Below, in pieces: positions 1-64,000 of a stretch of DNA of 64,000 nucleotides (the first letter of the stretch is position 1; each line of letters opens with the position of its first letter). The notes below the pieces were generated by a model. It searched no databases. It saw only the letters and a list, made by a program, of their open reading frames with translations, and was not told the origin of the DNA. Position numbers and translations under genes: made by a program. The stretch comes from Perna viridis (taxonomy: Eukaryota), in assembly GCA_037379345.1 (NCBI GenBank), contig CM074511.1, forward strand, positions 12,834,001 through 12,898,000, read 5' to 3'.

Positions 1-2
1 AT

Positions 3-339
3 TTAAATCAAAGTTCTACACACCGTAATATAATGCAGCTTCTCGCCTTTCAGCGTCGGCCACTACCAATTTTCTACGTCACAGAAAAGGCAGGAAGTAG
101 TGAATTTCTGTCATATTTGTTAGATTGCCGAACAAATAGTGCCCATGCTTTAAACAAACAACAACAACTGAAATATACTTTAGATATTATAAACGCCGTC
201 TCATTTCTCCACGATAAGAAAATTATTCATAGAAATATCACGTGTTCTGCCTTCAGTGTCCGTCTAAATAGTCAAACTTTGTTCCTCCACGATTTTAGCA
301 TTGCAACTCGTGTACTAAGAGAAAATGGAATTATATCAG
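3..339 (+). CDS. Tandem pseudokinase gene, visible exon 1 (5'-partial): kinase-like domain 1, subdomains IV-VII
   Basis: Open frame from base 3: HRNIMQLLAF..PIFYVTE..INAVSFLHDKKIIHRNITCSAFSV..LHDFSIA; donor CAG|GTAGGT at 340, phase 1. Confidence 0.9.
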
Positions 340-655
340 GTAGGTCTATAACTCCATTTGCCAATCTAAAACTAAACTAAATTCTCGTATTGTGAATTTA
401 ACTTTAGGTGGATGCAAACATTTCACTTATCCAATATGAATTCTTTACCCTGAATATTATGCATTCTATAACAAGGATATGTTCAACACGTATTGGATAT
501 TCATTATTCTAATTCCAACTCATAGCACACTCAAATATCGCAACGTATAACAAATTAATGCAGATAGAAGCATGTATTAGTGGATAAGATAATGTTGTAA
601 AATCTACTTAGATAAAATTTAAAGTAGGACCCATTATGACATCGATACACTTCAG

Positions 656-834
656 ATTTGGAAGATATTATGATACCTGTTTTGTGGTCAGCCCCAGTCA
701 GCATATTGGAAGATAGATATGACAAGAAGACGGACGCATGGATGCTGGGAAATGTCATTTATGAGCTCTTCACTTATGGCTGTCATCCATACACTGAAGT
801 ATACAACACACCAACAGAACAAATTCTTGAATAT
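656..834 (+). CDS. Tandem pseudokinase exon 2: subdomains VIII-X
   Basis: ttcag| acceptor, phase matches; IPVLWSAPVSI..YDKKTDAWMLGNVIYELFTYGCHPY is a tyrosine-kinase-type pattern; donor GTGAGT. Confidence 0.92.
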
Positions 835-1131
835 GTGAGTGTCGGTATACAATAAAGGGCAATTACAATTAGGAAAATTACTTAAAGAAGAAAGGCAAGA
901 TGTATAACTGAACTACAATATTGGAAAATAGAAATTGTATGAAGCATCTAAAATTCATCATTTAACACACAAAATATTAAGTGTAAAAAAATCGATTTAT
1001 TTGGTTATTCACTCTTTCCAGTTAATTATCCTATTAGTAATGAATGTTCACTTAATTTACATTATTTTTTTTACAGTAAAATGATTTCTATATTACGAAT
1101 ATGTGCACCTCATTAAGTTGATTTTCTGCAG

Positions 1132-1297
1132 ATCCTCTTCAGCGATCTGAAACTACACAAATGGCCCTGTATACCGACAGAAGTTCATGCAGTTATACTA
1201 GGACTCACAAAATCCAATCCATCTGAAAGATTAGACATCAGTGCTGCCAAGACAAAACTATCATTAATGCTCCAGTTTGAAGACGAAAGTAATCAAG
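1132..1297 (+). CDS. Tandem pseudokinase exon 3: subdomain XI of domain 1
   Basis: tttctgcag| acceptor; ILFSDLKLHKWPCIPTEVHAVILGLTKSNPSERLDI; donor AAG|GTAAAG. Confidence 0.85.
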
Positions 1298-1424
1298 GTA
1301 AAGGCAACGGTTACAAGGGGTAATCAAATTAATATAATGCAGGGCAAATTTTCTCAATGAGTCAGAGAAAACAGGGCAAAAACTAAAAACACAATAGCTA
1401 ACGAGACTACAAAAACACATTTTA

Positions 1425-1760
1425 GTCATCATGAACTCGTGGATCGTTATGATGTATCCATCAGCACCATGAAAACTGATTTATTCAAAGGGTCATAGTT
1501 TTCCTTTCCTCGTTTGCCTACCCCGGACTTGGTGGGTGTTTCTAGAAAAGCAGAGGACGCTTACCCTACCGGTGCACCTGGTCCATGCTCCCAGTTTTTA
1601 GTGGAGTCCGAGTTGCTCATTTACTTTTGTTACTTTGTATGAATGATTTTAGTTACTTTATGTTCTTTGTTGTGTATGTCTGTTTTCCATGTCTGGTCTT
1701 TGTCCCTGGATTACATTCTTTTGATTACCGCTATAACCTTGGTTCCCTTGATTACTCTTT
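1425..1760 (+). mobile_element. 5'-truncated Penelope-like element 3' fragment in intron 3
   Basis: Closely similar to 53735-54085 (ORF end HHELVDRYDVSISTMKTDLF plus 3' UTR ending ccttgattactcttt). Confidence 0.85.
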
Positions 1761-1927
1761 AAGCTAGGTCTTGGTGTCCTTGATTATATGTTTAGTGCAG
1801 CCTGATTGTTCTTAACTCTGGTGAAACCACCTAGTGTTGACGAAAAAAACATCATGAGACGTTTGAATCATATTGTGTGTTGTTTATTTTTTTTTAATAT
1901 AAAATTGATTTTTCATATTTCTTAAAG

Positions 1928-2010
1928 ATAAAAATTCTGATTATACTATTGATGCCGTCCCAACGCAAGATCTCCCGCGGTTAGATGTGAATCAAAGGTT
2001 ACCAGAAACG
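1928..2010 (+). CDS. Tandem pseudokinase exon 4 (linker)
   Basis: Phase 1 in, phase 0 out; DKNSDYTIDAVPTQDLPRLDVNQRLPET; donor GTAAGA. Confidence 0.7.
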
Positions 2011-2240
2011 GTAAGAATATGGTAAAACATAAGGTATGTACTGATACCTAAATATTTTGTATCTTTCTTGTCGGCGATCTCCCAATTCATTTTCTCAAAG
2101 GCAAATAAAACAATAAACAATTTCGTAGCATTGTTAAAAACGTGTCCAAGTCTTCCTAATCAAGTGCCAATACCAGATGCCAAATACCAATGTTTCATAA
2201 AAACATCAATAATAGTTAACTATAATTTTGCATTTTTTAG

Positions 2241-2292
2241 GAAATACCATACCTCATTCAGCAAATAAAGTGTTACCATGGACGATCAATAA
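2241..2292 (+). CDS. Tandem pseudokinase exon 5 (linker)
   Basis: ttttttag| EIPYLIQQIKCYHGRSI |GTGAGT; needed to reconcile phase 0 to phase 1. Confidence 0.68.
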
Positions 2293-2826
2293 GTGAGTAG
2301 CACTGCTTTCTAATGCTAGTTAAAGGAAGTTGTATTGTACCAGGTGATATGTATTCAATTTCTTGCCCACAAGATTACGACAATGTTCCATTGAAGGCAA
2401 TTAGGAGTATCGAAATTCTCACCAGAATGAAACAAAAGCAACATTAACAAAAAAATAAACTTGCGATCGATTGAGCATAAAACGTGATAGCGAACAGTTT
2501 TGACAATTTATAACAAGATGGAATTAGAGGATGTGAAAACAATTAGTACCGTAAATGCTATATATGTATATTTGAACTTTTTTGTCTTTTTTACACATTA
2601 TCTTTAATTTAAGCCAAACATATAACGTAACTATGATATCAGTCGATAAAGAACATACATAACATAGGCTTAAATACCGTTTTCTTGCAACCGTGATTTA
2701 CCATGGTTTCTTCTACTTAGTGAATGTTTTATACGTTGCGTATTTTAAATCAAATAATGTGCTATTTGCATCTAATATACCGACTTTCTGAAAGCATTAA
2801 AAGTTTCGTCTTTAAATGGTATGTAG

Positions 2827-2942
2827 GTTCTGCCAAACATGTTTATCTGAATACACGTCTGAGTCAGAGAATACAACGAAGAAGTCTAGCAATAACCCCT
2901 GTTGATGTTATACCACAGGATAAACCTAGGATTGTTAAAAGG
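2827..2942 (+). CDS. Tandem pseudokinase exon 6 (linker)
   Basis: SAKHVYLNTRLSQRIQRRSLAITPVDVIPQDKPRIVKR; donor AGG|GTAAAG; phases fit. Confidence 0.65.
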
Positions 2943-3285
2943 GTAAAGCGTGTTTAAGGTGGCTTATGTTTGATTAAAAATGCACGTTTTTTTTTTGTAT
3001 AAATACAGCTTTACGGCTTCTTTTATTCTAATAACATATGCTTGAGTGCAATTCAATAAAACTTAAGTTTCTGAATCATTTTGTATATTTTGAACGATCG
3101 TGCGCATGATAGCAACTCTGATTAAATTATGATGTCGAATTCGCCAAAAATGAAAAATCAACCAAACGCGAAAGACAAAATATGTCATAAGCATGCCAGC
3201 GGTTATGTATAAAATGAAAAATAGACTTAAAAATTCAATGGTTTGGAGGGCATTTTGCACTTAGCGTTTTATTGTTCCATTTCAG

Positions 3286-3456
3286 TTCGGTTTCCTGGAC
3301 ATTCGGGAAGCAGTTACGCTGAAGTTTTTACGATTCCTTCCGAGTATTGACGACGAAGAAGTTTTCCGTGATCTGCTGTGTCTGTTAAATTCGCCACAGA
3401 AACACGTCGTCCAAGCAAGGCAGAAACTATCAGAGAATATGTTCCCTTTTTATTTA
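3286..3456 (+). CDS. Tandem pseudokinase exon 7: N-lobe of domain 2
   Basis: atttcag| FGFLDIREAVTLKFLRFLPSIDDEEVFRDLLCLLNSPQKHVVQ..FYL |GTAAGT; beta3 Lys, alphaC and HxxVV-like pattern. Confidence 0.82.
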
Positions 3457-3651
3457 GTAAGTGATATATTAAAAATCTTGTATAATAAACACACAGTGAG
3501 CTATACAAATGTGTAGTCGAATTATAATGTATAAAAGTTTAACTTTTGTAAGATATTAGTGTAATAGAATCTGCATGGCACATTGTGAAAAATGTTTGTC
3601 CACGACAACAAAGGACATATTCAATCTAATACATTGTCGTTATTTTTGTAG

Positions 3652-3849
3652 AAATACAGATGTGTTAGGGGTACAAGTATTCTAGATTTAGCGTTCACTA
3701 ATGTGTTCGGTGACCCAACAATGGAGGGATACAAGTATATGCAGATAGTTCTCAAGGTTGTCTGTTTTGTCCAAGAAGTTCATAGAAGACGTATTATTCT
3801 GGGAGATATTTGCGCTGAACATATTTACATATCAGAAGATTATGAAAAG
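3652..3849 (+). CDS. Tandem pseudokinase exon 8: alphaE and catalytic loop of domain 2
   Basis: tttttgtag| ..QIVLKVVCFVQEVHRRRIILGDICAEHIYISEDYEK |GTGAAT. Confidence 0.9.
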
Positions 3850-4157
3850 GTGAATACTTCTTATATAAACCTACATGTATATAGGTGATTATTTTGGCAC
3901 AGTAAGTCTGTTTTGTTTGAATTCATTTGCTCAGTACATACATGTAACTGTCTCATAAAATTTAAAAGCTACATACGGAAAAAGGCAAAAGGCGTATCTT
4001 CTTGTCATAAACCATGATTAACTTATGCACTTGGTTGGGCATAGAAGTATTTCTTTAATCAAATGTTATATACTAAACCCTTCTGTTCCCTACATGTATT
4101 CCTAACGATTGCAGCTATAGTTTATATAAAAACGAAAGTATCTTTTTATTTGTAAAG

Positions 4158-4249
4158 GTATATATGCCAAGATTAGGTCGAATGTTGTACTATGAAGACC
4201 GAACCCAAGAGTGTCTGTCGGGGCCCATGTATTCTGATAGAAAACGTTG
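4158..4249 (+). CDS. Tandem pseudokinase exon 9: activation segment of domain 2
   Basis: VYMPRLGRMLYYEDRTQECLSGPMYSDRKR(W); a split Trp codon TG|G joins the next exon. Confidence 0.85.
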
Positions 4250-4778
4250 GTAAGATTTAATAATAATTTGTCATTCTGTTGTGTTAATATAGACTTATTA
4301 ACATTTACATTTAAAGGACTTATTTTCTGAGGTGCTTATAATATTTCTCTATATTAGTGTTGTTCGAGAGAGCTGTGTTGTGAAACAGGGACCTTTTGTG
4401 AAATAAGTGATATACAAAGGAATCACAGTCGAATTACAGCAATCGAAATTAATGCATTCAAAAACTAGTGGTGTAAATGACACTAGGCAAAAAGTAACAC
4501 AAACCTTTACATTTACGTTCACGTAAGAAAACATTAAGGAACAAAAAGGAAGCAGTTTTATCAGGAGCAGCGGAGGAGCAACGATCAAACTCTTATTGAA
4601 AAAAAATCTTTTTACTTGGCCTTGGCTTTGTTATTGAAACGTGTATTCTTGTCATATGAACTAGGGAAACTCTATATTTCAACAAAACTAGACAGTTTTT
4701 TGTTATATTCTTACCACAACTAGTAAGAGTGTTGATTTTGTTGGATATTCCAGTTTTGATGATTTCTACCATTTTTAG

Positions 4779-4944
4779 GACTCCTATAGAGGTTTTACAA
4801 CACGGGCAATATTCATTTGAAAGTGATATCTATCGGCTGGGTATGACGGTATATGAGTTCTTTACTGCACTGGATATATACAGGAGCGATCCAATGGCTG
4901 ATCAACTGAGCTGTGCACCTTTTGCTCATATAGCTCATAAAGAT
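4779..4944 (+). CDS. Tandem pseudokinase exon 10: subdomains VIII-X of domain 2
   Basis: (W)TPIEVLQHGQYSFESDIYRLGMTVYEFFT..APFAHI; atttttag| acceptor and |GTAAGT donor. Confidence 0.92.
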
Positions 4945-5216
4945 GTAAGTCTGTTATAATACGAATGGTTTATTGAAAGATTTGCTCAACTTCACACTTT
5001 CATCTAAACGATCGGGAATAATTGGTTTAAATAAGACTGCTAGAAGCCAGTGTTCTTTTCTAAAACATTTATTAAGTTGCCACCTTGTTTGCCAACCTTT
5101 ACCCAACCGTAACGCAGCGATAAAATTCCAGAAATGAGTTCAATATGTGTTTATTTGATATGTTATTTTTCCTTGTTTTTTATTCAGTAAAGGTTATCTA
5201 CATTACATTGTTTTAG

Positions 5217-5368
5217 CTACTTAGTGTTTTATACAACGGTTCTGTGCCACCAAGACCTAAACTTTGCCCTGATTGGTTATACATGGTTCTATTAAAATGC
5301 TGGGACCGAGACAGAACGCGAAGACCGTCAGCTTTATGGATTGAAGAGGTTATAAAGAGACAGCTCGG
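5217..5368 (+). CDS. Tandem pseudokinase exon 11: subdomain XI of domain 2
   Basis: PPRPKLCPDWLYMVLLKCWDRDRTRRPS is the classic tyrosine-kinase C-lobe motif. Confidence 0.93.
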
Positions 5369-6358
5369 GTAAATTGACAGAAAAAACTTTAAATGACAAG
5401 CAACATGTTCTTATTTCAGAATACATGTGTCAAATGTGACCTGGAACTTTATTTTTATATATCGACTTCGATTAATATGAATAGTTTTCCTAAAAGTACT
5501 TCAAATTATATCTGGACTTCGTCGAGCTCGTAAAGCTCAGTAAATGGAAAAAGAGGAAAGTTTTCGATTTCCTAAAACAGGTTTTGTAATACTAAAGTTG
5601 GTTTACAGTTACAACATGCGTGAAAGTATACATCAGAAAAAAAAAAATCGGTTGCAGATTTAACACGAACCTGGTGTGCTGTTCGGGGAGTCAGTAAGGA
5701 GTTTAGTCACAAAGTAATATTTTTAAGGTCTTGTTATGTGTTTGTTAGTTTCCAAAACGGTGCTACTTCTATCTGATTAATAATTGAATTGAATCTCTGG
5801 AAGTCGTTGTCTGAGCTGTTACGTCCTTTCCATTTATTTTCTTGATACCTGTTAATTGAGTTATTAATGATGGATTTCCATTCACATTTCGATGTTGGAA
5901 AGACCGGTCAGTAAAAAGCTTTGAGATATCCATGAAGTTTATATGTTAATAATACTTTAAAAAAACGTCGGAAATAAAACCATGGTTGCTACGTTTTGTA
6001 TCAATAAGAAATGAGAAAAGACGAATAAAAAATATCTGTTTTCAAAGGCAACCGTCACTTAAGGTAATCAGTTTCTGTAAGAAGAGGGGTTTCGTTTTCT
6101 CTATTGCGATAGTAATTGGATGTAGTCCCAACATTGCTTGACACATATCTGATCTGGTTTTGATTTAAACCGATCGGCTCAGTTCAGCAATCGTAATGCA
6201 TGGTAATTTTTGGGAACCCAACAAATCATATCGATTTAAGTTAATATAGGGGCTCCGCAAGGTGTAATCTTAAATATGGAACATGTGTATCGTTCGGCAA
6301 AAATATTTGAAATCAATTTAAGAAAAGTCTTGGTCAGCACGGCCAAAAGCGCAGCGTG

Positions 6359-6475
6359 TGATAATCATATGCTGACCCATTTTAAGATAATCATATGGTC
6401 GAGCACCATATGATCATTATTGTGATAATCATAATTTGAAACATAATCATATCACGCTCGATTCATATGATCATG
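6359..6475. repeat. Cluster of short TGATAATCATAT / ATATGATCAT motifs, possibly subterminal repeats of a DNA-transposon relic
   Basis: Repeated motif visible in intron 11. Confidence 0.45.
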
Positions 6476-6591
6476 TGTTGCATATCGTATTATTCTCTTG
6501 TGGCACTTTTTGCCATTTACACCAATCAAAACAGTATTATATTCTAATTTAATTTTGGACAGAATAATAGGACATTTCTTTTATACTTTAG

Positions 6592-7306
6592 TGATCCACT
6601 GACCGACATTGATCATTCACTGTTTACCAGACAGTTAGATACAGAGGTAATGGAAATAACGCGCCAGGAAATAACCCCACAGGCATTACACACAGAGCAT
6701 GTTTCCGATATACCATTAGCAGATTGCAACAAACCGAACGATTCAAATTTTATTTTATCCCAAAATAAATACACACGAAGTGAACAAAACCTTCTAAGCC
6801 ATCAAAGGTTTCCATTTACTCATCATGCATGGCGAATCACTTCACCGCCACATTTACCTAACTTTGTAAATATAAACAGTGCATCGTCTTTATATGCAAA
6901 TAACTCCGATATTAGGTTTAAATCAACGAGTTTTCAGGAAAAAGATAGCATATTGGAAATGCAGTCGTCCAAAGATTTGAAAGGTGACAATGATAACCAA
7001 CATAGACACTGGAATCCGAGCTCTTACACTCAGCTTTATTTACCGGTCGAACAGAAACTACAAAGGCCAAATAACTCCCGACATTGGGTAAGGGATGTAT
7101 CTAAGCTGACTGATGATGCCATTGGTGTCTCCAAAGCACTATCGACTCTCCCTTATAATCAAACATCAATAGAACAAAACAAAAGTTTTGTTTTAGACGA
7201 ACTACAACAACGAATCACTCGAGGAATGCGTGATAGAGAAAGTAGAATGATAAACAAAAGTGGTTATCACATGACAGGTGACAATACTGGTGAAGAATTC
7301 GTATGA
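6592..7306 (+). CDS. Tandem pseudokinase terminal exon: low-complexity/disordered tail ending GEEFV*
   Basis: tactttag| acceptor; phase 2 matches exon 11 and leads in frame into the 218-aa ORF 6650-7306. Confidence 0.85.
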
Positions 7307-8344
7307 AGAGTTATGGAGTTTAAAATTAAAGTCAGTACTAGATAAAAAATCATATTTCTTAGTCAACCTGTTTCTGAGCGCAACAAAAAGAGCTACTGTG
7401 AGACGAACTCTGGTGGGAAATATTGAACATCGGACCCATTGAATTTAGTGTAATGTCACACAACATGGACGATACAGCTATAGCTCTGAACATTATCTCG
7501 TGCAACTCCGATAGATTCTACGACTTGTCACCCGAGGACTTGGATCTATTCAGTTTTGTGTGTGCAAAGTACATTTATTAGATCTGTCAAAGTTACGGAC
7601 TGTAACTTACAATTCCCTTATCTATTTTATGTATTTAATTATATAGTAAAAAAGGAACAGATAACCATAAACTTATTCCACTGAACATTACCAAATATAT
7701 ATATTATAAGTATAAGATACAAGGGCTTTTTTGCTTTGTTACTTTTATTTTTTATTCATGTATTTTTTCTTTCTGTTAAATCAACAGTTTTGCTTTGTTT
7801 TAATATTTTCTATTTTTACTCCCTTATTCACAATACTTAATTCGGATGCTTCATTAGGTCACTATGGTAAATTTCTTATTGGTCCTCTTTAATTCTTGTT
7901 AATACTCGCATAAGATTTAGTGACATTTTGTTTTCAAAGTGCTTAATCATACCCTTTTGACTATTTTATGCTATATTCGTTATCGTACCAATGCTTGTAA
8001 GTATGAAATGTGTATAAAAAATACACAAATAATTTATTGCACTTTCCAAGTATTTATACCTCATAACCTCAAGAAATTACTGTCAAAGTGCTTGTAAAGT
8101 TTGCCCTTTTAAGATATTGATAGGTCAAATTTAGTTGAAATGCACTATGAAAAAATGTCGGAAAATTTTCCCGAAGTTTTTCCTTATATAAGCAGTCAAA
8201 AAAATATCTTCGTCACCAATGCTTCAGGAGAAGTTTAAATAGCTTAATAGTTGTGTTCTAGATATGAATATGTTTGATGCAAAAAAGATCAAATTGAGAA
8301 ATATGATGTGCCACCCTTTGCCTGATTCTTACACAGAATGGTAC

Positions 8345-8407
8345 TTAAGCTGGTTCTTGGCTGACTACCGTTACACTACATAGAATACAAGCGAGAACCA
8401 GTTTAAA
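8345..8407. mobile_element. Very small TIR element bounded by TTAA
   Basis: ttaagctggttcttg ... cgagaaccagtttaa inverted ends; aatggtacttaa occurs on both sides. Confidence 0.4.
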
Positions 8408-9539
8408 TGGTACTTAACTACATTTAATAACAAAAATCCAGAATAAATCCTGATCTTCGGAAAGTTATAGTGAATATGAACTGTTCACCGTTTTGTAACT
8501 ATGACTGTATTGTGAAAAGAATTAACAAAAAAAGAGCGTATACTGTTTGCCAAGGGATCCTGTTGGCGTTATCAAACTGAGGAAGATTTCCTACCTATCA
8601 CATATTTTTCTGGAATAAAGAAAAACAAAACTTAAATGTTTTGTATTGGAACTTTTCAAATGTGAAAAAAAAAACGTTTTGATTGTTTGATTCCTAATAA
8701 TGAATAATTTCTAAATGAATCTTTTTACCCTACAGTGAGATGTTATAAAGTGAGTTTCAATACCTATCTACATTATCTGATTTTTTTTTAGGGAATGGCT
8801 ACTTTGCCGTACCTGTTTACAACATATTCTACTTCTTTTTCTCAAGTTGATCATTCATCGAAGGTATAATTGATTTTATTATACTAATAATAGTTTATAT
8901 AAGAATTGAATTTTATTGCTGAATATCTATATAACATTACAACATATAACATAACCAGAATAACTTACGGTTCTCCCTGTTGTGGTTCCATTCTTATTTT
9001 ATTAAAAAAAATCACAATTTCATTAAGTCAATGGCATTAAACGAGATCATATGGCAGTAGATATTTGTTTCGAAGAAACCGATATTTGAAATAGAGCATG
9101 ATTCAGCAGTAAAAACTATATACATGTATATCATAGTTGATCTTGTAGTCATGGTCTTGTCAAAATATATCCATCTGAGGGAAAATTGGGTAGGTGGAAA
9201 ATGGATTGATTTACACAGACTGCGTCCTAGTGACAATTTTCGAACGCGCTCTACATCTATTACATGTACTAGTTCTCTAAGACAAAATAATAAGCCAAAA
9301 ATGATATCATAATACATGTATATGAATGGTTTGTTTGAAGATATATAGCTTTAACATGTTTCTGCTGTGTATGATAAAATGTTCATAAAAATATCAAATT
9401 GAGATTTTCCTCAAATAATTCCCCAACTAAAATTTGCTTATAAAAAATTGTAGATTTGAAGAAAAATTCAGGGATTTGAGGAAATTCCCAAAATGAGAAT
9501 TTTTAAGTGAAACCCAGGCCAGGGAAGAATTGGTTGACA

Positions 9540-10735
9540 CAAAAAAATAAATAAAGTGAAAATGAAAGAAAACATACAGAGGCCAGAAATTCCTGGATTG
9601 GGACAGGCGCAAAAAAAATACGGTGGGGTTAAAGTACTTTGGCGTGATCACAACACTTCCCCTTTAAATTCTGGCTTATTTCTATTTAACTGTATAGTAT
9701 CTTTTCTGTGGAAAAAATATTACAAAATCAAAACACCTAAAAATCAGTTAAAAAAGGTCCGAGTCCCATGTTACAATGAAAATAAAGAAACTGAGTATGA
9801 ATTACACAACTATACAAACTTAGGACTACTATCAGTTAACTGACATGCCAGCTCCAGACCATTTTAAACCTACAAAATGTTATGTTCCCATCGTATGTAA
9901 AATCAATCCAAATTCTTCCCATGCGGGCTTGAGGATCATGGTATATCATGAGTCATACAATAAGGACACCAGCCATTTCATGCCAAAAACTGCGTTAAGA
10001 TATATAGTGTTTTAATTTCCTATGATCGAATCAATGCTAATTCCCTCCCAAAAGTGCTATCTTTAACGATTTGACAACAATATAATAACTATATCCCTTA
10101 CGAATGAGCCTATTCAAAGGTTTAGTTAACTTATTTGGTGAGTAGCGAGTTTTCCGTGCTTTGTGTAGAATACTACCTTAAAACAAAGAGTGAGAGATAC
10201 CTGCACGTAATAATTCTTTACAAGTACATTTGTATTTGAGAGTGCGTTCATAGTATCGGTTGAAAAAAAATTGTGCATCTTTTTAGTATCTTGTGATATC
10301 GAAAATCTTGATAAAGTAATTTTTCGGTTATATAAAGATTCCTTTCGTTAAAATCCGAAACATTGTTACAAATACGAGCAAATTGGAACCAATTGTGATA
10401 TCTTAACACCATATAATAGTAATAAGAGAATTTCACCATCTAAAAACGGATAGTTGACATTAAAGAATGAAAAAATCATTCATTTGATCCTAAATTTAAG
10501 TACAGAAAGAGGTCTGCAATAAGTGGTGCACAAATTGTCCCCATGGGAATTCCAATAACTAGACGATAAACAGTTTCGTCAAAGCGTATGAAAATGTTGT
10601 CTAACAAGTGCTGTGGGCATATCAAAAGAAATCCAATTGACGTTGTTTGTTTATATATTTATCGTTCCCAAAAAATGATCTGTAAGAAGTCGACCCAAAT
10701 ATATTAACATTTTTTCGTTTTTTACTATTATAAGC
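9540..10735 (-). mobile_element. Decayed Penelope-like retroelement (RT fragments, C-terminal region, 3' UTR)
   Basis: Minus strand reads LLDNIFIRFDETVYRLVIGIPMGTICAPLIADLFLY, then a deletion of the YxDD region, then VNYPFLDG..ISQL..FARICNNVSDFNERNLYITEKLLYQDFRYHK..GISH..KLTKPLNRLIRKGYSY; contains stops and frameshifts. Confidence 0.85.
9582..9675 (-). ncRNA. Degenerate twister ribozyme-like motif (P5-type permutation) in the PLE 3' region
   Basis: GCCAGAA..GGGGAAGTG..TAA-CCCC-ACC-GTA(T)nTGC-GCCTGTCCCAATCCAGG..TTCTGGC; order and stems match twister UAA/P2/GCC/P4 loop GUCCCAAGC/GAGGG, with several mutations. Confidence 0.6.
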
Positions 10736-10740
10736 GACAG

Positions 10741-11000
10741 TAGAATTTTTTATATTAAAAATAATTTTCTAATGTTAGAAAATGATTTTTTAATATTTAA
10801 AAAATCATTTCCTTATATTAAAAAATCAATTTCTAATATTAAAAATCGTTCTTTTATATTTTTATATATTAAAAATTGAATTTCTAATATTAAAAAAATG
10901 AAGAAAAAAAACATGAACTTTTGATATTAAAAATATGTTTCAATATTAGAAGTTTATTTTTTGGCATTAGAAAATCATTTTTTAATATAAAAAAAATAAT
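10741..11000. repeat. AT-rich array of ~20-bp TTCTAATATTAAAAAATC-type units in both orientations
   Basis: Visible repeated motif; it abuts the 5' break of the PLE relic. Confidence 0.6.
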
Positions 11001-12678
11001 ATAAAGCATTTTTGATGTATAAATCGCGCCTAGTACTAAAGTTCGGTACCTTTATAATCACGCTATGCGGAAAAAAAATGCGTTCGAAAGATTAGGTCAA
11101 ATATGTATCATGCTACAAGGGAAATAACTCCAAACCTCATGGGTGTTTAAGGTAACCAGTCTTCTTCGTTTTGAATTGATTTGTTGCTTGCAAAACATTT
11201 TGAATGAAACGCGTGCGGTTAGTCCAAACGATAAAGTATATTATGAAATCCCGTTGTCCTTTTTTAAACTATTTTACATACTGCACCTGTCTGCCTATCC
11301 TGTCGGACTTTTTACTCAGGGACATGGCAAAGTATTCGAGCACCTGCAAATTACCTTTACTTTCTATGTAAATTCATACTTTTAAAAAAAGTTGACTACG
11401 AAATAGTTCCTGGATCTCCTGTACCGAATCTCAACTGATTTTGAAGAAATTTTTATCATGAACAAGAAAAATGATAGAATTAAACTTTTGTAGTTCTACA
11501 GTATCGTAACTTCAGAGGTGTTAAAGAGTTACATACAGGAAAAAAATCCTGTGTCATATAATATCAGTTGAAAAAAGTGTAAAATTGTAGCATCATTTTT
11601 GTGTTGGTAATTAAAGTGCCAAAATTCATTCATTTTAGTCAGAAAATCTTTTTCAAAGCAAGGAGTTTTAAAATATAGAAGGATTGGAAATTTGCACACT
11701 TTTACATAATATGTTAATAAATATGTTGTAATCAACATGCAAGATTACCCGCGATACATATCGTTGATGCTGAGTGTGCTCTGTTAATGGTGTACAATTT
11801 CCACCGCTTCAACATTTCATCATGATAAATGTATTCTGATGCAAATGGTTTGAAAAATAAAAATATCCCACTAAAAGTTAAAATTAGTTTAAAATTGATC
11901 AGAAATGGTCTGAGGGTGTATACAATAAGTTTTTCAACCGTAGTTTTCCCTCCTTTTGTGATAGCAACTTTTTTTATATGCTTTGGTTTTGACTCCTGAC
12001 TGCATAGCCCCGTCTTCGAGGACGATTTCCCTCCTCATTTAAAATTCAAACTCCTTCTTCAAAGTCAGAACAATCATCATAAAACTTGTTTCAAATTGAT
12101 CAAAAATTATCCAAGGGTGTATATATATGGAAATTTATAGCCATAACCTTCCCTTCTTTCTTTCAACTCTTTTATTTGACCTAATTTTGATTATTCAAGG
12201 ATTTGTATAGTAGATATATAGCAAGATTCAAACTGCTCTCTCATGGTCCAAATTTATTGACTTCAAGCTCATTTTGTTCATAAAGTATGGTATTTATTAG
12301 TGTTTATAATACATTTTTTTTTAAATACGTAGTTAATCTGCATTAATCAATTTTTTTAACTGACTGAATATGTACTTCAAAATTGTGACATTCTGTAAGT
12401 GAAGGCTATAATGCTAATTTAAATTTCAAACTCCTCCCTCAAGGTCCTGACCTTTGTCTTGAGGTTGACATTTTTCTATTACTGAGGTATTGATCAATGT
12501 ATATAAGAAATTTTTACGAAAACCATCTGCGCTTTTCCAGGTGTTTCGATGTATTGAGAGTATTAACCAGCAATTACAAGACACTTGAAATATAAGTGAC
12601 AAGTATGATTAAATCTTGCCACACGAGATATTATGAGAAAGCATGAGATTCCAATCCTGTCTATCATAAAGATCCTTG

Positions 12679-12954
12679 TTCAGATTTTAGGGGAAGTTTA
12701 CTAGTGACCTAATACTTTTGGCATGTCTATAGCACATTCAGATCTGGCTCACCATGTCAGTCTGGTAAAATTCAAATTTTAGGGAAATTTTACTAGTGAC
12801 CTAATATTTTTGGCATGTCTCTATAGCACATTCAGATCCGGCTCAGCAGGTTAGTCTGGTAAAATTCAGATTTTAGGGAAATTTTACTAGTGACCTAATA
12901 CTTTTGGCATGTCTCTATAGCACATTCCGATCTGGCTCAGCATGTCAGTCTGGT
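12679..12954. repeat. Tandem repeat, ~93 bp x 3
   Basis: Units start near 12679, 12771 and 12865 (ttcagattttagggaaattttactagtgacctaata...). Confidence 0.9.
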
Positions 12955-12964
12955 ATACACAGCT

Positions 12965-13060
12965 GTGTCAGTTTGATTGGTTATACATTCTGGTCCTTAA
13001 ATGCATGCAATGTCAGCCATTGGATGGTGTTGTTATACCTATTGGCACCTTGCATAAGGA
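12965..13060 (+). promoter_or_regulatory. Candidate distal promoter of the downstream + strand gene (three ATTGG / inverted CCAAT boxes)
   Basis: ATTGG near 12976, 13019 and 13041; coincides with the switch to CpG-poor, T-skewed sequence. Confidence 0.35.
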
Positions 13061-13381
13061 CTAGCTTCCCTATTTGTCTGTTGTTTGCTATTTGAAATCT
13101 TTAAGTAATAAATCTGTATTTTTGATGTTGAGGTGTACACATATTTTAAAATGATGAAATTATTTACCTTGCAAACTAAAGTATATGTCTTCTTTTTTGT
13201 GTAAAATGAAAATTGCATACCATGAAAATTGTTTATATGATGGTGGTATATTGAATTGTTGTTGCCTCAGTATGAGATTATTTCATATCTGATATGTTCC
13301 TCACCCTTTTAATAGACAGCTGAGATGATACAATGTACAAACGGATTGTTACTAAAGGACACTTACCTTACTGTTACCTGA

Positions 13382-13480
13382 AAGTCAAGCTGTAAGTAAA
13401 CTCTCAGCATTGTTTTAAGTTAGAGTCAAGCTGTAAGAAAACTCTCAGCAGAGGTATGAATTATAGTCAAGCTGTAAGCA
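13382..13480. repeat. Short tandem repeat, ~41 bp x 2.5
   Basis: agtcaagctgtaag occurs three times. Confidence 0.7.
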
Positions 13481-14775
13481 AATCATTTGAAAGATTTCTT
13501 AGTATAATGGACATAAATGAAATGTAAGTTGTGATTTAATATAACTATTCAATAATTTTGCAGCATAGGTATACTTTTTTTAAATATGTAATAAACACAC
13601 CATCTGGCATCAAGCAGACATTAGTCATACCTGTCAGGCCTCCCACAGTAGGGAAGGGGGACTCCCTTGAAATCAATGAAAAATGTAGAATTTCCAATAT
13701 CAAAATGTAAGATTTGTTGGAGGTTTTTGTTAAAAAATTTAAGTAGCTGTCTTTGTAAGAATCATGCAAAATCTGAAAAATGTGATACACCCCAAAAAAG
13801 GGTACATATTTTTATTTTTGTAAATAAGTTGTTTTATGGGTCTATACTATGAAATATGTAATTATTCATTCAAATCTGCCTGCTCTTAGGAGGTAATCAA
13901 CATTGAAAATCCAGTAGATTCTATTGTATTTGAGCATCATTTACAGAGTTATCTCCCTTAATTTTGAAATCTACTGTGCATTCTATACAATTTTTATCTC
14001 CTGATAGCACGGGTTATATGAAAAACCACGTTAATTTCTGTTTACAATGACATTTCAAACAAAATATTAAAAATAAAAATATGTAGGCTTTATACCCATG
14101 AATCACATTTTGCATGATTCTTAGCTGGAGTGCTACTTAAATTTCTTGTAAAAATACTATATAATTGAATTTTTACATAAAAAATTTGCTTTTATGTAAA
14201 ACGCTCCCACATGAGACTGTGTCAGTGGGATGTAATCTCCAACATGAACTGCTCCAAAGGTTAACGTATATAATTAGTAATATGTTGAGAAGGAGAAGAA
14301 CAAAAAAGAAATATACAATATTATTTAATCAGTGTATGGTATTGATTTGTATCATGTAAATATGTTATGTTTGTTGAATTGCAATATTTTTTAATATGAA
14401 TTTCTTATGATGTCTATAATTTCATGTCAAATAGATGATTTTTAAAGAAAATTTATGCACTAAACAGTTAGTTTTGCCTAACTTATCCAAATCTCATGAA
14501 TTGATATTTTTTTATCATTTGTTTCAAGCCAAACAAATGTAAGTTGTACGTCTCCTATCATAGAATTACTACTATTCAAATAATGAACTCAGTGTACACA
14601 ACTGTACAATGGAAAGTATTTGTATATACATACTGTTACAGGGAATTTGAAAATGAACACAGTGAGCCTGAGATAGAGCCAGCAATGTTCAAATACATTA
14701 TAACACAGGCCATCCAGTCATTACATGGAGAGGTATATTCTTACTGGTCATCTAGACTTGTTTTTCATAAACTTG

Positions 14776-15327
14776 GGTGCTTTCCATAATACACAGGCAA
14801 AAATTTTTCATGTGAAGTTCATGTTAATCAAGCTTCACATGAAATTCATGTGAACTTCACATGAAATTAGCATGATTTTTATGTGAAATTCACTTAACAT
14901 GACTTTCATGTGAATAATTCACATGATTTTCATGTGAAGGCTCCATTCACCTGAATTTCATGTGAACTTTATCACAAAGTTTATTTGCTCGATTGAGGTA
15001 AAAATCGTGAAATTTGTGTGAAAATCATGTGAAATAATTTTGCCTGTGTACAGTTTGTTCCACTAGAACCACAGAATTTTGTTCCATTACTGGTTCATGC
15101 CAAGTGGTTTGTCTCAGAAGACAAACCAGATGATCCAGAAGTAGAATTAGAGGAAGTTGGTTCATACTGGTTAATATAAAAGAAGGCAGGTACGAACCAA
15201 CTTTCATGAACTCTACTTCTATTAGTCTGGTACATGCATGTTGTCTTAGACAAACCACTGGGTACAAATCTATAATGGAACAGAAATTTGTGGTTCAGGT
15301 GGAACAATACCCATAATGGAAAGCACC
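14776..15327. mobile_element. Outer fold-back MITE (GGTGCTTTCCAT...ATGGAAAGCACC) interrupted by a second MITE
   Basis: 12-bp perfect terminal IR plus a further ~35-bp imperfect IR (15055-15088 vs 15273-15307). Confidence 0.7.
14792..15048. mobile_element. MITE with CACAGGCAAAA TIRs, TA duplication and many TTCACATGAA/TTCATGTGAA subterminal repeats (CMC/EnSpm-like)
   Basis: TA|CACAGGCAAAA ... TTTTGCCTGTG|TA. Confidence 0.8.
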
Positions 15328-15569
15328 TCATGTCTGAATAGATGAATTAATGTAGCAGTTATAATATTAGTCTGAAAGCCAGATTGTGAAGAATTCGAGC
15401 ACATGACAATGACAAACAAGATATGTTCAGTCTAGTTGGCTAATATATCCCAGTATCATTAGATGTATATATTAACTTGTCTTTTAAATACATATCAATC
15501 ATCTTTTGATTCCTTCTAATCTACTTTTTGTTTCAGACTGAGCAGCATTTGTCATTTTTTTATTCACAG

Positions 15570-15646
15570 ATTGGTGCCAGTAATAATGTTGATGTGTTAA
15601 AGTATCAGAAAAGGAAATTGGAAGCAATACTTAAAGTTCATCATAG
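15570..15646 (+). other. Candidate non-coding 5' UTR exon
   Basis: Strong acceptor ttttttattcacag| and donor TAG|GTATGA around a purine-rich 77-nt segment; no transcript evidence. Confidence 0.35.
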
Positions 15647-17549
15647 GTATGAAAATAACTTATTATATGGCCGTGTATTCAATTTAATCTTAAACAGCAT
15701 GTACAGTCTGTTTCTATTCTACCTCCTGTATACAAAATTTAGAGGATATATAGTAATGTGTTGTCCATCTGCCTGACTGTCTTTTCGCATACCATGTAAC
15801 CCCAACTCAAACTAAACTGTTTAATGGAATTCAGTTTAAACTTACCCTTTAATTTGAAAGTTTCGCAAAATAAATAGATGTGTACGTCATGAGCAAGATA
15901 ATTTTTCCTGATGTTTCCAACTTATTGGTATTACTTGTATCAATCGGTGGGTTAACTTACAGGTTTAGTAGTCTAAACATTCATTTCTCTTTATCTTTTT
16001 TTTTTAGGTATGTCATACCTTATATCTTTTGTCTATAGATTTTTATGATTTTTTCATATGTTATATCAGTGAACAAACTCCAGAATTTCAATTAAAAAAG
16101 ATTTTGAGATAATAGAGTCTTAATATTGGGTATTCTATTCAAAGATTGTAAATACATTAAAGAGGGAATTTTCTATAATTCTTGAACAACTGAAAAATTG
16201 GTCTGTTGTATTTCCATTAAAAAGAACACTTATCTTACATTTTTATGGATTCAGAAAGAAAGTAAGGGGTTGTCAGGCATTTTCAGTAGTTAATTAAAAT
16301 GCCAAAACTTCCATTACATTTTTATACAACATTTTCTTGTCAGTTAATTATCTCCCTTATGAAGCATCTTGTCAGAATAATTGTTTGTAATAATTTATGT
16401 AAAAAAATTCTTACTTTTAAAAAATAACAAATATCAGGGCTTTACACTATTTGCTCATGAAAGATAGATATTTATTTAAGATTTGTAACATGTCTGAAAA
16501 AGATGCTCACTGAAATAGATATGATCTGTCTTAAACTTGTGTGTACATAGACAATTAAAGTTTCATACTGTCAGACTTAGATCTGTTCAATTGTGACACA
16601 AAATTTTTATTAGCATACTACAGTTCCATATTTAATTTCTGTCTTAGACTGTAAAACAGTGTAGTAATTTCTTTGATAATTAATTATTTGCTGTGTGTTG
16701 ATATTTTTCAGTTTCCTAGTTATTTGATTGTAATTGGTATGAGTTGTCTCTCTTTAATTCTGTTGTGAACTAGGAATGTTGGAAAGGCATTGACTCTGAA
16801 GAGATCTTTCTGTCCTTTTGCTAGTGCACACTAGTGTGTGTCTGTCCATCTTCCTGCCAAGCATCAATAATGTTCTTGTGAAAATTTTAGAATCAGTGTC
16901 TTTAAGTGGATTTATCCAACTTGCTACAAATCTACTCATTTTAAAATAATTCTATTGTTTCAGTGTCATAGGTCAAGGTCACAAGGTCAATTTTTTAACA
17001 ATAATGAAATGTCATGTTTCTCTTTGCTCTTCTCATTTTTCTTATTTTCCAGGAATGTTTGACTTTCTATGACTTGATGCTTATATATGTAAAGAAAAGA
17101 TCTTTAAATACTGAAATATTAAATTCAGAAAACTGACACAATCACTACAAAATTATTTTCAACAGTTTGTTATCACATATAATAAAGTGATACACATTTA
17201 ACAACCCATTTTACACAAGTTCATATCTTTATAAAAATAGGTTCTAAAAATATTGGTGCATTTGAAGTGCAATTAATCAGATCCAGGAATTTCTATTCAG
17301 TTTTCAGTTTTATTTAAGCAGAAACTTCTATGTCTGATTAGGTTGATTTGTATTGCAGTTTTATGACAAAGTTATGGAGTTCTTTGACGTTGCACAGCAG
17401 CTTCCATGGACAAGTCTGTGCTTTTAGAGTTCTTCAGGTGATTATAAGGAAACTTCAGCATTGATTTCATATGAGAAACCTTGATTTTATCATGAAATGT
17501 AATTTGTACTTGGTACATATGAACTCTTCTTGATCAAGTAAAATATTCT

Positions 17550-17725
17550 CAGGGTATGACATAAGTTTATCCTATTGCCCAGGACAAGTGAAACTACCAT
17601 TCAGACAAGTAAAAGTCAAAATTATACTTGCCCGGAGGACAACCTAGATTTCAATTTTGATAAGTAGAATTTTCCTCAATGTGCCTGATAGGACAAGGTT
17701 CATAAAATGTTAATGTCATACCCTG
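17550..17725. mobile_element. 176-bp MITE with 13-bp perfect TIR CAGGGTATGACAT and 5-bp target duplication ATTCT
   Basis: attct|CAGGGTATGACAT ... ATGTCATACCCTG|attct; internal GACAAGT repeats. Confidence 0.8.
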
Positions 17726-17899
17726 ATTCTGAAAAGTTTTGAATTTTAATTTGGTCTTAGAGTACTGATGAAATTCACAATCCACATAAAGTTTTACTCA
17801 CTTAAAATTCTAATTATTTCAGCTTGAATTAAAATTATTGAACATTTTGTTTTTATATGACTGAAAAACTTGCCCATATGGCATGGCAATGTTGTCGTC

Positions 17900-18260
17900 T
17901 ATTGAGTCCTCCATCTCCATAGACACTTGGTTTTCATGTAAAAACCTGAGTACTGAGTCATCCATGTCTGTGGACACTTGGTTTTCATGTAAAATATGAG
18001 TACTGAGTCATCCATGTCCGTAGACAGTTGGTTTTCATGTAAAATATAAGTACTGAGTCATCCATGTCCAAGGACACATGGTTTTCATGTAAAAACCTGA
18101 GTATAAGCTGATTGGTCTTCATTAATTTTACCCTGAGATTCCATAATCTGGTCTTTATTGACTATACCCTGGGACTCCTTACCTCTTGTCTTTATTAATT
18201 TTACCCTGAGATTCTCTACCTCTGGTCTTCATTAATTTTACCCTGAGATTCCCTACCTCC
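17900..18260. repeat. Two abutting tandem arrays (~50 bp x 4, then ~37 bp x 4)
   Basis: gagtcatccatgtc..gacacttggttttcatgtaaaa units followed by ggtcttcattaattttaccctgagatt units. Confidence 0.85.
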
Positions 18261-20840
18261 ACAAAAGGTTGGAATTGATTTTGGGTAAAACATTGTATAA
18301 ATTGCTTATTTCGCATGCATTTTCAATGGGGTTCAATTTGAAGTCTTAACTTTGTGCAGTTCTTTTAAATGCTAATTATAAACTTGTACTTAGATGTGTG
18401 ATTATGTATATTATTTTCAAATTGGTCTAAATTAGGATCAAAGTACAAGTTTAAATGATTTCGACAAAAATTGAGTTTGTGAGATTCTTTCATATACCTA
18501 TTCTGTGTACTTTCATTTTTACTTATAAACAAAAAAAGTCCAATTTCAAATTATTAAAAAAATTTAATTGCAATCAATCTGTGTTAGAAACCAATGCTAT
18601 GGTAAATGTAGTCCCAATTGACATTCATAGTTGTATAAGGCTTACGATATTGGTCTATAGGTGTTTGAGGTAAGACCTTAACATTTTGTAAATTATATAC
18701 CAGTATTTATTTATTTGCAGGTATCCTCCCATCTAATGGCTTTATCTGCTAACAGTAGAGAATTAGATGTAACCTGAGAGCAGTTTGAGTTGTGGATATA
18801 CAGTATAATTAACTACCAAGCTTACTGAAGACATTTTTATGATACAGAATATAGAAGTGAGCAGTTCCTGATTTTTGTGATACAGACTATAGAAGTGAGC
18901 AGTTTCTGTTATCTGAATTATTTGAATGACAGACCTTTCTAAGATTCAGAAATAATGACAGTTTTGTTACTTTTGTATTAAAGGGTACCAGTTTGTAAAG
19001 TAACTTGATATACATATATTGTTGAATGTTTTTGAATGGGATATTTTATTAATGGACTTAATATTTACTCATAGAAAGATCTGTTACTTGTTACAGCTTT
19101 GAGAACATTTTGGTAGGGCTCCATCTTGTTGATTTGCATGTAACTGAAAAGTTTAGTGTTGGGTTTCCCTTTATTTCGTTGTGAAAAATAATTAAATTAC
19201 ATAAATGGAAATAGCCAAACCTAAGAGAAGAAAAAAACACACACCTGCCAAAATTCCTGAATTATACCCACTAAAACTGTTTATTATATTCAATTAATTT
19301 CAACTAACATTGTTTTCTTACGTACACATTTATCAATTGGAACATCACTTTACCTTTTCTAAGGAAAGATTTAATGACATTACGATTGATATATTGGTTT
19401 ACTGTAAACATATTAATTTTCCCTGTGTACTGAAAAGCATGTAACATAGTACTAACAAAACTGTTTTTTTAACATTATGTAACTAATCATTTACAAACTT
19501 TGAAAATTGATACCTGCGAAAATGGTCACTTGACAGAATTTGTGAAAATTAATACATTTACAGTATATTGTTTGTTAAACATTACAATAATTGAATATTC
19601 CCTGAATTGAAATTGAATTATTTGTACTGGTATGTACACTGAAAGTTTACAGTAAACTGTAAAGAAAAAATTGTAAAAAATTTGCTGTAATGAAATGAAA
19701 TTTAAAGAAATAAATTTAATCAGTGATTCTGTTTTTTTTTTTTTTTTTTTTGTAAATCACCTGACCTAAATTGATTGTTGGTTGTAGATAGATCTGTTAC
19801 AGTAGTCTTTTTACACTGGTTTTTGTAATTAATACCTTGACTTGACAATTGATGAAGGAAGTTGGTATTGGTTTGCATCTGTCCTTTCTTCTTTTGTGTG
19901 TCTATCTTCTACAGAAATTTTGTGGGAAAGTTTTGTGTCATTTTGTATAGACAAATTCTACAAGGGTTATAGGACTTTGATGTTCTTGTGCTTCAATAAC
20001 CAGCAATGGAGGAGATATGGTATAATGTGCATTAGTTCGTAGGGCCAATTGTTCTGCCATTTGTCTATCCCCTGTTCTTTAGAAACTATGGATCAGAATT
20101 CATTGAAATCTTAATTGCTTCTTTATTAGATGATGCCATTTTGCACCTTTTATTTCTTTTTTTTAATCTGAGTGACTTTTAGGTTTTTATGATGCAAATC
20201 CTTGACTTCTTCATTCACCAAATGGAAACTATCTCTCCATCCTGAACTCCTCTGAAATCATTGAATGAATTCAATGAAACTTTCACACTTTTTGAATATC
20301 CATATGAATGACTTTTTAGGCTTTTATGATCCTTTTTGGTATTTGTATGCAAAAAAGGATTTGTGGTTATCATGGGACCTGTAATGACTACAATGAGTAT
20401 GTAACTTGCTATGTATATATATCCAATGAATTTTTTTTAGTTTTAGATGAATATTTAAAAATTTCCCTGTTTTCCAAATGTCATCCCAAGTAATTTCCCT
20501 GTGACATTGTGGGTGTATTTTTTACCATATCCGTTCTCATCATATTTCATATGTTCCTTTTTGGATTGTTATATTAAGGTTAGGTTCTCAAAATATGAGT
20601 TTTTTCCATTTTTAGTCTTAAACTCTTTTGTAATTGTCACTTTGATATGAATTCTGAAGTTATCTAGTATATTCATTTACCAGGGTAATTTAGTTGGAAT
20701 TGATTTTTAAATTTATTTTTCAGCAATGTAATAACTTCTTATTATATGTTTGTTTCATATTAAATTCTGAGTTTTGAAGTCGTTGTCTAAATCCCAATTC
20801 ACTTTTGGAGATGTGAAGAAAGGGAGGTATATAAAGTGAA

Positions 20841-21111
20841 GGCCAACAAAAAAGATGTGATTGTTGTAGGTTACCCTACCTACCCTATTTTTTTGTCCAA
20901 CTCTAGCACATTTTACTGTTTGTTTGTTTGTTTTTTTTTTTTTTTAAAGAAATGCTGCTAAACTATCATTTTTTAGTTGAGCGCTATTAAAGTAAATCCT
21001 CACATAAGTGTCTATATAAATTTATTGAAAAAATATAATGATTTTACCTACCTACCAACCCAAATTTTTCATCCAATGTTATCTTAAACCGATATATTTT
21101 TTTCCTTGGCC
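20841..21111. mobile_element. Degenerate MITE (GGCCAA...TTGGCC) with CCTACCTACC motifs near both ends
   Basis: Short inverted termini and a duplicated subterminal motif. Confidence 0.45.
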
Positions 21112-23204
21112 TAAGTTTTCCATGAGTTATACAGCCTGTTCTAATTATCAAGGTGGCCAATTAAGATTCTCATCAATTTAGTATTTGAAAGTTTGCCATA
21201 TTATCTCATTCGAAAGGTATTGATTGTTATTACATCAGAGTTGGGAAAAGTCTTTTTTTGTAAGTTTATGGTTGTCAAGTCCTGTAGTTTTCAATCTTCA
21301 TCCCGCTGGAACTTTGTATAGATGATCAATTTATTTACACTCATGGATTGGGATTAGATCAATATTGTCTGGGATATGTTGAGGAGTTCATCATAAAGTT
21401 TGAAAATTTTATTGAGATAACTTTATTTACTGATAAACACAAATGCAAATGGGTATGATAGAGATTTGTGGAAATGGTTAAGAAGACAATAACCTCACAA
21501 TTTATCAACATGGTCACTGTCAATACTCAAAACAAGGTTCTCTCAAGTTTGTCTATGGTGAAAACAAACCAAATACATTGAGTACAATTTCTTTAACCAT
21601 CCTACAGTAATTTAAATCAAAGTATTCATGTAATGAATCAATTTATATCGATTGTTTGAATTTTTACACGTATAATAATTGTCAATTTGCAAAATATGGG
21701 ATAAATGGAAAGTATGGGGATGGCATTCAAATGTATCTTAATACTAGCTTATTGTTATAAATGGTTAATATTGAACTCTTTGGTTTTATCTTTAATTTCA
21801 CCATTCGTTACAAAAGATATTTAAAAACCACACACACACACACACCAAAATTCACAATGCATCGTAGCAGTGTGCCAGTTTGTGTAGTATTCAAGTTTGA
21901 TATCGGTTTCCATGGAGCACCTAGATGAATGAACACAAAACTCTCCAACATAGTACATATTTGGTCTATAAACTGCTAGTTGGCCATTCCCAGTTTTTAA
22001 ATTTTCAGGTCGATATATATTTAATTCATCGACATCCAGGTCAAAACTGTCTGTTAAATCATTCAAAATTAAGTCACAATCATTGCAATGAATCATATCC
22101 TTAGATACATGTTCCTCTAAACTAGGTATTCTCGGTTGATAAGGTTTATATCTCAAGTGCTAAAAATTATTCCATAGATGCCTATGTGTCATGTAAAAGC
22201 ACTTAGTTTCTGGGCACCTAGTTCCAGAGACTCATACATTGACATTAACGGATAAAGTCTTAGAATATATTTTCACCAATCGTGTCTGGTGCAAGAAACA
22301 TTTGCCATGCACTTTTAAGGCCCTGGACCACCCACAGCTCTATTATAATAACATACATATAGCCTACATAACCAGATAGTATGATTATTGCAAAAACCAA
22401 TAAAACCAGACCACAATACAATGACACAATTCCCGAGAAATGCAAACTTTCTATGGCATCGTTTATGCAAAGATTCATTTTTAATAGTCAGATCAGGACT
22501 TCTGGTGTCACGAGGCGATAATCGTAATAAAAGTACGTCAGGATGGTTTCGGGGTTATGATACCTTTTTGTAAAAAAATTTGACAAAAGATAAGTGGCAA
22601 ATAATAACCTGAAGCCCCTTTCTTTATACAAGTTTCTTGATTGTAACCCTTTTATTCGCCAGGGTCTGTAAGACAGCTACTCCAAGTGGTACTCAGCTTT
22701 CTGATAGATTTCAGTTCTATGATTGATTACTATTTATAATCTCGCAAGGTTTCCATTTCTAGCTAAACATCAGGTTTTTTTTTATGCTGCTAAAAATAAA
22801 TTGGCAACTTGAATATATCAACATTGAACGACTTGTTTATTTGGGTAAATGCATAGAAATCAACAGGTACTGATAAGAAGATAGAGGTCAATTATTTTTT
22901 AATTGGATCGTGGTTAATACAAACCAAAATAATGAGCACATTTAGTTCGCAGTTAAAGTTGTTTATATGGTTTGTTTATTGGTGGAAATTATATAATCAA
23001 ATTTTATATATTAGAAATACCTATGAAGTGGACCTAACTAGCTGCATTTGAATCCTAGTGGGGGTATGCCAATGGGACTATTTTCCTGCGGTATTGTACG
23101 ATAATTGCAGTTGCTATCAGGCTTTACAAATCTAAATGCTTTGGTGACTGCTATATCAATTCCAATCTTTGATCTAAATTGATAAAAAGGAATAATTTTT
23201 AAGG

Positions 23205-23515
23205 TTATCTAGGGGGTTTGTGGAGTTACCTAAGGTGGTAAGTGTTTTTTTAAAGGGGTACTAAGCTGAGTTACCTTAGGAGGTAGGTGGGCTATCCATA
23301 GAGGTGGTGTAGTTATCTAATTGGGTAGGTGGGTTACCTAAGGTGGCAGGTGGAGTTATCTAAGGGGAAGGTGGGGTATCCAATATAGGTGGTGTAGTTA
23401 TATAATTAGGTAGGTGGGTTATTTAAGGGGACATATAGGGTATCTAATTGGGTAGGTGTGTTTAAGAGGTAAGTAGGGTATCCAAGGAGGTGGTTATGGC
23501 TATCTAAGGGAGTGA
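23205..23515. repeat. Degenerate G-rich minisatellite, ~20-bp unit (ggtaggtgggttatctaag)
   Basis: Visible periodic motif. Confidence 0.75.
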
Positions 23516-23876
23516 ATGTTGTTTTCTCCCATTTATAGGCTTCATTCACACGGCACGAGCAAGTTATTAAAAATTGGTAATTTCCGGCCACATGCCAGGA
23601 AATTAAAATGTCGCATGAAGACTCCCATTCCTACCATGTTTACTATGTTTACAGTTGTTATTCATATTGTTGATCAATTAAATACTTGTTGATTTACGAA
23701 TGTTATTCATATTTTAAAAGATTAGTTGGTAGTGTATCAAGTAATCATAATGGTAGTGATATCGATGACGCAATGACTTGATGACTGGAGGGGAGGTCCT
23801 TGATGACGTAGTTGATGTTTTGAGAATTTAGAGTGTTGTTATATTTATTTTTTATGGTTTTATTCATGAAAGAAAC

Positions 23877-24000
23877 AGATTTTCCCTCATTTCTCTCTGG
23901 GATTAAAGGATTTCTCCACTCTCTGTATTTAAATTTTAGATTTTTAATTATCTCAAGTGGAGAAATCCTGTGATCTCCTCGAGACTGAAGGAGAATCTAT
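23877..24000. mobile_element. Short fold-back element
   Basis: aggatttctccact / agtggagaaatcct perfect core within a ~45-bp imperfect IR. Confidence 0.55.
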
Positions 24001-24802
24001 ATAACCAAGTAAGTGGATTAGGTCCTCTAATAAGAGTCTAAAGGGTTAATTTGCATCAAATTATTCATCCAATATTCATGTCTTGCCAAATCCTAACTTA
24101 AGTAATGTGATGTAATTTTCTTACACACCAGTTTCATGTCACACTGTTTATTTGAGAGGTGCTTGGTATCAGGATTTAACCCCCTTTCAAAATTTTCCTT
24201 GCATTTTAATCATCAACTAAAACAAGGGAAATCCTACCCAATTCTGTTGTGCTTTGTTATAATATCAGTAAATAGATGTTCTTATGTAGATGATACAGGT
24301 TGTTATAAAAAGAGAAACCTATTTATGTCGTTGGAATCATGTAATCAAGCCAAGTATTTTCATTGCCATATCCTGTCATATTCGATCTCTATGTAAATGG
24401 GAAAGATACTTCCTGGATAAATTTCTGTATAAATAGATGAATAATGTCTTGAAATTTAGGTCAGATTTCTGTATGAATAAATCAATAATGTCTAGAAATC
24501 TAGGTGAATTTATTTTAGTGCTTAACTCTGAAATTTTAACAGAATGGTGGAGATATATTGGACTTTTAACTTTATTTGACTCGTGATACTTTGTCTATCT
24601 GTCTGTTATTTTAATTTGATTTAATCATCTTTAAATTTAGTCACTACTTTAAAAATAGAAAATGCTAAAATGAATTTTGCATGAAAGTGAAATGAATATT
24701 ACCATAACAATTTCAGTTCATATGTTGTATGTGTTAATGCATGCCTTATGTTTGAAATGCTCAGTAAAATGCAAACACGTACATTGAAAAACTGCTATTT
24801 TA

Positions 24803-25024
24803 AGAACTTGACAGCCACAGTCATGCTGCATAAAACATAGCATACCCAAAACTTGACAACCTGTCATACTGCATAAAACTTAGCATTCTCAAAACTTGAC
24901 AACCACAGTCATACTGCATATAAATTAGCATTCTCAAAACTTGACAAGCAGTCATACTGCATAAAACTTAGCATACTCAAAACTTGACAAGCATAGCCAA
25001 AGTGCATAAAACTTAGCATACTCA
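24803..25024. repeat. Tandem repeat, ~43 bp x 5
   Basis: aaaacttgacaa..gtcatactgcataaaacttagcat.ctc units. Confidence 0.88.
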
Positions 25025-25259
25025 ATATATATTAATTTACTAGTTACTAGATTACTTGTGCCTTCTTCACAAGTGTAGTGCATTTGATTTGCATTGAATA
25101 AATTATACTTTAGTTCAGTTGCTGGCTTTCACACTATGCTCAGTGCTCATGTGAGCATTCATAGGTAAATAAGAACTCATTACCTTTAAAAGATGAATGT
25201 CATCCAACTCACTTTCAGTTGAAAGTATACAATGAATACCTTAATATAGTGTTATCACT

Positions 25260-25690
25260 CCTGAACTGGTTCCATCATCAGGGGATCCCCTTTTTCCTCA
25301 ACTGTTCTGCGCTGTCCACTACAATCATCAAGTATTGCACTGACTGAGTTGATCAGGCTCAGCCAAGAGCCAGCTAGTTCTTCCATTGCTCCTCTCTCTT
25401 CCTCCTTTTCAATCAAGACATTCCATTACGTTCCTTTCTGCTCTTCAAACTAAACTTCTACTTATTGGCCCAGTTAGTCAAGGGACCCCATCACTCTCCA
25501 TATAAGTTTGTAAAACCAAACCTCTACATCCCACCTCTACTGGGAAATACCATGTTTTCCAATTCTTATCGTGATTCTTGTTAACAAAATCCTGGTACTT
25601 GGTAACCTTTCTCTCATGGGCTTCTTCTGGTCTTGATTCTCATGGAACTGTCAGCTCTACAAGAATAATCTGCCCCCTGGTTCTAGACCA
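25260..25690 (-). mobile_element. 3' relic of an RLE-encoding non-LTR retrotransposon (HERO/NeSL-like)
   Basis: WSRTRGQIILVELTVP*ESRPEEAHERKVTKYQD..WKTWYFPVEVGCRG, matching the restriction-like endonuclease signature ELTVPWE..EA.ERK..KY..PVEVGCRG. Confidence 0.8.
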
Positions 25691-26959
25691 CTTGAATCAA
25701 AACATGTATTTCAATTCAGACTTTGCTCTGTCCACTTGGCTGTAGAATGTGCTTTCACATGGGAATATAAATACCCAAATACATTCATATATATCTGTTT
25801 GTTGTTTTATTGACAATCACTTTATAAATTGCCTTCTGGTCTAATCACATCAAGACACCTATCATTCAAAAATGCAATGAATTTTTATGAATTTTGTTAT
25901 GAATGTTGTGCAGGTAAAATATTTTGACATTAGTAGTTATCCCAATATATATTTCAGTGCATTTGTGAGTTCCTGTGATTTCCAATATTTTTTTCCGCTC
26001 CTTTCTCAGCCTACCTGTGTATGTTTTATCAATGTGTTCAAAGAGAGTCTAGATGACATAAAACAGGAACTTTACTACTATTTACTCTACCCAGATAATC
26101 ATCCTATAATAAAAATAGATTGAAATTGAATAAATTGACTTCTAATGCAATTTGGGTAAGTTAATGTGATTATTGAAGTCTTGTGAAATGTCTGGAATTT
26201 TTTATATTAGTAGTAGGTATAATAATCCTCATATCAGGCCCTGTTTTGAAATAGTTGCATTCATACCAGTATTTGTTTTAGTAATTTTTAGAACTGATTT
26301 ATAAGTATATGAACTATGCCCACTTTCTGTGAAGTATTCATTAGATAAGTATGAAGTTGTTTTTTAATTGAAAAATTTCCTTATTAATTTGTTGCAGTTA
26401 AGTCATTTTTTGTCTCACCTTAATGATATGCTTGAAAAAATATTTTGGAAGATGATAACTAAAATTTGACAAAAAAGATGGTCAGTCAATGCAGAGATTA
26501 CTCTTTCAGGAGTTTGATTGTGGAAAAGAAGCCCAAGCTATGACTAACTCAGTTTCCTTAGAAAGAGGAATAATCAAGATCTTTGAATTGGTCATGACTA
26601 TTCCATTTGTTACATTGATTGAAGGAAATGATTATTTTTTCCAGAATGTTTTAGGTAATTCCCTAATATGCTGCTTCCAATCATGAATTATTGTTTTCTT
26701 CCATCCCTAATATAACATCTTTTCCAATTAGACAACTCTGAGATTTGCAATAATACAAATTCTTGTTCCTGAAATCCTAAGGCCATTTAATTAAATCTGA
26801 GACTATGAACTCTATTTGACCCTAAAGAGAAGTACTACTAATGTAATTTCTTTAAAGTTGGTTTAGTTACTACCAGTATCCATTCTTCATTTCTTTTTCT
26901 TTATTATTAGTTTATTAAAATAAATCACAGACTCGTTATAATACAGAATTGGCTAGACC

Positions 26960-28590
26960 AGTGAAGATGCAATTATAGTTGTCAGTGTAATTGGTGTTGT
27001 CAGTGTTGTCAGTGTTGTTGATGATGTCTGTTTTTTCAGTGTTGCAGATGTCCATAATGTTTGTGTTGTTGGTGATGTCTGTATTCTCAGTGTTGCAGGT
27101 GTCCATAATGTTTGTGTTGGTGATGTCTGTATTCTCAGTGTTTCCAGTGTGGTTAGTGTAGTTGGTGATGTTTGTGTTGATAGTGTTGTTGTCAGTGATG
27201 TTGGTGATGTCAGTATTCTCAATGTTGCAGGTGAGGTTAGTGCTGTTGTTCTTGTTGTAACTGTTGTCAGTGTGGATGGTGAGATTAGTGGTGTTGTGCT
27301 CATTGTCAGTGTGGATGGTGAGGTTAGTGGTGTTGTGCTCGTTGTCAGTGTGGATGGTGAGGTTAGTGGTGTTGTACTTATTGTCAGGGTGGAATGTGAA
27401 GTTAGTGGTGTTGTACTTGTTGTCATTGTGAATGGTAAGGTTAGTGGTGTTGTGCTTGTTGTCAGTGTGGATGGTGAGGTTAGTGGTGTTGTACTTATTG
27501 TCAGGGTGGAATGTGAGGTTAGTGGTGTTGTACTTGTTGTCATTGTGAATGGTAAGGTTAGTGGTGTTGTGCTTGTTGTCAGGATGGAATGTGAGGTTAG
27601 TGGTGTTGTACTTATTGTCAGTGTGGATGGTTAGGTTAGTGCTGTTGTGCTTGTTGTAACTGTTGTCAGTGTAGATGGTGAGATTAGTGGTGTTGTGCTC
27701 GTTGTCAGTGTGGATGGTGAGGTTAGTGGTGTTGTACTTGTTGTCATTGTGAATGGTAAGGTTAGTGGTGTTGCGCTTGTTGTCAGGGTGGAATGTGAAG
27801 TTAGTGGTGTTGTACTTATTGTCAGTGTGGATGGTTAGGTTAGTGGTGTTGTGCTTGTTGTCAGTGTGGATGATGAGATTAGTGGTGTTGTGCTTGTCAT
27901 CAGTATTGTCAGTGTGGATGGTTAGGTTAGTGGTGTTGTGCTTGTTGTCAGTGTGGATGATGAGATTAGTGGTGTTGTGCTTGTCATCAGTATTGTCAGT
28001 GTGGATGGTTAGGTTAGTGGTGTTGTGCTCATTGTCAGTGTGGAATGTGAGGTTAGTGGTGTTGTGCTTATTGTCTGTGTTGTTGAGGAGGTTAGTGGTG
28101 TTGTGCTTATTGTCTGTGTTGTTGAGGAGGCTAGTGGTGTTGTGCTTATTGTCTGTGTTGTTGAGGAGGCTAGTGGTGTTGTGCTTGTTGTCAGTGTGGA
28201 TGATGAGATTAGTGGTGTTGTGCTTGTCATCAGTATTGTCAGTGTGGATGGTGAGGTTAGTGGTGTTGTGCTTATTGTCTGTGTTGTTGAGGAGGCTAGT
28301 GGTGTTGTGCTTATTGTCTGTGTTGTTGAGGAGGCTAGTGGTGTTGTGCTTATTGTCTGTGTTGTTGAGGAGGTTAGTGGTGTTGTGCTTATTGTCTGTG
28401 TTGTTGAGGAGGCTAGTGGTGTTGTGCTTATTGTCTGTGTTGTTGAGGAGGCTAGTGGTGTTGTGCTTATTGTCTGTGTTGTTGAGGAGGCTAGTGTTGT
28501 AGGTTATGCGTGCTGTCAAAGATGTTTTTACTGTTAGTGTTATTGGGGTTGCTGTTATTGGTGTTGTGCTTGTTGCTAGTGTTGTTTTTG
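26960..28590. repeat. 1.6-kb GT-rich minisatellite with 33/42-bp units in the main body; one minus frame stays open for 555 aa
   Basis: Units such as gttagtggtgttgtgcttgttgtcagtgtggatggtgag; see finding on coding potential. Confidence 0.95.
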
Positions 28591-29169
28591 TTTGTGATTT
28601 CATGTTATTTATTTTGTTGTTTTTCTTAAAATTGAAAAAAGATATTGGCCATAGAAGATTATAAAAGTTTCATCTTATTTCTACTTTATTACAATGGATA
28701 ACAATGAATGAATTATAAAGATGTGTTCTCTTTCTTTTTTCCAAATTATCAGGAATATTAAGGAGTTGTTGTTTTTTTATAGTGCAATTGCTATTTTTCT
28801 TCCTTTCTTTCTTTTATTTTTTTCAGTTATTGACATACCTCATGAGCAATTAAAGACAGCTATTTACATAAGAGTAACGAAATTACTGTAAACATAAAAT
28901 AAATTTTCATTAAGTGATTTTAAACCCTTTTTTTTATGGATTTATATTACTGCTATTTGTGCATCTACCCACATATCATATTTGATGGATTTTAATAATT
29001 ACTTGTTACAATTGTTGTCTGTATAGAAAAAAAAGCTTCATTTGTTTTCCTTTGTTCTAAAAGTTTTCATTCCAGTGTTATGGAATGTTTGTAAAAAAGG
29101 GGGAATGGTGGGTGCATTATGTGCATTAGTGTTTTTTTACCCCTGCTTTTAAAGTGGTAGTATGTAATG

Positions 29170-29576
29170 ATCATGGTGAACGTCCATTTTTTTTGTTGTC
29201 CATTTGTCTGTTTGCCAGTCCCCAGTTCCAATCTGCTACTACATGTACTATGAAACCACTGAATGGAATTTGATAAATCTTTGACAGATTCTTTACATGA
29301 TGCCATTGTGCACCTGCTATTTTCTTTTCTTTTGAAACCTTTTCGGGTTTCCTAATGCAGAACATGGACTTTGTCATTGGTCAACCAAGAGGGGATCATC
29401 TTCTAATTTGCAACTCCTCTGAAACCACAGAATGGAATGTTGAATCTTTCTTTCACATGATGCCTATTTTTTTTTCACATCTCATTGCCTTAAATCACTT
29501 ATAGCATTTCCTATATGTTTTCTGGGTAGGGGAGCGGGGGTATCACCAAGTGAGCTTTGCTCACAGTTTTTCTGGT
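29170..29576 (+). mobile_element. Old Helentron/HINE-like relic
   Basis: Internal aactcctctgaaacca..atggaat motif and a 3' hairpin GTGAGC-ttt-GCTCAC before a T-run; similar relics near 20070-20340, 38270-38650 and 55170-55330. Confidence 0.45.
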
Positions 29577-30722
29577 TTTCTTTAGTCTCCAGCAGAAATT
29601 CTTTATGCCTGTGGATAATTTTTGTGATCTGTTATTTATGTTCTGTAAGTGGTATCAACACTTACTGCGTATTAATGGTCTCCGCTCAATTAATGATTTA
29701 GATACTTTTTTTAAAGTAAGCTGAGCCAAATTAACACTTGACACCATGGATGTTTAATTTAAGAAAACAGTACATCAACTTTGATTGACATAATTTAAGA
29801 TTTGCATTAAGTTAATGTCATTTGATGGAAATTATGTATGGCAAATCATGCTCTGTAGTTCAATCCAAAACAAATTTCCAATATTCATGTAGATTGTGAG
29901 TTTGGAAGCACGTAATTTTGTATTTAAAACCTTGTATAATTTTTAAGACAATATCAATGGATTTTTATCAGATATTTTTCGTCTGTGTTCAAAAAAGAAT
30001 TATGATTCTTACATTGGCATGAAATTACAAAACTTGTGATTTTGGCTTAATTATAGGAATTACTGACTGTTTCCTGTTAAATAACAGTCTGTGGCAAAAA
30101 ACGGGTGAAATCTGGAAATTCCGCATTCAGTTTTTGTTCACATGATATCAATTTCTGATAGATATAAAACCCTGAGTGTTTGTCATTAACATAATTCAAG
30201 GGCTAAGCAGCTAACAGAGACAAGATAACAAGAACTCATTTCAGTAAAGTGGAAACAAGAGGTATATTTTTGTCTGGCTTTTGGAGTCAACCTACCAGTA
30301 TATACTTAATCTGACAAGTTAATTAGGACCTAGCATCATCAAATTTATGGGCTCTATATGGTTTTCTCTTTGTCTAACTGTCTGTCTGTCAGACTGAACT
30401 AGTGTACATAGCACTACTGTATGAAGATGACCTTATAAAGTTTTTGATACTTGTTAAATGATTATTTTTACAAACTTCATTTTTTGGGCCCTGCATCAGC
30501 AAAGTAGGTATACATAATAGATTTCTTTTTATCCATCTGCCTTTCTGATTTTGTGTTCTTCAACAAATTTGTAAGTAACAGTCCCAAATGATACAAAACT
30601 ATACATAGTGCTGTCTCCATTGTTTTAAAGTTTTACTTGAACTCCTTTAAAGCCTAAGATGATGCTTTTTAGCATTATGTATCGTAGATTTTGAAAATAT
30701 AAAAGATAGAAATAAACATTGA

Positions 30723-31125
30723 AATGATAGAACCTTGTGACAAGGCCATCAAAAGTCTCAATTGTATTGATGGTGTATTTAATGATAGAACCTTGTGGCA
30801 AGACCACCAAAAGTCTCCATTGTATTGATGGTGTATTTAATGATAGAACCTTGTGACAAGACCACCAAAAGTCTCCATTGTATTGATGGTGTATTTAATG
30901 ATAGAACCTTGTGACAAGACCACCAAAAGTCTCCATTGTATTGATGGTGTATTTAATGATAGAACCTTGTGACAAGACCACCAAAAGTCTCCATTGTATT
31001 GATGGTGTATTTAATGATAGAACCTTGTGACAAGACCACCAAAAGTCTCCATTGTATTGATGGTGTATTTAATGATAGAACCTTGTGACAAGACCACCAA
31101 AAGTCTCCATTGTATTGATGTTGTA
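30723..31125. repeat. Near-perfect tandem repeat, 58 bp x 7
   Basis: Units start at 30723, 30781, 30839, 30897, 30955, 31013 and 31071. Confidence 0.97.
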
Positions 31126-32154
31126 TCTTAATTTAAACCTTTAAAAGTTTGCAGGTTTAACTGAGATTGTGATAACCACAACAGACAAAGGAAGAGCTTG
31201 GCAAGGTTGATGTTTAGAAGGGACTCTATAAAATATTTAATTTTTGCTCTGCTTGATCACATGATTTTGTCCCCAGGTATATAATTTATCCAAGTGAGTG
31301 ATTCAGGTTCTTTTTAATATGTACTTGTACTTAGTTTGAGGTGCTTCATATTGCCTCAAATCCAATCACTTCTTTTTATCTGTGAATTATTCAGCACACT
31401 GGGAATTTCCATAGAAATAAAGTCTATTACAACAATCTTGATATTCTGACTTCCTATTAGAATTTTACCCTGATTTATGCAATAGCTGTGTGAAAACAGC
31501 TTGCAAACGAAAAAATCTATAAATCTTATTAGTTAAGTCTGTTGATTTGAATTTAAATTACAAATGTACATTATCTTACCCAAAGGGCTATTTGCAACAT
31601 GGAAATTTAATTAATATAGATGAAATTTTTAGTTTTGGCATCTTCAACACTGAAGCCTTCTCATTCCTGTACACACAGATGCAGTGAAAAATCAATTGTC
31701 AGATATTAAAGTGCAGTATATGTTGGATATTGAATTACAAAAGGTTAAATACAGAATCACAATGAAACAAAATTGATGTAAAATATCAAGTCCAATTTTA
31801 TCTTGGCGCTAGTTCAATTGATCTCTGACGTAAAAATTACATGTATCAGGTTTTAACTTGATATTTCAACTTGCCTCAATGTAATTATTTGCTGCATTTG
31901 AGAAGGAAATGCTTCCATTTAAGTCTGCTTTAAATTATATTAAGTGTAAATTGTAACATAAGGTAATAGTAGATAAGTTAATGACCATGTTGGTTCCGTG
32001 AGGCTTGTGGGGCCCTTGTAGAGTTGTAGAATTGACCTTTAAATTTACATTTTTATAATTTCAATAATTATATTCCTCTCATAGTCCTGCAATACCTCTT
32101 TTGTAATTATTAATCTGTCTTTTGTATTAAAACTGTTTTTTTTTAATTTGAAAG

Positions 32155-32995
32155 ACACCAGATGGACTTCTTTCCAGTACATTTACACAATGTGAGGAAA
32201 GCTCAGATTGCTCCAATGGTCTTTTATAGAATAAATACACACTGTGAGGAAAGTTCAGAAGGCTCTAGATGGACATCTATAGAGAATATCTGCACTATAA
32301 AGAATGTTCAGAAGGCCCCAGATGGACTTCTAAAAAGGATATCTACACTGGAGGAAAACTCAGAAGTCCCAGGTGGACATCTATAGGTGACTTCTACACT
32401 GTGAGGAAATCTCAGAATGCTCAAGATGGACTTCTATGGAGGACATATATTCCATGAGGAAGGCTAAAAGGCTCCAGATTGACATCAAGTGATGACACCA
32501 CACTGTGAGAAAAGCTCAGAAGGCTGCAGAGGGACATCAATAGATGGCACCCCACTGTGAGGAAAGTACTGAAAGCTTCATATGAATATCTATTGAAGAG
32601 ATCTTCACTGAGAGAAAAGTTCAGAAGGATCGAAATGGACATCAACGGAGGACACCACACTGTGAGAAAAGCTCAGAAGGCTCCAGATGGAGATCAATAG
32701 ATGACACCACACTTTGAGAAAAGTTATGAAGGCTTCAGATGGACATCCATAGAGAAAACTTTGAGGAATACTCAAAAGACTCCAAATGGTCCTTTATAGA
32801 GGATATTAAGCCCAGGCAATCACAAAAGACTCCAGATGGTCTTCTACAGAGGATATGAAGCCCAGATAATCACAAAAGACTCCAGATGGTCTTCTATAAA
32901 GAGTATTAAGCCCAGGTAATCACAAAAGACTCCAGATGGTCCTTTATAGAGGATAATAAGCCCAGGTAATCTCAGAAAACTCCAGAAGGCTTTGT
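32155..32995. repeat. Degenerate ~44-bp tandem array grading into a ~49-bp array
   Basis: Shared core (gaagg/aaaga)ctccagatgg..tatagagga. Confidence 0.85.
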
Positions 32996-33970
32996 GGAAC
33001 TCGGTACCTTTTGACTGAATTTGAAAGGTGAAGTATTCCAAATGTTAGATACTACATAATGTAGTTAATAAAGATCATTAATGCTTTCCCATAATACATC
33101 GATAAGAAGACATTAGAACACTTAAATACAAAAGTTGATTTTATAGGACAGTTAATCTGCCTATCAACCCAATGATATCATTTCTTTAGTGTATTTTGAA
33201 TTCTTTGGTACTTGATCTAATCTTTTTCTCCTGATGTTCTTGTGGTTGTTCTATTGTATTGACACACTATTATGTGAAAGAAATGAGGTAAAAAATTACT
33301 GGGAAACAAATTAAGCCATTTCTATGGATGGACCTTAATTTATTTATCCTTACCGTTTCAGTGATAGATGACTTAATTGTCCCTGATCTTATTATTCTAC
33401 AAGTGGTAGAGACTGAAGCGGAAAACTTTTTCAGACAAATTGTTTGATAAAGTGGCATAAATTGATTTCCCTAAGCTCCTGATTCAATTAGGAGAAGGAC
33501 CAGTCTTGACAGAAAACCTTTTAATATGTCGATTTCATTCTTGCAGTATATGTGTTTTCTCAAGTGAAGCAAAGACTTGTATAAGTGTTTTGGAGGACAG
33601 TAATGTACTGGCACATAGAAAAATAACCATGCTTTAATTTCATGGGGTTGAATGTTGAAACAAAACTACAGTGAAACCTGTCTTAACTAAACTTATTTCA
33701 AACTGGAGGTTTTTGTTTTGTTTAGGCAAATCTTTATACATTTTGAAAGTCACTGGGGCTGATTTGAAAGAACTTCAAAAGAAATCAGTACTCTTAGAAG
33801 GTACCAATCATTTTTATGTGCAAAATTTTAATTTTTATTTCATCAGCAGCCAAAATTAATAACTTTGTTTGAGAATCTGCCTTGTTAATTTAGTAGTAGG
33901 AAAATATGGAATCATTATTTTTATTTTTTTTTCAATGAATGATTAAACTATTTTCCCCCAAAAAAATTAG

Positions 33971-35147
33971 AGGCTAGAAACCACTAATTCCACTTCCTAT
34001 AAAATGTACAGAAATGTTTTTCCTTTCAGAAACTGTTTAATTTTTTTAAATAAGATGAGAACTTTTTTCACAGCACTATGAGGAACAGGGGTAATTTCTG
34101 CATAGGACTATTTTTGCATACGTTCCAAATGCTCATTGGTTGAAATTTATTTCTGACATGCCTCCCCCTTTTTCTTGATCACATGTCAAAAACCCTAAAT
34201 CTTTAAATTTTCACAAAAGGTGATATCTTTGGCTTTAAATTTGTAAATACAGTGTTTTCACATTAAAACATGACCAGTAAAGGGCACCTAAAGCATAAAA
34301 GTACTCAATAATGGATTTTCCATGTTGCCATAGTGGAATGATTATATGGCCTTAAACACAGTAATGAAAGTGAGTTTTTCCTCATTTCTAACCAAATTTT
34401 TGCTCAAATCTACACAAAACTTGATTTCAAGTGCTGATTACCACCATATTTCGGTAAATATAGCCCTCAAAGTTTAATATTTGATATTTTTACAAAATTT
34501 TCTACACTTTTTACTAGATAGGACATAAAAATCAGCCTAAAAGACCAATTTTCCATAATTTGGACCTATAACTTAAAAAAATGCATATTTTGAAGGATTT
34601 TTGTAGTGTATTCCTCTCATGGCAAAGTTTACAAGATTTTCAAGTAGTTTAAAGCTATTTCAAGAAACTTTTCATTTTGCCATGGGTTCAGCTTAAGGCT
34701 AGAAACCACTAATTCCACTTCCCATAGGCTTCTATGCTAATTTCACAATATTCAATGGCTTCTCTGGACTTTACCTTAACTTTAACCTACAGAGGACTAT
34801 ATATCAGCATGATTCTACATATGTCAGCTCACAATCCTTAGAATGGCATGTGGGGTTAGCAGACTTGCAGTGCAGTACTGGTCACCGGAAGTGAAGGGTC
34901 TATAAATAGCATAGGAAATCTCAGTGTTTCCACAAGATAGGGGTATATTTAGAAATCATTATGGAGATTAGGCTTCACATCACAAGAAGCAAAATGCACG
35001 TATAAAATGTACAGAAATGTTTTTCCTTTCAGAAACTGTTTAATTTTTTTAAATAAGATGAGAACTTTTCTCACAGCACTATGAGGAACAGGGGTAATTT
35101 CTGCGTAGGACTATTTTTGCGTACGTTCCAAATGCTCATTGGTTGAA
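33971..35147. mobile_element. Head-to-tail pair of a non-autonomous DNA element (Kolobok-like, TTAA at the junction)
   Basis: ggctagaaaccactaattccacttcc at 33972 and 34697; 33998-34144 is repeated at 35001-35147; junction gggttcagc-ttaa-ggctagaaacc. Confidence 0.65.
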
Positions 35148-35174
35148 TTGATGGTCTGTAACCTAGAACACTTG

Positions 35175-36161
35175 TTTAGCTCACCTGGCCAGGGCCATGT
35201 GAGCTATTGCCATCACTTTGCGTCCGTCGTCATCGTCGTTGTCACCGTCGTCTGTTGTTAACAATTATACAAAACTCTTCTCCTCTGAAACTACTTGACT
35301 AATTAGAACCAAACTTGGTATGAATGTTTCTTGGGGTATCCTGCATAGAACTGGGGTGGGGATTTTTGATTCGTCAAAAAACATGGCTGCCGTTACTAAA
35401 AATAGAACATAGGGGTCAGACAGTAGTTTTTCACATATATCTCCTAAACCGTTAGGTTTAGCTGAATTCTGATCAGGTAAAAGTGTTCAGCATGATGAAA
35501 TCTACCTCTGGTCAAATTTTGGTTTTAATCCATTAAGCCTTGTTGGAGTTATTGCCCTTTTTCAACGATTTTTGCTATTTTTAATGTTATTTATTTCAAA
35601 AGTCTTCTCCTCTGACTTGGCGTCCGTCGTCATCGTCGTTGTCGCCGTCGTCTGTTGTTAACAATTATACAAAACTCTTCTCCTCTGTAACTACTTGACC
35701 AATTGAAACCAAACTTGGTATGAATGTTCCTTGGGGTATCCTGCATAGAACTGATGTGGGGGTTTTTGATAAGTTGAAAAAAACATGGCTGCCGTTACTA
35801 AAAATAGAACATAGGGGTCAGACATTAGTTTTTCACAGATATCTCCAAAACCGTTAGGTTTATCCAAATTCTTTCAATAGCTGAAATGATCCATATTATT
35901 AGGACTACAAAAGTCTTCAGACTCCTTGTAAGAGTTATTGCCCTTGAAAGGGGAAAAATATTTGTTTTTAATAGTTTTCAGTCAATATCTTGAAAACTAT
36001 GATAGATTAAAAGAAACTTTCAATTGTTGAAAAGATCTTGTGATAGTCCTACCAAAGACTTCTTGAGTCAAAATTGTTGGACAACTTCTTGTTTAATTTA
36101 TTGCCTTTGAAAGGCAAAATTCAACAAGGTGAGCGATTTAGGCTCCTGGGAGCCTCTTGTT
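35175..36161 (+). mobile_element. Helentron-associated non-autonomous element (HINE/DINE-1-like) with internal repeats
   Basis: 5' TTAGCTCACCTG, a (CGT)-rich microsatellite, a duplicated internal block, 3' subTIR AGGTGAGC plus hairpin AGGCTCC-tg-GGAGCCT, ending in a T-run. Confidence 0.85.
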
Positions 36162-36295
36162 TTAAGAAATATCTCAGGCCACACTCTCTAATATAAAAAT
36201 AGTCGGTGGGTAAGTTTGCATGGATTTTGTTTTTTTCTATATTCTGTTAATTGTTGTTTCTAGTTGATCTGATTACATACTGAATATTACGTGAC

Positions 36296-36406
36296 AAAAT
36301 CTGTATCACAAAAGGTATCAACCCGAGACATCTATACCACCCTAAGGGCCACTGGCCCACAGGGTGATATAGGTTGAGTGTTGATACCACATGTGGTACA
36401 GATTTT
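36296..36406. mobile_element. ~110-bp imperfect palindrome centred on GGGCC-act-GGCCC (Crypton-like non-autonomous element)
   Basis: aaaatctgtatcaca..ggtatcaac..accct..gggcc / ggccc..agggt..gttgatacc..tgtggtacagatttt. Confidence 0.55.
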
Positions 36407-36464
36407 GGCATGTCATGTTTGTTCATAAATTTTAACTTTACTTCAAGTATGGTCCATGAAGCGG

Positions 36465-36917
36465 TGCAATATAGGTCTAGGGATGTGATATAGGGTATGC
36501 GACATAGGTCTAGGGGTGTGATGTAGGGTTTGCAATATAGATCTAGGGGTGTGATGTAGGATATGCAGTATAGGTCTAGGGGCGTGATAGGGTATGCGAT
36601 ATAGGTCTAGGGGTGTGATATAGGTCTAGAGGTGTGATATAGGGTATGCAATATAGGTCTAGGGGTGTAATATAGAGTATGCGACATAGGTCTAGAGGTG
36701 TAATGTAGGGTATGCAATATAGGTCTAGGGGTGTGATATAGGGTATGCGACATAGGTCTAGGGGTGTGATATAGGGTATGCGATGTAGGTCTAAGGGTGT
36801 GATACAGGTCTAGGGGTGTGATATAGGGTATGCAGTATAGGTCTAGGGGTGTGATATAGGGTATGCAATATAGGTCTAGGGGTGTGATGTAAGTCTAGAG
36901 GTGTGATATAGGGTATG
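36465..36917. repeat. Minisatellite of 19+14-bp subunits (ataggtctaggggtgtgat / atagggtatgcaat)
   Basis: Visible periodicity. Confidence 0.92.
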
Positions 36918-38304
36918 GGAAAACCATATGGGGTTTAAACAAACACTTAAAATGCATATATAAAAAAAGGTATATTTTCATCTAAATATATGATATAGCA
37001 ATGTATACTTTTGTTTATGTAACTATGATATAGTCAGAACAAATAAACTTAAGAATCTTTTCAAGAGCTTTTGGAATAGAATCACAAAATTACAGATTAC
37101 TAAATGGTACATATTTTGGAATAGGTCACTTTTGATTTTTCATCCCATTTTGACGTGAATATATATTGACTTGAGAGTTATGTAAGATTTCTATGTCAGA
37201 ACATCCTATTGATGCCAGTCTTGTTTGTGTTAATTGTTTAGAATCCTTACTAAAAGCAAGATAAGTCCTTGTGTTGAATTTTCTGACTGATTATTGTTTT
37301 TAGAAGCTCAACATAAAAGGGAGGTATCAGTTTGTTCTTCAGGATAAAATAATTCAGATAATTAGCTAAATAATGTCAGTCCAGAACTTTATATTTTGCT
37401 GAGACTTTCCATTAACTTTCATTACTTTTTTTTCTGTCATAAAAAAACACACCGTGACTATATACATGACAAAATAGCCACAAGGCATTTTTTTTTTGGC
37501 TTAAAGTTTATAGACTGCTGGCTCAAATTTCTGCTCATTATTTTAATTTTTATCTTTAATCTGTAAGGGAAAGGTAATCCAAATTACCTCAGTCTACAAA
37601 TTTTGACAAGTTTCTTTGATCCTTTCTACTTTATGAGCCATCAGGGTGGATCTAGGATGTCAGGGAAGTTTTGATTGATTATTATGGTTTAACATCCTAT
37701 GGCAGATATTTCATGCATTTCAGGATGAGTATGAATTGCCAATCGAACTATCCTGCTTTGTACTAGTATAAAAGGCTAAGCTATATTTTTATTGAGCAAA
37801 ATGCTATGTATACAAAAGTTTATTTCCAATTTTTTGGGGTGTGTGGTTGGTTCTCCCCTCTTAAACAGCTCTTGCCATAATTTGCAAAATCATCAGCTAG
37901 TAGAAAATATTTCAGTATTATCATAGACTCTAACATTATGATCTGCTAAAAAGACCTTGCAAATACAAAAAAAAATATAAAAATTAGTATGGATAATTAT
38001 TGTTCATTTTTGTTAGTATCAAGGAAGAAAATGATGTAATTATCACATTATTTTTAGGAACTTGTTATTGGGTTCAGTTGACTCATTTGGACAAATTTGT
38101 GCTGGTAAAGACAATTAGGTTCTCACTTAAACCAGAAAACCTTCAAGCTGGCTGTTTTTAGAATCAAAGCCTACCAAAGTTAAGTGTTTTGACTTAACTG
38201 CACTAATTTATACCCCACTAGAACACATGAAGTTGCTTTTTTTACTTCCCCGAATGTATATTGTGACCATGCTATCTCTCAGTCTGTCTGTCCATCCCCA
38301 TTGC

Positions 38305-38460
38305 CCAGGTTCATAAAAAAATCTCAAACTGAGATTTTTCAAAAATCTTTTAGTTTGTCCTCAAATCTTCAATTTCACGTTATTTTATTGGTCAATATCT
38401 TAGTTGAGGAAGGTTTTGAGGAAATCTCTATTTGAGATTTTGTATGAAACCAGACCCAGG
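38305..38460. mobile_element. Fold-back MITE
   Basis: ttcataaaaaaatctcaaactgagattt / aaatctctatttgagattttgtatgaa inverted arms. Confidence 0.55.
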
Positions 38461-41400
38461 TTCTATCCACAAATCTTCAAAAAACCCTGAATGGAATTTA
38501 ATGAAACTTTCAAAAGTTCTTAATTCCATGATGTTATAATGTATCTACTATTATATTTTTCCATTAATGACTTTTTAGGTTTCTTATATAGTTTCTTATG
38601 AGGAGAGTGTGGGGTATCACCTTGTTTTTATCACTATTTTTTCTAGTTTATATTTCAACACATATCACTCCCTATTAGTTAATGGATTTCTAAAGAGAAT
38701 CTTTACAATCCTAATGGGTAGTCTTTCAATCTAATCACTCCTGGTTTAAAATTTTCTTTGTTTACTGAAATTAGATTTTGCAAATTAGAGTAAGTAATAA
38801 TCAACATCTAAATTTGAAAGGAAAAAGCTATATTAATTTTGAGGAACTTCAAAACAGACTTCATTCTGATTATTTTCAAGAAAATACTAATTACAGTAGA
38901 AATCTCTTTTATCTTTACTAACCTTCAGAACTTCAATAAAATAATGAATTATAGACAGGGTTTAGGAACAGAGTCAGAATGAGAAATTAACAAATTTTAC
39001 TTGGAACAACAAAACATATCATAATATACAGGATACATGGACTACTCAGATGTCTTGATTCCATGGTTGGATTACACATGTTTCATTACCTGTATACATT
39101 ATTTCCCTTAGAAAAATCTCAGGTGTTGGAAAAACTCATTTGTGGAGAATGCCATCAAAGCAATTTTTCCTATATCAAATCCCTTCTTGGGTTTGATTTT
39201 TTCTGGTGTAAAATTATGTATACAAGTCATATCCAGTTTTTGTAGACTGACAGGTTTCCATGGTGATGTTTTTTTTTCCAATTTTCTTTTTAATGTTGTT
39301 GATAACAAAGATCATTCTGTCTGTCTAGAATAACAAACTCATTATATTTGTGTCACATCCTGTTGCTTTTCTAAATAAGATATGATTTTATTCATGATGA
39401 GAATTTATTGGTGTTTTTGTACTAGAGTGCTATGAGGTATAACTTGATACTAGTATGTATGATTATTGTGTATCTAATTTTGATTGGTTTAGCTAGTTGA
39501 ACTAGGCATACACAGGAAAAACTTGCAACTTATGTTTTCATATGTTTCAAAACATACAGAAACATATGTTTAGGCATGGTATAGAAATATATTTATTTTT
39601 GCCCTTAAAACTTGTGAACTGAATATTTTATCCCAATTAAAACATGACTTTAATGGCTGAAATCATCTTGGAAACATTTGTTATCCTATTGATATTTTAA
39701 AAAAGTATCAGATATTTATATTTTATTGGAAACATTTGCTTTTCATATGTTTTTTATGGTGGTCCTAAACATTCCTGTGTATTTTGAAACAAAATTTGAT
39801 GACTGTTGTAATTTCTGTAATTTGAAGTTCACATACTATAACTACTTATAACAAAATAAATCCAAGGTCGACCAAATGGGGCAAAGTATGGGATGCTTAT
39901 AGCATGTATCTATGTTCCCTACATATACTATCAGCTGGATACTAGCCCTTCAACTCAGGGAAACAATGATCCATCATCATGAAATTTCTTAAAGAATAAA
40001 TGTATAGTAACAATGTATATTGAAAAACTGTTTCATAACACAGGAAGTAGAGAGCTGATCCAGTCAAAAAGTGTATGTATGGTACAATTTACCACAAGAG
40101 AGCTACATACCAAACATTGACTGATTCCTCTTCTAGAAACCCAAGATAAGAGCAATCAAATTAGCTTGCTGTACATTCTTATGAGGAATTGTTAATGTCC
40201 TTGATGCCTATAATGCAAGAGCTTAATAATTCAAGCTATTACTATTATTCTGCATCAGAATAACACGTTTACTAAGGACTACTGTTGTGGAGACCCCTTT
40301 TCAGTTCTGTTAGATTAATATGTCTTGTTAAACCCCTCTGGCCTCTGTGTCCAGACTTGTAAACACAAATGATAAGTTCAGAGGTTGAATCAGTTAAGTC
40401 AAATCCATGAAAAAAAATGACACAATAGCTTAAATTACTCTTTTAAAATACCAGTTCCATTGTACATAATATCATGACCAATAAATAGGGAAAAATTGTT
40501 TTAACCTTGGAAATCTCAGAAGGTTTGATGTATGGTATATATTCACCATATTAGAACAAATCAGGAATTATCATGTAGTTACAAATATTCTCAATTATGA
40601 TGTCATTGATCACAGACATCTAGTAGATAAATTTGAGTTAATAATTTTATTTGAGAGACTTGTTACAAGCCACTTAGGTGATCTGGCACTAATTACATCT
40701 CCTCGCTGCTTGAAATATATCATGACACAAATTATATTTTGTTGAAATAAAAAGTACTGGTATTTTGTCTTGTCCAATGTTTGTTTCTACTTTCTGCCTG
40801 TTGCAGAATAATCTTTCTACTCATACATTATATGCTTGGTCTACATTGCTGATTGGTTGTTTTAAGTACTGATGCAAAATTGAAAATTCAATATATGTCT
40901 ATACAGATTTATGTTTATAAGGCTACAAAAGAACATGCACTAGTGAAGAAAATACAGATTGTCAATGACAATGATTTCATGGTGTTATGAATAATTTGGC
41001 TTTTGTGACATCATGCAAGGAGAGTTGCCTAGGGGTATAAACAAATTATTTGAAGAATAAAAGAAGCAGAATCATACTCTAGGACCACATGATTATCATA
41101 TTTCTAAAAATTTAACATTGAAATTTCTCAGTATAGTCATCATATTCCAAAAATTCTGATTGTTTATAATTTGCAGAGTATGATTCTAAATATGAATACA
41201 TGCCATAATCATTGATTTTAAAGTTTTTGCCAGGCATATAACTTTATCTTCAATTTCCTGTGAAATGATTCAAAAGTTTGTTGGCTAATAGTTGTAGTCT
41301 ACTATATGTTGAGGAAACTGAGCTTGTCAATACACCAGATGTAACCTGGCCCACTATCTAGAATAACTAAAATCTCACATAACTGACTTCTTATTAGTAA

Positions 41401-41529
41401 GTGAAAGTAGTTGATATTCACTTTGTCCTCTAAATTTATTAGATTGGTGTCTTATTTAGAAATAAAATATTGTGGTTTATGGGAAGATTTATGCCAAAAA
41501 GTTAATGTTACATGTAATTCCACAGAAAT

Positions 41530-41690
41530 CAGGCCCCGGCACCACAAAAGTTTAAAAAAAAAAACTTAAGTCTGAGAATATTCTTAATTTTCATGGTAAC
41601 TCCAATCAAAGTTTTTGAAATTATTGATGTCACAGTTAAGAATTTTCTCAGACTTAAGTAATTTTTTAATTTCTGTGGTGCTGGAGCCTG
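41530..41690. mobile_element. Fold-back MITE (Harbinger/Tourist-like ends)
   Basis: CAGGCCCCGGCACCACA..ACTTAAGTCTGAGAA / TTCTCAGACTTAAGT..TGTGGTGCTGGAGCCTG. Confidence 0.75.
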
Positions 41691-42066
41691 ATGACTTGAC
41701 ATGTACTCAACTGGGTATTGGTTAGTTGGGTTAGAAAGCAATTTAGTTGGGCTTATTTTGTTTGCGTTTTCATTGAATTCAAAAGCGAAATGTGTGAAAT
41801 GGAAGCACTTAAGTAATTGTCTGTCCTATTGTATGTAAAACAGCAATTATAACATGAATTATTTATTGAATGGTCATGAAGGGAACAGTTACTTAGCAAT
41901 GGGATTAAAAGAAGACAAAGTTATAAACCTGAAAGTAAAAAAATGTTTTTTTGTACTAGTATTTAAATTAATTTTTACAAGAAAGTTCTCTCTCATATAA
42001 ATTACAATATGCAAAAATAACCTGCCTTATACATGTGACATTCTAGAAGGATATTGGTATATTATA

Positions 42067-42981
42067 TTAGATCTTAGTATTAATGTTTGTCAATTCATCC
42101 TTTGAAAAAAAGGAAATGTCACCTGATTCACTGAACCTTGCAAAGTACTTTTTTGATCTGCCAGGAATCTTTAGAAACTGTTTTCCAACCTTTTTCTTCT
42201 TCTTTGGTGTGTTGGGTACAGGTTTATGATAGTCTTTTAATCCATTTGTCTGAAGTGCAAGTTGAGTTGAAGCATTTACCAGAATCTGCTCTGATAAATG
42301 TGTTATATATTCCGCAGATAGTTTTGAAAGATTTGGTGTAAGTGTCAGGTCTTTGAATTTTGTATCAGCCACCTTATTGTTTTTCCAACGATTTTCTACA
42401 GCACTTTTGTTTATACATGGTGAACTCTCTACAAATATTTCATCTTGCATTTTATCTTCTTTGTGAATTGTGGCAGTTGTGGTAGCAGACGAATACTTGC
42501 TGCCAATTTCGGCGGTAAACCATTCACATTCATCATCTGTAGATAGATCACCACCATTAATTTGATTTATGTCAAGGTCACTCCAAACTTGTTTCCTATG
42601 TCCAGACTTTTTCTTAATCAGTAACGGCTCACTTTTGCACTTTGATGAATATGAGTCTAAACTGTCTATGTCATTTTCAAAACTTTCCTCCAGGATTTCA
42701 TCCCTACTTGAGCACACAGAAGCAGACAAACAGCTATCCTCATCATTTTTCTCAATTTGAAGAGTTGAGCCATCTGTTGAAAGACGTACAGTTATCATCT
42801 CCTGGCGATGCCCATAATTATATGTTTTAGTTGTTGTAGAAAATATATTGAACTCTGCCTCTTCCTTTTGAAATCCTTTGTTTAGTAATGAGATATCAGA
42901 GAATTTATTCTTATTCTTGTAAAATTTCCCTGGAAAAATTCTAAATTTTGATGAAGAATGTCTTCCAGGTCTACATCCCAT
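42067..42981 (-). CDS. Intronless nested gene, 304 aa from the MGC start; putative lipid-anchored AKAP-like scaffold
   Basis: Long non-repetitive ORF in very AT-rich DNA; second ATG has strong context (ATCATGG); MGC N-terminus; helix AEYITHLSEQILVNASTQL; minus-strand AATAAA at 41867-41862. Confidence refers to it being a gene; the function is inferred. Confidence 0.8.
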   Translation of the reverse strand: MGCRPGRHSSSKFRIFPGKFYKNKNKFSDISLLNKGFQKEEAEFNIFSTTTKTYNYGHRQEMITVRLSTDGSTLQIEKNDEDSCLSASVCSSRDEILEESFENDIDSLDSYSSKCKSEPLLIKKKSGHRKQVWSDLDINQINGGDLSTDDECEWFTAEIGSKYSSATTTATIHKEDKMQDEIFVESSPCINKSAVENRWKNNKVADTKFKDLTLTPNLSKLSAEYITHLSEQILVNASTQLALQTNGLKDYHKPVPNTPKKKKKVGKQFLKIPGRSKKYFARFSESGDISFFSKDELTNINTKI

Positions 42982-45675
42982 GATTATCATTAAATTTCAC
43001 TTTTAAAATTAATTGTTGCTGATGTCAAATGTATAAAATCACCTCTTCATTCTTTGCTGTTGCAATATAATAAACATTGCATTCCACTGACTTCTGCATC
43101 AAAATGTAGATTAATACTCCGTGAAATAAACATTAGAGCATTTAACATAACTCATAATGTGATCAAAGTTATTAACTGATGGCTTGGTGTATAATCCATG
43201 TTTCCTATGTTCCGAAGATGCTATTTTACCAATCTAGATAGATACGATGCTATTGATTTGTGATTGGTCGAACCTAAGATGGTCATTAAGTATTGTTTCG
43301 GTATAACTCCTATTATAACTATTGCCTGATAACATTTACAACCATTTGTTATCAAATTGTAAAACTGATCATTAGCATGCCAATTTCTGTTCGCTAGCTT
43401 TGTCTACTTGAGGTTGACAAAAACATTGATTGAATTTATGTCCCCCATGATTTCTCAGCTGATAGAAATATTGGACTTTTACGGAATAAAAACGTCAGTG
43501 TGAGAACAATATTGAAACTTTATAGCATCTCAGCAGTATTTTTTTTCTTCTAAAAATTTACAGAACCATGATAGACATTTTGTTTGCATTCGTCTTGTGT
43601 AGGACATCATTGTTTACTCTTTGCAAATACCAACATTGTTTGAAATATTGGTATGAAGTCTTGTTAATCCAATGTTAAAAAGTTAATGATTATATTGCTC
43701 GCTTGCAAATTGCACAACACACACAACCAACATGAATGATTTGAATTCTCCAATATTCTCTCAGTAGATTTGTATTGAAAACTATTATTATACCAGTGAC
43801 ATTAAGCTGTAGACTATATCGCTCTTTGTAATGTATATTGATTGGGTTTTATCATTTTCTGCTAATTACTCCGTAATTTAAAATGAAATGTCACCAATAA
43901 AGCCATTGAATCCTCTGGTAAAAGTTTTTCTCAAATAGTTAGCATGATATTTGATTATCTGTCTTGTCCGATGATCTTTGATTTTTAATGTTGATAGTTT
44001 AATGGTAGCTGTAGTACTCATTTCTTTCATTCCATGTCAACAATACATTACAGTAACATTTAAAATATTCTGAGGTATAGTTTATAGCATGTAGTGCTGA
44101 TTTTGGGTGCTTTGTTTTACAGTTATGGGTTTTAGCTTTGACTTTTTAATACCTCAGAATTATTAGGACATAAAATCAGTGCTTTGTGTAACAATTGCTA
44201 AATCTATGGTTTATTTTCAAACAGTTAAAACTGTTAGTGTGTTGTCAGCATGTTTTAATTTGGTGTGGTTCAGCAGTATTTTTGAATATTCAAACCACTT
44301 TTTTTTGGTTGAAGCTAAAAACTATTTGTGAGGATGAGGTTGTAGAATGTGTCATCACAGTTTGCCTAATTGTACGAAGTCATCCTATACATTAAGCCCA
44401 TTATGAGCCAAGCATGACATTAATGTTGCCTTTAAATGATATGTTTTATACTTATATTAATCTCTGAGAATTCAACTTGTTAAGTTTCCTATTTTTGAAA
44501 GCCACAACATTAGAAACATTAATGGTATGTCTCTGAATAATAATTTCTCTGCAATCTGTTACTTATTAATTTTAGCATTTTCAATATTTTTTCTGTTAAG
44601 TTTGGTACAAGTAAGTTGGCATTTGTTTTGTCAATTCCATGATAGCTAGACATTTTCATCACCAATTACTTTCATTTGATATTGTGTTAAATTATTACAG
44701 TGCATATGACATTTCCTCTTTCTATACAGTTCTTTGTTACAAGTATTGATTAAATGTAGTCACCTTTCTCTGGAAGAAAAAACAATAAATAGAACCAAAA
44801 TGTCATCAATGAAAAAATACAGAATACCATCAATTAGAATCGGCAGAATATTAAGTCTGTTTTTTTCCACTTATGACAGCCACACTGTTGAAGAACTATG
44901 GAAATGAAATGTGGATAATGAAAAATTTGAGAATCAAATGAGAACATTTACATTTAGGTTGGACTGTTACGTGACTAAATAATGGAAATAATGTCAATTG
45001 GTTGACATTAATACTGTCAATTCCTTACTGTGTTATTCACTTTGTAGTGTTGGTTTTTCCTAAGGTGTAAGGAAGGAACATGGAGACATGGTAGTTGTGG
45101 AATTGAATCATTGAAAGCAGTGTACAATCTTAAAACATGGTTAAATTCAATAAATTATGTTATCCTTGGAGTGTGAAAAATGTGAAAATAAGCCAGTTTC
45201 TTATATTTTTAATTTATTCTGAATGAAAATTGTGTTGATCATACAAAGTGTGACAACCAAAAATTTCATAAAAAATAAAAAGTTTTAACAGTATATTCAT
45301 TCCAATCATTAATCAAAGCCCTCTGGTGTTTCTGGTTGGATGGTCTATAGATTTTTTTGTTGTTGAAAACTTTCAAACTAAAGAGCTTATTTTACCCCTA
45401 AAAGTCTATTTTTGGTTTGATTTTGCTAAAGAGAAGATTGACAAATGTTAAATTAAAAAAAACAAAAAACTCTACTCCAAAATTACAAGAGAAGTTGTGT
45501 TCAAAATCAGAATTGATTTGGATTTTTTTATTTTTATAGTGCAAAATTAAAAAAAAAAATTTCCAATCTTTTCTATAGTTACCATCTGGAAGCTACCTTA
45601 GAATGGACAGACTAATAGATGTACACTCATTCGTTAATAGAAATTGAACACATCACATAAATCCTTCCTACTGCA

Positions 45676-45846
45676 TGTATAAACAATAGAGCACACCCTA
45701 TTTAATTACATGCCATTAGATGTATAAATAAAAAAGAATATAGCACACCCCATTGAATCACTTGCCACTTGGTGTATAAATGTATAAAGAATACAGCACA
45801 CCCTATTTAATTACTTGCCACTTCAAGTATAAACAATAGGACACAG
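45676..45846. repeat. Degenerate tandem repeat, ~52 bp x 3
   Basis: agcacaccctatttaattac.tgcca..gtataaa units. Confidence 0.7.
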
Positions 45847-46492
45847 CCATTGAAAACAAAGAAAATGTGCATGTAGATGATTTGATTTTTATCAACTTGA
45901 CACTTCCTCATGGTTTATAAGTACAAATCTGATCTCAATAATTCTGCACTAATAAGTTTATTATCTTAAACTATAGGCAACATGGGATGTTATTTTCTAG
46001 GTTAGTGGTACAAATCTTCCTTTTACATGGTTCAGCTGTACCATCCTCACATTTGATTAATGTAATAATAAATTAAAGGATTTTTTTCAACTACCCACAA
46101 ATCTGACCTCTAAAGGTAAAATGTTTTTTCATTAAAAAAGATCTATAAATAAGAAACACATCATTTGTAGAAATGTAGAAATGGAATAGATCAAAATTCA
46201 ACAATCTCTGTATTATTTGTTGTGGAATGTAATTTGTTGTCCTTGCAGATGCCCTTATTCTGCTACATCAATTCATTTTTATTCCATGTCACACAAAGTG
46301 GCATTTTCCCAGAAAATTTTTTCCCGTGTGAATTAGTTATCTTTCTTGGAATATGAATAAGTGATTTTGTGATTTTTTTTCTCGATTAATTTGAGTTATC
46401 TTTCTTGAATTGCAGAAAACCCATTTAAAGGACATTGGATGGTTAGGCCCCCTGCATGACTGAAAATAAGAAATTTGGTTTGGAGAAGTTTT

Positions 46493-47480
46493 TTTAGCTC
46501 ACCTGGCCGTAGCTATTGCCTCACTTGGCATCCGTCGTCGTCATTAACAATTTTTCAAACTACTGAATATATTTGCATGAAACTTATTATGATTGTTCCT
46601 TAGAGTGACCATTTGGATTTTTGATCGGTTAAAAAACATGGCCCTGTTACTAAAAATAGAACATGGCAGACAGCAGATTTTTGCATATATCTCAAAAACT
46701 GTTAAGTTTAGCCAAATTCTGACTTGGGTAAAAGTATTCATCATGATGAGATATATCTGTGGTCAAATTTTGGTGAAAATTTGTTGACCCATGATGGAGT
46801 AATTGTCCTTTTTGGACATGTTTTTACTGTTTTTGATGTTATTACTTTCAAAAATCTTCTCCTCAGAAACTACAGTACAGAATTCAATGAAAGTTGGCAT
46901 TTTTGTTATTTAGGGTATCCTTAACAAAATGACAGTTTGGATTTTTGATTGGTTAAAAAACATTGCCGCCTTTACTAAGAATAGAACATAGGAGTCGTAC
47001 AGTAGTTTTTTGGATATATTTCTAAAACTGTTAGGTTTGGCTAATATCTTTCAATTGCTGAAGTATCCTTAATATAAGGCCTAATATAAGTCTTGGGGAT
47101 CAAAGTTGTCAGACAACTCCATGTAAGGGTTATTGCCCTTGAGAGGTGAAAAATGACATTTTTTAAACAGTTTTCAGCCTATATCTTTAAAACTATGATA
47201 GATAGAATGAAACTATCAATTGCTGAAATGATTCTTTTTATAAGGCCTACAAAAGTCTCCTGGGATCAAATTTGTCAGACGACTCCAACTCCATATAAGA
47301 GTTATTGCCCTTGAAAGGGGAAAAATGACAGGGTTTTTTTTTTTTTACAGTTTTCAGCCAATATCTTGAAAAGTGTGATAGATAGAAATAAACTTTCAAT
47401 TGCTGATATGATTCTTATGATAAGTCCTATCAAAGTTTTCTTCAGTCAAAATTGTTGGACAACTTCTTGTTTAATTTATT
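46493..47480 (+). mobile_element. Second copy of the HINE-like element, 3'-truncated
   Basis: Same 5' end (ttagctcacctggcc..cacttggcatccgtcgtcg) and internal units as 35175-36161. Confidence 0.85.
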
Positions 47481-48717
47481 AGGATAGGGGATGTATTTAG
47501 AATTAAAATTGAGTGAAGCAAGGCTGGACATTTTTCTTTGGGGGGGGGGGGGAGTGGGGAGAATTTGTGAAAAAAAAACAAGATTTCATGCCTACCCCCC
47601 AAAAAAAAAAATTCCCCAATTTTAAATCAGGCATATGCCTGGCACGCCCATCCTTGGATTCATGTGGATGATGATGAATGAATAGAATTATATTTGTCAA
47701 TAAAGATATGGAAAGGGAGATAATTCATATCTTGAAAGCTGAGCAATATGATGAATACATGAATATTAATTATATAAGTGATAAAAAAACTTCAATATTA
47801 CAATACATGTCCTTAAAATAAACTACTGTTATTGTCTCTTACCTTTCACGAAAGCGGGGAGTATAGAATTCCGATTTCCTTCTGTCCAGCCGTCTGAAAT
47901 TGGTTTTTGAAAGTCTTCATAGAATTTCCCCAAAATTAGATAGTTGAAGATATATGAGGTAAGGAAGACACCTATGGATTTTGAGATCTGTAGTTTGAAG
48001 GTCAAGGTCACATAGACTTCATGAAATAGAATTATGGAGATAAAATTTTGTTTCCTGAGCGTAACTTATGAACATTTACATTGAATTTCTCCAAACTTGG
48101 ACAGTTACTCTAAGACAGTGTTATGAATTACTAGATGAAAGTGGGGGGGGGGGGGGAGGAGGGGTATGTAAATTAATGGTGGTTAACTTATATAATATTT
48201 TGTATATTTGAATATTTAATAGATTATTTATATTTTGTGTACAGTAGAAATGGTCTGGTCAAGTATTAGTGCTGCAAATATTGAACTTTTTTATTCAAAT
48301 TGACATTTTTTTTGTTTGAGTAAATTGGGATCTAAATGACAAATTTTAGTGGAAATACTAAAAGTTTTGATCTGAATGTATAGAATTCTGATTAATTATA
48401 GTAGTATTGATAATTTTAATGATGAAGGGATGCTTGTAACCTATTTGAACATGAAAATGTCAATTTTATCTATCTGTTTAATTGAGTGAGTCGTCACTTA
48501 ACTTACTATTTGGAATTTTTCCTTAGAGAAACAGCGTCCCTTAGACAAAGTTAATTCACTTTTTAGTGGAATTTGCCTTGTACCTAAAAATTTCATCCAT
48601 ACAGCACATATCTTTAATGTTATTTTAACTTTCTGATAAGCCAAAAGCACAAATCACAGCATTGAAGGCCATTGTGTATGGTAAAGAATTCCTGGTTTAT
48701 TGTCATAAAATGTTGAT

Positions 48718-48775
48718 GTCACGTGCGTTTAGCAGGACATATAAAATGGAATGCGCGTTTGATACTCTTCAGTCG
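48718..48775 (+). promoter_or_regulatory. Candidate Pol II core promoter: E-box, TATA and Inr
   Basis: GTCACGTG at 48718-48725, TATAAAA at 48740, TCAGTC Inr with A at 48771 (TATA at -31); local CpG retention; perfect donor AAG|GTAAGT at 48957. Confidence 0.6.
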
Positions 48776-50281
48776 TGATTCGACTCCTGAGAAAACATAG
48801 TATTTTCAAATTTCAAGAGGTCCTCAGGACACTCTATGTAAAGAACCATTCATTTTTGTGATGTTGCAGAAGTGTTCAACAAGGTTATTATAATAAAACT
48901 TTAATAATTGAGTTACTCTTGTAACTTTATTTAAGTAATAACTAGCTATTACAAAGGTAAGTTCATTACAATGCTACAGGATGACTTAGCTATTCTACGC
49001 GCACAAAACTATCTTTAATATTCTATAGTGACTGCCACTAAAAAGCTTTATTTATACTGAAGTTCGACTCATTGATTGATCGTAACTTACAAAAGTTGTA
49101 CAAAGAAACGAGACTCATTACCACTTATATACCAATTTTACAATATCTCATATTGCGAGTTAAAAATAAATGTACAATTGAACTAGAGCGCTTGACCAGA
49201 GCCACTTCCCGGAGTTCATGTATTGTATACAGATGTAAATTATGTTAATTCATTTTGTGTTTAATTAAATTCATCATTCTCTGCACAGTTGTTTGTTTTA
49301 TCAAAAGTTTTGCATGCACGCACTAGTATTTATTATAATCACGAAAAGCCTTTTGTTCAATATTGAAGAAGTCCCTGTTTTTCAAGCTTGAAGTGCACAT
49401 TGACTCATGCATAGGTTTATTTCTGTTAGGTTTATGTTACACCTTTATTTACAGTCCTGATTCAATATGTCAATCAACTGCCAAGTTGACCTTTCAGAAT
49501 TATATATTTGTAACATTGCTAACTTTTGGAATTTCCAAATAACCAAAGGACAGTAGGATCTATTGGATAAAGCTTTATCAGTATTTTGTCATTACTTCTT
49601 TGAATAAAGTGAATAATTAAAAGATTTATACTTTACATGTATTATTGATGCAAAAGAATTTGCTTATTGACATTAAAATAGTGTTGTAAGTTTGGTACTA
49701 GTTTTCTGGGCTTTTGTAGGTTGGTTAAACCACAATTTGATTTCCTTTGCAAATGGATCCATGAAATCTGTAGTTTATGAAACATTGAAACTTTTCAAAA
49801 CTATGATGATTGATTACTATAAGTAAAGGACTTTTATACTTATATACAGAAATTTTCTCATACTAGAGCTATTTTATTTTTTGTTCTATTTCACAAAATG
49901 CAACTATTTACAAATTACAATTATTTTCATAGTTTTTTTTTCTGTAATTAGATGAATTCAGGAAAATATTAAAACCAGTTGAATTTTTTTTTAATTGTGA
50001 AAAAAAAATTAAGTAAAGTATATCTAGATTTAACCAATATTTTCTTTTTGTACTCAGCTGTATATCAAGCTTTAGCTTTTTTTCCAAGTATCTTTGTGGA
50101 TGTCTGTATTTCATTAATTCAGACTTTTTTGTAGACATAGGTGATTAAAGATTACCATTGATCCTGTTTTACAATAAGTTAAAAACTTTAGGGAAAATAG
50201 TTGATCTTCTGTTGATTGGTTGTCATTTACCTGATGAACTGCATTAGGTAGTTTTCTGGACAGTTGACCTTGAAGTTTTAA

Positions 50282-50493
50282 GGAGGTAGACCTGGGGCCA
50301 GGGAAACTAGTATTTGTATCAGTGATATGTTTGTATCATATTCAATTTCACCAAAGCCTATCAAGCTTTCATTTGAAACAGAATGAAATTAATCCAAGTT
50401 ACTTTGATGCTTACATGAGATTGATATAAAATACTGAATACAAACGTTCCAATGATTTGTTAGAGTTATGTCCCTTACCCCAGGTCTACCTCC
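50282..50493. mobile_element. MITE with 16-bp TIR GGAGGTAGACCTGGGG, flanked by TTAA/TTAC (Kolobok-like)
   Basis: ttaa|GGAGGTAGACCTGGGG ... CCCCAGGTCTACCTCC|ttac. Confidence 0.8.
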
Positions 50494-53169
50494 TTACACT
50501 TTCAACAATTCATAGGTTTTGGAATCTATGTTTAATAGAAACTTTTAATCTCAGTAGTTTATCAGGTAATTGTCATTCAATCAAAAAAAGGCCATCACTA
50601 TCTCCTGAAATCAACAGTTTTATTCGCTGTAGAAGTAGTACAACTTTTACTATGTATACCTTTTATGGTATCAATTTTATAATAATGATTCAGATCTATA
50701 CTGTTTCTCCTTCATCTGTAGAAAACTGCTTTTGTGCTTTGATAAGTTTATCCAGGTTGGGTAATTGTGAAATTTTAAAGACTTAAAAGGATTATGAACA
50801 TTCAAAATACCTAAAATACCTTTACAAATTATGGTTATTAATTGTTGTGTAAGTAAGTCTGTTAATTGACTGGGGATTAAAATTTCTATTTTGATTTTAA
50901 CGACCTGTTTTATTAGAGTAACAGTGGTTTTAATGGTAATTCTGATTATGTTGTTAATAACCTTTTAACATGTTTAAGTTGAACACAGTCTGACAAGCAT
51001 TGCTTATATAGAATAATCTGTGTGGTACTACATAATAGTGCAGGATTGTAATGTTGGGATGCTAAGTACATGGTAAGCTTCAAATTTTAAATAGGTCATT
51101 TACATTTCAATTGATTTTTACAGTTGCATTTTTTTTTAATATTTATATTTTTTGGATTGAAAATTATGGTGCTCACAGGTTGCGAGCACAATTTATATTT
51201 AAATTTCTTATTCCCTACAAAGTATATCCTTGTTAGATCATAGGTTTACACTTCATTGGTCTATCCATCAGTAAAACTTTTTTATTTTGTAAACACTTTA
51301 ACCAAACGATTTTTTTTTCTATACAAAGACGAGTTAAAGAGTTCATTCTGAGTTTCATTTAGATTGGCTACGTTTTGTTGAAGTTATTGCTGTTTAAAAC
51401 AGGAAATCTTGCAAAATGTTCATTGAATCCTGGTTTTATAAACTTTTTTTAAAAACTTCGTCTAAATATATGCTACTTGTTATAGCAATAACATGTATAC
51501 AGTTAAGTATATATTAGATTTTGAATTCCAAGGCGGCTAATTACAACACCATCTGATTTTAAGAGACTGTCCATGTAGGTCAGGCAGATCATATGATATG
51601 GCACGGGTAGTACAGACTACATTTTATCCCACCAACCTTTTGGTTCCAATGTAAATATTTAATTAATTATAATATCAGGAAGACCATCGATTTTGTTTTG
51701 CATCAAAAGTGGATGATTCTGAATTTATGTTTGAAGTTCCCTAACTAATCAAATTTCCGTATATTTTAAATTTTGCAGTTCTTTCAATGTAATTTATTTC
51801 CTTCTTACCATTTCAGTAAATTACAACCAACATTCATTTCTTAAATAACATGAATTTCTCAGTTTGTTGGAAAAATATTTAATGAGATGATTTAGGGAAA
51901 AAACAAGATATGGAACTCTTCAGAAACATTTATATGTGTGATATATTTTAGTACTAAAGAATGCAGAACTATTACATTATGGAATAGAATTTCTTACAGT
52001 CACATTAATAACCATGTCTATTTATAGCAGGGGGTGGGGGGTTTCTCAATTGCTGCAGTATGCAGTATATGTTCCATAATAAATTTTGCAAAATTTTTAT
52101 GAATGAACATATTAATACATTGCATGTGTTTGAAGCTCACCAACGAAGTTGCTAGTTATAGTAGTTATTTTCATTCGATATCCAAGCAGAAATTTCAAGC
52201 GCAGCTAGCCACAATTCGGTTTTCAATGTTTGACAGTTTTTACAAAATTCTGGATTCTTCTATGGTCAAACTTAGCACAAATACACTTGTGATGAACTGT
52301 TGATATACATGTATTTCCATAATTTACACTTTTCTGACAGTTCAATAACATGTTGCCATTTGAGCAGACTTTATAAGTCCAAAACATATGAGAATTGTTA
52401 AATGTAGCTATTAAATCCCCATAGTGGGTGTAATGTTTACAGCATCATTATGTCAAGAAACTGTACAACAAGGATTTACTTTCATGTGAATTAAAGAACT
52501 TTGCTGAAGAAGGTATTGGTATGGCAAACTGCCTCAAGAATGATCTTATGTGTGTAGTAAACAGTTTTAGTGATTATTGATATTTCCAAGTCAAATAATG
52601 GTATTTAAAGAGCAAGAGACAAGGACATAGTTGGCATTGACAGTGAAACTGATTGAGATTACAGCTGAAAAACTCATACAATGGTTTCAATATATATTCC
52701 TCGCTAAATCAATATCAAATTTCAGTTCTTAGAAATAAAAACTTAAAACCTTAAGAACAGTTTATTTTCTTGACATATTGTACTTGTTTGAGAATTATAC
52801 ATATATGCCGTCTGTATTTCTCACTTTTTTCAACATGAAAATTTGGAATTTGGGGTATTTGTTATTATTGCCTGGATAATTTTTTTTTATTTTGGTTTTA
52901 ATTAAAAGAGTTGATGAAAAATACAATTTTAAACATGTTGGAGTGAAATATTGAAAATGATTGCATATAGCTTTAAGTGATAAAGTGTTAACTTTTATCC
53001 ACCTTCTATTGGTATTAAAGCCAGTTCACTCATATATCTGTAACAGAGAAGGCAAATTGTTTTTAATGGTTGATTGATTGATTGTTGGGGTTTAACGTCT
53101 GAGCAGCAAGATTTCAGCTATATTCAAGCGATGAACATGAAATGGATGAAAAAATGAACATGAAATGGT

Positions 53170-54085
53170 TGTGTGGTGGACATGTTTTTCAACAAATGGT
53201 CAGCATTCCAGTGGGTACAAATTGTGCTCCTTTACTTGCTGACCTATTCCTTCACTCTTATGAGGCTGTTTTTATAGCTGATCTGATACGAAAGAAAGAA
53301 TAGCATTTGGCTAAATCCTTTAATCTCAGTTTCCGCCATATAGATGATGTATTATCTTTAAACAATCCTTATTTCGTGAATTTGATACATCGCATCTACC
53401 CCAAAGAACTTGAGATGAAGGATACTACACACTGTGAATTCAGCCTCATATCTTAACCTACACTTAGAAATCGATGGTAAAGAAAAACTATTGACCAAAC
53501 TTTACGACAAACGTGATGACTTTTTATTCAGAATTGTCAACTTTCCTTTCATCTGTGGCAGCATCTCTTCAGCACCTGCATATGGAGTGTTCATATCACA
53601 ACTCATATGTTATGCCAGAGCTTGCAGATACTACACAGACTTTTTGTATCACTCTAGAACTCTAGCAAATAGGCTTCTGGAACAGGGTTATGTTGCTACA
53701 AGATTGAAGCCATCTCTACAGAAGTTTTATGGTGGTCATCATGAACTTTTGGATAGTTATGGTGTATCCATCTGCACCATGAAAATTGATTTATTCAACA
53801 GGTCATAGTTTTCCTTTCTTTGTTTGTCTTCCTCGGACTTGACTTTTTATGAGCAACTCAGCAGGTGTTTCTAGAAAAGCATAGGACGCTTACCCTACCA
53901 GTGCACCTGGTCCATGCTCCCAGTTTTTAGTGGAGTCCGAGTTGCTCATTTGCTTTTGTTACTTTGTATGTATGATTTTAGTCACTTTATGTTCTTTGTT
54001 GTGTATGTTTCCATGTCTGGTCTTTGTCCCTGGATTACATTCTTTTGATTACAGCTATAACCTTGGTTCCCTTGATTACTCTTTT
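53170..54085 (+). mobile_element. 5'-truncated, disabled Penelope-like retroelement (RT palm/thumb and 3' UTR; no C-terminal GIY-YIG)
   Basis: VFQQMVSIPVGTNCAPLLADLFLHSYE..*..FRHIDDVLSLNN..IYPKELEMKDT/frameshift/SASYLNLHLEID..TKLYDKRDDF.FRIVNFPF..AYGVFISQL. Confidence 0.9.
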
Positions 54086-56292
54086 ATGACATGAAAGAGC
54101 TTATATGTAAGGTACAAAAGTCATGTTATCCAAAAGTTGCTTTTGACAGTATCTGCTGGACAGTAAAATTTGTATTTGTAATTTCAAGTAGAGATTGCTG
54201 AAGTATCGAATAGGAGGGTTGATTAAAATTTACCAAACTACCTTTTTTTGCTGTACTATCAACACAAGGTACAGTAGACTGGCTTCATCAAAATAAAAAA
54301 ATATGTTTAGTTTCATTAATACTATCTTTTTTTATAATTTTCAGTGTTAAATAGAATCTGGTTCAATATTTCTGAATACATATTATGTTATTGGACCTGA
54401 TATATGCTTTAATTATACTACCCTTTTACATTTTATAAAATCTCAATTCATGATTTGAACATTCTTGAAAAAAAAACACTTGAGGAAAATTTGGTTCCGC
54501 AAGAGCGACAGTCCTTTCACAGTATAGTGTAACAATAGTTCAATATCTACTGGTTCTAAATATTTATTGATGGCTGATGGTCTTTTTCAGAATAGTACAA
54601 CAATAGGTTATTATTCTTGTCATCTTGTTTTGGACATTCATATTTAGTTTTATTGATGGCTGATGGTCTTTTGCTGTCCAATATAGTACACCAGTAGGTC
54701 ATTGTCTTCAGGTTTTGTATATTTTAGTTATAGTATTATTCATGGCTGATAAATTAGTCTAGACACCTTAAATGATATTGTTTTGTCATGGTTAATGAAG
54801 AGAAATAAATTCCATTTAATTGTGTTGTTATGTGGAATAAGAGTGATTCTCACATTAAATACATTAGCTTCCCAATATAAATTGCAAATCAATGATTGAG
54901 CAGAGGAGGAAATCCTGGGATGGTTTTAGTATTCCCATTCTTTAGTTATTTTTTTTTTTTATAAATTGTTGAAAGCTTTATTCAATGAAATAAAAAATGT
55001 AAGTGATGTATACTTTGACAATAGATTTAATTTAGAAACTGTGCTGTTGAGACAGCGGTAACTATGGGGAAACTATCAGCATGACGAACTGTGAAAGAAG
55101 TTTATGAGATGTGAAATATGGACGTTGTCCTTCATTGACTTAGGGGGATAATTTTCTAATTCACGACTCCTCTGAAAAAATTCAATGAAACCATCACTCA
55201 TTCTCTATCAGATGATGACATTTTGCAACTCTTTATTTTGCACTTCCAACTAATAAGATTCTGATATGGTTTTGAGAGGGGAAGCTCGGGTCTCTCCTAG
55301 TGAGGTTTGCTGACAATTTTTGCTCTTCCTTGTCTGTGAATTTACATGATTATGAAATTGGTAGAAAGCAAGTTTGCAGATTTGATAGCTGTAATTAGTG
55401 TTAAAATGGTGGCATATTGATTGAATTTACCTCCTGCCTTTTATGCCAGAAAACATGTATTTAATCAAAGATAATAAGTATCCATTGTCTGTGGTTACCA
55501 TGGCTACCGTTCCTTATTACAAAAAATGTTTATTATGAATTGCCATGTCTATATGAACTTCAAAAACAATAATGAATGAATGCTAATTAAGACATAAAAG
55601 CTCTGTGCATGGCCTACATCTTGGAAGATGATATACATCTAGATGTATTATAAAATTGAAGATGTTCAAGGCTTTATATATCATCTTGTAATGCAGTATT
55701 TGATATCTTTTGATATTTTAGATATTTAGATATTTATATGTAATTTGCTTTTTTAGATAGTGACTTTGTTGTGAAAACTTATGGAATGTTTCCTTGGTTA
55801 AAAATAGTTGCTTATGGGTTGTTGTTGAGTTGTGGCAAGCTTGCACCCTATAAGATTTTGGTGAACCATGGGCTGCCTAAAAAATCAATTAACATTCATA
55901 GTCCTTAGAAAAAAACTAAATTTGGCATTGATGATATTATTGTTGCCACAAATGGGTTGTAGTTGCTGTAATTCAAACTGCGTTAATGAAGCAATGGTGT
56001 TCTCAATATTGCAAATATTAATATCATACTTAGATCTGGAATTACAAAATTGTAAAAGATAATGCATGTTTTCACTTCATATTCTTAATAAATATGGTGA
56101 GGCAAACATAAAAATATTTTGCTTTTCTTTGAATTTACCATTACCATACTTTGAATTTACCATTACCATACTTTTCATTATTGCAGATTCAAGAACTGAC
56201 TCTGAGTCTTGGAGTATAAAGATACTACTTCATGGAAATTGCAAATAGAAATACTAAAAAAAATTTAATTTAATTTCAAAAATTATACAATC

Positions 56293-56785
56293 ATGGAAAA
56301 TGATAGAACAGAAGACCATCGGAATGAAATTAATGATACAAAACTAAAGGGAACAGTTGAAGGTGCAATTGTTGAAAATGGAATAGACAGTACCAAAGAG
56401 GGAATTAAGAATGGTGAAGCTGATTATACCCCACCGGATTCTGAAGATGAAACTTATTCCACCGATTCTGATGTTAGCCAAACAGGAAAGTCCAAAGAAA
56501 AGGAAAATAATGTAGCTAAAGACCAAACAGACAATAATACTGATGGAAAATGTAATGGTCAAGATAGAAGTTCTGTTCCTGAAAGCGAGTTGGCAAGACC
56601 TACTAGCAGCAATAATTCAACAAAACCATCAAATGGTGAAGACACTGAAGCTGGAGATAGACCTTCAAGTGTAGCTTCTGGTCAAAGTGGTGATGGTAAA
56701 CGACCTAAATCGTCAGATAGCCAAACTTCATACTCCAGTATTTCATCTGATAACAGTCAACATTCTAAAGAGCAAGAAATTGATG
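56293..56785 (+). CDS. First coding exon (exon 56187-56785) of an unidentified + strand gene; acidic/Ser-rich disordered N-terminus
   Basis: Acceptor cttttcattattgcag| at 56186, ATG in ATCATGG context, 164 open codons with RPxS repeats, donor G|GTATGA at 56786; no further exon identified in the window. Confidence 0.8.
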
Positions 56786-56848
56786 GTATGATTTCACTGT
56801 AACAAAAAATGTCATCTCATTACAGTAGTGAAATTGTCACCCCTTTTG

Positions 56849-58236
56849 TTAGCTCACCTGGCTCTAGGCCATGTGAGCTATTGCCATCACTTGGCATCCG
56901 TTGTGGTCATGGTTGTTAACAATTTCTTCAAACATCTTCTCCTGTGAAACTACTGAATGGATTTGGGTGAAACTTAAGATGATTCTTCCTTAGAGTATCC
57001 TGCACAAAATGACTATTTGGATTTTTTATCAGTTAAAAAACATGGCCACCATTACTTAAAATAGAACATAGGGGTTGGACAGCAGATTTTTGCATATATC
57101 TCCAATACCGTTAGGTTTAACCAAATTTTGATAGAGTAAAAATATTTAGCATGATGAGATCTTTCTGTGGTCAAATTTTGGTGAAAATCTGTTGACCCAT
57201 GTTGGAGTTATTGCCGTTTTTGGACGTTATTTGCTTTTTTTTATGTTTGTAGTTTAAAAAATTTTATCCTCAGAAACCACTTTCCAGAATTCAATGAAAG
57301 TTGGTATTTTTGTTTCTTAGGGTATCCTGCACAAAATCATTGTTTGGATTATTGATCAGTTGAAAAACATGGCCGCTGTTCCAAAAAATAGAACATAGAG
57401 GTCAGACAGCAGATTTTTACATATATCTCCAAAACCGTTAGGTTTTACCAAACTCTGACATGATTTAAAGTATTTAGCATGATGAGATCTATCTGCGTCC
57501 AAAATTTGGTGAAAATCTGTTGACATATCTTGGAGTTATTGCCCTTTTTGGACATTTTGTGCTGTTTTTGGTTTTATTACTTTCAAAAATCTTCTCAGAA
57601 ACTACTTTACAGAATTCAATGAAAGTTGGTATTTTTGTTTTTTAAGGTATCCTGCACAAAATCGTTGTTTGGATTTTTGATCAGTTAAAAAACATGGCTG
57701 CCATTACTAAAAATAGAACATAGAGGTCAGACAGTAGCTTTTTGCATGTATCTCCAAAACTGTTAGGTTTAGCCAATATCTTTCAGTTGCTGAAATGATC
57801 CTTGTTATAAGGCCTACAAAAGTCTCTGAGGGTTCAAAGTTGTCAGACGACTCCAAGTAAGTGTTATTGCCCTTGAGAGGTGAAAAATGACCTTTTTTAC
57901 AGTTATCAGTCAATATCTTGAAAACTATGATAGATAGAATGAAACACTGAAATGATTCTTATTATAAGGCCTACAAAAGTCTCCGAGGGTTCAAAGTTGT
58001 CAGACGAATCCATGTGGTAAGAGTTATTTCCCTTGAAAGGCAAAAAATTAAGTTTTTTAGCAGTTTTCAGTCAATATCTTGAAAAGTATAATAGCTAGAA
58101 TGAAACTGTCAATTGATGAAATGATCCTTATGATAAATCCTACTAAAGTCTTCATGGAGTCAAAATTGTTGGACAACTCCTTGTTAGAGTTATTGTCCTT
58201 GAACCAGGTGTGTGATTCAGCTGGGAGCCTCTTGTT
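56849..58236 (+). mobile_element. Third, longest copy of the HINE-like element with expanded internal arrays
   Basis: Same termini (ttagctcacctggc.. / caggtg..ctgggagcctcttgttt); ~325-bp units near 56995, 57323 and 57647, then ~160-bp units near 57790, 57947 and 58118. Confidence 0.88.
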
Positions 58237-61200
58237 TCCATTTATATTTATTTCAATGGTCTGACATGAAATTATCAAATACATACTGGTATGTAGTATA
58301 GCTGGTTTTTTCATTGCTTATGTACTGATGAATTCATTGAATAGCGATTACACTTGTCTTGCATACGTTCAAACTTGCCAAGTAAACTTTCAGATCAATT
58401 CAAGCATATTGAACTGTACGCTATATTGAGTCTTACCATTTATACATCTTTATTTGGAGAGTGAAGTTGCCTTACTGTGAAGCTTTGATTAGGTGATATG
58501 TTTGGACGGTCTGCCAAATTCATTGAACATTTATATAGAAAACTGGATGAGGGAAAGGCCATGCTTAATTCTACCCATGGACTTTGGTATTGATGCACCT
58601 TTTTTTCACAAAAAAATTTTTTATTGGATTTGAGGACTTATGAAAAAACAGTGTGAAAAATAGTTTTCATTGATATTGTCCGTTATTGACAACTTCAGAA
58701 CTATAATTTTCAGATCTGTGGTATAAACTACTTTAAAGCAATTATCATAGTACAATGTTTTAGTGTTTTTGACCTTGAACTTGGACAAAGTTAGATACAA
58801 TAGTAAGGCACATTTCATAATAAAAAATACATAGTTATTATAAAAAGTTTTGTCTGTACTTTTGTGTTTTGTCCAAGGGAGATAATTCATTTCTCCTTTT
58901 CCATTAGATGTTCACTTTGGTATTAAAATACTGTTCTGATCAGATTTAAATAAATTTATAAATTTATCAGGAATTGAATATAAGCATAAGAAAGTAATGA
59001 AAAGTGAGGCCTACAGGGAAATGAGATCTAACAGTGTGGCATGCCCCTCTCACATTTTTGTCAACATCCTCTTGTCAGCCTCCTTTACAAGAGTATTTTG
59101 TATTTTAATTTAAGAAATGTGCCCCAAACTTTCATTGTCAATAAACTCATCCACCTTTTAAAAAGGCTTATACCTGATACAGTTTTGAATTTAAAAACCT
59201 TTTTTGCATAGAAAACTGAGGCATGAACTCAATTAAAAAAACAGTGAGATAATTTGCAATTTAAACCTACATGATACACAAGTGGACCTTCATTGAAATC
59301 TCATGTAATTGAATCACAACCTTTTATTCCTCTATTGACCATTTAAAGTTTTAAATCTCTTATTTTCATAAAAGATCTGCAATCATAAAATATCTTGTGT
59401 GGTTGTGTATTTTATCAGTACATGTGAGACTTGTTATGTCAGTAAAACACATGTATTATATGGAGATATAGACTATTGAAAGATTACCTAGGGTACTAGT
59501 AAAGGTAGGCAGTAGTATGCTATCTTCTTCTCCTGACTTGGAATCGATGGCTATAAGTTGTATTATACATCAGTTTCGTTTCAAATTGATAGATGTTGAC
59601 ATGTGTATTGCATGTACTATTACATTGTTTTTTGTAATACTGAAGAAAGATATGTATTTGTTTTACTGGTAATGAGTTGAACAGTCGTTGAAAACACTAT
59701 GATCTATTTGCCTAGATGTTAAAGTTTAATTAAGAAAAGCTGTACAATGTACAAATGTACATATGTAGAATTATATTTTATACTCAAACACTAGCAATGT
59801 GGTAAACCTTCATATATGGAATGGTGAAACCATAGCTCTTTAGGTCTTTCTTTTTACCCTTTTTTGTGGGGGGGGAGTCTGCAAAAAAGAAGGGACCTTA
59901 TGAGCTGTGGTTTTGCAGCTACTTTGTATGGATGTTTCTGAATGCCCCTATCCTATAAAAAAATGTCAGGTCAAGTTGATGAATGGTCCAACTTATATGA
60001 AGGCATGGTAAGCAGGGAATGTATTAGTACATTTCATCACAGACAGAAAACTCACTTTACTATTTACCATTCCACACCATTCATCTCTATTTTAAAATCT
60101 TCTGGACCCATGCTTTCTGTTAGAAACAATTTGATCATTACAAGTCTTACATCACTAACAATAATTTTTGCATGTAATAATTTCTTAATTTACAAAAAAA
60201 TGTTATTAAAACATCTAGAGTTTTACATCTACGTAAAATAAATTTAGAATTGTATAAGTTCAACAAGAGAAGAGTATTGTGGGTCTAGAATAAGGCATTA
60301 CATATGACATAATATAAATTTAATCATTAATTCTATTGATGAATAGAGGGGAAGAGACCTCCACGTCATGCCTTTAATGCAACAAAAATACCTAATTAAG
60401 CATCAGGTTCACAGAATGGTCCTGGTAATTGGAACGTCTGTAATCAATGGCTAATTAAAGTGTTATCAGTATTGATAAAAACTTCTGGTATTAATTTTCT
60501 ATTTTATCACCTGCAAAGGTAATTACAGATAACTTGTTGTGATCATTTTGTACCATTCAAAGAAACTTGGTAAGACATTGAATGGATGTGTAAGGTAATA
60601 AATGTAATAATTTTTTTCACCCCTCTAAATGATAAGGTTATATTGTTTTCTCCTTCCATGGCAATGTATCAATGTGTTTGCTCTCAACAATGTATTTATA
60701 CCCCTTTTCTCTGCAACTTCTATATGCAGCCTGATGATATTTTGACAGAAGGATTTGATTTTAGACTCTGGCTACATCAAGATCCTTCTTGTTAACTTTG
60801 TTTCCTCATTTACACAATTATGTCTGTCATAAATTCCTCTGCAACGGCTCACCATAGCTACTTAATATTCTTTGTATAGACAAAAGTTTTCAAACCAAGC
60901 CGACATCAATTTCCTGTATGTCTACTTAAGAATTCCCTGCATTAGGACTATAGTTGTTGTGACCATAATTTGTAGGACTAATTAAGTCATGTGAATTGTT
61001 ATCAGTCTCTTTAAGAATCAGGTAGTCGATAAAACATGATATGAAATAGCCATCCATATAATTTTACTGTACCATCAATATTCGTAATATTTTGGTAATA
61101 TGAATTATAATTTCATTAAAATGCGCTGCAAATGAACATTTTCAAGGGCAGGTAGCTCTTACAAAAGCCATTAATAAATTTAAAAACATTTTAAAGGAAA

Positions 61201-63579
61201 ACTTCCTAACATAACCATTTATGCAGAGATCAAATAACTCTCATTTCATATAAAAGAAACTTCTTTGAGTAAAATTATATTGTTAGTTTATTTGGTTTTT
61301 GACATGTATTTCCCATGTTGCCTGATTCTTAAAAAACTTGTACTAAGACACACTGACAGTTACCAATGAAAAACAAAGCATGTCAAAATCTTCTACCTCT
61401 CAGACTTAAAGCATATTTTATCTCAAATTTAAATGATTCTGTCTCATTATTTAGACTAGTACATGTATAATCCATTACATGTGCATTGTACTAGTACTTT
61501 AAAAAAAGTTTTAAAAAGTTGTAATATGAAAATTTAATATCTGTAGTCCAAATGATAAATCTGATAAATTGAATTTAAGTTGAAAATGTAGATCAATAAA
61601 ATTTGTTAGTTAAGGTAATATTAAGTACATATATATCCATAACTTGGTGCCTATGTTTAATATTGAGAGATGTAAATAAGTTTATTCAAGTTCAAATAGA
61701 TAAAATCCTAATGTAAATACTATCCTATTGTATTACAAACATGAAAATAACAAAAGAATTTCAGAAATCTCCATAGATTATAAGTCTTATAATAGTGAAA
61801 AGTTGTGTTAAATATAAGGTTTTTATTCAATTAATGACATGTTATGAAATATCGTCAGAAAATTTTTGACCATTTAGTTTTGCTTTGAAGGACCAACTTT
61901 GCATAATGTAACAATTATTTTTAAAATGCACTACTTTTTCGAATAAACACGACAGTGGCAACTATCCTAGTGAAAGGCATGTTTTTTTTTCAATTATAAA
62001 TCATCTGTAAAATAATTTCTGTATATCAACTAATTTCTAGTACATTTGTATTATTAAAGAGATGTGACAAGGCATCAAAATCAAATACATTTTCTGCATA
62101 CAATAATTTTTATTCAAATGCTATTTTTGAACCAGTCAAGCTACAGCAATTTGTCAGAACAGAGTATTCTCAAACTTTTAATTATTTTTTTTTAAGTTTT
62201 GTGGCACTGAGCAATTGCGTTTTTTTTTAATGTCATAAAAAACAAAATGCTAGACTTCAGCACTGGTAAACTTGGTACATATACATATAGTATATATCAA
62301 CAGTCCTGTAGGTACTCCATTTGGACAGTACAAAATATTAAAACTTTGTCTCCTTGCAACAACATTTTGTTTAATTTTCTTAATTGAATCAGACTTTTTC
62401 CCAGGCTACATTTTTATCAAGAAATAGATGTAATATAAACTTCAGATAGATTAGGCCTTTTATGTTCCACAAAATGCTATATGCATCGTGTTATGATACC
62501 CTTTCATTTGAAAGTTATGGTTAGGTTAAAAATCAATTTACACGAAACCCATCCAATTTCAATCTATCATGCTTAAGAAATCTGTCATGTATAGAATAGC
62601 AAATTGTTAAATTAATGCATTATTTTTGTAGTCCTTTAACTTATCTGGCTCATACAAAGAACTTTCAGGATTTAAACTCTAAAATCTCTATTTCCATTCT
62701 AATTTCATCAATCTTCAATCAAATATGGTAAGATTTTATATTTTACTTGTACAATCTCAAAAATGGTAATTTTTGAATGTGCATACATGGAAAATATTGA
62801 CTGAAAGGATTATTGTGGAAATGAGAAAAAAATTGAAAAAGAATATACAAGGGGTGGATCCAGGATTTCAGATTTAGGGGAGGTTAATAGAATTAAAGGC
62901 AGACAGAAGCAAGAAAATATTTCGAGGTATAATATGTGAAAAATTTAAATTTTTTGCACACTCAAAAATAAAATGTTTATTGCTACCCCTTTGTACCTGC
63001 TACAATATCTTTTCAATTTTTTGACATTAGGTGTTACAATGATAAATAAGCATGACAAATTATCTATAAAGTATCCATTCAAAGATTGAATTTAAAATTT
63101 AAAACAGCTCTGAAAAGTTTACTTATGTCACAAGTATTTTTTGTGCTGGTACCTGCTGTCTCTCTAAGTCTAGAACAATCTAACCATTTCCATTCATTGT
63201 TTGTTTATTACCTGACTTTTCAATGTTTATATATTGACATTGCCTTTAAACCATTTAGTATATAAGTATAGTGAATCCTAATAAAAGGGATAGTCAAAAA
63301 GATTTAATGGATGTTCACTTGATGTAAAGGTACAGTCCATTAGGATTTTATATTCTTACAATATTTTAATATAATAATCCATCATTACAGGTTGTTTTAG
63401 TGGAAATTAATTTTGTTGATATGATAAGCTGTAATTTTTGTTTGATATTATTCATATTTAAATCATTTTCAGTTATTAGAAAGCACATACACGTACAGAT
63501 CCCTTAAAATTTCAAATCAATATTTATTCTATATGGTATATGCTACTACTCATAGTTTATTGGAGTCTATATTCTATGA

Positions 63580-63760
63580 GGGCGACTACTTTGTTGTACC
63601 AGTGTATAAAGTTGTTTTGGGGCCAGCTGCAGCCTGTCCTGTGGTGTGAGGGTTTCATTGTTGTTCATTAAAGACCCATGGCTGGCCTTAAGCTGATATT
63701 TTTCACCCCCCACTTGTGTTGTTGTCTCTTTGACATATTCACCATTTCAATTCTCATTAC
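63580..63760 (+). repeat. Degenerate interspersed repeat fragment
   Basis: ggggccagctg..aagacccat..tggcctt..gttgttgtctctttgacatattcaccatttcaattctc resembles, from memory, an abundant mussel repeat linked to PLE terminal repeats; unverified. Confidence 0.35.
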
Positions 63761-64000
63761 ATATATATATATACCTGCTTCTATTTTATTTCTATCCTGT
63801 TTTTCTCATTTCACTAAGAATTCCTGTCTCTTGACCCTTACCATTATTTTTTTAAGTTTATTTGCAATGAAGAGAAAAAGAAATTTACTTTATCATTTTA
63901 TAATATTTGAAATTAATGATATTTGAAATTATATTAATGTAATAAAAACTTAAATCCCCAATTTATCCAAGTAGTTATTGGTAATGTTACTGAGACTATT

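What the first reader, a model, noticed from the sequence alone, without database searches (positions are those of the whole stretch)
42067..42981. Nested antisense intronless gene resembling a membrane-anchored, RI-type AKAP (smAKAP-like)
Seen: a 304-aa mostly disordered protein starting MGCRPGR followed by a basic/aromatic patch. It has an amphipathic helix AEYITHLSEQILVNASTQL (42259-42315) and a polybasic PKKKKKVGK, and lies opposite the inferred host gene in a CpG-retaining patch. Known (recalled): vertebrate smAKAP/C2orf88 starts MGC (myristoyl plus palmitoyl) and binds PKA-RI via LEYAHRLSQDILCDALQQW, sharing E-Y-x3-L-S-x2-I-L-x2-A-x2-Q with this helix. Inference: an undescribed invertebrate PKA anchor that whole-protein BLAST would miss. 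Caveat: Gly at position 6 is suboptimal for myristoylation.
Basis: partly seen in the sequence, partly recalled or inferred. Interest (0 to 1): 0.8.

Follow-up and report, generated by a model that had tools for sequence, protein, structure and literature searches.

The report
Lipid-anchored mussel protein with AKAP-like helix
This is a real, expressed, intronless mussel gene for a probably membrane-anchored, mostly disordered protein of a mollusc-only family, and its mussel-specific helix looks like the docking helix that anchoring proteins use to hold protein kinase A, but it is not a relative of vertebrate smAKAP and binding is unproven.

Summary
The ORF is real. It is 304 aa from MGC at 42067-42981 on the minus strand, and 307 aa from an in-frame upstream ATG. 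It is single copy, under strong purifying selection (dN/dS about 0.1), and covered by a roughly 2.4 kb unspliced, single-strand transcript. Mytilid mussels carry orthologues at 58-72% identity.

A profile search finds a wider family, so far only in molluscs (bivalves and gastropods). That family shares the exact N-terminus MGCRPS[RK], a three-stranded beta module (..ITVRLSTDGSxLEIE) and an R-[SC]-x-S-A-P motif. It does not share the helix.

The helix is invariant on its hydrophobic face in four mytilids. It fits the published AKAP register (positions 2, 5, 6, 9, 10, 13, 14, 17). It is also the protein's best match to the smAKAP, AKAP-IS and RIAD peptides, all in one register.

A complex prediction with the mussel's own PKA RI docking dimer scored 0.39 against 0.02 for the best control, which the tool grades as weak support.

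Against smAKAP kinship:
- the Pfam SmAKAP model finds nothing;
- the protein is three times larger than smAKAP;
- the RI-determining Tyr-Ala is Tyr-Ile here;
- the helix is a mytilid novelty.

Verdict: a candidate membrane AKAP that is analogous to smAKAP, not homologous. PKA docking is about 40% likely. Nesting inside a host gene is unverified.

The parts
40900..43300 (-). Transcribed region: one unspliced RNA of about 2.4 kb, with a 5' UTR of about 0.3 kb and a 3' UTR of about 1.15 kb. The ends are approximate, taken from 200-base depth bins.
   Evidence: Raw RNA-seq reads of run X17 cover only 40.9-43.3 kb of the 6 kb laid. All have the first mate on the + strand and none on the - strand, and there are no joints. 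The minus strand is inferred from the usual dUTP convention. The poly(A)-signal variants TATAAA and CATAAA lie at about 40908-40919 on the minus strand.
42067..42981 (-). Coding sequence, 304 aa plus stop, in a single exon
   Evidence: It is single copy in the 723 Mb genome. The orthologous CDS is one exon in M. coruscus (L002) and in L003. dN/dS is 0.10-0.13 with synonymous sites saturated.
42982..42990 (-). In-frame upstream ATG (MII-) in a weak context, probably bypassed
   Evidence: The first ATG has T at -3. The MGC ATG has A at -3 and G at +4. The MGC ATG also has a purine at -3 in L002 and L012. RefSeq gastropod models of the family start at MGCRPS.
42961..42981 (-). N-terminal MGCRPGR, a putative N-myristoylation (Gly2) and palmitoylation (Cys3) signal
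   Evidence: M1, G2, C3 and R4 are nearly invariant in 19 family members from bivalves and gastropods. Position 6 is Ser outside mytilids and Gly in mytilids. Lipidation is inferred from the motif and was not tested.
42901..42960 (-). Basic and aromatic patch after the lipidation motif (residues 8-27)
   Evidence: It is conserved in the four mytilid sequences. A membrane-association role is an inference.
42742..42849 (-). Family-defining beta module (residues 45-80: F.xFSTTxKxY ... ITVRLSTDGSxLQIEK)
   Evidence: It holds the invariant columns F47, Y54, I63, T64, R66, L67, S68, D70, G71, L74 and E77 across 19 sequences. The model shows three strands with pLDDT 71-88. There is no significant fold match: Foldseek E > 0.3 and VIA Z <= 3.5.
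42619..42645 (-). Conserved motif SKCKSEPLL. In the wider family it reads R-[SC]-x-S-A-P-x-L, which resembles a basophilic kinase site and a 14-3-3 mode-1 site.
   Evidence: S117 and P119 are invariant in 19 sequences. The 14-3-3 or kinase reading rests on my own knowledge of the RSxpSxP motif and was not tested.
42508..42543 (-). Acidic and aromatic motif S-x-DDEC-x-W-x-TA, specific to mytilids
   Evidence: Invariant in the four mytilid sequences. Function unknown.
42247..42315 (-). Amphipathic, acidic helix (residues 223-245), the candidate D/D-docking (AKAP-type) helix. Tyr225 is position 1.
   Evidence: Predicted as a helix in both models. Face positions 2, 5, 6, 9, 10, 13 and 14 are invariant, position 17 is L or F, and the other variable positions (11, 12, 15, 16, 18) are off the face. 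dN/dS is 0.04-0.07. It is the best match in the protein to three AKAP peptides in one register. ipSAE with the RI D/D dimer is 0.39 against 0.02 for the best control.
42181..42207 (-). Polybasic run PKKKKKVGK
   Evidence: Present in three of four orthologues and absent in P0004.
42103..42147 (-). C-terminal hairpin ARFSESGDISFFS
   Evidence: Invariant core A281-F291 in the four mytilids. The model shows two strands with pLDDT about 77.

Best explanation
The locus is an independent, intronless, minus-strand gene. It encodes a 304-aa, mostly disordered protein of a family found so far only in molluscs and not described before.

The family's ancestral features are:
- an exact N-terminus MGCRPS/G-R, which most likely receives myristate on Gly2 and palmitate on Cys3 and so fixes the protein to the inner face of a membrane;
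- a small three-stranded beta module;
- a serine motif that looks phosphorylatable.

In mytilid mussels the protein has also acquired a conserved, acidic amphipathic helix whose hydrophobic face has the spacing of an A-kinase-anchoring helix. The most likely mechanism is that this helix lies in the groove of the docking/dimerisation domain of a PKA regulatory subunit. RI is favoured by the aromatic residue at position 1, though dual RI/RII binding is possible. PKA would then be held at the membrane.

That makes the protein a functional analogue of vertebrate smAKAP or AKAP18-alpha that arose by convergence, not an orthologue.

Shown here: the gene, its transcript, its constraint, the family, the conservation pattern and the fit of the helix register. 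Inferred: lipidation, membrane location and PKA binding.
For: Gene and constraint:
- The ORF is not a chance product.
- It is single copy.
- The transcript is unspliced and single-strand.
- dN/dS is 0.10-0.13 overall, 0.02-0.12 in the N-terminus and 0.04-0.07 in the helix segment, with dS saturated.

Family:
- Mytilid orthologues are 58-72% identical, including M. coruscus CAC5389149 and M. edulis CAG2240511.
- Distant members occur in Haliotis, Gigantopelta and Mactra.
- MGCR is nearly invariant at the exact N-terminus.

Helix:
- It is predicted as a helix in both models.
- Positions 2, 5, 6, 9, 10, 13, 14 and 17 read I, L, S, I, L, A, S, L. This matches the hydrophobic face published in PMC12083921.
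- Ser6 and Ala13 are shared with smAKAP.
- Ungapped scores against smAKAP, AKAP-IS and RIAD all peak at this segment in one register. They are reached by 33, 91 and 237 of 20000 shuffles respectively.
- The generic face pattern occurs once in each mytilid protein and never in about 9900 residues of 17 distant homologues.

Partner:
- The genome encodes a typical RI D/D domain (L007) and RII-type D/D domains.
- Complex prediction with two copies of the RI D/D domain and residues 205-255 gave ipSAE 0.39 against 0.02 for the best control. Partner pLDDT was 54 and the runs agreed in at least 77% of contacts. The tool's verdict is 'weak support'.
Against: - No binding data exist.
- The tool states that a pass at 0.60 or under is more often wrong than right unless the guess was likely beforehand. 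Its controls were unrelated proteins, not other amphipathic helices.
- Position 2 is Ile, not the nearly invariant Ala of RI-selective AKAPs. Position 14 is Ser, not a branched hydrophobic residue.
- No Pfam AKAP model hits the protein, even at E <= 10.
- The helix is absent from non-mytilid family members, so PKA anchoring cannot be the family's ancestral role.
- The shuffle tests do not model the periodicity of natural amphipathic helices, and the three peptides are not independent of one another.
- Lipidation is inferred from a motif, and an in-frame upstream ATG exists.
Confidence: 0.4

Rival explanations
1. The protein is a lipid-anchored disordered scaffold of the mollusc family, and the mytilid helix binds some partner unrelated to PKA. 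It could also fold back on the protein's own beta elements. Its fit to the AKAP register would then be the generic look of an acidic amphipathic helix.
For: The family's conserved core is the N-terminus, the beta module and the Ser-x-Pro motif, not the helix. No AKAP family model matches. The complex score is only a weak pass. Ile at position 2 and Ser at position 14 are atypical.
Against: All eight face positions are compatible with an AKAP helix, with small residues at positions 6 and 13. The helix is the protein's top match to three AKAP peptides in the same register. The pattern is absent from about 9900 residues of similar composition. The RI dimer scored 0.37 above every control.
Confidence: 0.35
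2. The helix docks a non-PKA protein that carries an RIIa-type four-helix docking domain, such as a ropporin-, SP17- or CABYR-like 'R2D2' protein. These also bind AKAP-type helices.
For: The genome has at least five loci with RIIa domains. Two of them (L008, L010) are not PKA R subunits by their flanking sequence. A helix of AKAP type cannot by itself tell these partners apart. That R2D2 proteins bind such helices is my own knowledge.
Against: These domains were not tested here. The aromatic residue at position 1 is the published determinant for RI specifically.
Confidence: 0.12
3. The gene is a true, highly diverged orthologue of vertebrate smAKAP (C2orf88). This would move the origin of smAKAP to before the split of protostomes and deuterostomes.
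For: Both proteins start with MGC and share E-Y-x3-L-S-x2-I-L-x2-A-x2-Q in the helix, 9 of 24 identities.
Against: PF15127 finds nothing in the protein or the genome. The protein is 304 aa, against a 97-position SmAKAP model. The helix is missing from gastropod and heterodont bivalve relatives, so it arose within the family. It resembles the designed RII peptide AKAP-IS equally well. A published survey places the origin of smAKAP at the base of the vertebrates (PMC12083921).
Confidence: 0.03
4. The ORF is not a functional protein-coding gene. It would be a chance ORF, a pseudogene or a transposon remnant.
For: No known domain was found. Read depth is low.
Against: About 4e-6 such ORFs are expected by chance per window. 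dN/dS is about 0.1 across species with saturated dS. The gene is single copy, and the transcript is confined to the gene.
Confidence: 0.01

Closest known systems
smAKAP / C2orf88 (Pfam PF15127), the vertebrate small membrane AKAP selective for PKA RI
   Same: Both have an N-terminal MGC, a putative myristoyl plus palmitoyl anchor. Both have an acidic amphipathic helix with Tyr at position 1, Leu5, Ser6, Ile9, Leu10, Ala13 and a large hydrophobic residue at position 17. The peptide from PMC12535202 shares 9 of 24 residues.
   Different: There is no detectable homology: PF15127 gives no hit. The protein is 304 aa, about three times the 97 positions of the SmAKAP model. It has Ile instead of the RI-determining Ala at position 2. 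It has no Arg at -2 of Ser6, whereas the smAKAP peptide has one; that Ser6 is smAKAP's PKA phosphosite is my own recollection. It carries a beta module and other motifs that smAKAP lacks. The helix arose within a mollusc family.
AKAP-IS and RIAD, designed consensus AKAP peptides (PMC2652104)
   Same: They align in the same register. AKAP-IS shares I2, L5, Q8, I9, N12, A13 and Q16, 7 of 17 residues. The Tyr of RIAD aligns with Tyr225.
   Different: These are synthetic peptides, so the match shows likeness to the generic AKAP consensus and not kinship. Ser at position 14 replaces their Ile.
AKAP18-alpha (AKAP7 short form) and other lipid-anchored AKAPs
   Same: By my own knowledge, they share the architecture of an N-terminal lipid anchor followed by one docking helix in an otherwise small or disordered protein.
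   Different: No sequence relation was found: no Pfam AKAP7 models match. AKAP18-alpha is RII-preferring.
Uncharacterised mollusc proteins (Haliotis asinina XP_067683276, Gigantopelta aegis XP_041350231, Mactra antiquata KAL4226685, Mytilus coruscus CAC5389149, M. edulis CAG2240511)
   Same: These are true relatives. They share the MGCRPS/G N-terminus, the beta module and the S-x-P motif, at E from 1e-4 to 1e-7 for distant members and 58-72% identity for mytilids.
   Different: Non-mytilid members are 400-850 aa, share no detectable similarity beyond the first 130 or so residues, and lack the helix. None has a described function.

Membership tests
smAKAP (C2orf88, PF15127) | Sequence match to the family profile | tested here: not met
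   hmmscan at E <= 10 gave no family. PF15127 searched against the whole genome in six frames gave no match at E <= 10. That search had no positive control ring.
smAKAP (C2orf88, PF15127) | N-terminal Met-Gly-Cys dual acylation signal | tested here: met
   The motif MGCRPGR is present at a strong-context ATG and conserved across the family. This covers the sequence motif only; the lipids themselves cannot be tested with these tools.
smAKAP (C2orf88, PF15127) | Small protein of about 100 residues with a single helix | tested here: not met
   The protein is 304 aa and has an additional conserved beta module and C-terminal hairpin.
RI-selective AKAP helix (PMC12083921) | Aromatic residue (F or Y) at helix position 1 | tested here: met
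   Tyr225 is invariant in four orthologues.
RI-selective AKAP helix (PMC12083921) | Nearly invariant Ala at position 2 | tested here: not met
   Ile226 is present in all four orthologues.
AKAP (functional class) | Amphipathic helix of 14-18 residues with hydrophobic or small residues at positions 2, 5, 6, 9, 10, 13, 14 and 17 | tested here: met
   These positions read I, L, S, I, L, A, S and L/F. Ser14 is the weakest fit. The segment is predicted helical.
AKAP (functional class) | Direct binding of the helix to the D/D domain of a PKA R subunit | tested here: inconclusive
   This was prediction only. ipSAE was 0.39 against 0.02 for the best control, which the tool grades as 'weak support'. It needs a bench assay.
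Mollusc MGCRPS family (undescribed) | Exact N-terminus MGCRP, the FSTTxKxY..ITVRLSTDGSxL[EQ]IE module and the S-x-P motif | tested here: met
   The profile search and the 19-sequence alignment show it.

The most novel reading that the evidence does not exclude
Mytilid mussels evolved a PKA RI (or dual RI/RII) docking helix de novo inside a mollusc-specific, lipid-anchored disordered protein. The result would be a membrane AKAP convergent with vertebrate smAKAP. It would be the first membrane-tethered AKAP with RI-type determinants outside vertebrates, which counters the published view that such anchors arose at the base of the vertebrates.
Probability: 0.25. Interest if true: 0.6.

Novelty: new member of a known kind. 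Interest (0 to 1): 0.4.

Why it matters
AKAPs are defined by function and have arisen many times. A recent survey (PMC12083921) dates RI-selective and membrane-tethered small AKAPs to the vertebrates.

A mussel protein that combines a dual-lipid anchor with an AKAP-register helix bearing the aromatic position-1 determinant would be a clean case of convergent invention of membrane PKA anchoring. It would also give a handle on compartmentalised cAMP signalling in bivalves. By my own knowledge, cAMP and PKA control catch muscle, cilia and sperm motility in these animals.

Whatever the helix does, the work defines a mollusc-wide protein family that has no description yet. Its N-terminus and beta module have been conserved since bivalves and gastropods diverged.

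Tried and rejected
- Pfam and NCBIfam scans of the whole protein, the helix segment and the orthologues found nothing, apart from one noise hit.
- PDB sequence searches with the whole protein and with the helix segment found nothing at E <= 10.
- The SmAKAP model searched against the genome found nothing.
- The ESM Atlas gave a best score of 0.81 for the whole protein, which is below a usable level. The helix segment gave no usable hit.
- Fold searches with the better model gave Foldseek E > 0.3 and VIA Z <= 3.5, so there is no informative match.
- P0034, an apparent six-fold match to the helix region, is a leucine-rich-repeat protein and was discarded as spurious.
- A helix-only HMM against 17 distant family members gave nothing above reversed-sequence decoys. 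An eye-caught resemblance in the Mactra protein (EYVTNFTEN) is therefore not significant.
- The Eisenberg hydrophobic moment did not single out the helix. Lys/Arg-rich, proline-containing segments dominate the measure, so it was dropped as uninformative.
- A synteny check against M. coruscus and a second mytilid contig found no shared flanking exons, so the 'host gene' could not be assessed.
- The bacterial promoter scan is irrelevant to this animal genome.
- A literature search for mussel AKAPs found no prior description.
- The complex prediction is reported only as a weak pass.

Full report
**Observation**

The minus strand carries an open frame at 42067..42990. It is 307 aa from a first ATG and 304 aa from the second ATG at 42981, which opens MGCRPGR.
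- The first ATG has T at -3. The second has A at -3 and G at +4.
- In two orthologous loci the MGC ATG also has a purine at -3.
- At the window's base composition, about 4e-6 open frames of this length are expected by chance.
- The window holds no N.

**Is it a gene?**

The protein is single copy in the 723 Mb genome.

I laid raw reads of one RNA-seq run on 39501-45500.
- Coverage is confined to about 40.9-43.3 kb. Every pair has its first mate on the + strand and none on the - strand. There are no joints.
- This indicates one unspliced RNA of about 2.4 kb from a single strand.
- Under the usual dUTP convention that strand is the minus strand.
- The other convention would put the RNA on the plus strand. 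There the longest frame overlapping the gene (41-44 kb listed) is 67 aa.
- Contigs of three further runs, whose RNA label is only a guess, hold parts of the stretch.

Poly(A)-signal variants lie just upstream of where depth falls.

CpG observed/expected is 0.55-0.66 at the 5' end against 0.04-0.14 in the flanks. The counts are small.

**Relatives**

A word-based protein search found three clusters at 58-72% identity over the full length. Their named members are unnamed proteins of Mytilus coruscus and M. edulis. The coding sequence is one exon in the M. coruscus assembly and in a second long contig.

dN/dS values:

| Segment | dN/dS |
|---|---|
| Whole CDS | 0.10-0.13 |
| N-terminal 82 residues | 0.02-0.12 |
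| Helix segment | 0.04-0.07 |

Synonymous sites are saturated in these comparisons.

A profile of the four sequences, scored against 1.84 billion representatives, found 18 proteins at E <= 0.001.
- The named ones are uncharacterised proteins of Haliotis, Gigantopelta and Mactra.
- One hit, P0034, is a leucine-rich-repeat protein and is spurious.

The 19-sequence alignment shows what the family shares:
- the exact N-terminus MGCRPS[RK] (Gly replaces Ser6 in mytilids);
- F.xFSTTxKxY followed by ITVRLSTDGSxL[EQ]IE;
- an R-[SC]-x-S-A-P-x-L motif, which reads K-C-K-S-E-P-L-L in mytilids.

Beyond about residue 130 the long (400-850 aa) non-mytilid proteins are not alignable with the mytilid ones.

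**Structure**

With four sequences the AlphaFold2 model is poor, at mean pLDDT 41. With 19 sequences three elements stand out:
- three strands at residues 47-80 (pLDDT 71-88);
- a helix at 223-245 (about 68);
- a hairpin at 280-292 (about 77).

The rest scores low, which fits disorder. Fold searches gave nothing informative. No Pfam, NCBIfam or PDB sequence match exists.

**The helix**

AKAP-IS and RIAD are printed in PMC2652104.

PMC12083921 supplies the criteria:
- the hydrophobic face occupies positions 2, 5, 6, 9, 10, 13, 14 and 17;
- F or Y at position 1 with a nearly invariant Ala at position 2 determines RI anchoring;
- smAKAP originates at the base of the vertebrates.

With Tyr225 as position 1, the face here reads I, L, S, I, L, A, S, L.
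- Positions 2-14 of the face are invariant in four orthologues.
- Position 17 is L or F.
- The other variable positions (11, 12, 15, 16, 18) lie off the face.

Ungapped BLOSUM62 scores of the whole protein against the three peptides all peak at this segment and in the same register:

| Peptide | Score | Identities | Shuffles reaching the score (of 20000) |
|---|---|---|---|
| smAKAP | 35 | 9 of 24 | 33 |
| AKAP-IS | 30 | 7 of 17 | 91 |
| RIAD | 29 | 5 of 18 | 237 |

These tests ignore helix periodicity, and the peptides are related to one another. They show likeness to the AKAP consensus, not to smAKAP in particular.

A generic face pattern occurs once in each mytilid protein and not at all in about 9900 residues of 17 distant family members. 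A helix-only HMM finds nothing in those members above reversed decoys. So the helix is a mytilid feature, not an ancestral one.

**Partner test**

The genome has five RIIa-domain loci.
- One (L007) encodes a typical RI N-terminus with the full docking domain.
- Two (L006, L009) are RII-like. L009 is an intronless full-length RII-like frame.

- ipSAE was 0.39, 0.39 and 0.38 in three runs, against 0.02, 0.02 and 0.01 in three controls.
- Partner pLDDT was 54, and the runs agreed in at least 77% of contacts.
- The tool's verdict is 'weak support'. It warns that a pass at 0.60 or under is more often wrong than right unless the guess was likely beforehand. It also warns that a pass may reflect memory of solved look-alike complexes.
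- The controls were unrelated proteins, not other amphipathic helices.

**Reading**

- High confidence: a real, expressed gene of a mollusc-restricted family with a deeply conserved, probably lipidated N-terminus.
- Moderate confidence (about 0.4): the mytilid helix docks a PKA R-subunit dimer, which would make the protein a membrane AKAP.
- Low (about 0.03): homology with smAKAP. The SmAKAP profile does not match. The size and extra modules differ. Position 2 is Ile. The helix arose within the family.
- The 14-3-3 or kinase reading of the S-x-P motif and the lipidation both rest on motif knowledge and were not tested.

**Context**

The claim that the gene is nested antisense in a host intron could not be verified.
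- No plus-strand reads cross the 6 kb laid.
- The M. coruscus annotation shows a stand-alone gene with a divergent neighbour.
- No flanking exon is shared.

**Novelty**

No paper in the library links mussels to such an anchor. If binding holds, this is a new, convergent member of the AKAP class.

Noticed in passing
window 27264-28500 (array), ORF 26936-28603 (-): A 39-bp minisatellite with about 31 copies at 83% match. It produces long repeat-driven open frames on both strands, including a 555-aa Thr/Asn-rich frame on the minus strand, and a strong GC skew at 27-29 kb.
   Followed up: partly
window 33-380 (+): An exon-like frame that matches the middle of a protein kinase domain (PF07714, E 9e-7).
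   Followed up: partly
window 41557-41667: A short stretch in the 3' UTR has much higher contig depth and many loose ends in several runs. It behaves like a dispersed repeat embedded in the UTR.
   Followed up: no
window 53434-53808 (+) and L003:16850-17260: A 124-aa frame is about 50% identical to a frame 6 kb from the orthologue in another mytilid contig. It has no Pfam match. It may be a shared repeat or transposon fragment rather than conserved synteny.
   Followed up: no
L009 (G000:C3:35439599-35442706), minus strand: A full-length PKA RII-like regulatory subunit lies in one open frame of 399 codons without introns. It has a D/D domain, an RRQS inhibitor site and two cyclic-nucleotide-binding domains, and it exists beside a separate RII-type first exon at L006. 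It may be a retrogene copy.
   Followed up: no
window 56293-56802 (+) and 6650-7306 (+): Two long plus-strand frames are acidic, Ser-rich and low in complexity, with no Pfam match. They may be exons of neighbouring genes and bear on whether the gene at 42 kb is nested.
   Followed up: no
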